A stretch of 64,000 nucleotides of DNA from Escherichia coli (lineage in GTDB: Bacteria > Pseudomonadota > Gammaproteobacteria > Enterobacterales > Enterobacteriaceae), in assembly GCF_044324785.1 (NCBI RefSeq), contig NZ_CP172127.1. One strand, 5' to 3'. Position numbers and translations under genes: made by a program. The stretch's first letter is position 1. Each line of letters opens with the position of its first letter. Below, piece after piece: positions 1-64,000 of the stretch. The notes under the pieces were generated by a model. The model was not told the DNA's origin, did not search any database, and worked only from the letters and a program-made list of their open reading frames with translations.

Positions 1-1742
1 GCTTCGTCTTCTTTTGCCTGCACAACAGGGATAAAAAAAGCATGCCCCAGCATATGTTCTCTATCGTATAAAACCTGGATGCGATCGTTAAGCGTCTGCA
101 ATAGACGAGGCAGATCAATACCTTTAATGACAGTATCTTTCAGAACAGTAATATCTGGCAGCATCGCTTCAAAATCAAATCTGCGACGTAGTGCAGTATC
201 AAGTGCAGTAAGCGAATGATCGGCAGTGTTCATGGTACCAATTAAATAAAGGTTATTCGGTACACTAAATGGAGTGGAAGAGTATGGCAGCAATACGCTA
301 AGCGATTCTGGCTCACCAGCCCGTTTAGATGGCTCAATAAGAGTAATTAGTTCACCAAAAATTTTTGAAATATTACCCCGATTTATTTCATCAATAATGA
401 GAACATAGTTTTCCTTTTTTTCTGAAGCTACGCTCTGAGTATTCAGAGGCAGATAACGTTGATTAATTAAATAGTTAAGGATACTGCGTACATAAGATGG
501 ATTATGTACTTTTGCTCGTGGATCCTGATAAACTTGCCGAATATCCTTCAAATAGGCATTGTAACCCTGTCCTAAATCCTCTTTTTTCGATTGTGACGGG
601 AAAATTCCAAAGTTGGTTTGACTTTTATACGTCAGCTGGAAGGCCTTACCCTGTTGTGTTTCCAGCGTGATATTTTCACCTTCAGATAAACGTTCTTGTA
701 GGCGAGTAAGTGCGCTATCCAACATTTCCTGCGCACCAGCATGACCAAAGGCGGCATCCTCGCATATCTGTTTAAAAATACCTGCCTTTATTTCGTATTT
801 TACATTACCGTCATCAGTAGTCTCAGCTCTTAAACCTTCAATAAACTCTTCATAACCAAAGCTCTGATGAAAGGTGATAAAACGCACTCGATTATCTTTG
901 ATAAGCTGATCATAAATCTTTTTCAACTCGCGACGTTTTTCACTCTCATCCTTACCCTCCTGCAGGGAGTAAGCGATCGGATCACAAATTTGTACAGCAA
1001 GCTCAATAGTACGATATGTTTTACCTGTACCTGGCGGGCCATAGAGAATTGTGTTTTTAGGCAATGGCGAACTTATAATATCATCTTCTTGCTCATTTTC
1101 TTGTAAAGCACTTTCGCTTCCAACTAAACCGATAGCATTTTTATCCTGAATTTCATACGCATAGAGATGCCAAAGTGACATATTCAGCTCAATAGGGTCG
1201 ATATCATCACCCAGCGCACGATTTAGCGTTTCTTTAAGATCAACATTGCGAGCCAGCCACTCCCGTTCTCCGGAAAGACCTAGCTGGAAATGGTTGTTGC
1301 AATAATTGTAGCAACTAAAAAAATTATTAACATTCACGACACTGCTAATTTTTGATGGGTATATTGCTGCAAAAGCACGATTACAAAGAGCCCTATATAC
1401 CTTATTTAATACTCCGTCCGCTTTAAGTTTGATAAGGCGTTCAATGACCCGATTATAATTTTCTTGTGTACACTCTTCTGCTATCTGACGGGTGAGCGTT
1501 AGAAGGTCTTTTTGTGCATTTTCAAATTCAACCAATGACATCCCTCCTTGCATCAGGCTGGAGACACCATTGTCACGTTCATACCATACCTGCCGAATCG
1601 TGGCTTCAGAAAAGTTTGGTTTTTCGGCCTGAATCTGTTCTACAAGCTGGCGGTAGTGTTTGCCCCAAACTGAATTGTATTGATTATTTTTTTCAATTTG
1701 AGCACGAAAGAAGGGGGCTAATGCTGATGAATCCTGAACCAT
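1..1742 (-). CDS. McrB-family GTPase (AAA+ NTPase subunit of a McrBC-like modification-dependent restriction system); N-terminal ~580 aa present, 3' end runs off the window
   Basis: Minus-strand frame is open from the ATG at 1742 to position 1, with a stop 2 codons upstream of the ATG. Reverse translation gives Walker A GPPGTGKT, the McrB hallmark FHQSFGYEEFIEG and Walker B LIIDEINRGN. The ~440-aa region N-terminal to the NTPase does not resemble the K-12 McrB DNA-binding domain. Confidence 0.75.
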   Translation of the reverse strand, partial: MVQDSSALAPFFRAQIEKNNQYNSVWGKHYRQLVEQIQAEKPNFSEATIRQVWYERDNGVSSLMQGGMSLVEFENAQKDLLTLTRQIAEECTQENYNRVIERLIKLKADGVLNKVYRALCNRAFAAIYPSKISSVVNVNNFFSCYNYCNNHFQLGLSGEREWLARNVDLKETLNRALGDDIDPIELNMSLWHLYAYEIQDKNAIGLVGSESALQENEQEDDIISSPLPKNTILYGPPGTGKTYRTIELAVQICDPIAYSLQEGKDESEKRRELKKIYDQLIKDNRVRFITFHQSFGYEEFIEGLRAETTDDGNVKYEIKAGIFKQICEDAAFGHAGAQEMLDSALTRLQERLSEGENITLETQQGKAFQLTYKSQTNFGIFPSQSKKEDLGQGYNAYLKDIRQVYQDPRAKVHNPSYVRSILNYLINQRYLPLNTQSVASEKKENYVLIIDEINRGNISKIFGELITLIEPSKRAGEPESLSVLLPYSSTPFSVPNNLYLIGTMNTADHSLTALDTALRRRFDFEAMLPDITVLKDTVIKGIDLPRLLQTLNDRIQVLYDREHMLGHAFFIPVVQAKEDE

Positions 1743-2077
1743 CTCTTAATCCAATATGTAGGGGGGAGGGAAATTGGGATAGCCTTATCTTATCGGATTA
1801 ATCTCAAAAATGTTAAATTTTGTGATAAAAAAATAACTTTCATCCTGAAATTACCTTCTGCCCTGGAGCCACCACATTTATCTGATGACTTAACTGCAAA
1901 ACGCATGATGTTGATGGCTCTCAGAGAAGGCTATAGCATTCTTTCATACGTAAAATCGCTACTCGTTTTTCAACCTGTGTGAGGTTTCTAGTTGCATAGG
2001 GAATCAACTGTTTTTAGGTAAACATCGTTTCCAGTAAATGGATATGCCGAAATTCAGAGGGTTCCAGTAACGACATT

Positions 2078-2945
2078 ATTGAAAGCAAACATACGACATT
2101 CATTTTGCTGATAACGCTGACGGATAGTGCTTCGCCACAATGTCATTCATCTTATCCACCAGATCCAGTCGCTTGAATGTGATGTGTCCACTGCCTTTCT
2201 GAAAGTAGCGAATAGTGAACAACTCATCTTCGAAAATCTGCTGATGCGGATTATCGCGCACAAAATCCATAAACCGGATGGAGACATCATGCCGGTTATC
2301 GGGAATGGTCTTCCCATCCAGCAGGTAGAACATCCGTTCCAGATCGGCAAGCTGATCTCGCCGCCAGCCCCAGTTCAGGCTGTAGCCCCATCTGTCATGC
2401 TTCACCAGATTGTTAACGATAATCTTCTTACCGAAATAACAGGGATTATTGGTTTTGTAGTCCCAGCTTAACCCTTTAAATACATTGATAATCCCACGTT
2501 CGAAAACATCCCGTTTATTGTGGTGGAGTTGTTCAAAGGTACTCAGGATGTTGGCTTCGCTAATAGCCGGGAGATCGCCCTCCTCCAGGTTCTTTGCCCA
2601 CTGACTGCGGGCTTCGGCATCCATCAGGGTCAACATCCCGGACTTCAGCATGAGATCGCGCCAGATACCGCGGTCGATATTTCGGGTGATCACCGGCATC
2701 GCTTTGTCGGTTGGCTGCATCAGCCAGCAATCAAAGGCATATCCATTCCGCATTGCCCAGGTTCCAGCCACATTACCGCCAATACTGGATGTCAGGCTGG
2801 AGATATCATCCAGTTTTTGGATTAACGTCGCTATCTGGTTCAGTGCACTATCACGACCCGTCACGATACGCTCAATACTGGTCGAGCAAATTAGCTCGTT
2901 ATGATCGGTTAAGACTTCAGCTTCTGTTTGCATAATCTTTCATCC
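2078..2945. repeat. Copy A of an ~865-bp direct repeat (second copy at 11018..11885, ~95% identical)
   Basis: Manual alignment of the two regions shows near-identity across the whole 277/285-aa ORF and ~20 bp of flank; weaker similarity continues to ~3050 versus ~11975. Confidence 0.85.
2100..2933 (-). CDS. Conserved island-associated hypothetical protein (277 aa), paralog of 11025..11858
   Basis: Complete ORF with ATG start; protein is ~96% identical to the second copy. No family can be assigned from sequence alone. Confidence 0.6.
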   Translation of the reverse strand: MQTEAEVLTDHNELICSTSIERIVTGRDSALNQIATLIQKLDDISSLTSSIGGNVAGTWAMRNGYAFDCWLMQPTDKAMPVITRNIDRGIWRDLMLKSGMLTLMDAEARSQWAKNLEEGDLPAISEANILSTFEQLHHNKRDVFERGIINVFKGLSWDYKTNNPCYFGKKIIVNNLVKHDRWGYSLNWGWRRDQLADLERMFYLLDGKTIPDNRHDVSIRFMDFVRDNPHQQIFEDELFTIRYFQKGSGHITFKRLDLVDKMNDIVAKHYPSALSAK

Positions 2946-3239
2946 GTAAAAAAATACACTCGCCGTTAGTAGCAAACGGATTATCCACTGGTGAAAGATT
3001 GGGTAAATAATGAGATTGAAAATTGGGAAGATGACTCGCAATAAATTATCTGGTCGCCTACGGATGGGCGATGGGCATATAAAGTAGCCTCCTGACGCAA
3101 GCGGTGAATGCTGAGTAAGATGCACTAACAATCTGGTACTGAATCCCCTCCTCACCGTCATACAAATCTGAAAAACCAAACAACTTCCGGTAAAATCCCG
3201 GCAAAAGCCGACGTTAAAAACACATTCAAAGGATAAAAA

Positions 3240-4792
3240 ATGACCAGTCTTCAGCAGCGCGCGGAGCTTCATCGCCAAATCTGGCAAATTGCTAACGATG
3301 TCAGAGGTTCGGTCGATGGATGGGACTTTAAGCAATACGTTCTGGGCGCGCTTTTCTACCGTTTTATCAGCGAAAATTTTTCCAGCTATATTGAAGCCGG
3401 TGATGACAGCATCTGTTATGCGAAACTGGATGACAGCGTAATTACTGATGACATTAAAGACGATGCCATCAAAACCAAAGGCTACTTCATCTACCCAAGT
3501 CAGCTTTTCTGCAACGTAGCTGCGAAAGCAAATACCAATGACAGACTGAATGCAGATTTAAACAGCATCTTCGTTGCTATCGAAAGTTCTGCTTACGGTT
3601 ACCCTTCAGAAGCTGACATCAAAGGTTTGTTTGCTGATTTCGATACCACCAGTAACCGCCTGGGTAACACCGTTAAGGATAAAAATGCCCGCCTGGCCGC
3701 GGTTCTGAAAGGGGTTGAAGGATTAAAACTTGGTGACTTCAACGAACATCAGATTGACCTGTTCGGCGATGCCTATGAGTTCCTGATTTCTAACTATGCG
3801 GCGAATGCTGGTAAGTCAGGCGGCGAGTTCTTTACACCGCAGCACGTCTCTAAGCTGATTGCACAACTGGCTATGCACGGGCAGACCCACGTTAACAAAA
3901 TCTACGACCCGGCAGCAGGTTCCGGTTCGCTGTTGTTGCAGGCTAAAAAACAGTTCGATGACCACATCATCGAAGAAGGCTTTTTCGGTCAGGAAATCAA
4001 CCATACGACCTATAACCTGGCGCGTATGAACATGTTTTTGCACAACATCAACTACGACAAGTTTGATATCAAGCTGGGCAATACGCTGACTGAGCCGCAC
4101 TTCAGAGATGAAAAACCGTTTGATGCCATCGTTTCTAACCCACCGTATTCGGTGAAATGGATTGGCAGCGATGATCCGACGCTGATTAACGATGAGCGTT
4201 TTGCCCCAGCTGGCGTCCTGGCCCCCAAATCAAAAGCTGACTTCGCGTTTGTATTACATGCGCTGAACTATCTTTCTGCCAAAGGTCGTGCTGCGATTGT
4301 CTGCTTCCCGGGCATTTTTTACCGTGGCGGCGCGGAGCAGAAAATCCGTCAGTATCTGGTTGACAATAACTATGTCGAAACCGTGATTTCACTCGCACCG
4401 AACCTGTTCTTTGGCACCACCATTGCCGTAAATATTCTGGTGCTGTCTAAACATAAAACGGATACCAAAGTTCAGTTTATTGACGCCAGCGAACTGTTCA
4501 AAAAAGAGACTAACAACAACATCCTGACCGATGCCCATATAGAAAAAATTATGCAGGTATTTGCCAGCAAGGAAGATGTTGCTCATCTGGCGAAATCTGT
4601 TGCGTTTGAGACTGTTGTCGCGAATGACTATAACCTGTCGGTGAGCAGCTATGTGGAAGCGAAAGATAACCGCGAAATTATCGATATCGGTGAGCTGAAT
4701 GCTGAGCTGAAAACCACGGTCAGCAAAATCGACCAGTTGCGCAAAGATATTGATGCGATTGTGGCTGAAATTGAAGGCTGCGAGGTGCAGAA

Positions 4793-4796
<4 letters not shown>
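3240..4796 (+). CDS. hsdM: Type I restriction-modification system methyltransferase subunit HsdM (type IC-like, EcoR124/Ecoprr family)
   Basis: 518-aa ORF with AAGGA ribosome-binding site; N6-adenine methyltransferase motif NPPY ([11 protein letters not shown]) and AdoMet motif DPAAGSGSL. Gene order M-S-R with hsdS starting inside the hsdM stop (ATGA) matches type IC organisation. Confidence 0.9.
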
Positions 4797-5962
<1,166 letters not shown>

Positions 5963-6083
5963 TTGACCATTATTACAGACCGGACCATCTTAATATCCGG
6001 TCAGTATATAGACTATTTTTTACACGCCGGAAGTCACCATTAACCCCCTTCCGGCCCTTGCCAGACGGCACAAAGGATGCGCT

Positions 6084-9000
6084 ATGACTCATCAAACACA
6101 CACCATTGCTGAATCCAATAACTTTATCGTTCTTGATAAGTACATCAAAGCTGAGCAAACAGGCGACAGCTATCAGAGCGAATCGGACCTGGAACGTGAA
6201 CTGATTCAGGACCTGCGGAATCAGGGCTATGAATTTATATCCGTAAAATCACAGTCGGCGATGCTGGTCAATGTTCGACAACAGGTTCAGAACCTCAATG
6301 GTGTGGTGTTTAATGACAGCGAATGGCGACGTTTCACGGAGCAGTATCTGGACAACCCGAGCGATGGTATTCTGGATAAGACCCGTAAAATCCATATCGA
6401 CTATATTTGCGACTTTATTTTTGATGACGGGCGTCTTGAGAATATCTATCTGATAGATAAAAAGAATCTCATGCGCAACAAGGTGCAGATTATCCAGCAG
6501 TTTGAACAGGCAGGTTCTCACGCTAACCGTTATGACGTCACGATCCTGGTTAATGGCTTGCCGCTGGTGCAAATCGAACTGAAAAAGCGCGGCGTGGCGA
6601 TTCGTGAGGCTTTCAACCAGATACATCGTTACAGTAAAGAGAGTTTTAACAGCGAAAATTCTCTGTTTAAGTATCTGCAACTGTTTGTCATTTCTAACGG
6701 CACCGATACCCGTTACTTTGCCAACACCACAAAGCGTGATAAAAACAGTTTTGACTTCACAATGAACTGGGCGAAATCAGACAACACGCTGATTAAAGAC
6801 CTCAAAGATTTTACCGCTACCTTTTTCCAGAAACATACTCTGCTTAATGTTCTGGTGAACTACAGCGTGTTCGATATTAGCCAGACGCTACTGGTGATGC
6901 GACCGTACCAGATTGCCGCCACCGAACGAATCTTATGGAAAATCAACAGCTCCTATAAAGCGAAAAACTGGTCTAACCCCGAAAGTGGTGGCTTTATCTG
7001 GCACACTACCGGTTCTGGTAAAACACTGACCAGCTTTAAAGCCGCGCGTCTGGCAACAGAACTGGACTTTATTGATAAAGTCTTCTTCGTGGTCGACAGG
7101 AAAGATCTCGATTACCAGACCATGAAGGAATATCAGCGTTTTTCGCCAGATAGTGTTAATGGCTCGGAAAATACCGCAGGCCTTAAACGAAATCTGGATA
7201 AGGACGATAACAAAATTATCGTCACCACTATTCAGAAACTTAATAACCTGATGAAAGCAGAAAGCGACCTGCCTGTATACAATCAGCAAGTGGTGTTTAT
7301 ATTTGATGAATGCCACCGCAGCCAGTTTGGAGAAGCGCAGAAAAACCTGAAGAAGAAATTCAAACGCTATTATCAGTTTGGTTTTACCGGTACCCCTATT
7401 TTCCCGGAAAACGCTTTAGGTTCAGAAACGACCGCCAGCGTATTTGGTCGTGAATTGCATTCATATGTGATTACCGATGCGATTCGAGATGAAAAAGTGC
7501 TTAAATTCAAGGTGGACTATAACGATGTGCGGCCACAGTTTAAGTCTTTAGAGACAGAAACCGACGAGAAAAAACTGAGTGCGGCTGAAAATCAACTGGC
7601 GTTCCTTCATCCCATGCGTATTCAGGAAATCACGCAATATATCCTGAACAACTTCCGCCAGAAGACCCACCGTACTTACCCCGGCTCCAAAGGTTTTAAT
7701 GCCATGCTGGCAGTAAGCAGCGTGGATGCCGCGAAAGCCTATTACGCGACATTTAAACGGTTACAAGAAGAAGCCGCTAATAAATCTGCAACTTATAAAC
7801 CACTGCGTGTTGCAACAATCTTCTCCTTTGCCGCTAATGAAGAACAAAATGCCATTGGTGAAATTTTCGATGAAACTTTTGATACCAGCGCAATGGACAG
7901 CAGTGCTAAAGAGTTTCTTGACGCTGCAATTCGTGAGTATAACAGCTATTTTAAAACTAACTTCAGCACCGACAGTAACGGTTTTCAGAACTACTATCGT
8001 GATTTAGCCCAACGGGTTAAAAATCAGGATATCGATCTGTTAATTGTCGTGGGGATGTTTTTAACCGGCTTCGATGCTCCAACATTGAACACGCTATTCG
8101 TCGATAAAAACTTGCGTTTTCACGGTCTGATGCAGGCATTTTCCCGCACCAACCGCATTTATGACGCCACTAAAACCTTCGGTAACATTGTCACTTTTCG
8201 GGATCTGGAACGCTCAACCATTGATGCCATAACGCTGTTTGGTGATAAAAATACCAAAAATGTGGTGTTAGAAAAGAGTTATGCAGAGTATATGGAAGGT
8301 TTTACTGATGCTGCCACCGGTGAAGCCAAACGCGGCTTTATGGCAGTAGTTTCAGAACTGGAACAACGGTTCCCTGACCCTGCCAGTATTGAAAGTGAAA
8401 AAGAGAAGAAAGACTTCGTAAAACTGTTTGGTGAATACCTGCGTGCCGAGAACATTCTGCAAAACTATGATGAATTTGCCACGCTGAAAGCCCTGCAACA
8501 AATCGATCTTAGCGATCCTGTTGCGGTAGAAAAATTCAAAGAAGAACATTATGTGGATGATGAAAAGTTCGCTGAATTACAAACGATTCGTCTCCCTGCT
8601 GATCGCAAGATTCAGGATTACCGTTCAGCCTATAACGATATTCGTGACTGGCAGCGCCGTGAGAAAGAAGCTGACAAAAAAGAAAAATCAACCACCGACT
8701 GGGATGACGTGGTTTTTGAGGTCGATTTGCTGAAGTCTCAGGAAATAAACCTGGATTATATCCTTGGACTGATTTTCGAACACAACAGACAAAACAAAGG
8801 TAAGGGCGAAATGACCGAAGAGGTCAAACGCTTAATTCGTTCAAGCCTTGGGAACCGTGCCAAAGAAGGATTGGTGGTCGATTTTATTCAGCAAACGAAC
8901 CTGGATGATTTGCCGGATAAAGCCAGCATCATTGACGCGTTCTTTACCTTTGCTCAACGCGAACAGCAACGTGAAGCAGAAGCATTGATCAAAGAAGAAA

Positions 9001-9200
9001 ATCTCAATGAAGAGGCGGCGAAACGCTATATTCGCACGTCTTTAAAACGCGAATACGCCACCGAAAATGGCACGGAATTAAACGAGACATTGCCAAAACT
9101 CAGTCCGTTAAATCCGCAATATAAGACGAAAAAACAGACGGTTTTCCAGAAGATCGTCGCGTTTATTGAGAAGTTTAAAGGTGTAGGCGGGCAGATATAA
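6084..9200 (+). CDS. hsdR: Type I restriction enzyme endonuclease/translocase subunit HsdR (type IC-like)
   Basis: 1038 aa; superfamily-2 helicase motifs TGSGKT (Walker A) and DECHRSQ (DEAH box), N-terminal nuclease region; AAGGA ribosome-binding site; follows hsdMS as in type IC loci. Confidence 0.9.
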
Positions 9201-9214
9201 TGTATTAATCCGAA

Positions 9215-9244
9215 CCTGATCTGGCAGATAGCTGTCAGATCAGG
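9215..9244. terminator. 9-bp-stem inverted repeat between convergent hsdR and abiEii (possible bidirectional terminator)
   Basis: CCTGATCTG-12 nt-CAGATCAGG immediately after the hsdR stop; no strong U-tract, so efficiency is uncertain. Confidence 0.35.
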
Positions 9245-9619
9245 ACTGAGCTAATACAAATTAATATCGAACCGAAAATACCAACGCCTGTACCAACATT
9301 TTTCGTTTGCGATGGGTTGGAATTGGTTAGCCCTGAGAGAGTTAAAATAGCGAGAAAGATAGGTAACTAATGGATCACTGGTACAAAAAAAGCCGCTCTT
9401 GAGCGACTTGATTTGCATACGGTGTGGTGCGAAGGCCGGACCGCTCTTTCAAACATAATTCATTGAAATTAATGTGATTTATTAACCCAAAAATCATTTT
9501 GTATACTCACATGTATACTCAGCGCGATTCTCTGAGAAATCAACAACCTGAATAATCAGTCGGTACTTTAACGCTTCACAATGTTTATCGGAATTTCAAG
9601 TAAAGACAAATGCTGCATA

Positions 9620-10567
9620 TCAAGCATTCAGGATGGATAACGCTAAGCTCCTAAACCTGGAGTAAGCCTCATCCCATGTGATCTTTCGCTCTCCATACAC
9701 CATTGGCGAAACAAACTGCTGATAGCGCATCTGGTAGAGAGGATTGTTCGCCAGCTCATCCAGTCCCATTTTTAGCTCATCAACTGGAGACGCGCAAAAC
9801 TGCGGGTACTGGTTGCCGTAACGTTGAATGTCCTGCTCAATAGTTTGTTGAACAAAATCAACGAGCAGACTCATATCAACATGACTCGTCTCAACAATAC
9901 AGTTTGTATCGTAGATATGACGTACCAGCGATGCATCATCAAATCGCTCAACATCTCGCACAACTGCCGCAGTACGGCGTAACATCGCCACCAGCTTTTC
10001 AGCCTGTGTGCTAATGATAGTTGCGCATGGAAACGCTGAAACAATAGCCGCTTTTCCCGTGATCCCTGTTACCAGTGAATGAATATCCCGTAATTCAGAA
10101 GGCTCCAGTAACTTCGCTTCCATCAATTCCAGCCGGATAAAAGGACGCAAACAAGGTGCCTGCACCACTCGCTGTGGATAACGAACAGGTATGTCATTAT
10201 AACGATATTCATCCCGCGTCACTTTTGGGTAATCATCATCAAAATTGAACACACCCGATGAAGCTATTGCACTGGAAACTGCCTGAACAATTTCTTTACG
10301 GGTATTTTTTCGCTGAGTGCGGGAAAGTGCCTGAAATGCATCCTTAGGCACCAGTTTGATATCCACATCTTCCGACATGCGATTAAGTGCGACACCTGAT
10401 TTTGCCAGAGCGGTTCCTCCGGCAAACACCAATTGATGAGTATCGAACACCAGAGGTTTAAGCAATTGCAAAAGCTCAACGATATAGTGATCTTTTTCCA
10501 CAATTGCGACAGACTCAATACCAAGCGCGTCAGCCACTTCAGAAAAAAGAGTGGTTAAATCATCCAT
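9620..10567 (-). CDS. AbiEii/AbiGii-family nucleotidyltransferase toxin (type IV toxin-antitoxin / abortive infection)
   Basis: 315 aa; nucleotidyltransferase-fold motif LVFAGGTAL near the N-terminus; overlaps the upstream small wHTH gene by 8 bp, the typical AbiEi-AbiEii arrangement. Confidence 0.7.
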   Translation of the reverse strand: MDDLTTLFSEVADALGIESVAIVEKDHYIVELLQLLKPLVFDTHQLVFAGGTALAKSGVALNRMSEDVDIKLVPKDAFQALSRTQRKNTRKEIVQAVSSAIASSGVFNFDDDYPKVTRDEYRYNDIPVRYPQRVVQAPCLRPFIRLELMEAKLLEPSELRDIHSLVTGITGKAAIVSAFPCATIISTQAEKLVAMLRRTAAVVRDVERFDDASLVRHIYDTNCIVETSHVDMSLLVDFVQQTIEQDIQRYGNQYPQFCASPVDELKMGLDELANNPLYQMRYQQFVSPMVYGERKITWDEAYSRFRSLALSILNA

Positions 10568-10955
10568 TTAATCTGCTGTTCCCTACAGATAATACGCGTT
10601 TAAAACGCCGGGGGGTTTTTATCTCGGGTGAAGCTGGGATCTGCGTAGAAGTACCGCTATTGTATGCCTGCGTTGCGCCAGCAAAACGATAGCGTACTTT
10701 CAGGCGTTCCAGCGTTTCGACAATCACCGCTGAAGAGCCTCCGGGAGCCGCTGGCATTACCTTGCCTGTAATACCGTTCCGCCGTGCTTTGGTATACACG
10801 CCATAACCAACCTTCAACAGTTGCCCTTCCCTGACAAGATCGCGCAATACCCGACCAACCTGATCGTAGCCTGCAATATCTTTAAAGTCGTCACGAGTGA
10901 ATACGTAACGTTTAGAACGTTTCAGTCGTGACTGAATGCGTGCTTTTATCGTCAT
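10560..10955 (-). CDS. AbiEi-like antitoxin / winged-helix regulator (short form, ~131 aa)
   Basis: Start chosen at the ATG preceded by AGGAGG (MTIKARIQ...); the ORF-track start at 11024 abuts the upstream gene and lacks a ribosome-binding site. Basic N-terminus; translationally coupled to the toxin. Confidence 0.55.
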   Translation of the reverse strand: MTIKARIQSRLKRSKRYVFTRDDFKDIAGYDQVGRVLRDLVREGQLLKVGYGVYTKARRNGITGKVMPAAPGGSSAVIVETLERLKVRYRFAGATQAYNSGTSTQIPASPEIKTPRRFKRVLSVGNSRLNG

Positions 10956-11017
10956 ATTCGCCTCCTGAGTCATTGCATAAAGAGTAGCAAAAATACGACA
11001 TTTTAGATAGCAAACAT

Positions 11018-11885
11018 ACGACATTCATTTTGCTGATAACGCTGACGGAAAGTGCTTCGCCACGATATCATTCATCTTATCCACCAGATCCAGCCGCTTG
11101 AATGTGATATGCCCACTGCCCTTCTGAAAGTAGCGAATAGTGAACAACTCATCTTCGAAAATCTGCTGATGCGGATTATCGCGCACAAAATCCATAAACC
11201 GGATGGAGACATCATGCCGGTTATCGGGAATGGTCTTCCCATCCAGCAGGTAGAACATCCGTTCCAGATCGGCAAGCTGATCTCGCCGCCAGCCCCAGTT
11301 CAGGCTGTAGCCCCATCTGTCATGCTTCACCAGATTGTTAACGATAATCTTCTTACCGAAATAACAGGGATTATTGGTTTTGTAGTCCCAGCTCAATCCC
11401 TTAAATACATTGATAACCCCACGTTCGAAAACGTCCTGCTTATTGTGGTGGAGTTGTTCAAAGGTACTCAGGATGTTGGCTTCGCTAATCGCCGGGAGAT
11501 CGCCCTCCTCCAGGTTCTTTGCCCACTGACTGCGGGCTTCGGCATCCATCAGAGTCAACATCCCGGACTTCAGCATGAGATCGCGCCAGATGCTGCGATC
11601 GATATTGCGGGTGATCGCCGACATCGCTTTGTCGGTTGGTTGCATCAACCAGCAGTCAAAGGCATATCCATTACGCATTCCCCAGGTTCCAGCCACATCA
11701 CCGCCAATACTGGATGTCAGACTGGAGATATCATGAAGTTTTTGGATTAACGTCGCTATCTGGTTCAGTGCACTATCACGACCCGTCACGATACGTTCAA
11801 TGCTGGTCGAGCAAATTAGTTCGTTATGATCGGTTAAGACTTCAGCTTCTGTTTGCATAATCTTTTGTCCGTATAAAAGCAAATG
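11018..11885. repeat. Copy B of the ~865-bp direct repeat (see 2078..2945)
   Basis: Manual alignment, ~95% identity. Confidence 0.85.
11025..11858 (-). CDS. Conserved island-associated hypothetical protein (277 aa from MQTEAEV), paralog of 2100..2933
   Basis: Start set at the ATG corresponding to the start of copy A; the ORF track extends 8 codons further upstream. Confidence 0.6.
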   Translation of the reverse strand: MQTEAEVLTDHNELICSTSIERIVTGRDSALNQIATLIQKLHDISSLTSSIGGDVAGTWGMRNGYAFDCWLMQPTDKAMSAITRNIDRSIWRDLMLKSGMLTLMDAEARSQWAKNLEEGDLPAISEANILSTFEQLHHNKQDVFERGVINVFKGLSWDYKTNNPCYFGKKIIVNNLVKHDRWGYSLNWGWRRDQLADLERMFYLLDGKTIPDNRHDVSIRFMDFVRDNPHQQIFEDELFTIRYFQKGSGHITFKRLDLVDKMNDIVAKHFPSALSAK

Positions 11886-11972
11886 CGCCAGCCATGAACA
11901 GCAGGCGCATTATGCAGGGAGTTATGAGGGAAGTAATTTTGGCGATGTAAATCGGGAAGGAGACTCGCAGAT

Positions 11973-12314
11973 TCACCGTACCGTGGTGTTATGGCAGCGG
12001 CGCAGCAGACCTGTAGCCTGCCGCGCCCGTAAAATATCGACCGCACGAAGATAAGGCGTCTGTTCCTGCCAGCTAAATCCTTTCCTGTCGATACGGATCA
12101 ATTCGTACTTCTCCACCAAAAAATTGATGGCATCGACCAGAGTGATTCCGGCATCTATGTGTTCCTGAATCACCTTTTCATTGTTGAATGGTGTGTCATT
12201 AAGATTCAGCCCGTAGTGCTGCTCCAGCAGGCGGGCCAGTAATATTTGCCAGACCACGACGGGCGACAGATATGACGTCGTCGCCCGCAGCGTCGTTGCA
12301 GGAATAATTTTCAT
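11973..12314 (-). CDS. CbtA/YeeV/YkfI-family toxin (type IV toxin-antitoxin; cytoskeleton-targeting toxin family)
   Basis: 113 aa; strong recalled similarity to YeeV ([21 protein letters not shown]...IQEHIDAGI...VNFLVEKY...[11 protein letters not shown]). Confidence 0.8.
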
Positions 12315-12344
12315 AACGATGTTCCGTATTAAGGAGGTTAAAAC

Positions 12345-12680
12345 TCAGCGTTGAGTGGGATAAATAGCGATATAGACGTAACCACAGGAACCCAGCGTAT
12401 CGGCTTCGCAGGTTAGTCCTTTGGCGTATAGCGTGACGGTACGTTGTTGGCAGGGGGAGAGTTCACCGTCAGCCAGTTTCAGCTCCAGTTGTTTCATCAG
12501 CACCGGAAAAGCCTGGTCGATATGCAGCAGATCCGGGGAGCTGAATTTCCCGGTGATTGCGGCCCGATCAGCTAGGTAATGCAGGTTATGTCTTTCCTGT
12601 ACCAGTCGAGCAGTGAAGCGTGGTGTTACGGTACAGGGAAGCCCCCATTCTTGTTGCATGACCTTGTCCTTTTGCAGCAT
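12345..12680 (-). CDS. CbeA/YeeU/YafW-family antitoxin
   Basis: 111 aa; recalled similarity to YeeU (WGLPCTVTP-F-ARLVQE...LHYLADRA...LMKQLEL...TVTLYAKGLTC-ADTLGSCGYVY); directly upstream of the toxin. Confidence 0.8.
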   Translation of the reverse strand: MLQKDKVMQQEWGLPCTVTPRFTARLVQERHNLHYLADRAAITGKFSSPDLLHIDQAFPVLMKQLELKLADGELSPCQQRTVTLYAKGLTCEADTLGSCGYVYIAIYPTQR

Positions 12681-13153
12681 TACAGCCAGCCCCGTTCGGC
12701 AAAAGAGAGGACATCCCCCGCCCCAATAATGAAATGATCCAGCACCCTCACTTTCACCAAATCCAGTGTCTTAACAATATTCGTTGTAATAAGTCTGTCG
12801 GCCCGACTGGGTTTCGTCACGCCGGAGGGATGGTTATGCGCAAGGATCACTGCTGCGGCATTGTGCCGTAGCGCAGATTTCACAATCTCACGGGGATGTA
12901 CTTCTGTGCTGTTAATCGTGCCGAGAAATAGCGTTTCGTGTTCCAGCAGTCGGTTCTGGTTATCGAGGTAGAGCACAACAAACATTTCCCGCTCCTGTCG
13001 TGCCAGATGCAGTTGCAGCCAGGTTTTTGTGGAGTCAGAGGAAAGAAAAGATTCGCCAGGATTGCGTTGATATTTCTCCAGCAGACGCATCGCACGGCGG
13101 ATAGCGCGTTGTTCACTCACCGAAAATACCGGTGTTAGCATCAGTTCAGACAT
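12680..13153 (-). CDS. RadC-like JAB/MPN-domain protein (YeeS/YkfG/YfjY family)
   Basis: 157 aa with the JAMM-like motif HNHPSG; stop overlaps the antitoxin start by 1 nt, typical of CP4-like islands. Confidence 0.8.
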   Translation of the reverse strand: MSELMLTPVFSVSEQRAIRRAMRLLEKYQRNPGESFLSSDSTKTWLQLHLARQEREMFVVLYLDNQNRLLEHETLFLGTINSTEVHPREIVKSALRHNAAAVILAHNHPSGVTKPSRADRLITTNIVKTLDLVKVRVLDHFIIGAGDVLSFAERGWL

Positions 13154-13182
13154 CGTATTTCCTTTACTATTAATAGCGTTGT

Positions 13183-14001
13183 TTATGAGGCCAGTTGCAA
13201 CATGTTTTCAGCCATCACCCACAGGGCGCGGTTGAGCCTGACATCACCGTCGATGCCTTTAATGGCGCGGGTGTGCGTGCGACCACCTTTTGCCGTGCGC
13301 CCGTTTAAACCACCTTTGATCAGGTTCTCCTGAATACGCTGGTAGGTCGTCCACAGATCGCCGGATTCATCCTGCCAGCGGCGGGGAGCCAGCAACTGGG
13401 ATTCCGTCACTGGCTGGTGCTCTTCGCCAAAGCGGTACGTCAGCGCCGCCTTTGCCAGCGCCTGTTGCGCAGGGGGTGGCAGCATCAGCGACTGCATGGC
13501 ATCGCGTTTCTCTTCAACCTGGTCAAAAACACTGAGGACTTCATAAGCGCCTTCAATCACTTTCTCCACCACATTGCCTTTATGCGGTACCCGTACTTCA
13601 CCAAACGACTCGCCGCAGACCAGTCCGTTACAACAAACAGATCGGAACAGCCCTGGCAGCATCTGATATGAACTGGAACCGTCATGGCTGTTGAGAAGAA
13701 TAATTTCCGGCACCTGGTTGCGATTGATCTGGTCTTCCCGGCGCAGACGCAGCATGTGTTTTGTATGCTCACGTTTACCCACATCACGAACGCGGGTCTG
13801 GCAGGCAAAGAAAGGATGAAATCCTTCACGCTGGAGGTTATCGAGCAGAGTAATGGTGGGAATATAGGTATAGCGTTCGCTGCGTGATTCGTGCTTATTT
13901 TCCCCAAATACGCTGGGGACATACTGCATCAGTTCGTCATGAGTTAATGGGCGATCGCGACGGATTTGATTTACGTGACCAAAGCGGCTGGCTAATTTCA
14001 T
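13183..14001 (-). CDS. CP4-like island conserved protein (272 aa; tentatively DUF932/YfjQ-YafZ-like)
   Basis: Size and position in a CP4-57/CP4-6-like gene block; family assignment is from memory and unverified. Confidence 0.45.
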   Translation of the reverse strand: MKLASRFGHVNQIRRDRPLTHDELMQYVPSVFGENKHESRSERYTYIPTITLLDNLQREGFHPFFACQTRVRDVGKREHTKHMLRLRREDQINRNQVPEIILLNSHDGSSSYQMLPGLFRSVCCNGLVCGESFGEVRVPHKGNVVEKVIEGAYEVLSVFDQVEEKRDAMQSLMLPPPAQQALAKAALTYRFGEEHQPVTESQLLAPRRWQDESGDLWTTYQRIQENLIKGGLNGRTAKGGRTHTRAIKGIDGDVRLNRALWVMAENMLQLAS

Positions 14002-14187
14002 GGTGAATTCCTTAATAAAGAATATAAAAAACAGGCCGCATCTTCTGAAAAATTGCGGCTAATTTAATGCGTGATTAAAACGGACGGTAGTATAGGTGGG
14101 ATAAAATAACAGGTACGTGCAGATATTAAATTACATTCCGGCAGTGAATATATGAAAGTGATATAGTGCTGAAATAATACATATCTG

Positions 14188-14218
14188 AATTCTCCCGGTG
14201 ATAGTCACCGGGAGAATT
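14188..14218. terminator. Perfect 14-bp-arm palindrome (AATTCTCCCGGTGA-TAG-TCACCGGGAGAATT) downstream of the 284-aa gene
   Basis: Read directly; lies 19 bp after the stop of 14237..15091 on the minus strand; weak U-tract. Confidence 0.45.
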
Positions 14219-14236
14219 TAAGTTTGAAATGACACC

Positions 14237-15091
14237 TCAACCACGGGATAATCTTGTTTCTATTCCCTGAACTCTTTCGTCTATTAACCTTTCAATAACA
14301 GATATTTTATCTGACTTGTAAAATTTAACCAGAAAATCCAGACGCTCTTTATGCGTATCACTGATAGACTCCCTTTCCCGTTTTTCAGAAAGTTTACGTC
14401 TGAAGTTTTTTTGGTAAAACGCTTTATTTATTTTCTTTACCGCTTTCTGCTGGAGGTCATCATCCGCTGACCATAAATCCAGCATGGCATAAACGGCGTG
14501 ATAGGTTTCTACACTATTCAGTGGTTCCGGGATTTGAACGGGGTCTAAATGGTTTCCTGTATTACTACCGTGCTCTTTCTGGAATTTATTAATGTAATTA
14601 TAAGCCCATATACAGACTTCGTCATTATCCTCATTAAGCCAGCGTAATTTTATTCTCTGATGTTCATTTGCCCTCCAGAATACAAGCCTCTCATATAGCC
14701 ACTGTCTCATCAACGGTGCCTGATTAGTCTCAATATTAATATAGTCCAGTAATGCAACGATGATTGAGTATCTTTCGCTATGACTTGCAGGAGAATCTGT
14801 TATTCCGGCTTTCTGATACCAGTTAATGTTTAAATTTGTGCCCAGCTTTTCGTTAATTGACTCCATACAGCGGTAATCAAGACACATCACGCCCCATAGC
14901 CAGAACGTCGCTCTTTCATTTTCTTTTAACCAACTAAAATATTTCTCCGGCAGAAGCATCGTATTAATCGACAGCTCCAGTGAGCGAATAAAATTACTTC
15001 GCTGAATGGGATCGGGATACCCGACCTCGAGGGCTGTATTAATAATTCTCTCCGAAAGGAGATGTATCTGGATTGTTCCCGTCAAACGCAA
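14237..15091 (-). CDS. Hypothetical protein (284 aa), AT-rich, no recognisable motifs
   Basis: ORF-track start is TTG (GGGAG lies 11 nt upstream); the first in-frame ATG is at codon 45, so the true start is uncertain. Preceded by a ~690-bp ORF-free AT-rich region. Confidence 0.45.
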   Translation of the reverse strand: MRLTGTIQIHLLSERIINTALEVGYPDPIQRSNFIRSLELSINTMLLPEKYFSWLKENERATFWLWGVMCLDYRCMESINEKLGTNLNINWYQKAGITDSPASHSERYSIIVALLDYINIETNQAPLMRQWLYERLVFWRANEHQRIKLRWLNEDNDEVCIWAYNYINKFQKEHGSNTGNHLDPVQIPEPLNSVETYHAVYAMLDLWSADDDLQQKAVKKINKAFYQKNFRRKLSEKRERESISDTHKERLDFLVKFYKSDKISVIERLIDERVQGIETRLSRG

Positions 15092-15783
15092 ATTGATTTG
15101 CTCCCTGAATGTTTTTCCTGATGTACCAGAAAAGAAACCTGCTGGTTCGGATGTCCTTCACTGCTATTGATGAGCGCACATTAACGGCCATTGTTCTACC
15201 TCGTCATCCTTGTTAAATCAGCAAAAAGCAATAGCGTAATTATGACGTGTTTTTGAAGTAAAACCGTAGCAATAAATCAATAAAAGTGGGAAATGCGTAG
15301 TAATATCGTGTTATTCCATAGTAATAGAGTACCATTAACGTAGTTTTTTATTTATCACCATACTCACAGCTTCCGCCCGTAGAAAACGGCTGGATAGTCT
15401 TAAATTTTTCCACGTATAGCCCTGGTGGCTTTACGGGTGAAACCTCCCAGGATAACGAGTTGACATCTGGAAGATGTCATTCATGACCGCAACTCATAGA
15501 TTAGATCAATGTATTAATTATAACTTAAGAGTGAAATCCTTTATCTTCAGGAACAGATAATTAACTACGAACACCAGTAAATACCGGGCTTCTACTCTTT
15601 TTATCACCCTTTCTTTATGAATCAACATTGCCGGTATTAATATTATGTTTATCACTCATTCATTAGATTCAGCATATAGAGGGATGACACCAGAGACAGG
15701 GAAAAGTAATCCAGATCGGCATAGCTCAGTGAAAAGTTACTACAGCACTTATGGATATGTAACCAACCACAAGGAACTGAAGC

Positions 15784-16398
15784 ATGAAACTGAATGAACG
15801 ATATGGCAAGCCTAATGCACACTATATGAAACGTCTGGAAGAGATTACTCGCTATGCGATGGATGATTACGCCAGAATACTGGCTTTCAGAGTGGATTTA
15901 TTACTGCCAGTGGATAATAGCCATAAAGGGTATGACTCAGCGGTTATTACCCGTTTTATAGCCTCACTGAAAGCACAGATAGCCGCATATTTACAACGGC
16001 GCAGGAGAGACGGTAAACGTGTTTACCCCTGTAAGCTGCGATATGCATGGGTAAGAGAATTTGGTGAACTGAATGGCAACAAGCATTATCACATGCTGTT
16101 GTTGGTTAATCGGGAAGTATTCAGGAATACCATGCTGAATACGGAGAATTCAGCGCAACCTCGCGGATTGCTGGTGGGAATGGTAGCGCGAGCATGGGCT
16201 GTGGCGCTTAGACGTACCGAAGATATGGCAAATAAAGTCCCCTTTCATTTACCAGGCGTCTCTTATGAACTGGATCGCAGAAATGGCACAAATACGGACT
16301 TTTTCCGCAGCTACATATACCACATCAGTTATCTGGCGAAGGAGTACACCAAAAACCACGATGACGGTGAACGTAACTTTGGTTGTAGTCAGGGATAA
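15784..16398 (+). CDS. YagK/YfjJ-family protein (inovirus Gp2-like domain)
   Basis: 204 aa; recalled similarity to CP4-57 YfjJ / CP4-6 YagK; conserved HYHMLLL motif. Confidence 0.65.
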   Translation: MKLNERYGKPNAHYMKRLEEITRYAMDDYARILAFRVDLLLPVDNSHKGYDSAVITRFIASLKAQIAAYLQRRRRDGKRVYPCKLRYAWVREFGELNGNKHYHMLLLVNREVFRNTMLNTENSAQPRGLLVGMVARAWAVALRRTEDMANKVPFHLPGVSYELDRRNGTNTDFFRSYIYHISYLAKEYTKNHDDGERNFGCSQG

Positions 16399-16515
16399 GT
16401 AATTTATTACCGGAGAAGTGATTGTAATGGCGGAGTATGCAACATCATCTTAAATTAATGGGTTAGTGTTGCTGCTCCTGTCTTTTATCAACGTAAAGAC
16501 AGAAGGACAATCGTC

Positions 16516-16734
16516 ATGAAAAATCAACCGAATACCGATACTGACCTGATGAATGACAAACTGGTGACGATGGCATTTATTACCACGTTTACTGGCCTGA
16601 CTGACAAATGGTTTTATAAACTGATTAGTGAAGGCAAGTTTCCAAAGCCTGTCAAGCTGGGGCGTAGTTCCCGCTGGCGGGAAAGTGAAGTTAAACGCTG
16701 GCTGACGGAACGTATTGCAGAATCCCGCAATTAA
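16516..16734 (+). CDS. alpA: AlpA-family phage regulatory protein (small HTH DNA-binding protein)
   Basis: 72 aa; AGAAGGA ribosome-binding site; typical AlpA size and a C-terminal SRWRESEVKRWL motif. Confidence 0.7.
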   Translation: MKNQPNTDTDLMNDKLVTMAFITTFTGLTDKWFYKLISEGKFPKPVKLGRSSRWRESEVKRWLTERIAESRN

Positions 16735-16953
16735 TCTCCCTGACACTCTCTCTACACGCCTTCCCCGTAAGCATTAATCAGCACAAATGCTATATCAATA
16801 AGCGTCTGACAGGGCCGTTGCTGTGCATCTATCGACGCGTAACTTCATTATACCCGGATGAAATACGTTTCGTTTAACGTTGTCGAAAAATAATTAACCG
16901 GAGAATAGCCTGCTTATTTAGCAGGAATTCCCCGGATACAGCCACAGATAAAA

Positions 16954-17739
16954 TTAGGAATTAAATGTCCAGCTACCCGTATCGGTCACAATGTCAGCTT
17001 CAATGATACGGTCACACTTCATATATTTGAACGTAGCCACATCACCGAATTTATATTTAGCTGGCAGGGTTCTGTTACCGGCGCTCTCCATTTTACAGTT
17101 CCCTCTGTTTACCCGAATGGATTTCAGCACCACGTTGTCATCAGTGATAGTGAGCTGAATAACACCATATTTGGTATTCCAGCCTTCATTACTGACGGAG
17201 CTGCCGAACTGAACTTTAAATGGTGATGTCGTAGGTTGCTGTGCCTGCTGTTGTTGAGAGGGAGCAGGTTTATTTGCCTGCTGGCTACCAACGCTATTAA
17301 TGCCATTCTGAAGGAGGCTTCTGGAAACCTTAATGGTACCCGGCTTGCATGATACTGTGCTGGTTTCCTGCCCCATTGCATTCATGACAGTGTAATAAGC
17401 ATCACCTGTACCATCATATTCTGAGTAATTGACTGCAACCGCGCCTTCGATATCTTCATTTTCTCCACGTAATGTGAAAGAAGCGGTTCCTGCTCCCGGA
17501 TTAGCCGCCAGAGTCTGTTTCGCTTCGCCGGAAGGAATATCCAGTTTAATAACAGAGCCGCTCTCTTCGGAGTCACCGCCAGGATTTTCAAAACTGATAT
17601 AAACGGTATTGCTGACGTGGCTGAGTGTCATTTGCTCACCGTTATCAAGCAGACATTGCAGGTCATAGGCCCCGACAGCATAAGCAGGGTGGAATGCAAA
17701 TAAAGATACAAACAATACAGGTATAATGATTGGTTTCAT
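16954..17739 (-). CDS. Secreted/periplasmic hypothetical protein with signal peptide and Gln/Pro-rich linker
   Basis: N-terminus MKPIIIPVLFVSLFAFHPAYA-VGAY fits a Sec signal peptide with AYA cleavage site; two predicted domains separated by SQQANKPAPSQQQQAQQPTT; 12 bp downstream of the GTPase gene on the same strand. Confidence 0.6.
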   Translation of the reverse strand: MKPIIIPVLFVSLFAFHPAYAVGAYDLQCLLDNGEQMTLSHVSNTVYISFENPGGDSEESGSVIKLDIPSGEAKQTLAANPGAGTASFTLRGENEDIEGAVAVNYSEYDGTGDAYYTVMNAMGQETSTVSCKPGTIKVSRSLLQNGINSVGSQQANKPAPSQQQQAQQPTTSPFKVQFGSSVSNEGWNTKYGVIQLTITDDNVVLKSIRVNRGNCKMESAGNRTLPAKYKFGDVATFKYMKCDRIIEADIVTDTGSWTFNS

Positions 17740-17751
17740 TAAGCACTTTCC

Positions 17752-18765
17752 CTATCCAAAAAAATGGTCCCAGGCATTACCAGCCCACTCGATAAGTTTG
17801 TCTTTCCCCTTTCGGGTAAGCTCTTTGACAGGCTTTGGTAACGGAAAAGAATCAATAACGTCGTCGAGTATCCCGGAGATTACGCTGCCAAAGCCGTTTT
17901 TTGCTTCCGTCTTTACTTCGTCGGTTTTGAACTCATCCTTAACCTGCGAAGCCGTGCTACTTTTAGCCCGATCAGGCAAAGCCCGAATAATAGTCTCTAC
18001 CAGACGAAGAATGTTGTAGCCCTCATCGGCGGAGACAGGTGTCACCGGATAGTGCGTAAAACCAAATCGTTCAGTAATGTAGGCTTCTTTCTTTTCGATG
18101 TTGATGCGCTGTGCAGGAGATGGCTGATGCAGATGAGTATCCCACTCGCGGAATGGCTCAATTTTATCAACCTGGTTAAGGACGAATAAAACGCGCTCAC
18201 CCCCACCAGCAGGGAGCAGAACATTGTTGTAGAAATGCTCATCCGCAGAAAAGGCCCGATCGTCTCCTTTTATTACCCACAGGATGAGATCCAGGGAGGG
18301 AAGCAAATTACGGTATAAATCTTCATACTCCTTATCCCGCCGGGCATTCTCACCGACACCAGGTATATCAATGATCTTCAGCGAGTGTTTGCCGAAGCGT
18401 ATACGCAATTCCTGAACTTCACGAGTACATGCCTCAACGTCGCTAACTGCACAAACCTCCCCTTTAAACAACGCATTACATACACTACTTTTCCCCGCGC
18501 CTGTTTTTCCCATGACACCAATTACGGGTTCATAGTCGATGGCTTCACTGATTTTGTTCAACAGCTTTTCCCGCAGTGGCTGAGGGAAAATATCAAGAAT
18601 ATCCCTGATGTCAGGTATGTGCGGCTTGCTATCACCTTTTTGCTCGTTGCTACCATTACGTTCTGGAAATATATTGCTCCACATTCCCAAAATCCCGCCT
18701 TCCCTTCTGGTGACGCCACTGGCATCAGTAATCATCCGGCCTTCGCCCTTTACCGGGTCATCCAT
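17752..18765 (-). CDS. YeeP/YkfA/YfjP-family GTPase (50S ribosome-binding GTPase domain)
   Basis: 337 aa; P-loop GVMGKTGAGKSS, DxxG-type switch II IIDIPGVGE, and NQVD (NKxD) motif; AAGGAG ribosome-binding site 9 nt upstream of the ATG. Confidence 0.8.
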   Translation of the reverse strand: MDDPVKGEGRMITDASGVTRREGGILGMWSNIFPERNGSNEQKGDSKPHIPDIRDILDIFPQPLREKLLNKISEAIDYEPVIGVMGKTGAGKSSVCNALFKGEVCAVSDVEACTREVQELRIRFGKHSLKIIDIPGVGENARRDKEYEDLYRNLLPSLDLILWVIKGDDRAFSADEHFYNNVLLPAGGGERVLFVLNQVDKIEPFREWDTHLHQPSPAQRINIEKKEAYITERFGFTHYPVTPVSADEGYNILRLVETIIRALPDRAKSSTASQVKDEFKTDEVKTEAKNGFGSVISGILDDVIDSFPLPKPVKELTRKGKDKLIEWAGNAWDHFFG

Positions 18766-18803
18766 ACGATGTCTCCTTTTTAATTTGAAATGAACGTTGT
18801 CTG

Positions 18804-19520
18804 TTACTCTCTGAAGGTCTGAATTACGTCACTTATGAAACGAAAGTGAGGGAGGGCTGAAATGAACTCTTCACTGGCAGTCAGAGCATCAAGTTCAGGC
18901 TTTCTGCGAAAAGAGGTATCCAGAACGGTTACGGCATTAACGTCTTCCATCCGAAACACCTGTAAATTTCTGGTGCGGGTAGCAACAAGAAACCAGTTTT
19001 TGGATTGAAATATCAAACGGCGGGGAGCTACTGCTTCGTAGCTTTTACCGTTAACTAATAATGTAACGGCGCGGTAGTCGCGGATAGCTTCCGCCAGTTC
19101 CAGAAAACAGGCGGTTTGTGTAACTGGAGATGGCAGCCCTCCATGCCCTATAAGGCACGGCGAGCTTCCGGAGTTACTGGTAATCAGTCGAATTAACCTG
19201 CGATTCTGAGCCGGAATAATCCCTGAAATCCCGGAATTACGGATAAACGCAAAGGTGTTGGGTGAGTGCTCCCAGCCCGTTCGGCGGATAAGTCGGTAGC
19301 TTCCGCTGGAATGCTCGAGATCCAGATGGATCAGGCGTTGCTGAAAATCCCGCTGTAGGGTGCGTTCTGAGACACCAAATTCATCAGCTAATACTTTAAG
19401 CTCCAGAGATTCACCAGCCAGTAAGCGGCTGATAATGACTGATAGCCTGACAGACAGGCGGTCATGATGATCATGCTGTGTTTTCATGGTGGGGACAGTC
19501 CTGTTCTCCCAAAATATCAT
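18804..19520 (-). CDS. YfjR-like transcriptional regulator (HTH plus WYL-like domain)
   Basis: N-terminal HTH region (LKVLADEFGVSERTLQRDF); the ORF track begins at a TTG at 19574 and in-frame ATGs lie at 19520 and 19487, so the start is uncertain. Confidence 0.55.
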   Translation of the reverse strand: MIFWENRTVPTMKTQHDHHDRLSVRLSVIISRLLAGESLELKVLADEFGVSERTLQRDFQQRLIHLDLEHSSGSYRLIRRTGWEHSPNTFAFIRNSGISGIIPAQNRRLIRLITSNSGSSPCLIGHGGLPSPVTQTACFLELAEAIRDYRAVTLLVNGKSYEAVAPRRLIFQSKNWFLVATRTRNLQVFRMEDVNAVTVLDTSFRRKPELDALTASEEFISALPHFRFISDVIQTFRE

Positions 19521-20062
19521 GGTATTGATACGGGAGATTATGCCGTACAGGTACGACACGTTATGTCGTACCAAAGGGGAGTGGATAGAAAAAATGGCGA
19601 AGATGCGAAAAGTTTATTAATGCATTGAAAAAGATGAATTAATAATGAACTTGGGTAAAAGCGCCATCAAAATACGACACGACCTGTCGTATTTTGTGTT
19701 AGCCGGGAAAGGATATCTGCTACTTACTAAAATGATTTAGTGCTGAAAATATTTGTAAGCCAATAAATAGACCGGTATTACGGAGTAACGCCCAGGCTAT
19801 GTTAACGAGCCCGCTGTTTTATTGGCTCAAAAAACATATCCCAGAGATGATCAGCCATACCCTCGTTAGTGAGCAAGGTATCCCTTGAGTAGCCATGGCT
19901 GAAGACGCCCATTGATGGGCGAAAACCAAGGTTCTGGCCGTTAGAACAGTTATGTCGTTAAACACATCACCACCATATGCCATCCGGCTCACTTCGTCGG
20001 CCAAATTAGTGTGATATTCTTTTCAGAATTCCTGTTGTATCCACAACATAAGGCGATGATTG

Positions 20063-23000
20063 ATGGAACAGTCTCTCAATTTTGAAATGTTGCGCAGCCA
20101 GTGGCCGGAACTGGCTGAACTCGCGTGTATGGCGGAACGCTATGTTCACTCCGATCCGGAAAGCTGCCTGGTTAAGCTGCGCAACTACACCGAATTGATG
20201 GTGCGCTGGTTGTATCGTCAGGAGCGGTTGCCGGAAGGTATTAAGGCTAATCTTTACGATTTAATGAATGCTGATGTCTTTACCAGCATGATGCCGGAAG
20301 CCATCATCATGAAAATGGATGCGCTGCGTATCCATGGCAACCGTGCCGCGCACGGCGGACGTATCAAAGCTAAAGATACCTACTGGCTGCTCAAAGAAGC
20401 GTATTTGTTGGGAATTTGGCTGTATGTTCGCTACGCCCACGGTAATGTTGATGACTGCCCCAAATTTACACTCCCTCCATTAACACAATCTTCAGGTCGT
20501 GCAGATGAAAAACGTCTGGAAGATGCAATCAAGGCTCAGGATGAAAGCCGTGAGCGCGAACTGGCGCTACAACGCGCACTACAGCAAGAACAGGAAAAGG
20601 CCGAACACCTCACTCAACGCCTGAATGAAGCCAGAGCGCGTAACCAGCATGTTGCCGATATTCTCTCTATTGATGAAGCTGAAACCCGCCGTCGCCTGAT
20701 TGACTCTCGCCTGCTTGCTGCTGACTGGAATGTAGGCGAAGAACTTAAAAATACCGATCAGGTTACACAGGAACATCCAGTTAAAGAACAGCCTACCGCT
20801 ACCGGTGACGGTTATGCGGACTATGTCTTGTGGGATGAGGCACACAAACCGCTGGCGGTGGTGGAAGCAAAAAAAACCAGCGTCAATGCCGAGCAAGGAC
20901 GAATTCAGGCCCGGCTGTATGCAGACTGGCTGGAAAAAGAATACGGTCAGCGTCCGGTCATCTTCTACACCAACGGTTACGATATCTGGCTGTGGGATGA
21001 CCATAAAACTCATGGTTATCCCCCGCGTCGGGTGTTTGGCTTCTACAGCAAGGAAAGCCTGCAATATCTTATTCAGCAGCGTGAAACCCGTCTACCGCTG
21101 AACAGTGTGCCGCACGTAAAAGACAACGAAGGTAAGGCCGTTGCCGGACGTTTGTACCAGCTTGAAACCATTGCCCGCGTTAGCGAACGGTTTACCAATA
21201 AATATCGTCAGTCATTAATCGTTCAGGCCACCGGCACCGGTAAAACCCGTGTAGCGATTGCACTGAGCAAACTGATGATTGATGCCCGCTGGGTAAAACG
21301 AGTCCTGTTTCTTTGCGACCGCAAGGAACTACGTAAACAGGCGGCGAATGCCTTTAATCAATTCACCAATGAGCCGCTGTATGTGGTCGGGAAATCGAAG
21401 AAAGCAGACAGGCAGAATGCCAGGATCTACATCGCCACCTATCCTGGTATGATGAAAATCATGGACCATTTCGATGTCGGTTATTTCGATTTGATCATCG
21501 CCGATGAATCCCACCGCTCTATCTACAACGTCTACGGCGATCTGTTTAAGTATTTTGATGCCCTCCAGATTGGCCTGACGGCCACGCCGATTGACATGGT
21601 GAGTAAAACCACTTTCGGCCTTTTTGGTTGTGAAGGACGTATTCCTACCGCCAACTACAGCCTGGAAGATGCCATCGCCGATAACAATCTGGTTCCCTAT
21701 GAGGTTGTCACACACACCACAGAATTCCTGCGCGAAGGCATCAAACGGGAGAAATTAAGCGACGCACAAATCCGCGAGCTGGAAGAACAAGGTATAGATC
21801 CCAATACGCTGGAGTTTGATGGCAAGGCGCTGGATGAGGCGATCTACAACAAAGACACCAACCGCTATATCCTGCGTAACCTGATGGAAAATGGCCTGAA
21901 AGATCGGGACGGCCAGTTGCCAGGTAAAACCATCATTTTCGCCCGTAACCACAAACACGCGCTGCTGTTGAATGAATTGTTCGACGATATGTATCCGCAG
22001 TTTGCCGGACGCTTCTGCCAGGTCATCGACAACTACGATCCCCGCGCCGAGCAACTGATTGATGATTTTAAAGGGCTGGATGAAAGCACCAACAAAGAGC
22101 TGACCATCGCTATCTCTGTTGACATGCTCGATACCGGTATTGATGTCCCGGAGATTGTGAATCTGGTCTTTGCCAAACCGGTCAAATCAAAAGTGAAGTT
22201 CTGGCAGATGATTGGCCGTGGTACGCGCCTCTGTCCGGGGTTGTACGGTTACGACGATAACGGCAAACCGCTGGATAAACAGAAATTCCGCATTTTCGAT
22301 CACTGGGGCAATTTTGAGTATCACGAGCTGCATGCCGAAGAGGCCGAAGTCACAGCGACAAAATCGCTTGCACAAAAACGCTTCGAAGCGTGGGTTATGC
22401 TGGGGGCCGCTGCGCAACGTAAATTCGACAAACAGGCGGTGGATTTAGTTGCTCACCAGCTTCGCGAGCAAATCAACGCACTGGATGAAAAGTCGATTGC
22501 CGTACAGGAAAAGTGGCAGCAAAAAGCGCAGTACAGTGATGAAAAGGTGCTGCGCCAGCTTTCTCCGAAAACACAGCAGGATCTGCTATCTATTCTAGCC
22601 CCGCTGATGCAGTGGCTGGACGTGCGCGGGCAAAGCGATGCCATACGCTTTGATATGGATATTCTGGCGGCGCAAACTGCCCGTTATACCAACCCGGAAG
22701 AGCTGGATGTGCTCTGGCCGGCCATCGTCGAAAAAGTGGAGCGCCTGCCGCCGCATTTGGCGCAGGTGCAGCAACAGGGACAACGAATCAATCAGCTTCG
22801 TGATCTAGGCTGGTGGAAGCAGGCCAGTCTGGAAGAGCTGGAGGATATCCGCATTCATTTGCGCGGTATCATGCACCTGATGGAAAAAGACACGACGCCG
22901 AAATTTGGTTCGATACAGGTGGATATTACCGAAGATGCGAACCTGATCCAGACGGAGACCCGCAAAACCAACATCCGTTCGATTGATTTCAAACTCTATC

Positions 23001-23476
23001 GCCAGCAGGTTCAGGGGGCGCTGGAGCCGCTGTTCCAGCAAAATCCGGTGCTGAAGAAAATCCGCAACGGCGAGCCAGTCACGCAAAACGAGCTTGATGA
23101 ACTGGCGAAGCTGGTGCTGATCCAGAACCCCAACGTTGATATCCGGGCACTGAAAGAGTTCTATCCGCAGGCAACCGCCAGCCTGGATAAACTTTTGCGT
23201 ACCATCATCGGGATGGACAGCGACGCGGTGGAAGTGCGCTTTGCTCAGTTCGCCGCTGATAACAGTCTAACCAGCCAACAACTGCGCTTCCTGTCATTGC
23301 TGAAAAACCACATTCGCGATTACGGCACCATTGAAATGCGGCAGCTCTTTGAACAGCCTTTTACGCATATCCACAACGAAGGCGTTACCGGTGTGTTCCC
23401 TGATATAGAGCAGATCGCCCGCCTGCAAAAGATAGTCGAAGAGCTGGGTGTTGTGACCGACGCAGCGACGGTATAA
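20063..23476 (+). CDS. hsdR: Type I restriction enzyme HsdR subunit (second type I system; family not assigned)
   Basis: ~1137 aa; motifs GYADYVLW...LAVVEAKK, Walker A QATGTGKTR and DEAH-like IIADESHRS; first ATG at 20063 (ORF track begins at an upstream TTG). Confidence 0.9.
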   Translation: MEQSLNFEMLRSQWPELAELACMAERYVHSDPESCLVKLRNYTELMVRWLYRQERLPEGIKANLYDLMNADVFTSMMPEAIIMKMDALRIHGNRAAHGGRIKAKDTYWLLKEAYLLGIWLYVRYAHGNVDDCPKFTLPPLTQSSGRADEKRLEDAIKAQDESRERELALQRALQQEQEKAEHLTQRLNEARARNQHVADILSIDEAETRRRLIDSRLLAADWNVGEELKNTDQVTQEHPVKEQPTATGDGYADYVLWDEAHKPLAVVEAKKTSVNAEQGRIQARLYADWLEKEYGQRPVIFYTNGYDIWLWDDHKTHGYPPRRVFGFYSKESLQYLIQQRETRLPLNSVPHVKDNEGKAVAGRLYQLETIARVSERFTNKYRQSLIVQATGTGKTRVAIALSKLMIDARWVKRVLFLCDRKELRKQAANAFNQFTNEPLYVVGKSKKADRQNARIYIATYPGMMKIMDHFDVGYFDLIIADESHRSIYNVYGDLFKYFDALQIGLTATPIDMVSKTTFGLFGCEGRIPTANYSLEDAIADNNLVPYEVVTHTTEFLREGIKREKLSDAQIRELEEQGIDPNTLEFDGKALDEAIYNKDTNRYILRNLMENGLKDRDGQLPGKTIIFARNHKHALLLNELFDDMYPQFAGRFCQVIDNYDPRAEQLIDDFKGLDESTNKELTIAISVDMLDTGIDVPEIVNLVFAKPVKSKVKFWQMIGRGTRLCPGLYGYDDNGKPLDKQKFRIFDHWGNFEYHELHAEEAEVTATKSLAQKRFEAWVMLGAAAQRKFDKQAVDLVAHQLREQINALDEKSIAVQEKWQQKAQYSDEKVLRQLSPKTQQDLLSILAPLMQWLDVRGQSDAIRFDMDILAAQTARYTNPEELDVLWPAIVEKVERLPPHLAQVQQQGQRINQLRDLGWWKQASLEELEDIRIHLRGIMHLMEKDTTPKFGSIQVDITEDANLIQTETRKTNIRSIDFKLYRQQVQGALEPLFQQNPVLKKIRNGEPVTQNELDELAKLVLIQNPNVDIRALKEFYPQATASLDKLLRTIIGMDSDAVEVRFAQFAADNSLTSQQLRFLSLLKNHIRDYGTIEMRQLFEQPFTHIHNEGVTGVFPDIEQIARLQKIVEELGVVTDAATV

Positions 23477-23490
23477 TACGCACATGACAA

Positions 23491-23516
23491 GCCCCGGCAG
23501 CGGGGCTTTTGTATTT
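23491..23516 (+). terminator. Rho-independent terminator between hsdR and hsdM
   Basis: GC hairpin GCCCCG-GCAG-CGGGGC followed by TTTTGTATTT, 15 bp after the hsdR stop. Confidence 0.7.
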
Positions 23517-23539
23517 AAAACAGGATATAAAAGCTAACA

Positions 23540-25174
23540 ATGATCACTGGTGACTTAAAAAGTAAAATCGACGGCCTGTGGGAAGATTTCTGGGTGGGTG
23601 GTATCACCAACCCGCTGACCGTAATCGAACAGATCACCTACCTGATGTACTCCCGGATGCTGGATACCCAGGAACAACGCGACGAGAAGCGTAAACAAAT
23701 CGCGGGTATTGATTTTAAACCGCGTTTTGCGCCAGAACAGCAGGAGTTCCGTTTCAGTCACTATAGCAACCTTGGCTCGGATGAGATGATGGAAGTGGTG
23801 CGCGATGGCGTATTCCAGCATTTTCGTCAGCTCGGCCTGGCTGATACATCAAAGGTGACGCTGCTGGGCAACTTTATGAAAGATGCCCGTCTGGAGATTG
23901 TTAAGCCGTCATTGCTGACCAAAGCGGTTGAGGTGATCAAAAACCTGCCATTGGATCGCGGCGATACCAAAGGCGACCTTTACGAATACCTGTTAAGCAA
24001 GCTGACCACTGCCGGGATCAACGGCCAGTTCCGCACGCCACGCCACATTATCCGCACGATGGTTGAAATGATGGAGCCGAACCCGGCCCGCGGCGAGATG
24101 ATTTGCGATCCGGCCTGTGGCACCGGTGGTTTTCTGGCAACCAGCTATGAATATCTGCTGGAGAAGTACAGCTCGCTGGAATCCATTCATACTGAGATTG
24201 GCACCAACGAACGTGGCGAGCTGGAAGAGCAAAAAATCTTTACCGGCGATCTGCTGATACCGTGGCGTAACCATGTGGATAACAATATGTTCCACGGTTA
24301 CGACTTTGATACCACAATGCTGCGTATCGCCGCCATGAACCTGATTATGCACGGCGTGGAAGCGCCGGATATTCACTATCAGGACACCATGAGCCAGAGC
24401 TTCAGCACTAACTTCCCTCAGGCAAGTAAAAACGCTTTCAACCTGATTCTGGCGAACCCGCCGTTTACCGGTTCACTGGACGAGGAAGATATCGACTCCA
24501 CGCTGTCGGCAATGGTGAAAACCAAAAAAACTGAACTACTGTTCCTGGCGCGTATTCTGCAAATGCTGAAAGTGGGCGGGCGCAGTGCCACTATCGTGCC
24601 GCAGGGCGTGTTGTTTGGCTCCAGTAAGGCGCACCAGTCACTTCGCAAAACGCTGGTGGAAGATAACCAACTGGAAGCGGTGATCAACCTGCCTTCCGGT
24701 GTATTTAAGCCTTACGCTGGCGTGGCAACGGCTATCCTGATCTTTACCAAAGGCGGTCAGACGGACGAGGTCTGGTTCTACGATCTGCAAAATGATGGCT
24801 ACAGCCTGGATGACAAGCGTAACCCGATTAAAGACAACGACCTGCCGCATCTGCTGGCAAGCTGGAAGCATTACCGTACTTTGCGTGGTTTGCCGGTAGA
24901 TAACTTTATGGGTGAGAAGTTAGCCTCGTTGCTTAAACAGCAGTACCCGGAAGGGATTGATGCTGGCGTTGATTTTAAAGATCGCACTCAGTCGGCGTTC
25001 GTAGTTCCAAAAGAAGATATTGCTGCGCAGAAATACGATCTCTCTATTAATCGTTATAAAGAAGTGGTGTATCAGGCGGAGGAATATGAAGATCCGAAGG
25101 TGATACTGAAACGATTAAAAGATCTGGAAAAAGAGATTCTGGCGGATTTGGATGAGCTGGAGGGGATGCTGTGA
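23540..25174 (+). CDS. hsdM: Type I methyltransferase subunit HsdM (second system)
   Basis: 544 aa; FRTPRHI, AdoMet-binding DPACGTGGF and catalytic NPPF motifs. Confidence 0.9.
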
Positions 25175-26349
25175 GTTGGCCGATGGTGAAGTTAGGCGAA
25201 ATTTTTACTATATCTCGAGGGGGGTCTCCAAGACCTATTCAAGATTATATTACTGACTCCTGTCATGGAGTAAATTGGATAATGATTGGTGATACTGAGC
25301 CAAATTCAAAATACATTAGACATACAGCAAAAAAAATAAAGTTTGAAGGAGTGAAAAAATCCAGAAAGGTCTACCCTGGAGATTTATTACTTACAAACTC
25401 TATGAGTTTTGGGCGTCCATATATACTTGATGTTGAAGGATGTATACATGATGGATGGTTGGTTCTAAGTCCTAAAAATAATCAAATACATATTGATTAT
25501 TTTTATCATTATTTAAATTCTCCAGCTGCAAAAATCATCATATCAAACAAGGCTGCTGGTGCAGTTGTAAAAAATTTGAACTCAGATATCGTGAGAAACT
25601 TGGAAATTCCGTTCCCTCCATTTGCGGAACAGGTAAGGATAGCTTCAACTCTCGATAAAGTCGATGGCATACGTCAAAAACGCGACCAAGCCATCAAACT
25701 GGCTGATGATTTTTTGCGTGCTACGTTTTTAGCGATGTTTGGTGATCCTGTTGAAAACCCGAAGAGATGGGATGTTGCTTCTTTGTTAGAATATGGTTCA
25801 TTTAAAAATGGAATGAATTTTACGAAAGGTGAGTCAGGCTCTGTACTGAAGTGCCTGGGAGTTGGCAATTTCAAATCACTAGCAACGATTACCTGTATGG
25901 ACAATATCGGTGAAATTGAATTAAATACTCTCCCTTCAGATGATTATCTTTTGAAAGATGGTGATATCGTCTTTGTCCGTTCTAATGGTAATAAAGCCTT
26001 GGTCGGAAGATGTCTTACTATTTATCCAGGCAAAGAGAAAGTTACATTTAGTGGATTTTGTATCCGCTACAGAATAGAAAATACTGCAATCACCCCAGAA
26101 TATCTTAACTTTCTCTTCCGTACACCTTCAATGAAACAGCAAATGTTAAGCGGGGGGCAAGGAGCGAATATTCAGAATATTAGCCAAGGTACCTTATCCG
26201 CACTCAGGATACCAGTCCCTCCCTTAGAAAAACAACAGGCATTTTCTAAAGTAGTGAGTTTTCACTCGGCACTAATGGAAAAACTAGATATTAATACAGT
26301 TGAAATAGAAGATATGTTTGACTCAATCAGTCAACAATATTTTAATTAA
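25171..26349 (+). CDS. hsdS: Type I specificity subunit HsdS (second system)
   Basis: 392 aa; start overlaps the hsdM stop (GTG at 25171, or ATG at 25183); two AT-rich variable regions plus conserved HsdS helices. Confidence 0.85.
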   Translation: MSWPMVKLGEIFTISRGGSPRPIQDYITDSCHGVNWIMIGDTEPNSKYIRHTAKKIKFEGVKKSRKVYPGDLLLTNSMSFGRPYILDVEGCIHDGWLVLSPKNNQIHIDYFYHYLNSPAAKIIISNKAAGAVVKNLNSDIVRNLEIPFPPFAEQVRIASTLDKVDGIRQKRDQAIKLADDFLRATFLAMFGDPVENPKRWDVASLLEYGSFKNGMNFTKGESGSVLKCLGVGNFKSLATITCMDNIGEIELNTLPSDDYLLKDGDIVFVRSNGNKALVGRCLTIYPGKEKVTFSGFCIRYRIENTAITPEYLNFLFRTPSMKQQMLSGGQGANIQNISQGTLSALRIPVPPLEKQQAFSKVVSFHSALMEKLDINTVEIEDMFDSISQQYFN

Positions 26350-26370
26350 TCAGGATTATTATTAATAAAA

Positions 26371-27057
26371 ATGAAAAAAATTGATATGCGAATACTGGTC
26401 CTGTTTATACTGGCCGTAATGCCTTTGTTGCCCTATCTTTATATTTTTCATGAAGGTTTTTCCCATAAGTCTGATGATTGGGGTAATTTTGGTTCTTTTA
26501 TGGGAGGAGCCGTTGCTCCTTTCCTTTCGGTACTGAGTATAGTATTGGTTTTGAGAACAATTGAATTAACTCAAAAGAACCATGCCGAGCAACTATCACA
26601 AGTAACAAAAGAGCATAACTACAATAAATTCAATGATCTGTGCGATTTCCTTGAAAAATCTATATTAAAGAGTTGGTTGGTTAATGATAAAGAAAGACGA
26701 CAACAGGTTATCCAGTCTTTAACAATAACAACTATTGGTGATGTCGTTTTTCGTTCTAATGAAAATGCGACACCTGAAGAACAACGTCGGTATGCAGAAG
26801 AAAATGCACAAAGAGTATTGTCATTCATGTCAGATGATATCAGAGAAATAATAGTTTGCCTCGATTATTTTTGTGACTTTATCCTGGATGATAAAAATCA
26901 TGATACTGAATTCATGAAAAATATCGCAGAAATAAGGCTGGATAATCATGTTCGATTCATTATATCTCTATATGTTTACCTAAATAATAAAAATTTAAAT
27001 CTATTATTAAATAAAAAATGGAAGAGCTTTAGACCATCTATAGACGAGTTGGTATAA
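26371..27057 (+). CDS. Hypothetical 2-TM membrane protein (228 aa), same strand and 22 bp downstream of hsdS
   Basis: Two predicted N-terminal transmembrane helices (ILVLFILAVMPLLPYLYIF; FMGGAVAPFLSVLSIVLVL) followed by a ~165-aa soluble domain; very AT-rich. Confidence 0.6.
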   Translation: MKKIDMRILVLFILAVMPLLPYLYIFHEGFSHKSDDWGNFGSFMGGAVAPFLSVLSIVLVLRTIELTQKNHAEQLSQVTKEHNYNKFNDLCDFLEKSILKSWLVNDKERRQQVIQSLTITTIGDVVFRSNENATPEEQRRYAEENAQRVLSFMSDDIREIIVCLDYFCDFILDDKNHDTEFMKNIAEIRLDNHVRFIISLYVYLNNKNLNLLLNKKWKSFRPSIDELV

Positions 27058-27097
27058 CTATTGTCCCGCCAATTGTTTTATAATTGGCGGGATGTCA

Positions 27098-30000
27098 TTA
27101 TTTTTTGAACTCAACCAGTCTCTTATATTGGGGGGTATTAATTAACTTTTTCTTAGCTTTGATAATATCGACCAAACAGATTTCTATTTCCTCAGCACAT
27201 CCTCGTTGATTATCCATAATCAAACTGATAAGTTCTAATGTTTGAGATGGAAATTTATTTGGTATCTCTGACTCGTATAATTTTTTCAGTGTATAATGAG
27301 GCCATTCAAATGGAATGATCCACGGTTTTACAGTATCGAATATATCCTGAAACCTATCCTGGCCCGCAATACAGAGTTGCACTAAATTCTCTGAAATTCC
27401 CGGCGTCCTTAACTTTTGAGATTTTGGCCATATCTTCTTTAAAAATATTTTTATACAGTTATCCCAATATTCAGAATATTGTTCTCCTGAGCTTTCAATT
27501 GCATCTACAAGAGTATTAGTTGAGATTATCAGGCTCTCCGATGGAAGATTTCTAAACGCTTTTTGATAATCGTCAAGAACATAGTCTTTTGTCGGTTCAA
27601 GTGCAGCATATGTCAAAAAGATAGTATATTGTTTTTTAGCATCAGTATCTCCAAGATCTTGATAGTGTTCCGCTGTTTTCAAAAAAGCTTGTTTAAATGC
27701 AGCAAGCAATGGGGCATAAAGACGAGGGGTCCATAAGAAACCAGGCCATACTGATTTTGCTTCAAGAAAATTACTATCCCAAATAAATAATGGTAGAAGG
27801 TACTTTTTCGCCCAATTTGTGTCAACTCTGAATAATGGGATCAAATTTGAGGCTAAAATAACTCTGGAATTTCTGAAAGAGATATTATGGGTGTCACATA
27901 GCTTTGTGAAAAAGACTTTCAATTTATCTGGTATGCCCTCATTATCATGCGGCTTACCATTGAGCCATATATTTATTAATGCTTGTGTAATATTTCCTAC
28001 AGGATGATTTATAGCTTGTATTATTGATTTATAATCATCTGTTTCATCGTAACTAAAATCTATAATACGCTGACAATATGTAGTATAAACATCATTCAAC
28101 TCACTCATTCCTGTGGAAATTTTCGCTAACCATTGAGCGAGGCTGTGCTGAATCTCAGGGAATAAATCATCTGGAATATTTAATAATAATGGTCCTATTT
28201 CTTGCCAGGACTCCTGAATCAGGTCTTTATCACACCAAGTCTGTAAACCTGAACGCCAATATTTGCATGGCCAAATATCCTCCATGGCTAATTCGCGAAG
28301 CACACAAACAATCATCGGTAAGTTTTGTTTACATATTTCGATCCAGTTATCACGTTCAAACGGAGATGATTTCTTATTATCAGCCCTTTCTCTTAACCAG
28401 TTGATGATGCCGTCCTTTGTATCTGGGACCATTTCTGTAATTATTTCCTCTTCAAAATCGGGATCTCCTGTTCCACTCATCCAATGCGAAAATTCGTCTC
28501 TTTCATTTGTGGTCAATTTCCAGTAAGGATGTTTTTCTGATAAAAAATCCAATTTGTTCTGTGCATTTATATTGAGCTTTACACCTGAAAATTGTAGTTT
28601 TGATAAGAACAACCATATATTTCTTTCGACTATATTTTCCCATTCATTCTCATTAATAGAAATATTGAATAATTCCTGTGAATATCCTAGTGTTATTGCA
28701 TTTTCAAGCTTTCGTTGTTCAATGGCAGTTAGTGTTTTACCTTGCAAAACGAAGAGTCGGCAAACTTCACGATGAGTATCAATAGCCCACAACCAATAGC
28801 CATTTTGTTCCAGTAATAGATTCACCCATTCTTTAGCATCAATGCATTCATTATAACTGGCAGAAAAAATGACCAAACGCTTAAATACTGGATATGGAAA
28901 TGACCACCAATTTAAAGCAAGTTTTTTAGCTTTGTTTTTATCTATTTCATAGATTTGCAACCAAGAATCTCTCAAAAGTTCAATTAGTTTCACCCAATTA
29001 CGATAACCTCTATTTTGCCAATGAGGCGTAATTGATGGTAAGTCCCAAAAAGATCGATCACTTGCACTTATGGAATTATCATTCAGTTCAAATTGTAAAT
29101 CCATCGCATCAAGAAGTAATTGTTGAAGATCATCAAACAAGGATGGCAAGATTTCCTTCCATATTGATTTATTTTCTAAATCTTGTAGCCAATAAAGATC
29201 TGTTGATATATTTAATTCATGCCTTACAGATTGTGAAATATTTTTTTCATTTTGGGATGATTTATTAAAATTTAGTTGAAAAGGTTGTTGCAGGATAAGG
29301 GTAGGCGCTAAAATTTTTCTTAGCGCTAACCGGCAAGCCATATTGAAATTGCCATGTTGAAATTGATCTATCCAATAATTATTTTCATATACAGATGAAT
29401 TGGTCCCTATTCTTCCTGCTAAGAATAAACGCCAAATAGCTCGTAAATTCTGAGATGGGATCGCATGTAGTCCTTCTTGCTTGATACGTTTGAGAGACTG
29501 CTCCTCATTGTTTCTTTCTAATCGTTCAATCTCACTCAACCTATTACTTATTAAATTTGATAACTGGGGATGCAGTTTTCCCCCTTGCTTTGCTAACCAA
29601 ATGATTAAGTCAACGTTACCAATATGTTTTATCAGCCATAAACAAATATATACCATAACAGAATCCCACTGACAAAATTCGCCACCAAAAGAAGCTAAAC
29701 TCATTCGTGGTGAAAGTTTGTATGAGGAAGGGCGATTAATCAGGCTAAATTGAAGATTAGGATCAAATTCAGAATGGGCCGGGGTATTAAAGCGAGGTAG
29801 ATCTGGATATCTATAAGATTTTTTTTCAAATTCCCATAACCAACTTAGTGTGGGAGCAGGATTCATTTCTGCCAGGCGTTTTGCGGGCTTACCGGAATTA
29901 TCACTTAATGCCCATAAAACCCTTCCAACAAAATTATCCTCTTGAGTACTTGTCGAAGGATGGGCAATTACATATTGGGCTACAATTCTTTCTTTACCCA

Positions 30001-30889
30001 TACTTCCATTGTTATATATTTCTCCCCATATTTTTAATGTCTCATGAAGTAATTCATGCTTCTTAGTCGTTTTGTACAAAACAGGAATGACCCCTTTGGC
30101 TTCCCAAATTTCAGCCGTTGTAGATTCTTCATTTGGTTTATAATCTGCAAAGGCATATGCTTGAGGGGTATATTCGCCTAACATCCTATCTGCTGCTAAA
30201 GCATCCATCATATAGCGTAATACAGGATCATTAATACTATATCCTATAAAACAAACAACATAGTTTCTAAATAGTTCACTTACAAATCTGGCAGCCCATC
30301 TTTCTGTTAAATAAGCACATCCGAAATCACCACTGGTAACTACCAGACGGTTCAACTCTGTATGATTTTTTTTATCATGAGGTAATATTCCGTGCAAGTA
30401 AACCACTCCATTCCATCTACTATTTTTTGGAACAGGTAACATAGGTGCCAAATATGATGTTAGTTTCTTCTCCATATTTTTCGCAGCTATGTCAAAAAGA
30501 TGATCAAAATTTGTGGTGACAAGTCGTATGCGCCCACCTTGATCTTGAGATAATTGTAAGAGAGCATTATGAGTTGTTAGGGCATTTTTTCTTCGAACCT
30601 TTGGTTTCAATATCTGAGACAATGCATAGCGTACAGTTTGTTTATTTCCTACTATTCTTCTCTCAAGAAGTTCTAATGTTGTATCATATTGGTAAGCTTT
30701 ATAGGCGGCTTCTTCGAGAGCATTCCGTGTTTCACCGATTCTTTGATATATGTTGTCAACCAAATCTCCAAACCCCGGTAATCCAGCAGGATATGAAATT
30801 CCCGCTCCGCAGAAGAATACAACTTTCCCCTCTTCGTGTGCTTGTAGTAATGAATCGGGAATATCTGGACCATTAGTAATAAACTGCAT
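27098..30889 (-). CDS. Large SIR2-domain protein (1263 aa): N-terminal sirtuin-like NADase domain plus ~1000-aa helical C-terminal region; candidate defence-associated sirtuin (DSR-like) single-gene defence protein
   Basis: N-terminal Rossmann motif VVFFCGAGISYPAGLPGFGDL (GAGIS), TTNFDHLF (TTN-D motif) and a conserved His in VYLHGIL, as in SIR2/DSR/ThsA NADases; no similarity to housekeeping CobB is evident; monocistronic on the minus strand. Confidence 0.7.
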   Translation of the reverse strand: MQFITNGPDIPDSLLQAHEEGKVVFFCGAGISYPAGLPGFGDLVDNIYQRIGETRNALEEAAYKAYQYDTTLELLERRIVGNKQTVRYALSQILKPKVRRKNALTTHNALLQLSQDQGGRIRLVTTNFDHLFDIAAKNMEKKLTSYLAPMLPVPKNSRWNGVVYLHGILPHDKKNHTELNRLVVTSGDFGCAYLTERWAARFVSELFRNYVVCFIGYSINDPVLRYMMDALAADRMLGEYTPQAYAFADYKPNEESTTAEIWEAKGVIPVLYKTTKKHELLHETLKIWGEIYNNGSMGKERIVAQYVIAHPSTSTQEDNFVGRVLWALSDNSGKPAKRLAEMNPAPTLSWLWEFEKKSYRYPDLPRFNTPAHSEFDPNLQFSLINRPSSYKLSPRMSLASFGGEFCQWDSVMVYICLWLIKHIGNVDLIIWLAKQGGKLHPQLSNLISNRLSEIERLERNNEEQSLKRIKQEGLHAIPSQNLRAIWRLFLAGRIGTNSSVYENNYWIDQFQHGNFNMACRLALRKILAPTLILQQPFQLNFNKSSQNEKNISQSVRHELNISTDLYWLQDLENKSIWKEILPSLFDDLQQLLLDAMDLQFELNDNSISASDRSFWDLPSITPHWQNRGYRNWVKLIELLRDSWLQIYEIDKNKAKKLALNWWSFPYPVFKRLVIFSASYNECIDAKEWVNLLLEQNGYWLWAIDTHREVCRLFVLQGKTLTAIEQRKLENAITLGYSQELFNISINENEWENIVERNIWLFLSKLQFSGVKLNINAQNKLDFLSEKHPYWKLTTNERDEFSHWMSGTGDPDFEEEIITEMVPDTKDGIINWLRERADNKKSSPFERDNWIEICKQNLPMIVCVLRELAMEDIWPCKYWRSGLQTWCDKDLIQESWQEIGPLLLNIPDDLFPEIQHSLAQWLAKISTGMSELNDVYTTYCQRIIDFSYDETDDYKSIIQAINHPVGNITQALINIWLNGKPHDNEGIPDKLKVFFTKLCDTHNISFRNSRVILASNLIPLFRVDTNWAKKYLLPLFIWDSNFLEAKSVWPGFLWTPRLYAPLLAAFKQAFLKTAEHYQDLGDTDAKKQYTIFLTYAALEPTKDYVLDDYQKAFRNLPSESLIISTNTLVDAIESSGEQYSEYWDNCIKIFLKKIWPKSQKLRTPGISENLVQLCIAGQDRFQDIFDTVKPWIIPFEWPHYTLKKLYESEIPNKFPSQTLELISLIMDNQRGCAEEIEICLVDIIKAKKKLINTPQYKRLVEFKK

Positions 30890-31038
30890 CTCGTTGCCTG
30901 GTTAGTTTGTGAAATGAATTTTGATTATAAATCTTCTTTATTGGTTCATGTAAGAAATCGGCACTGCCTTTTGACCGATAGCTGATATAGTATGTCTAAG
31001 TTATGATGATATAACATTTCTTACCTTGGATAGTAACA

Positions 31039-32004
31039 ATGCCTTTAGATTTAAGTAAAACTTTAGTTATTGGCATCAGCGCGACTGCGCTTTTTGATAT
31101 GAGTGAATCAGATCACATGTTTCGCGAAACCTTTGTGACTGATCCTGATAGCGCCATTGAAAAATACCGCGCTTATATGCTAGAACACGAAAACCAACCT
31201 TTACAGCCCGGAACAGGCTACCCCTTAGTCAAAGCGTTGCTGGGTCTGAACCAGTACCGTCAACCGGATGATAAATCGCCGTTGGTTGAGGTTGTTGTGA
31301 TGTCACGTAACAGCCCTGATACCGGTATCCGTGTTCTGAATACTATTCGCCATGACAGGCTCGATATCACTCGATCGGCCTTTACGGCAGGCGAAACCGT
31401 TGCCGATTACCTTGATGCCTTTGATGTGGATCTGTTTTTAACGACCAACGTCGAGGATGCGCAAAAGGTGATTGATTCCCGATTCTGCGCCGCTGCAATC
31501 CTGAAAGATCCTCCTTCCGACGCATCTGATATCCCGGAAGGGCAAGTGCGCATTGCTTTTGACGGCGACGCGGTACTTTTTTCCGATCAAAGCGAACTGG
31601 TTTATAAGACCCAAGGAATGGCTGCCTTTCATGCTCAGGAAGACGCGCAGCAGGATATCCCTATGGAAGAGGGGCCTTATGCCACTTTGCTAAAAAAAAT
31701 AGCCAAGCTTCAGGAACGATTGCCGACCCGCGTTGAGTATTCTCCTGTTCGTATTGCGCTGGTGACAGCCCGAAATAGCCCTTCGGAAATGCGCGTTATT
31801 AAAACGCTAAGAAGCTGGGGGGTATATGTCGATGAAGCTTTTTTTCTTGGCGGTGTAGAGAAAACAAAAGTTCTGAAGGCGTTTAAGCCACACATTTTCT
31901 TTGACGATCAGGATGTACATTTGATCGCGGCTGCAAAGGTAGTACCTTCTGGTAAAGTACCTTATGCCAGTAACTCCGAACTGGCAGAACGTGAAGCATC
32001 GTGA
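31039..32004 (+). CDS. HAD-superfamily 5'-nucleotidase-like protein (321 aa)
   Basis: HAD motif I-like FDGDAVLF (DxDxV); overall resemblance to the bacterial/eukaryotic cytosolic 5'-nucleotidase family from memory; divergent from the SIR2 gene with a 149-bp intergenic region. Confidence 0.55.
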   Translation: MPLDLSKTLVIGISATALFDMSESDHMFRETFVTDPDSAIEKYRAYMLEHENQPLQPGTGYPLVKALLGLNQYRQPDDKSPLVEVVVMSRNSPDTGIRVLNTIRHDRLDITRSAFTAGETVADYLDAFDVDLFLTTNVEDAQKVIDSRFCAAAILKDPPSDASDIPEGQVRIAFDGDAVLFSDQSELVYKTQGMAAFHAQEDAQQDIPMEEGPYATLLKKIAKLQERLPTRVEYSPVRIALVTARNSPSEMRVIKTLRSWGVYVDEAFFLGGVEKTKVLKAFKPHIFFDDQDVHLIAAAKVVPSGKVPYASNSELAEREAS

Positions 32005-32013
32005 TTATCGCTG

Positions 32014-32048
32014 ACAAACCATTTAGTCATTAAGGCTGGATGGTTTGT
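32014..32048. terminator. Inverted repeat (9-bp stem ACAAACCAT / ATGGTTTGT) between the convergent nucleotidase and HNH genes
   Basis: Read directly, 10 bp after the nucleotidase stop. Confidence 0.4.
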
Positions 32049-32081
32049 ATACCACACGCAAAATAACTGCCCTACCCCAGA

Positions 32082-32957
32082 TCAATGCTCTCCTCTGAAC
32101 ACCTCTTTTCTGTGCCATTCAACAAACTGCTCGCCCGGATAATTTTCTTTAACCGGTGGCAACGCAATCGCCTTTCCCGCAAAATCCCAGAACAGTCGCT
32201 GTACCACTCCACCACCATTTACCGCGCCGGAAACCACCACACGCATATTTTCATCCAAGCCAATCGAACCGCGATCAAACGCTTTATGATGGATTGCGCA
32301 CAATGCCAGGCCATTAGGTACTTCACAAGGGCCATGGTGCTGCTTCCATCTGATATGAGCGGCTTCCAGAGCAATCGGCGCATTGTCGTGGCGCATGTTA
32401 AAGCCGCAGATAGCGCACTGATAATTGTAAGCACGTAGCACCATCTGGCGAAACTTCGGATCGCGTTGACGGAGAGAGGTGCGAATATCAAAACCCATCT
32501 CGTCAGCGATCTCTTCCTGAATACTGGCCGGGAAATGCGCCTCCAGGAGCTGCTGCGCCAGCGTATCAATTAACCTGTGATTTTTTGCCACCAACGCAAA
32601 ATTATCGGCATCAAATCCACCAGCAACATTATATTCAATGAGTTCTCGTCGGGGCGGCTGGCGGCTACCACTGGTTGAGCACAGTTCCGCGTTATGTAGT
32701 TCCCAGAAGCCATCGCCCTTCAGACGCCAGAACGGCATGTCCGGGCGCTGGTCACGGCGCTGCGGTCCATAACGTTCCAGGAGATCCAACAGGGGCTCGT
32801 AGATTTCAGAACCATAGTTAAACAGGCGACCATGACCCTGCCGATAGTGTGAGAGAACGTACAGCAGCAATAATGGCTTATGTGGCGCACGTTGTTCGCC
32901 TTTGCGCCAGATGGTGATATTTGATATCGCTTGCTTTAGGGTTTTGTCAGAGGTCAT
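32082..32957 (-). CDS. HNH-motif nuclease with uncharacterised N-terminal domain (candidate modification-dependent type IV restriction endonuclease)
   Basis: C-terminal HNH-like motif YNYQCAICGF...AAHI...LCAIHHKAFD; start set at the first in-frame ATG (the ORF track begins at a TTG at 33002); monocistronic. Confidence 0.55.
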   Translation of the reverse strand: MTSDKTLKQAISNITIWRKGEQRAPHKPLLLLYVLSHYRQGHGRLFNYGSEIYEPLLDLLERYGPQRRDQRPDMPFWRLKGDGFWELHNAELCSTSGSRQPPRRELIEYNVAGGFDADNFALVAKNHRLIDTLAQQLLEAHFPASIQEEIADEMGFDIRTSLRQRDPKFRQMVLRAYNYQCAICGFNMRHDNAPIALEAAHIRWKQHHGPCEVPNGLALCAIHHKAFDRGSIGLDENMRVVVSGAVNGGGVVQRLFWDFAGKAIALPPVKENYPGEQFVEWHRKEVFRGEH

Positions 32958-33172
32958 TGCGTTGGAGAATCCATGAGCACATATTTGCGATGATGCTCGC
33001 AACTATATGTACATTCAAGGCATTATTGCAGACATCCTTTTTCTCTGGCGGTTCTGTACCTGGCAGATAGAATTCTGATAACAACGGTAAAAAATACAGC
33101 GACCAACCAGTCCTAAGCGGGCTGGTTGGTCTTTTAAATTTAAACATCAGCCGAGGAATAACGGCATTCAAC

Positions 33173-34441
33173 TCACTCGCCATTACCCCGATTGATCTTC
33201 GCATAGTCAAACGGCGTAATCGCTCTCTCCCGATTCGCATCCAGAAAATCGGCCCACCACTGCAACATCAGCTTGCGCTCATCCAGATGTTCCGCTTTAT
33301 GGATATACGCCGCTCGCACCGAATTGCGCTCCATATGACTCATCTGTCGTTCCACCGCATCCTTCGACCATAACCCGGACTCAATTAACGAGCTACAGGC
33401 CATTGTGCGGAAGCCGTGGCCGCAAACTTCAACCTTAGTGTCATAACCCATCACCCGTAGCGCACTGTTCACCGTGTTTTCACTCATGGGCTTACGCGGA
33501 TCGTGATCGCCAATAAAAATCAGCTCATGCTCACCACAGAACTGCTTTATCTGCTTCAGGATCGCCAGCGCCTGCTTTGAAAGCGGCACCAGATGCGGTG
33601 TGCGCATCTTTGTTCCTCGCTGAGAATGTTTCACGCCGGGAATCGGTTCTCGCTCAGGAGGGATGGTCCACATTGATGTTTCAAAATCGATCTCTGACCA
33701 ACGAGCAAAACGCAGCTCACTGGACCGAATAAAGATAAGCAGAGTGAGTTCTGTCGCCCAGCGGGTTAGCGGCCTGCCGGTATAGCCGTCTATTTTCTCA
33801 AGCAACTCAGGGATGCGCTTTAACTCCAGCGCCGGACGATGCTGTCGATTACTGGAAGCAACCGCCCCCGCCATCTCTTGCGCCGGATTGTAATCAATTA
33901 ACCCGCTTTGCACTGCATAACGCATGATGGCCGTGGTGCGCTGTTGAAGGCGGGAAGCCACTTCAAGGCGTCCGGATTTCTCCACGGCTTTAATAGGAAT
34001 TAACAGATCGCGGGTGCCTAGTTCAGCAATATTGCGAGTACCAATTGCCGGGAAGATATTGTCCTCCAGGCTCTTTTTTACACGATTAGCATGATCTTCC
34101 GACCATTTTTGGTTGGTTACGAACCACTCTCTGGCAACCTTCTCGAAAGTAATAATCTCTTTCGCCTGCTCTTCTTTCACAGCACGCTTATGCTCACGAG
34201 GATCGATACCAGCAGCTACCAGCTTTCTGGCCTCTTCCCTTTTCTTCCGCGCATCCGCCAGTGAAACATCCGGGTAAACGCCGAACGCCATCAAATGTTG
34301 TTTACCGCCAAAACGGAAACGAAATCGCCAATACTTTGAACCGCCAGGTTTTACAAGTAAGGACATGCCGTCGCCGTCAACAAGTGAATACTCTTTCTCC
34401 TCTGGTTTCGCAGAACGAACTTTAGTATCCGTTAGGGCCAT
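33173..34441 (-). CDS. intB: P4-family tyrosine integrase (IntB-like), adjacent to the tRNA-Leu 3' end
   Basis: 422 aa from MALTDTKVRSAKP...; catalytic-domain motifs of phage integrases (HGFRTMA..., HxxR region); followed by a hairpin plus U-tract terminator at ~33088..33131 on the minus strand. Confidence 0.9.
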   Translation of the reverse strand: MALTDTKVRSAKPEEKEYSLVDGDGMSLLVKPGGSKYWRFRFRFGGKQHLMAFGVYPDVSLADARKKREEARKLVAAGIDPREHKRAVKEEQAKEIITFEKVAREWFVTNQKWSEDHANRVKKSLEDNIFPAIGTRNIAELGTRDLLIPIKAVEKSGRLEVASRLQQRTTAIMRYAVQSGLIDYNPAQEMAGAVASSNRQHRPALELKRIPELLEKIDGYTGRPLTRWATELTLLIFIRSSELRFARWSEIDFETSMWTIPPEREPIPGVKHSQRGTKMRTPHLVPLSKQALAILKQIKQFCGEHELIFIGDHDPRKPMSENTVNSALRVMGYDTKVEVCGHGFRTMACSSLIESGLWSKDAVERQMSHMERNSVRAAYIHKAEHLDERKLMLQWWADFLDANRERAITPFDYAKINRGNGE

Positions 34442-34640
34442 AGTGGTCTTCCTTCCATTGGTATCTCGTGAGTATACAAGCAATATCGAATCGGCAAATA
34501 TACTCATTAGTATACTCACAAGCCTGTTGATGTGGGTTGAGTCAGGTTGACTTCAGTTGAGGAGAAAAGCTGGAAAAGCCTTGTGTAGCGCGGATTTCAG
34601 GCATAAAAAAAGACCTCAGTTGAGGTCTATTTACATACTT

Positions 34641-34725
34641 TTGGTGCCGAAGGCCGGACTCGAACCGGCACGTATTTCTACGGTTGATTTTGAATCAACT
34701 GCGTCTACCGATTTCGCCACTTCGG
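34641..34725 (-). tRNA. leuX: tRNA-Leu (anticodon CAA), leuX
   Basis: Reverse complement reads GCCGAAGTGGCGAAATCGGTAGACGCAGTTGATTCAAAATCAACCGTAGAAATACGTGCCGGTTCGAGTCCGGCCTTCGGCACCA, an 85-nt type II tRNA with CAA anticodon and CCA end. Confidence 0.97.
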
Positions 34726-34921
34726 CACTGAAGAGGTATGCGGAAAACGTTGTGGATTATACCTGTCGCACGCCACCATGCAAGCGCCAGCTTGCTCGCA
34801 CCTCGCTAAGTGCTGAAATTTTCAGCATTGCATACAGCGATGTGTAACCTTTGTCACACTCCAGGCACCCCGCCCTGCCATGCTCTACACTTCCCAGACA
34901 ACACCAGAGAAGGACCAAAAA

Positions 34922-35941
34922 ATGTCGATGATAAAAAGCTACGCCGCAAAAGAGGCTGGCGGCGAACTGGAACTTTATGAGTACGATCCCGGTGAACTGA
35001 AGCCACAAGATGTTGAAGTGCAGGTGGATTACTGCGGGATCTGCCATTCCGATCTGTCGATGATCGACAACGAATGGGGATTTTCACAGTATCCGCTGGT
35101 TGCCGGGCATGAGGTGATTGGTCGCGTGGTGGCGCTCGGGAGTGCCGCACAGGATAAAGGTTTGCAGGTCGGTCAGCGTGTCGGGATTGGCTGGACGGCA
35201 CGCAGCTGCGGGCATTGCGATGCCTGTATTAGCGGTAATCAGATCAACTGCGAGCAAGGCGCGGTGCCGACGATTATGAATCGCGGCGGCTTTGCTGAGA
35301 AGCTGCGTGCGGACTGGCAATGGGTGATCCCACTGCCAGAAAATATCGACATTGAATCTGCTGGGCCGCTGTTGTGCGGCGGTATCACGGTCTTTAAACC
35401 ACTGTTGATGCACCATATCACTGCCACCAGCCGCGTCGGCGTAATTGGTATTGGCGGGCTGGGGCATATCGCTATAAAACTTCTGCACGCAATGGGATGC
35501 GAGGTGACAGCCTTTAGTTCGAATCCGGCGAAAGAGCAGGAAGTGCTGGCGATGGGTGCCGATAAAGTGGTGAATAGCCGCGATCCGCAGGCACTCAAAG
35601 CACTGGCGGGGCAGTTTGATCTCATTATCAACACCGTCAACGTCAGCCTCGACTGGCAGCCTTATTTTGAGGCGCTGACGTATGGCGGTAATTTCCATAC
35701 GGTCGGTGCGGTTCTCACGCCGCTGTCTGTTCCGGCCTTTACGTTAATTGCGGGCGATCGCAGTGTCTCAGGTTCGGCAACCGGTACGCCTTATGAGCTG
35801 CGTAAGCTGATGCGCTTTGCCACCCGCAGCAAGGTTGCGCCGACCACCGAACTGTTCCCGATGTCGAAAATAAACGACGCCATCCAGCATGTGCGCAACG
35901 GTAAGGCGCGTTACCGCGTGGTTCTGAAAGCCGATTTTTGA
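34922..35941 (+). CDS. ahr: NADPH-dependent aldehyde reductase Ahr (YjgB), zinc-dependent alcohol dehydrogenase family
   Basis: 339 aa from [11 protein letters not shown]...; zinc-ADH motifs GHEVIGRV and C-x-x-C-x-x-C; K-12 synteny next to leuX. Confidence 0.92.
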
Positions 35942-35944
35942 AAA

Positions 35945-36508
35945 TCATTCGCAGCGCTGATCTGAGGCGCTGCCCCCTTTCGCACATATTCTGTCTTGTC
36001 GTATCGCCAGCACGGCCTGCCGACATTGTTCGGTGACATTGGCAATATCATGGTTGATATCAATGCGCACAATATCCTGTTCATCTGCTTGTGGACGCTC
36101 CAGCGCCTCAAACTGACTTTTTAGTAACGCTACCGGCATAAAATGCCCAGCCCGCCGCTGCATTCGCGCGAGAATAGTTTCATAGTCGCCATCTAACCAG
36201 AGGAAATGAACATGGGGGCTACCCTTGCGTAAAATATCACGATACTGTTTTTTTAATGATGAACAGACAATAAATCCTGTTTCATTCTTTTTATAAAGAC
36301 TGTATGAAGCATCATTTAAGCGTTCCAGCCAGGGAAGTCGATCTTCATCAGATAATGGAATACCCTGCGACATTTTATCTATATTTTTGGCTGGATGAAG
36401 ATCGTCACCATCAATAAATTTAGCAGATAATAACGCGGCAACCTTGCTACCAATTAATGTTTTACCACTCCCTGAAACGCCCATCAAAATAAAGCTTTCA
36501 CCCGCCAT
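35945..36508 (-). CDS. idnK: Gluconokinase (thermosensitive), IdnK
   Basis: 187 aa; P-loop GVSGSGKT; K-12 synteny, divergent from idnD. Confidence 0.92.
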   Translation of the reverse strand: MAGESFILMGVSGSGKTLIGSKVAALLSAKFIDGDDLHPAKNIDKMSQGIPLSDEDRLPWLERLNDASYSLYKKNETGFIVCSSLKKQYRDILRKGSPHVHFLWLDGDYETILARMQRRAGHFMPVALLKSQFEALERPQADEQDIVRIDINHDIANVTEQCRQAVLAIRQDRICAKGGSASDQRCE

Positions 36509-36610
36509 TTAAAATCTCCTGAATCATCTTACCTGCTGCGATACTACGCCTAGTGGCATAATAATTTCACGTTTTTTTATTTCTGCTGATAAGAATTACA
36601 AGGCACATCA

Positions 36611-36640
36611 CGTTATGCGTAACATAGTAATGTAACAATT
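36611..36640. promoter_or_regulatory. Putative IdnR/GntR-type operator(s) in the idnK-idnD divergent promoter region
   Basis: Palindromic CGTTATGCGTAACAT followed by ATGTTAC-like half-site, resembling the recalled gnt operator consensus ATGTTACCGGTAACAT. Confidence 0.35.
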
Positions 36641-36724
36641 TTCTGACGTGATCTTCATCACAAATAATGACAATTAAAACCGCTTAAATGCTTCCGAGGT
36701 GTCTACCTGACCAGTGAGGAATTT

Positions 36725-37756
36725 ATGCAAGTGAAAACACAGTCCTGCGTTGTTGCGGGCAAGAAAACTGTTGCCGTTACCGAGCAGACGATAGATTGGA
36801 ATAATAATGGAACATTAGTACAAATAACCCGAGGTGGAATTTGCGGTTCCGATTTACATTATTATCAGGAAGGAAAAGTAGGTAATTTCATGATAAAGGC
36901 ACCGATGGTGTTAGGTCATGAAGTTATCGGTAAAGTTATTCATAGCGACTCATCAGAATTACATGAAGGGCAAACGGTAGCCATTAATCCGTCTAAACCG
37001 TGCGGTCACTGCAAATACTGCATTGAACATAACGAGAATCAGTGTACAGATATGCGTTTTTTTGGCAGTGCCATGTATTTCCCTCATGTTGATGGTGGTT
37101 TTACCCGTTATAAAATGGTCGAAACGTCGCAATGTGTCCCTTATCCGGCCAAAGCTGACGAAAAGGTTATGGCTTTTGCCGAACCTTTAGCCGTCGCGAT
37201 TCATGCCGCACATCAGGCCGGCGAGTTACAGGGCAAGCGAGTATTTGTTTCCGGTGTTGGGCCCATTGGCTGCCTGATTGTCAGTGCTGTGAAAACACTG
37301 GGGGCCGCGGAAATTGTCTGTGCCGATGTGAGTCCCCGTTCCCTTTCGCTGGCCAAAGAGATGGGTGCGGATGTGCTCGTAAACCCACAAAACGACGACA
37401 TGGATCACTGGAAAGCGGAAAAAGGCCATTTCGATGTCAGCTTTGAAGTGTCCGGTCATCCTTCATCAGTGAATACCTGTCTGGAGGTCACTCGTGCACG
37501 CGGCGTAATGGTGCAGGTAGGGATGGGAGGCGCGATGGCAGAATTCCCAATGATGACGTTGATTGGTAAGGAGATTTCACTCAGAGGCTCTTTCCGTTTT
37601 ACCAGCGAATTTAATACCGCAGTGTCATGGCTGGCGAATGGCGTTATCAGTCCACTGCCTTTACTGAGTGCTGAATATCCCTTCACTGACCTGGAAGAGG
37701 CGCTACGTTTCGCCGGTGATAAAACCCAGGCAGCAAAAGTCCAGCTTGTTTTCTAA
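36725..37756 (+). CDS. idnD: L-idonate 5-dehydrogenase IdnD
   Basis: 343 aa zinc-dependent alcohol dehydrogenase-family protein; K-12 idn operon synteny. Confidence 0.92.
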   Translation: MQVKTQSCVVAGKKTVAVTEQTIDWNNNGTLVQITRGGICGSDLHYYQEGKVGNFMIKAPMVLGHEVIGKVIHSDSSELHEGQTVAINPSKPCGHCKYCIEHNENQCTDMRFFGSAMYFPHVDGGFTRYKMVETSQCVPYPAKADEKVMAFAEPLAVAIHAAHQAGELQGKRVFVSGVGPIGCLIVSAVKTLGAAEIVCADVSPRSLSLAKEMGADVLVNPQNDDMDHWKAEKGHFDVSFEVSGHPSSVNTCLEVTRARGVMVQVGMGGAMAEFPMMTLIGKEISLRGSFRFTSEFNTAVSWLANGVISPLPLLSAEYPFTDLEEALRFAGDKTQAAKVQLVF

Positions 37757-37779
37757 GAGATAAATAAAGGAATAATACA

Positions 37780-38544
37780 ATGAACGATCTATTTTCACTG
37801 GCAGGAAAAAATATCTTGATTACCGGTTCAGCACAGGGCATTGGCTTTTTACTGGCAACCGGCCTGGGTAAATATGGCGCACAAATAATTATTAATGATA
37901 TTACTGCCGAACGCGCAGAACTTGCTGTAGAAAAACTCCACCAGGAGGGTATTCAGGCCGTTGCCGCACCTTTTAATGTTACTCATAAACATGAAATTGA
38001 TGCCGCCGTTGAACATATCGAAAAGGACATCGGCCCCATTGATGTGCTGGTGAATAACGCCGGTATCCAGCGCCGTCATCCTTTTACTGAGTTCCCTGAA
38101 CAAGAGTGGAATGATGTGATCGCAGTAAACCAGACCGCCGTGTTCCTGGTATCGCAAGCGGTAACTCGTCACATGGTTGAACGCAAGGCAGGTAAAGTTA
38201 TTAATATTTGCTCGATGCAAAGCGAACTGGGACGTGACACCATCACCCCTTATGCCGCATCGAAAGGGGCGGTAAAAATGCTCACCCGCGGCATGTGCGT
38301 CGAGCTGGCGCGCCACAATATTCAGGTCAACGGTATTGCGCCGGGCTATTTCAAAACAGAAATGACTAAAGCACTGGTTGAGGACGAAGCCTTCACCGCC
38401 TGGTTGTGCAAACGGACCCCCGCCGCACGCTGGGGAGATCCGCAGGAACTGATTGGTGCTGCGGTGTTCCTTTCTTCAAAAGCCTCTGATTTCGTAAACG
38501 GCCACCTGTTGTTTGTTGATGGCGGCATGTTAGTGGCTGTTTAA
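37780..38544 (+). CDS. idnO: 5-keto-D-gluconate 5-reductase IdnO (short-chain dehydrogenase/reductase)
   Basis: 254 aa; cofactor motif ITGSAQGIG and catalytic YAASK. Confidence 0.92.
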   Translation: MNDLFSLAGKNILITGSAQGIGFLLATGLGKYGAQIIINDITAERAELAVEKLHQEGIQAVAAPFNVTHKHEIDAAVEHIEKDIGPIDVLVNNAGIQRRHPFTEFPEQEWNDVIAVNQTAVFLVSQAVTRHMVERKAGKVINICSMQSELGRDTITPYAASKGAVKMLTRGMCVELARHNIQVNGIAPGYFKTEMTKALVEDEAFTAWLCKRTPAARWGDPQELIGAAVFLSSKASDFVNGHLLFVDGGMLVAV

Positions 38545-38608
38545 CAGCCACCACCCTACGTGCAGCGCGAAAGCGCTGCTTTTCTGGCACTAATAAGAGA
38601 TAAAGACT

Positions 38609-39928
38609 ATGCCATTAATCATTATTGCGGCAGGCGTCGCGCTGCTTCTTATCCTGATGATCGGCTTTAAAGTTAACGGCTTTATTGCCCTCGTTCTGGT
38701 AGCTGCCGTCGTCGGATTTGCCGAAGGGATGGATGCACAGGCCGTCCTGCACTCTATACAAAATGGTATCGGCAGCACGCTCGGCGGGCTGGCAATGATC
38801 CTCGGTTTCGGGGCCATGTTAGGCAAGCTGATTTCTGATACGGGTGCGGCACAACGTATCGCCACTACGCTGATTGCTACTTTTGGTAAAAAACGCGTGC
38901 AATGGGCGCTAGTGATCACCGGTCTGGTTGTGGGCCTCGCCATGTTTTTTGAAGTGGGTTTTGTCCTGCTGTTGCCGTTGGTATTTACCATCGTAGCATC
39001 ATCAGGATTACCCCTGTTGTATGTTGGCGTACCAATGGTAGCAGCGCTCTCTGTAACCCACTGTTTTCTGCCGCCACATCCAGGGCCTACTGCCATCGCG
39101 ACTATCTTTGAGGCTAATCTCGGAACGACTTTACTGTATGGATTTATCATTACCATTCCGACAGTTATTGTCGCAGGACCGCTGTTTTCTAAACTGCTAA
39201 CTCGCTTTGAGAAAGCACCACCGGAAGGCTTATTTAATCCTCATCTGTTTAGCGAAGAGGAGATGCCCTCTTTCTGGAACAGTATTTTCGCTGCCGTGAT
39301 CCCGGTCATCCTGATGGCTATCGCCGCCGTTTGTGAAATTACGTTACCGAAAACTAACACCGTGCGCCTCTTCTTTGAATTTGTCGGTAACCCTGCCGTT
39401 GCGCTGTTTATTGCCATTGTTATTGCGATTTTCACACTGGGCCGACGTAATGGACGCACCATCGAGCAAATCATGGATATCATTGGGGATTCTATAGGCG
39501 CTATCGCGATGATTGTGTTTATTATCGCTGGCGGCGGCGCGTTTAAGCAGGTATTAGTAGATAGCGGTGTCGGGCACTATATTTCACACTTAATGACAGG
39601 AACTACGCTTTCGCCGTTATTGATGTGCTGGACTGTTGCGGCGCTGTTGCGTATCGCTCTGGGCTCTGCCACCGTCGCGGCCATTACCACCGCGGGTGTG
39701 GTGTTGCCGATTATCAACGTTACCCATGCCGATCCCGCTTTAATGGTACTGGCAACCGGTGCGGGCAGCGTGATCGCGTCACACGTAAACGACCCTGGCT
39801 TCTGGCTATTTAAAGGGTATTTTAATCTGACGGTTGGTGAAACGTTGCGTACCTGGACGGTGATGGAAACCCTTATTTCTATTATGGGTTTGCTGGGCGT
39901 GTTAGCCATTAACGCCGTATTGCACTGA
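38609..39928 (+). CDS. idnT: Gnt-family L-idonate/5-ketogluconate/gluconate transporter IdnT
   Basis: 439-aa polytopic membrane protein; synteny. Confidence 0.92.
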   Translation: MPLIIIAAGVALLLILMIGFKVNGFIALVLVAAVVGFAEGMDAQAVLHSIQNGIGSTLGGLAMILGFGAMLGKLISDTGAAQRIATTLIATFGKKRVQWALVITGLVVGLAMFFEVGFVLLLPLVFTIVASSGLPLLYVGVPMVAALSVTHCFLPPHPGPTAIATIFEANLGTTLLYGFIITIPTVIVAGPLFSKLLTRFEKAPPEGLFNPHLFSEEEMPSFWNSIFAAVIPVILMAIAAVCEITLPKTNTVRLFFEFVGNPAVALFIAIVIAIFTLGRRNGRTIEQIMDIIGDSIGAIAMIVFIIAGGGAFKQVLVDSGVGHYISHLMTGTTLSPLLMCWTVAALLRIALGSATVAAITTAGVVLPIINVTHADPALMVLATGAGSVIASHVNDPGFWLFKGYFNLTVGETLRTWTVMETLISIMGLLGVLAINAVLH

Positions 39929-39994
39929 AAGAATAAAATATTGTGATGTAGTTTCGGGGGAAGATTGAAGATTCCCCCGACGTTGGGAGAAGTT

Positions 39995-40993
39995 ATGCGC
40001 AATCACAGAATTTCTTTACAGGATATCGCTACGCTGGCTGGCGTAACAAAAATGACCGTGAGTCGTTATATCCGCTCGCCGAAAAAGGTGGCAAAGGAAA
40101 CAGGCGAGCGCATCGCCAAAATTATGGAAGAGATCAATTATATCCCTAATCGCGCTCCCGGCATGTTGTTGAATGCACAAAGTTATACCCTCGGTATCTT
40201 GATTCCGTCATTTCAAAATCAACTCTTCGCTGACATTCTCGCGGGAATAGAATCCGTCACCTCTGAGCATAATTATCAGACCCTTATTGCTAATTACAAT
40301 TACGATCGCGATTCCGAAGAAGAGTCGGTGATTAACCTGCTCTCTTATAACATTGACGGGATTATACTTTCGGAAAAATATCACACCATCAGGACGGTGA
40401 AATTTCTGCGTTCAGCCACCATTCCGGTCGTGGAATTGATGGATGTACAGGGAGAACGGCTGGATATGGAGGTCGGTTTTGATAATCGGCAGGCCGCTTT
40501 TGACATGGTGTGTACCATGCTGGAGAAGCGAGTCAGGCACAAAATTCTGTATCTCGGTTCCAAAGATGACACCCGCGATGAACAGCGTTATCAGGGGTAT
40601 TGCGATGCGATGATGCTGCATAATCTTTCCCCATTACGCATGAATCCACGCGCCATCTCATCCATTCATTTAGGAATGCAGTTAATGCGTGATGCCCTTA
40701 GCGCAAACCCGGATTTAGACGGTGTATTTTGCACCAATGACGATATTGCGATGGGTGCGCTTCTGCTGTGCCGCGAGCGAAACCTCGCCGTGCCAGAACA
40801 AATTTCCATTGCGGGTTTTCATGGGCTGGAGATTGGCAGGCAAATGATCCCAAGCCTCGCCAGCGTAATTACTCCCCGTTTTGATATTGGTCGGATGGCC
40901 GCCCAAATGTTGCTGAGCAAAATTAAAAATAACGATCACAACCACAACACTGTTGACCTCGGGTATCAGATTTATCACGGCAACACGCTTTAG
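39995..40993 (+). CDS. idnR: LacI-family transcriptional regulator IdnR
   Basis: 332 aa from [26 protein letters not shown] (HTH); the ORF track starts 10 codons upstream. Confidence 0.9.
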
Positions 40994-41070
40994 GTTATTT
41001 TCTCTTCATTACACGTATTCTCTTTGCCGGACGTTGCCTATACTCCAGGCAGGAAACTGGAGGATATCTC

Positions 41071-42573
41071 ATGAGCGAACCCCTGTTAATTGCCCGCACG
41101 TCGGACACAGAACTGTTTTTACTGCCGGGAATGGCGAATCGTCACGGGCTGATTACTGGCGCAACGGGGACGGGTAAAACCGTTACGCTGCAAAAGCTGG
41201 CGGAGTCATTGTCGGAAATCGGTGTTCCGGTGTTTATGGCCGATGTGAAAGGTGATTTAACGGGAGTTGCGGAGGGAGGTACATCTTCGGAAAAACTGCT
41301 CGCAAGGCTTAAAAATATCGGCGTAAATGACTGGCAACCTCATGCTAATCCGGTGGTGGTGTGGGATATCTTTGGCGAGAAAGGCCATCCGGTGCGGGCG
41401 ACGGTTTCGGATCTGGGGCCGCTGTTGCTGGCGCGACTGTTGAATCTCAACGATGTGCAATCTGGCGTGCTGAATATTATCTTTCGTATTGCTGATGATC
41501 AGGGGCTGTTACTGCTCGACTTTAAAGATTTGCGGGCGATTACCCAGTACATCGGCGATAACGCCAAATCCTTCCAGAATCAGTACGGTAATATCAGTAG
41601 CGCATCGGTTGGTGCCATCCAGCGCGGGCTGTTATCGCTGGAACAGCAAGGCGCGGCGCACTTTTTTGGTGAGCCGATGCTGGATATCAAAGACTGGATG
41701 CGTACCGATACCAACGGTAAAGGCGTTATCAATATCCTCAGCGCCGAGAAGCTTTATCAGATGCCGAAACTGTACGCCGCCAGCCTGCTGTGGATGCTTT
41801 CAGAGTTGTATGAACAATTGCCGGAAGCGGGCGATCTGGAGAAACCAAAACTGGTGTTTTTCTTCGACGAGGCGCATCTGCTGTTTAATGACGCACCGCA
41901 GGTACTGCTGGATAAGATTGAGCAGGTGATAAGGCTTATCCGCTCGAAAGGCGTGGGCGTCTGGTTCGTTTCGCAAAACCCGTCAGATATTCCGGATAAC
42001 GTGCTCGGGCAGCTCGGTAATCGCGTTCAGCACGCTTTGCGGGCTTTTACGCCAAAAGATCAGAAAGCAGTGAAGGCAGCGGCGCAAACCATGCGGGCCA
42101 ATCCGGCATTTGATACCGAAAAGGCAATCCAGGAACTGGGGACCGGCGAGGCGTTGATCTCGTTTCTCGATGCGAAAGGAAGCCCTTCAGTGGTGGAACG
42201 GGCGATGGTGATTGCCCCCTGTTCACGAATGGGGCCGGTGACGGAAGATGAGCGTAATGGCTTGATTAATCACTCTCCGGTGTATGGCAAGTACGAGGAT
42301 GACGTGAACCGGGAATCCGCCTATGAGATGTTGCAAAAAGGCTTTCAGGCCAGTACCGAGCAGCAAAATAATCCTCCCGCGAAAGGGAAAGAGGTGGCGG
42401 TGGATGACGGTATTCTTGGTGGATTGAAGGATATTTTGTTTGGCACTACCGGACCACGCGGCGGGAAGAAAGATGGTGTGGTGCAAACAATGGCGAAAAG
42501 CGCCGCCCGCCAGGTGACGAATCAGATTGTGCGTGGGATGTTGGGGAGTTTGCTGGGGGGGAGAAAAAGATAA
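41071..42573 (+). CDS. yjgR: YjgR (DUF853-family P-loop ATPase, HerA/FtsK-like)
   Basis: 500 aa; Walker A GATGTGKT; synteny. Confidence 0.9.
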
Positions 42574-42691
42574 GTCAGACGTGATCTGTGCCCCTCACCC
42601 TAACCCTCTCCCCAAAGGGGCAAGGGGACCGTTCGAACTCGTATTTGACTTTGTCAACAATAATAAAGGGAGCTTTCGCTCCCTTGTTAGA

Positions 42692-43774
42692 TTACGATTT
42701 TCTCATTAACAGCCACAGGCTGATTAAGAAGAAGCTGGCGCTTGGCAACAGTGCGCCGATGATCGGCGGGATGCCATAAACCAACGTCAGCGGGCCGAAG
42801 ATCTGGTCCAGTACGTAGAAGACAAAACCGAAGCTGATACCGGTGACCACACGCACGCCCATCGGTACGCTACGCAGTGGGCCAAAGATGAACGACAGCG
42901 CCATCAACATCATCACCGCCACGGATAGCGGCTGGAAGATTTTGCTCCACATGTTGAGCTGATAACGTCCGGCATCCTGACCGCTCGACTTCAGATACTT
43001 CACATAGTTGTGCAAACCGCTGATAGAGAGTGCATCCGGGTCCAGCGCCACCACGCCCAGTTTGTCCGGCGTGAGGTTGGTTTTCCAGGTGCCGCTCACC
43101 GTCTGCGAACCGGTAATCTGTTTCGGATTGGTCAAATCAGATTCATCAACCTGCGACAGACGCCAGACTTTATGTTCCGGGTCAAACTTCGCGGTAGCGG
43201 CATAGCGTACGGATTGCAGACGACGATTCTCGTTAAAGGCATAAATGCTGATGCCACCTAACTCTTCGTCACCTTTAACCCGCTCAATGTAGACGAAGTT
43301 GTTGCCATCTTTCGCCCATAAGCCTTGCTGGGTAGAGAGCAACGAGCCGCCGTACATCGCCTGCGCACGGTAGTTACGCGCCATCTGTTCGCCCTGCGGC
43401 GCGACCCATTCGCCAATCGCCATCGTCAGCAAGACCAGCGGAATGGCGGTTTTCATCACCGACAGCGCAACCTGCATACGGGTAAAACCAGAAGCCTGCA
43501 TCACCACCAGTTCGCTGCGCTGCGCCAGCATCCCAAGACCAAGCAACGCCCCAAGCAGAGCCGCCATCGGGAAGAAGATTTGCACATCTTTCGGCACGCT
43601 CAGCAAGGTATACATTCCTGCGCCTAACGCGTCGTAACTCCCCTGCCCGGCTTTTTTCAGCTGATCGACAAACTTGATAATGCCCGACAGTGACACCAGC
43701 ATGAACAGCGTCATCATGATGGTGGTGAAAATAGTTTTACCGATATAGCGGTCAAGTACGCCAAAAGGTTGCAT
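42692..43774 (-). CDS. lptG: LPS export ABC transporter permease LptG
   Basis: 360 aa from MQPFGVLDRYIGK; start shares 1 nt with the lptF stop. Confidence 0.92.
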   Translation of the reverse strand: MQPFGVLDRYIGKTIFTTIMMTLFMLVSLSGIIKFVDQLKKAGQGSYDALGAGMYTLLSVPKDVQIFFPMAALLGALLGLGMLAQRSELVVMQASGFTRMQVALSVMKTAIPLVLLTMAIGEWVAPQGEQMARNYRAQAMYGGSLLSTQQGLWAKDGNNFVYIERVKGDEELGGISIYAFNENRRLQSVRYAATAKFDPEHKVWRLSQVDESDLTNPKQITGSQTVSGTWKTNLTPDKLGVVALDPDALSISGLHNYVKYLKSSGQDAGRYQLNMWSKIFQPLSVAVMMLMALSFIFGPLRSVPMGVRVVTGISFGFVFYVLDQIFGPLTLVYGIPPIIGALLPSASFFLISLWLLMRKS

Positions 43775-44874
43775 CACACCGCTCCTTTACGCGAAAAACT
43801 GGCGCGCAGGCGGCGGACCGGCACGGTGTCCCAAAGGTTGAGAACAATCGCCAAAGCCAGATAAATCAGGTTAACGGTCCACATCCACAGCGTCGGGTCC
43901 AGCTTACCTTTACCGCCGTTCGATTTCAGGGAGGTCTGGATCAGGAAGAAAAGTAGATACAGCAGCATGGCTGGCAGCATCGACAGTACGCGTCCCTGAC
44001 GCGGGTTAACCACACTCAACGGTACAACCATAAGTGCCATCATAAACACGGTGAATACCAACGTGATACGCCAGTTCAGTTCTGCGCGGGCACGATCGGT
44101 GTCAGTCTTCCACAATGTGCGCATGTCCATCTGGTCGGTATCGTTCGGGTCGAGCGCCACCGCCTGGTGACCAATGATCGCCTGATAATCCTGGAAGTCC
44201 GTAATGCGGAAATCACGTAACAGTGCAGTGCCTTCGAAGCGCGTTCCCTGGTTGAGAGTGACGACCTGGGAGCCGTCGCGCAGCTGGGTTAAATGTCCGG
44301 AATCGGCCACCACCACAGAAGGACGTGCATTACCTTTTGGTCGAATTTGCGCGAGGAACACATCTTTAAAATCACTGCCGTCAACGCTTTCGATGAACAG
44401 CACCGAGCTGCCATTAGTCGCTTGCTGGAATTGCCCTTGCGCCAGCGCCGCCATGCCAGGGTTCGCTTTCGCTTCTGCTAACACTTCATCCTGATGACGC
44501 GATGACCACGGTCCCGCCCACATCACGTTAACCGCCGCGACGATTGCCGTGAATACCGCAAGGATCATTGCCGCTTTCACCAGAACCGCTTTGCTCAGGC
44601 CGCAGGCATGCATTACCGTAATTTCACTTTCGGTATACAGTTTGCCCAGCGTCATCAGCAGCCCGAGGAACAGGCTTAATGGCAGGATAAGCTGCGCCAT
44701 TTCCGGCACGCCCAACCCGAGAAGGGAGAGCACCAGATTCGCCGGAATATCGCCGTCAACCGCTGCGCCGAGGATCCTCACTAACTTTTGACAGAAGAAG
44801 ATCAAAAGCAAGATGAAGAGTATCGCCAGCTGGCTTTTGAGCGTCTCCCGCACCAGATATCTTATGATTATCAC
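43774..44874 (-). CDS. lptF: LPS export ABC transporter permease LptF
   Basis: 366 aa (MIIIRYLVRETLK), GTG start; synteny with pepA. Confidence 0.92.
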   Translation of the reverse strand: MIIIRYLVRETLKSQLAILFILLLIFFCQKLVRILGAAVDGDIPANLVLSLLGLGVPEMAQLILPLSLFLGLLMTLGKLYTESEITVMHACGLSKAVLVKAAMILAVFTAIVAAVNVMWAGPWSSRHQDEVLAEAKANPGMAALAQGQFQQATNGSSVLFIESVDGSDFKDVFLAQIRPKGNARPSVVVADSGHLTQLRDGSQVVTLNQGTRFEGTALLRDFRITDFQDYQAIIGHQAVALDPNDTDQMDMRTLWKTDTDRARAELNWRITLVFTVFMMALMVVPLSVVNPRQGRVLSMLPAMLLYLLFFLIQTSLKSNGGKGKLDPTLWMWTVNLIYLALAIVLNLWDTVPVRRLRASFSRKGAV

Positions 44875-45137
44875 TTTAAATACGCCCGTAAAAACTCGTC
44901 TTTTGCAGGATTTTAGCTTGTTTCATGGCTTAAACGTCATTTATTCTCTTGAGTCGTCGAAATCGTCGCTAAGATAATTATACTCAACGGATTCACCTCT
45001 CAGATTTTGTTCTGACGTGCCAATGCCGTAATAACGTTAAGATTAACACGAAGTCATCGCAACAGCGGACATGAGTTACGAAAGCTTGCAATTCTATCTG
45101 TAGCCACCGCCGTTGTCTTTAAGATTCAGGAGCGTAG

Positions 45138-46652
<1,515 letters not shown>

Positions 46653-46654
46653 TT

Positions 46655-46800
<146 letters not shown>

Positions 46801-46813
46801 AGAAGCCCCATAT

Positions 46814-47257
46814 ATGAAAAACGCAACGTTCTATCTTCTGGACAATGACACCACCGTCGATGGCTTAAGCGCCGTTGAGCAGTTGGTGTGTGAAATTGCC
46901 GCAGAACGTTGGCGCAGCGGTAAGCGCGTACTCATCGCCTGTGAAGATGAAAAGCAGGCTTACCGGCTGGATGAAGCCCTGTGGGCGCGTCCGGCAGAAA
47001 GCTTTGTTCCGCATAATTTAGCGGGAGAAGGACCGCGCGGCGGTGCGCCGGTGGAGATCGCCTGGCCGCAAAAGCGTAGCAGCAGCCCGCGCGATATATT
47101 GATTAGTCTGCGAACAAGCTTTGCAGATTTTGCCACCGCTTTCACAGAAGTGGTAGACTTCGTTCCTTATGAAGATTCTCTGAAACAACTGGCGCGCGAA
47201 CGCTATAAAGCCTACCGCGTGGCTGGTTTCAACCTGAATACGGCAACCTGGAAATAA
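46814..47257 (+). CDS. holC: DNA polymerase III chi subunit HolC
   Basis: 147 aa from [11 protein letters not shown]...; stop overlaps the valS start. Confidence 0.92.
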
Positions 47258-50112
47258 TGGAAAAGACATATAACCCACAAGATATCGAACAGCCGCTTTA
47301 CGAGCACTGGGAAAAGCAGGGCTACTTTAAGCCTAATGGCGATGAAAGCCAGGAAAGTTTCTGCATCATGATCCCGCCGCCGAACGTCACCGGCAGTTTG
47401 CATATGGGTCACGCCTTCCAGCAAACCATCATGGATACCATGATCCGCTATCAGCGCATGCAGGGCAAAAACACCCTGTGGCAGGTCGGTACTGACCACG
47501 CCGGGATCGCTACCCAGATGGTCGTTGAGCGCAAGATTGCCGCAGAAGAAGGTAAAACCCGTCACGACTACGGCCGCGAAGCTTTCATCGACAAAATCTG
47601 GGAATGGAAAGCGGAATCTGGCGGCACCATTACCCGTCAGATGCGCCGTCTCGGCAACTCCGTAGACTGGGAGCGTGAACGCTTCACTATGGACGAAGGC
47701 CTGTCCAATGCGGTGAAAGAAGTTTTCGTTCGTCTGTATAAAGAAGACCTGATTTACCGTGGCAAGCGCCTGGTAAACTGGGACCCGAAACTGCGTACCG
47801 CTATCTCTGACCTGGAAGTGGAAAATCGCGAATCGAAAGGTTCGATGTGGCACATCCGCTATCCGCTGGCTGACGGCGCGAAAACCGCAGACGGTAAAGA
47901 TTATCTGGTGGTTGCGACCACTCGCCCGGAAACCCTACTGGGCGATACCGGCGTAGCCGTTAACCCGGAAGATCCGCGTTACAAAGATCTGATTGGCAAA
48001 TATGTCATTCTGCCGCTGGTTAACCGTCGTATTCCGATCGTTGGCGACGAACACGCCGACATGGAAAAAGGCACCGGCTGCGTGAAAATCACTCCGGCGC
48101 ACGACTTTAACGACTATGAAGTCGGTAAACGTCATCAACTTCCGATGATCAACATCCTGACCTTTGACGGTGATATCCGTGAAAGCGCCCAGGTGTTCGA
48201 TACCAAAGGTAACGAATCTGACGTTTATTCCAGCGAAATCCCGGCAGAGTTCCAGAAACTCGAGCGTTTTGCTGCACGTAAAGCAGTCGTTGCTGCGGTT
48301 GATGCACTCGGCCTGCTGGAAGAAATTAAACCGCACGACCTGACCGTTCCTTACGGCGACCGTGGCGGCGTGGTTATCGAACCGATGCTGACCGACCAGT
48401 GGTACGTGCGTGCCGATGTACTGGCGAAACCGGCAGTTGAAGCGGTTGAGAACGGCGACATTCAGTTCGTACCGAAGCAGTACGAAAACATGTACTTCTC
48501 CTGGATGCGCGATATTCAGGACTGGTGTATCTCTCGTCAGCTGTGGTGGGGTCACCGTATCCCGGCATGGTACGACGAAGCGGGTAACGTTTATGTTGGC
48601 CGCAACGAAGACGAAGTGCGTAAAGAAAATAACCTCGGTGCCGACGTTGCCCTGCGTCAGGACGAAGACGTTCTCGACACCTGGTTCTCCTCCGCGCTGT
48701 GGACCTTCTCCACCCTCGGTTGGCCGGAAAATACCGACGCCCTGCGTCAGTTCCACCCAACCAGCGTGATGGTATCCGGTTTCGACATCATCTTCTTCTG
48801 GATTGCCCGCATGATCATGATGACCATGCACTTCATCAAAGATGAAAATGGCAAACCGCAGGTGCCGTTCCACACTGTTTACATGACCGGCCTGATTCGT
48901 GATGACGAAGGCCAGAAGATGTCCAAATCCAAGGGTAACGTGATTGACCCGCTGGATATGGTTGACGGTATTTCGCTGCCGGAACTGCTGGAAAAACGTA
49001 CCGGTAATATGATGCAGCCGCAGCTGGCGGACAAAATCCGTAAGCGCACCGAGAAGCAGTTCCCGAACGGCATTGAGCCGCACGGTACTGACGCGCTGCG
49101 CTTCACCCTGGCGGCGCTGGCTTCTACCGGTCGTGACATCAACTGGGATATGAAGCGTCTGGAAGGCTACCGTAACTTCTGTAACAAGCTGTGGAACGCC
49201 AGCCGCTTTGTGCTGATGAACACAGAAGGTCAGGATTGCGGCTTCAACGGTGGTGAAATGACGCTGTCGCTGGCGGATCGCTGGATTCTGGCAGAGTTCA
49301 ACCAGACCATCAAAGCGTACCGCGAAGCGCTGGACAGCTTCCGCTTCGATATCGCTGCAGGCATTCTGTATGAATTCACCTGGAACCAGTTCTGTGACTG
49401 GTATCTGGAGCTGACTAAGCCGGTAATGAATGGTGGAACAGAAGCCGAACTGCGTGGTACTCGCCATACGCTGGTGACTGTACTGGAAGGTCTGCTGCGC
49501 CTCGCGCATCCGATCATTCCATTCATCACCGAAACCATCTGGCAGCGTGTGAAAGTACTTTGCGGTATCACTGCCGACACCATCATGCTGCAACCGTTCC
49601 CGCAGTACGATGCGTCTCAGGTGGATGAAGCGGCACTGGCCGACACCGAGTGGCTGAAACAGGCGATCGTTGCTGTACGTAACATCCGTGCAGAAATGAA
49701 CATCGCGCCGGGCAAACCGCTGGAACTGCTGCTGCGTGGTTGCAGCGCGGATGCAGAACGTCGAGTGAACGAAAACCGTGGCTTCCTGCAAACGCTGGCG
49801 CGTCTGGAAAGCATCACCGTGCTGCCTGCCGATGACAAAGGTCCGGTTTCCGTTACCAAGATCATCGACGGCGCAGAGCTGCTGATCCCGATGGCTGGCC
49901 TCATCAACAAAGAAGATGAGCTGGCGCGTCTGGCGAAAGAAGTGGCGAAGATTGAAGGTGAAATCAGCCGTATCGAGAACAAACTGGCGAACGAAGGCTT
50001 TGTCGCCCGTGCACCGGAAGCGGTCATCGCGAAAGAGCGTGAGAAGCTGGAAGGTTATGCAGAAGCGAAGGCCAAGCTGATTGAGCAGCAGGCTATTATC
50101 GCCGCACTGTAA
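47257..50112 (+). CDS. valS: Valyl-tRNA synthetase ValS
   Basis: 951 aa; class I aaRS HIGH motif ([12 protein letters not shown]) and KMSKS. Confidence 0.97.
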
Positions 50113-50132
50113 TCAACACAGTGATGAAAACG

Positions 50133-50161
50133 AAGGCCGGCGCATGCGCCGGCCTTTTTTA
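50133..50161 (+). terminator. Rho-independent terminator after valS
   Basis: AAGGCCGGCGCATGCGCCGGCC hairpin followed by TTTTTTT. Confidence 0.8.
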
Positions 50162-50165
50162 TCTC

Positions 50166-51362
50166 TTACAGAAATGGTAAAGAAGGCATAACTCCCCGAG
50201 AAATACTGGCTAAGAAACCTTTATCTGGTTGTTCTTCTTTATTGATTAAAGGAAGGTCATCCAAATCGCCCAGCAAATACGTATTTTTTGCCTGCCAGTC
50301 AATCATCCATATTTTCAGCAGTGGGTAAGCCAGACCACCCGTAATCCCGGATATCACCACCAACGCACACATGCGATAAAGCATACCGTGGTACGTTAAA
50401 GTTGAGCGAAAACGAATACGCCCATCATTCAGTGACAGGTTGCTCATAAAATGATTTCGCAACGACACCGTTAAATAACTGGTGCTAACAGCAATCCCAA
50501 AATAATAAATTAACTGCGCGATTATCATTTTACGTTGCATTTCCATAAATTGCTGTAAATTCTCAATGTCATCATTTGCATATACAGAACTATCATACGC
50601 ATTTAATATTTGATCGAAGATAATATAACCAGCAACAGCGAGAAAAGGCAATAAAGCTAAAAATGCGAGAATGGCATATTTTATACAATACGTAGTATCT
50701 AATTTCACCTTGAAACGATGTATACCGAAACTGGTATTGCTCCAGAGAAAACTCATTACCAGACTATATAAAGTACCATTAAAAATACCAATGGAAACAA
50801 TACCAACTATTGCCATCAGAACCATGGATATAATAACACTACTTGAACTATTGGCAGGTAGCATCTTTGTCGAGATAAAGAAAACAGTCCCCATCCCAAT
50901 GGCCATTAAAATCGGCAAGAAAAAGGTCACCCACCAGAACCCTTTCATAGAGCAATTAAAACTAAATCTTACGCCGTTGAGACTGGTCATTAAGGCCTGA
51001 TGACGCAGTCCTTTTGCTGCCATAAATATAAGCAAAGCCAACAGTAACAAAGTCAAAACACAACCAACAAGCGGCATATCTGCTGACACTGTCATTAAGA
51101 TTGCGAAATAGAAAAAAACAAAAACAAGACAACTAACAAAAACATTCCCACCGGTAATTCCATAAGAAAATCGTTGTCCGTTAACTTCCATATTAGCATA
51201 AAGATAACGCTTACATTTCATTAATGCCCATGGTAAATAGATACCTAGCGTTATAATCGTTAACAACACATTCACCACACAAATAAGAAAATATCTCTCA
51301 CCTGTACCATGAAAAACAAACGAATGGGACGGAACATCCATTTCATTAATAACTTGAGCCAT
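50166..51362 (-). CDS. yjgN: Inner-membrane protein YjgN (DUF898)
   Basis: 398 aa from MAQVINEMDV...; multiple transmembrane helices; synteny. Confidence 0.88.
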   Translation of the reverse strand: MAQVINEMDVPSHSFVFHGTGERYFLICVVNVLLTIITLGIYLPWALMKCKRYLYANMEVNGQRFSYGITGGNVFVSCLVFVFFYFAILMTVSADMPLVGCVLTLLLLALLIFMAAKGLRHQALMTSLNGVRFSFNCSMKGFWWVTFFLPILMAIGMGTVFFISTKMLPANSSSSVIISMVLMAIVGIVSIGIFNGTLYSLVMSFLWSNTSFGIHRFKVKLDTTYCIKYAILAFLALLPFLAVAGYIIFDQILNAYDSSVYANDDIENLQQFMEMQRKMIIAQLIYYFGIAVSTSYLTVSLRNHFMSNLSLNDGRIRFRSTLTYHGMLYRMCALVVISGITGGLAYPLLKIWMIDWQAKNTYLLGDLDDLPLINKEEQPDKGFLASISRGVMPSLPFL

Positions 51363-51554
51363 AAAAATTCCCTGAATTAAAAAATCCATTGATATAACTT
51401 ATATATACAGACAGTAAAATGTTCTGCCACGTTACAATACTCTTATCAGTAATAGGCTGGCAAAAACTTTATTACTTTATAAGTCGCTTGCGTACGTAAG
51501 AAGAGAGTGGTATTAAACAAATGTATAATTACTTTATTTTTATTGGGTTAAACT

Positions 51555-52058
51555 ATGAATAACATTGCGCCGCAATCACCTGTAATGCGTCGCCTGACGC
51601 TGCAGGATAATCCTGCTATCGCCCGCGTCATTCGTCAGGTATCCGCCGAATACGGTCTTACCGCTGATAAAGGCTACACCGTCGCCGATCCGAATCTTGA
51701 CGAGCTGTATCAAGTATATAGTCAGCCTGGCCATGCATATTGGGTGGTTGAGTACGAGGGTGAAGTGGTCGGCGGCGGTGGGATAGCGCCATTAACCGGG
51801 AGTGAGTCGGACATTTGCGAACTGCAAAAGATGTATTTTCTTCCGGCTATCCGCGGCAAAGGGCTGGCAAAAAAACTGGCCTTAATGGCGATGGAGCAGG
51901 CGCGAGAGATGGGTTTCAAACGCTGCTATCTGGAAACGACCGCTTTTTTAAAGGAAGCCATTGCGCTTTATGATCATTTGGGCTTTGAGCATATCGACTA
52001 TGCGCTTGGCTGCACGGGCCATGTCGATTGTGAAGTGCGGATGTTGCGCGAACTCTAA
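51555..52058 (+). CDS. yjgM: GNAT-family N-acetyltransferase YjgM
   Basis: 167 aa; followed by hairpin terminator ATGCCCGCG...CGCGGGCAT at 52062..52088. Confidence 0.88.
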
Positions 52059-52201
52059 AAAATGCCCGCGTGTTCAACTCGCGGGCATTCGAACATTAAC
52101 AACGTACGTTTTGTTTATGCCGGATGTGACATGAATGCCTTATCCGGGCTACAAATTCACCAGGTTGCAGGAACTACCTGAGCCTGATGCGCTACGCTTA
52201 A

Positions 52202-52618
52202 TTAGTGACGAACTCCGTCATCGTCTTCATCGACAAAATCTTCATCGTCGCCATCTTCGCCGTTAGGATCTTCAAAGTAAGTGCCCCAACCGTCGTACTC
52301 AACGTCAAATTTCTCTGCCAGCGTCATCAGTTGTTCAACCTGGGCATCGATCAGATCGGCATTCAATGCGCACTCGCTGAGGATGTCGCAGCAAATCACG
52401 ATGTCACCATCTTCAACTTCCAGCTCCTCTGGATCGGTCACTTCGTAACCGAGTTTAAACGCTTCAACTGCTGCTTTTTCCAGGGTTTCCAGATCGTCTG
52501 CAGAAAGATGGTGTTCGATGGTGTACAACGCGTCCGGATCGCTGCCATCTTCCAGTAATTCTTCAATAATCAAACGTGTTTCTTCACGCTGTTCTTCCAG
52601 TTGTTCCGGGTTTGCCAT
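52202..52618 (-). CDS. rraB: Regulator of RNase E activity RraB
   Basis: 138 aa, highly acidic C-terminus; synteny. Confidence 0.9.
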
Positions 52619-52711
52619 GGCTCATTCCTCTTAATGTCCTGCCGATACTCTTATTGTCACACACCACTGACATTGCCTCCACCTTTGTGACAAAGATTTA
52701 TGCTTTAGACT

Positions 52712-52758
52712 TGCAAATGAATAATCATCCATATAAATTGAATTTTAATTCATTGAGG
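52712..52758. promoter_or_regulatory. Putative ArgR operator (ARG boxes) upstream of argI
   Basis: AATGAATAATCATCCATAT and AAATTGAATTTTAATTCATTGA resemble the TNTGAATWWWWATTCANW ARG-box consensus. Confidence 0.45.
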
Positions 52759-52779
52759 CGTTAGCCACAGGAGGGATCT

Positions 52780-53784
52780 ATGTCCGGGTTTTATCATAAG
52801 CATTTCCTGAAATTACTCGATTTCACGCCAGCTGAACTCAACAGCCTGCTGCAGTTAGCCGCGAAGCTGAAAGCCGATAAGAAAAGCGGTAAAGAAGAAG
52901 CCAAACTCACTGGTAAAAACATCGCGCTCATCTTCGAAAAAGACTCGACTCGTACCCGATGCTCTTTCGAAGTTGCCGCATATGACCAGGGTGCTCGCGT
53001 TACTTATCTCGGCCCAAGCGGCAGCCAGATTGGTCATAAAGAGTCGATTAAAGACACTGCCCGCGTGCTTGGTCGCATGTATGACGGTATTCAGTATCGC
53101 GGCTATGGTCAGGAGATTGTCGAAACACTGGCGGAATACGCTGGCGTGCCGGTATGGAACGGCCTGACCAATGAGTTCCATCCCACGCAGCTGCTGGCGG
53201 ATCTTCTCACCATGCAGGAGCATTTGCCCGGCCAAGCGTTCAACGAAATGACGCTGGTTTATGCAGGTGACGCGCGTAACAACATGGGAAACTCGATGCT
53301 CGAAGCTGCGGCGCTTACCGGTCTGGATTTGCGTCTGGTCGCGCCGCAGGCATGCTGGCCGGAAGCTGCGCTGGTTACGGAATGCCGCGCCCTGGCACAG
53401 CAAAATGGTGGGAATATTACGCTGACAGAAGATGTCGCGAAGGGAGTTGAAGGTGCTGACTTTATCTATACCGATGTGTGGGTGTCGATGGGGGAAGCAA
53501 AAGAGAAATGGGCGGAACGGATTGCATTGCTGCGTGAATATCAGGTGAACAGCAAGATGATGCAGTTGACCGGTAACCCGGAGGTCAAATTCCTCCACTG
53601 CCTGCCCGCGTTTCATGACGACCAAACGACGCTTGGCAAGAAAATGGCGGAAGAATTTGGCCTACATGGCGGTATGGAAGTCACTGATGAGGTCTTCGAA
53701 TCTGCCGCCAGCATTGTTTTTGATCAGGCGGAAAACCGTATGCATACTATCAAAGCGGTGATGGTCGCGACGCTCAGTAAATAA
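52780..53784 (+). CDS. argI: Ornithine carbamoyltransferase ArgI
   Basis: 334 aa; carbamoyl-phosphate motif STRTR and ornithine-binding HCLP. Confidence 0.93.
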
Positions 53785-53839
53785 TTGCTATCGCTATAAA
53801 GATGCCGGGAAATACAAACCATCCCGGCATCACATTATT

Positions 53840-55681
53840 TTATGCAGTGATAGGTTTATTATTCCAGCCAAATTTTTCTATTGCTACACGTAAATTTTCC
53901 GGTGGATTTAGTTTATTTAAACGCTGTTCATTAATATATGGTAATACATTAACTCTCGATTGCAAGATAGTTTGCATCATTCTAAATCTAAGTTTGTATT
54001 CATTATTCAGTTTTTCTTTGATAACATTATCTGGTTGACTCCTCAAAATTTCCTTATTAGATGCCTCATTATTAAAATCATATTTTAAATTATCAAAATA
54101 AATCTTTTCACCCTCATAACCCTTAAGTAACTGAGGGAAGTACCAATTAATCATCTCAGGATTTTTCATAAAGAAATCATTCATAAAAATATCATTCACT
54201 AAAATGCTGACAGGTACTTTATTAAATATAGATTCAACATTATCAAATAGCCTTTGTATTAAATTTGTTTTTTCTCGATTACTTAAGTTAAATTCATTGA
54301 CATATACAACCAACTTATTCCAAATCAACCCCTGTAATTCAGGGCTATTTTTATAGGGTTCTTTATCGAGATTGAAAAATAATGTCTCAGCTATTTTAGA
54401 CTGATCGCTGCGAAGATTAATATGATTTATTACGGAGCATGCATGCTTTATCTTTTTAGTATCATCAAAATATTGCATGCTTTTATTAAAACACCACTCC
54501 AGTATTCTTACATCATAAATATATGGAAATTTTAAAAAAGTCTCCAGCATCGAATCGATGACCGGTGTAAGGTTAACCTTTGCATCATCTAAGGAATCAA
54601 TAAGAATATGAGACAGGTTAATCATGATGTCATTAATTTCATTGTTACCTTTTTTGTCATTATCAATTCCGTGATCATATTCGTAGAGCTTATCTATTTC
54701 ATCAAGTATACCATTTTCGCCCAGTAAGTATGAAATCGATTCATCACATACATGAGGCATTAATAGCAGATGTTCGTTCCTTATTGCTAATAATGCATTA
54801 TTTAATGGTTTTTCTAATAAATCCGCAATCGTAGAATCAACTGAACCTTTACAACTCACCTGCGAGTTATTTAAGTCCTGAGAATTATTTAACTCCTGCG
54901 GATCATTTAACTCCTGTGGACTATTTAACTCCTGCGAGTTATTTAACTCCTGAGAATCATTTAAATTCTGCGGATTATTTAACTCCTGAGGATTATTTAA
55001 CCCCTGTATATTATTTAACCCCTGTATATTATTTAACTTCTGTAGATTATTTAATTTCTGTAAATTATTTAACTTCTGTAGAGCATTTAACTTTTGACGA
55101 TTATTTAACTTCTGATGATTGTTTAATAGACGCGCTATTTCCTTGTTAGCTTCGCTTTGGTAACACGCCAGAACCTTGTTAGTAATCAGGTGTAATGAAC
55201 TCTCATCTTTTCTTTCAAAGGACTTCCCTTCATAACGATTAGTCGAACCATCAGATTGTTTAAATATAATGACTATATGTCCTTCACGAATCCCTTTAGT
55301 ACAAGCTGAGGCAAGTGTAATTTCTATCTTCACCTTAGATAAATCCGCTCGCTCCCTTTCAGGATTATTCATGTAAAACTTCATTTTTTCATTGCCATCA
55401 GTATCTTTAGAATAAGATGAGGACTTAATATGAGCCATCATATTTCTACCCGCTTCGTTGGAGCGTTTGCTAAAATCCACATAACCCAGGGTAAATATCT
55501 TTGCCAAAAACTCCAAAAATGCTCCAGGAGAAAGAATATTCCTTCTGCTATCCTGCCCCCCGGCAATACGGGCAAAATCATTCATTCCAACACGCCAGGT
55601 ATTTAAAACTTCACTTTTTTGTTTAAAATTGTCGGCTAATGTAATGTGTTGAGAATAATTTAAATCTGATATTTTGCTCAT
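53840..55681 (-). CDS. yjgL: YjgL (repeat-containing protein of unknown function)
   Basis: ~613 aa from MSKISDLNYSQ; contains a run of hexapeptide repeats (QKLNNL/QELNNS...). Confidence 0.8.
   Translation of the reverse strand: MSKISDLNYSQHITLADNFKQKSEVLNTWRVGMNDFARIAGGQDSRRNILSPGAFLEFLAKIFTLGYVDFSKRSNEAGRNMMAHIKSSSYSKDTDGNEKMKFYMNNPERERADLSKVKIEITLASACTKGIREGHIVIIFKQSDGSTNRYEGKSFERKDESSLHLITNKVLACYQSEANKEIARLLNNHQKLNNRQKLNALQKLNNLQKLNNLQKLNNIQGLNNIQGLNNPQELNNPQNLNDSQELNNSQELNSPQELNDPQELNNSQDLNNSQVSCKGSVDSTIADLLEKPLNNALLAIRNEHLLLMPHVCDESISYLLGENGILDEIDKLYEYDHGIDNDKKGNNEINDIMINLSHILIDSLDDAKVNLTPVIDSMLETFLKFPYIYDVRILEWCFNKSMQYFDDTKKIKHACSVINHINLRSDQSKIAETLFFNLDKEPYKNSPELQGLIWNKLVVYVNEFNLSNREKTNLIQRLFDNVESIFNKVPVSILVNDIFMNDFFMKNPEMINWYFPQLLKGYEGEKIYFDNLKYDFNNEASNKEILRSQPDNVIKEKLNNEYKLRFRMMQTILQSRVNVLPYINEQRLNKLNPPENLRVAIEKFGWNNKPITA
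54859..55126. repeat. About 15 tandem degenerate 18-bp repeats inside yjgL, encoding hexapeptide Q-x-L-N-N-x units
   Basis: Read directly: repeated TTATTTAACTCCTG-like units, in frame. Confidence 0.85.
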
Positions 55682-55803
55682 GACGAACTCCTTGAGTGAA
55701 TAAGAACGTCTAAGCATTACAAATTTTACTCACAAAAAAATATCAAAAAACGCTCTTTTCACAAACTCGCCGTAAACCTTGAGTTATTTACGGCGAAAAG
55801 TCA

Positions 55804-56268
<465 letters not shown>

Positions 56269-56400
56269 TTAATTAAAACAATGTTTCATTTCTATCGTTA
56301 TACGAAAAGATGATCAATTCCGCTAGCCTTAACGTGTGAATTATTGTCTTATCACAACTTATCGGCAGACGCGTTCCCGCCTTTCGGGTCAAGGCCCGCA

Positions 56401-56994
56401 TCACTCCTCGAGAATAGTTTTTATCGCTTCCCCCGCCATTGCAGCTGTTGCACAGAGTTGTTCTATAGAGTGCCCCTCTCGTGCCTTCGCAGAAAGCCCA
56501 GACATCACGGTACTCATAAAATCAGTCACACATTGTGCGCGTTGTGGATGCCGCCTGGCGATGTAGTCATAAATGGTCGTTTCTGCTGCGTGATAATATT
56601 GAACGGCAATATCACGCGCTTGTGGATCATGACTATGAATACCTTCAAGAACCATACAGCCAGCGCAGCCGCCGTTTTGGCTATATCTGCACGCCGCTTC
56701 TTTTAATACCTCAACCAGGCACTCGCCTACCGGACGATCATCACGAAGAATATCGGCAAGCGGAATAGCTTCCGTACCGACATATTCATTGAGTACATGG
56801 CTAAATAACCCAGCCTTACTGCCAAAAGCCGCGTAGAGGCTCGGGGGGTTAATACCAAGATAATCAGTAACTTCAGCAACACTGACAGCATCGAAACCTT
56901 TTTGATGAAAAAGCACTTTTGCCGCAGAGACTGCCTGCTCAGGAGCGAAACGTCTGGGGCGACCTGGAACACGAGATTGTTTTTTAGTGACCAT
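56401..56994 (-). CDS. bdcR: TetR-family regulator BdcR (YjgJ)
   Basis: 197 aa; N-terminal TetR HTH; divergent from bdcA. Confidence 0.88.
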   Translation of the reverse strand: MVTKKQSRVPGRPRRFAPEQAVSAAKVLFHQKGFDAVSVAEVTDYLGINPPSLYAAFGSKAGLFSHVLNEYVGTEAIPLADILRDDRPVGECLVEVLKEAACRYSQNGGCAGCMVLEGIHSHDPQARDIAVQYYHAAETTIYDYIARRHPQRAQCVTDFMSTVMSGLSAKAREGHSIEQLCATAAMAGEAIKTILEE

Positions 56995-57064
56995 TACAAA
57001 ACTTGTTGACAGAAAGTTAAAACAGTTTTGTAATGCATGTTACATAATAAATCAAGGAGTCCTT

Positions 57065-57778
57065 ATGGGCGCTTTTACCGGTAAGACAGTTCTCATCCTC
57101 GGTGGCAGCCGTGGAATCGGTGCCGCTATCGTACGTCGTTTCGTCACCGATGGGGCCAATGTACGATTCACCTATGCGGGGTCGAAAGATGCCGCTGAAC
57201 GCCTGGCACAAGTGACTGGAGCGACAGCAGTATTCACAGATAGTGCTGACAGAGACGCTGTCATTGATGTCGTTCGTAAGAGCGGCGCATTGGATATCCT
57301 GGTGGTAAATGCAGGTATTGGCGTCTTTGGCGATGCCCTGGAATTAAATGCCGACGATATTGATCGCCTTTTCAAAATCAATATTCATGCCCCTTACCAT
57401 GCCTCTGTTGAAGCCGCCCGGCAGATGCCCGAAGGCGGGCGCATCTTAATCATCGGCTCCGTGAATGGCGATCGTATGCCTGTTGCAGGCATGGCTGCTT
57501 ATGCCGCCAGTAAATCTGCCCTGCAAGGCATGGCGCGCGGGCTGGCCCGTGATTTTGGACCGCGTGGGATCACCATCAACGTCGTCCAGCCAGGGCCAAT
57601 AGATACCGACGCTAATCCCGCCAACGGGCCAATGCGCGATATGTTGCATGGTTTTATGGCTATTAAAAGACATGGGCAACCGGAAGAGGTCGCTGGTATG
57701 GTCGCATGGTTAGCAGGGCCAGAAGCCAGTTTTGTTACCGGCGCGATGCATACCATTGATGGCGCGTTTGGCGCATAA
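57065..57778 (+). CDS. bdcA: Short-chain dehydrogenase/reductase BdcA (YjgI), c-di-GMP-binding biofilm dispersal protein
   Basis: 237 aa from MGAFTGKTVLILGGSRGIG (cofactor motif); catalytic YAASK. Confidence 0.88.
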   Translation: MGAFTGKTVLILGGSRGIGAAIVRRFVTDGANVRFTYAGSKDAAERLAQVTGATAVFTDSADRDAVIDVVRKSGALDILVVNAGIGVFGDALELNADDIDRLFKINIHAPYHASVEAARQMPEGGRILIIGSVNGDRMPVAGMAAYAASKSALQGMARGLARDFGPRGITINVVQPGPIDTDANPANGPMRDMLHGFMAIKRHGQPEEVAGMVAWLAGPEASFVTGAMHTIDGAFGA

Positions 57779-57910
57779 CCGACTACGCTCAATTAAGCCC
57801 AGCCATTATCCATGATGTCTGGGTTTTGTTTACTAACGTCGTCCCCCCTAAAAGCGGCTCCCGGTAAATATAAATCTTCTGTTCATGTCGTAAATCTTGA
57901 GGATAACCAA

Positions 57911-58306
57911 ATGGTAGAAAGAACCGCTGTTTTCCCTGCTGGCCGACATTCACTGTATGCTGAGCATCGTTATTCTGCGGCTATTCGTTCCGGCGATTTG
58001 CTGTTTGTTTCCGGGCAAGTAGGAAGTCGAGAGGACGGAACACCAGAACCCGATTTTCAGCAGCAAGTCAGACTGGCATTTGATAATTTGCATGCGACCC
58101 TGGCAGCTGCGGGATGCACTTTTGACGATATCATTGATGTTACGAGCTTTCATACCGATCCGGAAAAACAATTTGAAGACATCATGACGGTCAAAAATGA
58201 AATATTTAGCGCCCCACCTTATCCAAACTGGACGGCGGTGGGTGTTACCTGGCTGGCAGGCTTTGATTTTGAAATTAAAGTGATAGCGCGCATCCCTGAG
58301 CTATAA
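57911..58306 (+). CDS. yjgH: RidA/YjgF-family protein YjgH
   Basis: 131 aa from MVERTAVFPAG... Confidence 0.85.
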   Translation: MVERTAVFPAGRHSLYAEHRYSAAIRSGDLLFVSGQVGSREDGTPEPDFQQQVRLAFDNLHATLAAAGCTFDDIIDVTSFHTDPEKQFEDIMTVKNEIFSAPPYPNWTAVGVTWLAGFDFEIKVIARIPEL

Positions 58307-58586
58307 GCAATAGTGTTAGCCGTTCGTTTTCACCCTCCGCCCTATAAGTCGGATGAATGGAATAAAATGCATATCTGATTGCGTGAAAATGAAAAAGAAA
58401 AAAGCAGGAAATGTCTGCAATTATTGATACCGAACGACACTTCCCCCCCAGAATCATAGAAAATAAAAATGCATATAGTTTGACTTTTAATTCAAATAAA
58501 CCGTTTGCGCCGACAAAATATTGCATCAAATGCTTGCGCCGCTTCTGACGATGAGTATAATGCCGGACAATTTGCCGGGAGGATGT

Positions 58587-58721
58587 ATGGTTCAGTGTGT
58601 TCGACATTTTGTCTTACCGCGTCTGAAAAAAGACGCTGGCCTGCCGTTTTTCTTCCCGTTGATCACCCATTCCCAGCCCCTCAATCGAGGGGCTTTTTTT
58701 TGCCCAGGCGTCAGGAGATAA
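58587..58721 (+). CDS. pyrL: pyrBI operon leader peptide PyrL
   Basis: 44 aa MVQCVRHFVLPRLKKDAGLPFFFPLITHSQPLNRGAFFCPGVRR, ending just before pyrB. Confidence 0.9.
   Translation: MVQCVRHFVLPRLKKDAGLPFFFPLITHSQPLNRGAFFCPGVRR
58676..58701 (+). terminator. pyrBI attenuator (rho-independent terminator within the leader)
   Basis: GCCCCTCAATCGAGGGGC hairpin followed by T8. Confidence 0.85.
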
Positions 58722-58724
58722 AAA

Positions 58725-59660
58725 ATGGCTAATCCGCTATATCAAAAACATATCATTTCCATAAACGACCTTAGTCGAGATGAACTTAATCTGGTACTGG
58801 CGACAGCGGCGAAACTGAAAGCAAACCCGCAACCAGAGTTGTTGAAGCATAAAGTGATTGCCAGCTGCTTCTTCGAAGCCTCAACCCGTACCCGTCTCTC
58901 TTTTGAAACCTCAATGCACCGCCTGGGCGCCAGCGTGGTGGGCTTCTCTGACAGCGCGAATACCTCGCTTGGCAAAAAGGGCGAAACGCTGGCAGATACC
59001 ATTTCGGTAATTAGTACCTACGTTGATGCGATTGTTATGCGCCATCCGCAGGAAGGGGCGGCACGCCTTGCGACCGAGTTCTCCGGTAATGTACCCGTAC
59101 TGAATGCTGGCGATGGTTCCAACCAACATCCGACACAAACCTTGCTGGACTTATTCACCATTCAGGAAACCCAGGGGCGTCTGGACAATCTCCACGTCGC
59201 AATGGTTGGTGACCTGAAATATGGCCGCACCGTTCACTCCCTGACTCAGGCGTTAGCGAAGTTCGACGGCAACCGTTTTTACTTCATCGCGCCGGACGCG
59301 CTGGCAATGCCGCAATACATCCTTGATATGCTCGATGAAAAAGGGATCGCCTGGAGTCTGCACAGCTCTATTGAAGAAGTGATGGCGGAAGTAGACATCC
59401 TGTACATGACTCGCGTGCAAAAAGAGCGTCTGGACCCGTCCGAGTACGCCAACGTGAAAGCGCAGTTTGTTCTTCGCGCCAGCGATCTCCACAACGCCAA
59501 AGCCAATATGAAAGTGCTGCATCCGCTGCCTCGCGTTGATGAGATTGCGACGGATGTTGATAAAACGCCACACGCCTGGTACTTCCAGCAGGCAGGCAAC
59601 GGGATTTTCGCTCGCCAGGCGTTACTGGCACTGGTTCTGAATCGCGATCTGGTACTGTAA
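58725..59660 (+). CDS. pyrB: Aspartate carbamoyltransferase catalytic subunit PyrB
   Basis: 311 aa; STRTR and HPLP motifs. Confidence 0.96.
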
Positions 59661-59672
59661 GGGGAAATAGAG

Positions 59673-60134
59673 ATGACACACGATAATAAATTGCAGGTTG
59701 AAGCTATTAAACGCGGCACGGTAATTGACCATATCCCCGCCCAGATCGGTTTTAAGCTGTTGAGTTTGTTCAAGCTGACCGAAACGGATCAGCGCATCAC
59801 CATTGGTCTGAACCTGCCTTCTGGCGAGATGGGCCGCAAAGATCTGATCAAAATCGAAAATACCTTTTTGAGTGAAGATCAAGTAGACCAACTGGCATTG
59901 TATGCACCGCAAGCCACGGTTAACCGTATCGACAACTATGAAGTGGTTGGCAAATCGCGCCCCAGTCTGCCGGAGCGCATCGACAATGTGCTGGTCTGCC
60001 CGAACAGCAACTGTATCAGCCATGCCGAACCGGTTTCTTCCAGCTTTGCCGTGCGAAAACGCGCCAATGACATCGCGCTCAAATGCAAATACTGTGAAAA
60101 AGAGTTTTCCCATAATGTGGTGCTGGCCAATTAA
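59673..60134 (+). CDS. pyrI: Aspartate carbamoyltransferase regulatory subunit PyrI
   Basis: 153 aa; C-terminal zinc cysteines (CPNSNC...CKYC). Confidence 0.96.
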
Positions 60135-60206
60135 TTGCGGTTGGTAATAAAAGTCTGGCTCCCTATAATGAGCCAGACTTTTTACCGCTGTAATAAAGGA
60201 GAAATC

Positions 60207-60593
60207 ATGAGCAAAACTATCGCGACGGAAAATGCACCGGCAGCTATCGGTCCTTACGTACAGGGCGTTGATCTGGGCAATATGATCATCACCTCCGGTC
60301 AGATCCCGGTAAATCCGAAAACGGGCGAAGTACCGGCAGACGTCGCTGCACAGGCTCGTCAGTCGCTGGATAACGTAAAAGCGATCGTCGAAGCCGCAGG
60401 CCTGAAAGTGGGCGACATCGTTAAAACCACCGTGTTTGTGAAAGATCTGAACGACTTCGCAACCGTAAACGCCACTTACGAAGCGTTCTTCACCGAGCAC
60501 AATGCCACCTTCCCGGCACGTTCTTGCGTTGAAGTTGCCCGTCTGCCGAAAGACGTGAAGATTGAGATCGAAGCGATCGCTGTTCGTCGCTAA
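60207..60593 (+). CDS. ridA: Enamine/imine deaminase RidA (YjgF)
   Basis: 128 aa from MSKTIATENAPAAIGPYVQG. Confidence 0.93.
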   Translation: MSKTIATENAPAAIGPYVQGVDLGNMIITSGQIPVNPKTGEVPADVAAQARQSLDNVKAIVEAAGLKVGDIVKTTVFVKDLNDFATVNATYEAFFTEHNATFPARSCVEVARLPKDVKIEIEAIAVRR

Positions 60594-60599
60594 TCTTGA

Positions 60600-60760
60600 T
60601 GGAAATCCGGGCTATCATGCCCGGATTAAGTCTGATGACAAACGCAAAATCGCCTGATGCGCTACGCTTATCAGGCCTACGTGATTCCTGCAATTTATTG
60701 AATTTGTAGGCCGGATAAGGCATTTACGCCGCATCCGGCATGAACAAAGCTTACTTTGTC
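60600..60760. repeat. REP/BIME palindromic elements between ridA and mgtA
   Basis: GCCTGATGCGCTACGCTTATCAGGCCTAC and GTAGGCCGGATAAGGCATTTACGCCGCATCCGGC units; approximate bounds. Confidence 0.7.
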
Positions 60761-60798
60761 TGCAATCTGAATCCGGGCCACCATGCCCAGTTTATTCT

Positions 60799-63495
60799 TT
60801 ATTGCCAGCCGTAACGACGGCTATAGAACCCTTTCACCAACTGGGTTAATGTCATATACCCTGCCAGAATCGCAACCAGCCACGGGAAATAGCTTAACGG
60901 CAGCGCCTGCAGCTGCAGATAACTGGCCAGCGGTGAAAACGGCAATGCGATCCCGACAATCATCACGATCACGGTCATGATCATTAACGGCCACGATGCA
61001 CAGCTCTGAATAAACGGTACACGACGGGTGCGGATCATATGCACAATCAGCGTTTGCGACAATAAGCCCACCACAAACCAGCCCGACTGGAACAGCGTTT
61101 GCGTTTCCGGCGTGTTGGCATGGAATACCCACCACATCAGGCAAAACGTCAGAATATCGAAGATCGAGCTGATCGGTCCGAAGAAGATCATAAAGCGCCC
61201 CAGATCCGCCGGATTCCAACGCTGCGGCTTTTGAATTTGCTCGTCGTCGACGTTATCAAACGGGATCGCCACCTGTGACACATCGTACAGCAGGTTCTGA
61301 ATAAGCAAGTGTAACGGCAACATCGGCAGGAAGGGCAAGAAAGCACTCGCCACCAGCACGCTGAACACATTACCGAAGTTAGAACTCGCCGTCATTTTGA
61401 TGTATTTCAGCATGTTGGCGAAAGTGCGACGTCCCTCAATAACCCCCTCTTCCAGCACCATCAGGCTTTTTTCCAGCAGGATGATATCAGCCGCTTCACG
61501 GGCAATATCTACCGCGCCGTCCACAGAAATGCCGATATCCGCAGCACGTAAGGCGGGCGCATCATTAATACCATCGCCCATAAAGCCAACCACATGCCCT
61601 TCGCGCTTCAGTAAGGTCACAATGCGTTCTTTATGCATCGGCGTCAGGCGAGCAAACAGCGTGGTGCGCTGTGCGAGATTTGCCAGTTCGTCGTCAGATA
61701 GCGTTTCAATATCACTACCAATGACCACCTCTCCCGCGTCCAGCCCCACTTCATGGCACACTTTTGCTGCAACTAACTCACTGTCGCCAGTAAGGATTTT
61801 TACGGTAATTCCACTCGCTTTTAATGCCTTCAGTGCCGGAGCGGTTGTCTCTTTTGGCGGATCAAGGAAAGCAATATATCCTTCGAGGATCAGGTCGGAT
61901 TCATCCGCCCGCTGGTAATCTCCTTCACGCGCTGGCAGGTATTTTGTCGCCACCGCAACCACGCGCAGCCCCTGACGATTCAGCGTATCAGTAACCCGCT
62001 TAATCTTACGCAGCATGGTGTCATCGAGCGGTACAATCTCGCCATTGTGACGCACCTGCGAACACACATTGAGGATTTCCTGCAATGCACCTTTGCAAAC
62101 CAGCTGATGGTGCTCGGTATTTTCTGCCACTACCACCGACATCCGGCGACGCTCGAAATCAAACGGAATCTCATCGATTTTTTGCCAACGGCTGGCCAGC
62201 GAGCGCGCTGACTCTTCATCCGTACCTTCGAGCACCGCTGTATCGAGCAGGTTTTTAAGTCCGGTCTGATAATGACTGTTCAACCACGCGCTATGCAGCA
62301 CGCGTTCGCTGGTTTTACCGGAGATATCGGTATGATTCTCCAGCACAATTTTATCCTGCGTCAGGGTGCCGGTTTTATCAGTGCACAGAATATCCATTGC
62401 GCCAAAGTTCTGAATGGCATCCAGATGCTTGACGATCACTTTCTGTTTCGACAGCTTTACTGCGCCGCGCGCCAGCGTCGAGGTAACAATCATCGGCAAC
62501 ATTTCTGGCGTTAAGCCTACCGCGACCGAAAGCGCAAACAGTGCCGCTTCCCACCAGTCGCCTTTGGTGTAACCGTTGATAAGCAACACCACCGGAGCCA
62601 TCACCAGCATAAAGCGAATCAGCAGCATACTGACGCGGCTGATCCCTTGCTGAAAGGCATTCGGCTCGCTTTCCTGCTCACTAACACGCCCCGCCAGTTG
62701 ACCAAACCAGGTGTTGGCTCCTGTAGCAATCACCATTGCTTGTGCCGTGCCGCTCACCACGGTGGTGCCCATAAAACACAGGGTGTCGCACTCCAGCGGA
62801 TTGCTGTGCTCCGGCTGGCGAGTGGTAGCGGCTTTTTCCACGGGCAGAGACTCACCGGTTAACGACGCCTGAGCGACGAACAGATCCCGCGCCTGCAAGA
62901 TACGTAAATCTGCCGGGATCATATCCCCCGCCGCCAGTTTTATAATATCGCCGGGCACCAGCTGGTCGATCGGGATCTCCAGCCAGCCATTTTCGCCTTT
63001 GTCGTTAATTACGCGCAGCACCGTCGCGGTATTGCTGACCATCGCTTTCAGGGCATCTGCCGCTTTAGTGGAACGTGCTTCCTGAATAAAGTTCAGCAAC
63101 GTAGAAATAGCGACCATTAGCGCGATAACACCCGCGGCAAATAAATCTTCCGTGGCGTAAGAAATAGCGCCGAGAATGGTGAGTAAAATATTAAAGGGGT
63201 TGCGATAGCAGACCCATAAATGTACCCACCACGGCGACGGTTGTTGTGCGGGTAATTTATTATCACCATGTTGTTCGCGGGCAGATTCCACTTCCGCCTG
63301 ATTTAATCCTTCCGGATGGGTGTCGAACGTTTTCCATAATTCTTCTTCGGGCATCACCGCCATTTTCAGGCAATGCGCACTTAAGGACGGCGGGACCGCC
63401 GTATTCACTGTCTGCTGCGCGCCAGGTAATGGATCGCGATGAACCAGACGGGAAGGTAAATGGCGAATGAACCGAGTAAAAATTTCTTTAAACAT
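60799..63495 (-). CDS. mgtA: Mg2+-importing P-type ATPase MgtA
   Basis: 898 aa; P-type ATPase phosphorylation motif DKTGTLT and hinge motif GDGINDAPAL. Confidence 0.96.
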   Translation of the reverse strand: MFKEIFTRFIRHLPSRLVHRDPLPGAQQTVNTAVPPSLSAHCLKMAVMPEEELWKTFDTHPEGLNQAEVESAREQHGDNKLPAQQPSPWWVHLWVCYRNPFNILLTILGAISYATEDLFAAGVIALMVAISTLLNFIQEARSTKAADALKAMVSNTATVLRVINDKGENGWLEIPIDQLVPGDIIKLAAGDMIPADLRILQARDLFVAQASLTGESLPVEKAATTRQPEHSNPLECDTLCFMGTTVVSGTAQAMVIATGANTWFGQLAGRVSEQESEPNAFQQGISRVSMLLIRFMLVMAPVVLLINGYTKGDWWEAALFALSVAVGLTPEMLPMIVTSTLARGAVKLSKQKVIVKHLDAIQNFGAMDILCTDKTGTLTQDKIVLENHTDISGKTSERVLHSAWLNSHYQTGLKNLLDTAVLEGTDEESARSLASRWQKIDEIPFDFERRRMSVVVAENTEHHQLVCKGALQEILNVCSQVRHNGEIVPLDDTMLRKIKRVTDTLNRQGLRVVAVATKYLPAREGDYQRADESDLILEGYIAFLDPPKETTAPALKALKASGITVKILTGDSELVAAKVCHEVGLDAGEVVIGSDIETLSDDELANLAQRTTLFARLTPMHKERIVTLLKREGHVVGFMGDGINDAPALRAADIGISVDGAVDIAREAADIILLEKSLMVLEEGVIEGRRTFANMLKYIKMTASSNFGNVFSVLVASAFLPFLPMLPLHLLIQNLLYDVSQVAIPFDNVDDEQIQKPQRWNPADLGRFMIFFGPISSIFDILTFCLMWWVFHANTPETQTLFQSGWFVVGLLSQTLIVHMIRTRRVPFIQSCASWPLMIMTVIVMIVGIALPFSPLASYLQLQALPLSYFPWLVAILAGYMTLTQLVKGFYSRRYGWQ

Positions 63496-63759
63496 AAGGA
63501 GTCCCTCCGCACTGTCTGAAACAGTACAGAAATGTCTTCAGGCGTGGCGAAGCCTTACCTGAAGGTAATAAAGCTGAGCAGGGACGTTAAAACGTCACGG
63601 CCTTACGCATCCGGTAACGCCGTGAAAAGACGGGCTTACCGGAAAAGTTTTAATCTCCGTCGAGGGAGAGGCGTGGGATCAGGTTCCATATAACCTCCGG
63701 TAAGTGAAAAAAGCGCCGCAAATAATAAGGAGAATCCAATAATATTCGTAGCATCTATG
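63496..63759 (-). promoter_or_regulatory. mgtA 5' leader (Mg2+- and proline-responsive regulatory leader containing mgtL)
   Basis: Leader ORF mgtL present; extent approximated from the recalled ~264-nt K-12 leader. Confidence 0.6.
63636..63689 (-). CDS. mgtL: mgtA leader peptide MgtL
   Basis: 17 codons [17 protein letters not shown], proline-rich. Confidence 0.85.
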
Positions 63760-63873
63760 GCGATATAATACCTGCTGGCAACTAAACCAACGATAAACCA
63801 GACTTTACCCATTGCTGAATGCACGGGTAAAGTTAGGCTCAAATAATTAAACAACACGTTACGGGACAACAGG

Positions 63874-64000
63874 ATGCAAAATCGGCTGACCATCAAAGAC
63901 ATCGCGCGCTTAAGCGGCGTGGGGAAATCTACGGTTTCCCGGGTGCTGAATAACGAAAGCGGCGTGAGCCAGCGCACGCGCGAGCGTGTTGAAGCAGTGA
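63874..64000 (+). CDS. treR: Trehalose operon repressor TreR (N-terminal fragment; continues beyond the window)
   Basis: MQNRLTIKDIARLSGVGKSTVSRVLNNESGVSQRTRERVEAV, a LacI-family HTH. Confidence 0.88.
   Translation, partial: MQNRLTIKDIARLSGVGKSTVSRVLNNESGVSQRTRERVEAV

Follow-up and report, generated by a model that had tools for sequence, protein, structure and literature searches.

The hexapeptide repeat array of Escherichia coli yjgL: a known MLVA locus with species-wide variation in copy number

The yjgL gene in the 64-kb stretch of Escherichia coli DNA analysed here (64,000 nucleotides, henceforth the window) contains a tandem array of 15 in-frame 18-bp units. This array is already known as the MLVA locus TR6/Vhec2/O157-34/VNTR-34 and as such holds no novelty. 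Direct observations establish the array itself and the frame in which it is read, its equivalence to the published locus, its copy-number polymorphism and the pattern of unit runs by which alleles differ. With high confidence, we read the array as a protein-coding minisatellite; slippage and/or recombination as the mechanism of change, the role of a spacer and near-neutrality are inferences.

An in-frame array of hexapeptide units

Tandem Repeats Finder calls a single array, which spans 54859..55126 with a period of 18, 14.9 copies, 78% matches and a score of 217; no other tandem repeat in the window comes close to it in strength. The frame of the minus-strand ORF resolves it into exactly 15 ungapped units at 54857..55126. 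An earlier note on this sequence had described about 15 units; the motif given there, Q-x-L-N-N-x, is the same as LNNxQx in another phase. The gene and its parts are laid out as follows.

53840..55681, minus strand: yjgL coding sequence, intact, 613 aa plus stop, start placed by K-12 annotation
55127..55681, minus strand: YjgL N-terminal region (residues 1-185), with the conserved left flank of the array, ...KEIARL, at its end
54857..55126, minus strand: tandem array of 15 in-frame 18-bp units, (LNNxQx)x15, residues 186-275 of the 613-aa YjgL
53843..54856, minus strand: YjgL C-terminal all-helical region, residues 276-613, opening with the conserved right flank SCKGSVDSTI

The gene name is taken from the annotation of E. 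coli genomes. The mechanical ORF of 625 aa reaches 55717; the true start is likely M13 of this ORF, at 55681, giving 613 aa, because the annotated K-12 start corresponds to this position and the spacing to tabA is identical.

Units 1-8 of the array read LNNHQK, LNNRQK, LNALQK, LNNLQK, LNNLQK, LNNIQG, LNNIQG and LNNPQE, and units 9-15 read LNNPQN, LNDSQE, LNNSQE, LNSPQE, LNDPQE, LNNSQD and LNNSQV. The sequence TTAAATAATCTACAGAAG has ten matches with at most three mismatches in the window, compared with 0.03 expected, and the period-18 self-identity of the array is 0.81, whereas 2000 samples of 90 codons from the same gene average 0.30 and reach 0.40 at most; together, these values exclude a chance origin. 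The codon TTA is found in all 15 units and AAT in 14/15 and 13/15, and third codon positions are conserved equally to the others within the units, which fits recent duplication. The array is rather degenerate, with only one pair of adjacent identical units, and alleles with runs of five or six identical units are for this reason probably more unstable.

Identity with a published typing locus

The repeat unit of TR6, TTAAATAATCTACAGAAG, and the TR6 primer pair have been published (PMC2246123 Table 2). In the window, an exact copy of this unit lies at 55037-55054(-), nine other units match it with up to three mismatches, and the TR6 primer sites bracket the array with a predicted amplicon of 489 bp.

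55232..55252, minus strand: TR6 forward primer site, 1 mismatch
54764..54781, plus strand: TR6 reverse primer site, exact
55154..55180, minus strand: VNTR-34 forward primer match, 3 mismatches; primer designed on O157

Both TR6 primers match yjgL of O157 and K-12 with 0 mismatches, and the VNTR-34 reverse primer has more than three mismatches in the non-O157 allele of the window. Vhec2, TR6 and O157-34 are one locus with an 18-bp unit (PMC3768571); VNTR-34 (Vhec2, TR6) is likewise an 18-bp repeat, located inside ORF Z5865 and present in 4-12 repeats in EHEC O157 (PMC3321953 Table 1), where 8 alleles were found among 202 EHEC O157 strains with a diversity index of 0.66, the lowest diversity of eight MLVA loci (PMC3321953). 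In three O157:H7-type genomes, the TR6 primers and the array fall within a coding sequence annotated yjgL between tabA and argF/argI, and from this position we infer that Z5865 is yjgL. The names reportedly go back to Noller et al. 2003 (TR6), Lindstedt et al. 2003 (Vhec2), Keys et al. 2005 (O157-34) and PulseNet / Hyytia-Trees et al. 2006 (VNTR-34).

The array of the window and the O157 MLVA locus thus share the locus (yjgL/Z5865), the 18-bp unit, the primer sites and the polymorphism in whole units; they differ in that the window carries a non-O157 allele with another unit composition and 15 units, more than the 4-12 of EHEC O157. Use of the array as a strain marker, put forward in the earlier note, is therefore established practice.

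Copy number across E. coli genomes

Copy number was surveyed in two samples of 60 genomes, one taken at even steps and one comprising the best flank matches to the window, and both agree. Repeats in proteins were counted anchor to anchor, between the conserved flanks of the array. In 16 genomes the units were read directly, and every array was an exact multiple of 18. Across E. coli the unit counts are 3, 8, 9, 10 and 12-19, and array-less alleles also occur, so that the length variation suspected from the single sequence is borne out: repeat number is not invariant but ranges from 0 to 19 units. In the even-step sample, 18 genomes have no array (about 31%), 25 have 3 units (43%) and 15 have 8-19 units (26% with at least 8); in E. 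coli, long arrays are the less common state, and most alleles have 0-3 units.

The 60 best-flank genomes (identity at least 97.2%) most often have 12 units (32 genomes), followed by 13 (7), 15 (6), 14 (5), 16 (3), 10, 17 and 18 (2 each) and 19 (1); every value from 12 to 19 is filled, with no preferred multiple. O157 genomes have 8, 9 and 10 units, and like the MLVA literature they show that copy number varies within a clone and does not merely track deep phylogeny. Genomes of the even-step sample with the K-12 allele all have 13 units, a uniformity which indicates that copy number does not change fast on laboratory timescales.

Copy number changes faster than point substitution, as strains UMNK88, 38I23CPO002 and SCU-387 have 17, 15 and 10 units, respectively, with zero differences over 560 nt of flank. 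These three alleles differ only in their runs of identical units, with six, five and two copies of TTAAATAATCTACAGAAG and three, two and zero copies of TTAAATGATTCTCAGGAT. The O157 strains with 8, 9 and 10 units follow the same run-length pattern, with the addition of one hybrid unit, LNNIQK. The window and its closest relative, N3, both have 15 units and differ in unit 6 alone, and across most alleles the first unit and the last one or two units are of conserved type. The flank count for strain A30 (75-81 apparent ungapped differences) was disregarded, as an indel in the flank has probably shifted the register of the comparison.

The 18-bp units are gained and lost whole at places where a unit adjoins an identical or almost identical one, presumably by slipped-strand mispairing in replication and/or unequal recombination. 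Since the unit is six codons long, each change in copy number stays in frame and only lengthens or shortens the Asn/Gln-rich L-N-N-x-Q-x segment between the N-terminal and the helical C-terminal regions. This segment is most likely a flexible low-complexity spacer whose length would be under little constraint, and the variation of this protein-coding VNTR would be largely neutral, making it a marker rather than a switch. The low pLDDT of the array residues in an AlphaFold model, the prevalence of alleles with 0-3 units, the 3 units of a full-length Shigella flexneri homolog and the weak constraint on the gene, all described below or above, speak for the spacer.

The host gene and its product

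The yjgL allele of the window is 99.5% identical to that of strain N3 and 93.6% identical to that of K-12. Of 5426 complete genomes, 4803 (about 88%) have a yjgL match, and the gene carries a pseudogene annotation in several of the records examined; what the earlier note called a core gene is near-core rather than core. Constraint on the gene as a whole is weak, with dN/dS values of 0.38-1.45 for yjgL and 0-0.21 for the neighbouring tabA. Overall, yjgL is restricted to Escherichia, fast-evolving and often a pseudogene.

The gene was also described as being of unknown function, and this holds only in part, as its Shigella ortholog is icaR (gem3), which encodes an MxiE/IpgC-regulated type III secretion substrate and is truncated by an insertion sequence in M90T and a pseudogene in 2457T (PMC9241512, PMC9769918). 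YjgL and Shigella flexneri IcaR share an orthologous gene and locus, a conserved N-terminal region and the position of the array between ...ARL/ALL and SCKGSVDSTI; they differ in array length, with 15 units in the window and 3 in the full-length homolog that the protein search recovered from Shigella flexneri. With up to three mismatches allowed to the consensus GTATCGTTTTTTTANAG, the region upstream of yjgL in the window has no site resembling a MxiE box; the only match to the consensus in the window, at 61004, is at chance level and far from yjgL. Many yjgL alleles are labelled 'DNA-binding protein' by RefSeq, a label whose basis was not found in the Pfam, NCBIfam and PDB searches.

An AlphaFold2 model of YjgL has a mean pLDDT of 51.8 and a pTM of 0.36. 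In this model, the array (pLDDT 24-47) starts as a helix of low confidence and continues as coil, the C-terminal region is all-helical, with a pLDDT of about 60-86 over residues 350-610, and the N-terminal region consists of helices and a five-stranded sheet, all of low confidence; the underlying alignment is shallow (26 close homologs), and low pLDDT is accordingly weak evidence for disorder. Foldseek gave no match of the model against the PDB at E <=0.001, a PDB sequence search with YjgL gave none either, and the protein was assigned to no structural class.

The Pfam search (E up to 1) found no repeat family on the array, and neither Hexapep nor Pentapeptide matched; the only match overlapping the array, FAM222A, is below threshold and spurious, as is an NCBIfam SagD match (14.5 bits, cutoff 219). 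Outside the array, the SopA central domain PF13981 matches residues 367-430 of the 625-aa ORF (E = 0.002) with 19.0 bits, below the Pfam gathering cutoff of 27, and YjgL was not assigned to the SopA-like effectors; PF13981 is listed for YjgL homologs in the precomputed tables of the database. An exhaustive HMMER scan (1.84 billion representatives) recovered one full-length cluster and many fragments. Among the hits, P0125 is a homolog of the N-terminal region only, and P0155, P0156, P0172, P0173, P0183 and P0192 were rejected since they match the low-complexity repeat only and are unrelated proteins in which an xLNxxQx or ELNxSE periodicity has arisen by convergence. Within the array, 44 distinct unit types show strong conservation of the L, N, N and Q positions. 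A role in structure or binding could account for this conservation, but it is equally explained if young units evolve in concert.

Comparison with other repeat systems and alternative explanations

The array resembles the simple-sequence contingency loci of Haemophilus, Neisseria and Campylobacter in being an intragenic tandem repeat with a copy number changed by slippage, and one may ask whether it switches yjgL on and off by phase variation; its location within the coding region of an AT-rich, horizontally acquired-looking gene would fit. Contingency loci switch expression because their units are 1-8 bp long and not multiples of three, or lie in promoters, whereas the yjgL unit is 18 bp long, six codons, and always in frame, as the length of each of the 16 arrays read directly is divisible by 18. 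The array lies within the coding sequence, a change in unit number shifts neither the reading frame nor promoter spacing, and the frameshifts and stops of pseudogene alleles are not attributable to unit number. These observations refute a frameshift switch, and phase variation is the least credible of the alternatives, with next to no probability. A role of the periodic AT-rich DNA as a nucleic acid, for instance as an H-NS tract, or as template for a plus-strand product is hardly more plausible. The array has a GC content of 30%, the TTAAATAAT motif recurs in it, AT-rich genes of this type are typically H-NS-silenced, and a plus-strand ORF of 77 aa with (YLTP)-like repeats overlaps the array at 54916..55149. 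However, a period of 18 bp does not keep phase with the turns of the DNA helix, AT-richness is a property of the whole gene (GC 27-39%, compared with about 50% in its flanks) and not of the array alone, a plus-strand ORF is to be expected wherever a repeat lacks stops, and no homologs support this one, and it is the minus-strand frame that is preserved in all copy-number changes. Tandem repeats are also a classic source of misassembly, a point raised in the earlier note, and the 15 copies could in principle be a collapsed or expanded repeat. With 13 of 15 unit sequences distinct over 270 bp, assembly is unambiguous; the complete N3 genome also has 15 units, 14 of them identical, other complete genomes have 15 units too, and the frame is intact through the array, which renders an artefact very improbable.

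A structured functional module, be it a solenoid, a coiled coil or an array of binding sites, with a copy number under diversifying selection, deserves closer consideration and is still unlikely. The conservation of the L-N-N-x-Q-x positions across many unit types, the secretion of the Shigella ortholog and the dN/dS of up to 1.45 speak for it, and tandem repeats are common in secreted effectors; copy number might then adjust how active a secreted effector-like protein is, or how the immune system recognises it. The array shares with the left-handed beta-helix PF00132 and the pentapeptide beta-helix of SopA/NleL a six-residue period and a leading aliphatic residue, and YjgL has the weak SopA central domain match, which begins some 80 residues beyond the array; Pfam gives no Hexapep or Pentapeptide match on the array, and the AlphaFold model has no beta-helix. 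Closer in kind are the proline-rich repeats of EspF/TccP and the Xr repeats of staphylococcal protein A used in spa typing, which are likewise in-frame, strain-variable and of use in typing, and in which variation alters the length of a low-complexity segment; unlike the YjgL array, they have known binding or cell-wall-spanning roles, and the YjgL unit is much shorter (6 aa) and without sequence relation to them. Against a module stand the lack of a confident predicted fold or a Pfam repeat family on the array, the 0-3 units of most E. coli alleles and the 3 units of the full-length Shigella flexneri homolog, the pseudogene annotations, and the occurrence of every copy number from 12 to 19 without a preferred multiple. 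It is likewise unlikely that the length of the LNNxQx segment tunes an Escherichia-specific effector-like protein, the IcaR ortholog, and is not neutral. If it did, array length would set, for instance, the spacing or reach of two domains, self-association, or recognition by a host or phage factor, and the three allele classes together with the high dN/dS would point to diversifying or balancing selection rather than decay.

Perspective

Since 2003, the yjgL array has been among the standard MLVA markers with which E. coli O157:H7 outbreaks are typed; its practical value is already realised, and the present results do not overturn current understanding. What they add is a species-wide picture of this marker, with array-less, 3-unit and 8-19-unit classes of alleles, and a view of how its copy number outpaces substitutions in the flanks as identical units are gained and lost. 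The gene that hosts the marker is fast-evolving and restricted to Escherichia, and in Shigella its ortholog encodes a substrate of type III secretion. The results serve mainly as a caution: differences in yjgL length among assemblies are real biology and need not point to misassembly.

The hexapeptide array in yjgL

The repeat in yjgL, put at about 15 tandem 18-bp copies in the earlier note, is genuine and consists of exactly 15 in-frame units; the Q-x-L-N-N-x motif of that note is identical to LNNxQx, read in another phase.

53840..55717, minus strand: mechanical ORF containing the array
54857..55126, minus strand: array of exactly 15 ungapped 18-bp units, in the frame of this ORF

Tandem Repeats Finder places one array at 54859..55126 (period 18, 14.9 copies, 78% matches, score 217), with period-36 and period-54 alternatives spanning the same tract, and by a wide margin it is the strongest tandem repeat of the 64-kb window. 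The encoded units are LNNHQK LNNRQK LNALQK LNNLQK LNNLQK LNNIQG LNNIQG LNNPQE LNNPQN LNDSQE LNNSQE LNSPQE LNDPQE LNNSQD LNNSQV, and Asn and Gln together make up 47% of the array. A chance origin of the periodicity is excluded: a repeat-unit search returned 10 matches with ≤3 mismatches against 0.03 expected, and the period-18 self-identity is 0.81, whereas codons resampled from yjgL average 0.30 and reach at most 0.40. In the window's units the third codon positions vary no more than the first and second (TTA in 15/15, AAT in 14/15 and 13/15), a sign that the DNA itself was recently duplicated or homogenised and that selection on the peptide is not the whole explanation. The window's array is comparatively degenerate, with one adjacent identical unit pair, a longest perfect period-18 repeat of 28 nt and a mean identity of adjacent units of 81%, so greater stability is expected of it than of alleles in which 5-6 identical units follow one another.

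Other repeats were seen in the window. A period-15 repeat inside yjgL (54165-54204, minus strand; 2.6 copies, 88% matches), encoding NDIFMNDFFMK in the C-terminal region, is probably insignificant. Further away, a perfect 12-bp tandem repeat, CTTACCGCTGAG x3.3 (5315-5354), encodes 13 residues midway along an ORF of 389 aa (4793..5962, plus strand) whose product resembles HsdS, the specificity subunit of type I restriction-modification systems. In those of type IC (EcoR124I/II), the presence of 2 or of 3 TAEL repeats determines how long the non-specific spacer of the DNA target is; by this precedent the 12-bp repeat could, in contrast to the yjgL array, have a function in switching specificity.

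A known typing locus

The array is already known as the MLVA locus TR6, also called Vhec2, O157-34 or VNTR-34. TR6 has an 18-bp repeat, TTAAATAATCTACAGAAG, and primers GATGGTTCGACTAACCGTTAT and TAGCAGATGTTCGTTCCT (PMC2246123 Table 2, citing Noller et al. 2003). The repeat occurs exactly at window 55037-55054, and the primer matches bracket the array; in yjgL of O157 strains and K-12 the primers match without mismatch.

55232-55252: TR6 primer match, 1 mismatch
54764-54781: TR6 primer match, exact

Vhec2, equated with TR6 and O157-34, has an 18-bp unit and showed 4 alleles in 15 isolates (D = 0.62; PMC3768571). VNTR-34 (Vhec2, TR6) lies within ORF Z5865 as an 18-bp repeat and ranged from 4 to 12 repeats; 8 alleles were distinguished in 202 EHEC O157 strains, and of the eight loci it had the lowest diversity index (0.66; PMC3321953). 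Use of the array as a strain marker, suggested in the earlier note, has thus been standard practice since 2003; the observation is confirmed and its interpretation supported, with corrections, and the feature was previously known.

Variation in array length among strains

A comparison of repeat number across E. coli genomes, as the earlier note proposed, shows strong variation. Among 120 protein representatives, 3 to 11 hexapeptides lie between the conserved flanks ...EIARL and SCKGSVDSTI.... Genomes were queried with two joined 300-nt flanks, array length being the record span minus the query length. In complete genomes sampled at even steps (58 informative), 18 had no array, 25 had 3 units, 8 had 8-10, 4 had 13, 2 had 15 and one had 19. 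The 60 genomes with the best-matching flanks (≥97.2% identity) carried 10 (2 genomes), 12 (32), 13 (7), 14 (5), 15 (6), 16 (3), 17 (2), 18 (2) or 19 (1) units. The number thus differs among strains as claimed, but long arrays are a minority state and the window's own allele is relatively degenerate. Sixteen loci were fetched and their units read directly.

Directly read unit counts
Window 15; N3 15; K-12 13; ECONIH1 19; A30 18
UMNK88 17; 19KM1776 16; 38I23CPO002 15; TUM13936 14; OkiPb01677 12; SCU-387 10
O157-type strains 8, 9 and 10; strain 600468 3
EC26 and EC-JS426: single proto-unit only (LNNHQ/LNNN)

UMNK88, 38I23CPO002 and SCU-387 (17, 15 and 10 units) have 0 differences in 560 nt of flank and differ only in the lengths of identical-unit runs: TTAAATAATCTACAGAAG x6/x5/x2 and TTAAATGATTCTCAGGAT x3/x2/x0. 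O157 alleles likewise differ in run lengths and include a hybrid unit, LNNIQK, which reads as a putative recombinant of neighbouring units. Window and N3 have 15 units each in genes that are 99.5% identical, and their difference at unit 6 (LNNIQG in the window, LNNLQK in N3) would amount to one gain plus one loss, or to a conversion. In most alleles the first unit and the last one or two are of conserved types, and turnover is internal. This is the pattern that textbooks give for tandem units undergoing slipped-strand mispairing or unequal recombination, an established mechanism and the probable one here.

In the array-less alleles of EC26 and EC-JS426 one proto-unit is retained (LLNNHQ-LNWKDAIDYNELLEKPL), and the junction sequence after it is different. 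On this evidence the array seems to have originated from a single LNNxQ(x) unit that was amplified in some of the allele lineages.

The gene and its family

Present in 4,803 of 5,426 complete E. coli genomes (megablast), yjgL is near-core rather than the core gene it had been called. Matches are annotated 'yjgL: protein YjgL', 'DNA-binding protein' or 'hypothetical protein', and the gene is flanked by tabA (yjgK) and argI/argF. By comparison with the K-12 annotation, the likely start codon is that of M13 in the mechanical ORF (window 55681); the predicted protein then has 613 aa, of which the array takes up residues 186-275. The GC content of yjgL is 27-39%, compared with ~50% in its neighbours; a further AT-rich stretch (33-34% GC) lies at 51000-51600, ~2 kb beyond argI.

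The best match to the window's yjgL is in strain N3 (99.5% identity), with K-12 at only 93.6%. The N3 gene (1247-3087 of the fetched locus) is annotated as a frameshifted pseudogene, 1 bp shorter than the window's 53840-55681; the frameshift is either genuine, inactivating the gene, or due to a homopolymer error in that assembly. The window's copy is intact, with a 613-aa ORF.

The function, described as unknown in the earlier note, is partly known through the Shigella flexneri ortholog IcaR (gem3), an MxiE/IpgC-regulated type III secretion apparatus substrate; 'internal and carboxy-terminal additions' in its E. coli orthologs were noted earlier (PMC9241512, PMC9769918). When 1.84 billion cluster representatives were scanned exhaustively with HMMER, a single 50%-identity cluster representative matched over the full length; the scan also gave fragments and a 214-aa relative comprising the N-terminal domain only (48% identity). 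The remaining hits, matching the low-complexity array alone, are unrelated to YjgL. The family thus appears extremely narrow and confined to Escherichia and Shigella.

A probable flexible spacer under likely weak constraint

Searches of YjgL against Pfam, NCBIfam and PDB gave nothing above threshold; a Pfam match to the SopA central domain (19 bits against a cutoff of 27) lies outside the array. The AlphaFold2 model has low overall confidence (mean pLDDT 51.8), with an N-terminal helix/sheet region and a better predicted, all-helical C-terminal region (pLDDT ~60-86); the array itself is modelled as a helix of low confidence that gives way to coil (pLDDT 24-47). Foldseek found no significant PDB match to the model.

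The best-supported reading is that the array would act as a variable-length, flexible, low-complexity spacer, given the Asn/Gln content, the low-confidence structure, the 0-3 units of most alleles, the 3 units of the full-length S. flexneri homolog found by protein search, and the counts of long-array alleles, among which every number from 12 to 19 occurs, plus 8, 9 and 10. A structured repeat domain under selection has a small probability. A phase-variation switch is rejected: a unit spans six codons, every array is an exact multiple of 18, and the reading frame is thus kept in all alleles. An assembly artefact is unlikely for an array of 270 bp with 13 different sequences among its 15 units and a length that recurs in N3. 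Antisense to the array runs a plus-strand ORF of 77 aa (54916-55149) whose repeats resemble (D/N)YLTP; it is an expected by-product of a stop-free repeat, with no sign of being a gene, and neither this ORF nor a DNA-level function has support as an explanation.

The setting of the putative spacer is a hypervariable gene. Among strains the yjgL CDS (53840-55681) has 76-96% nucleotide identity to the window; by contrast, the compared neighbouring segments (55682-56256 and 53085-53784) are conserved, with tabA at 97-99.6%, the tabA-yjgL intergenic region at 96.7-100% and argI at 94.7-99%. By the Nei-Gojobori method dN/dS ranges over 0.38-1.45 in yjgL and 0-0.21 in tabA, and in several fetched genomes yjgL is annotated as frameshifted or with an internal stop. 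This hypervariability could reflect relaxed constraint or diversifying selection; the divergence, dN/dS and disrupted copies fit weak constraint on yjgL and near-neutral variation in the length of its array.
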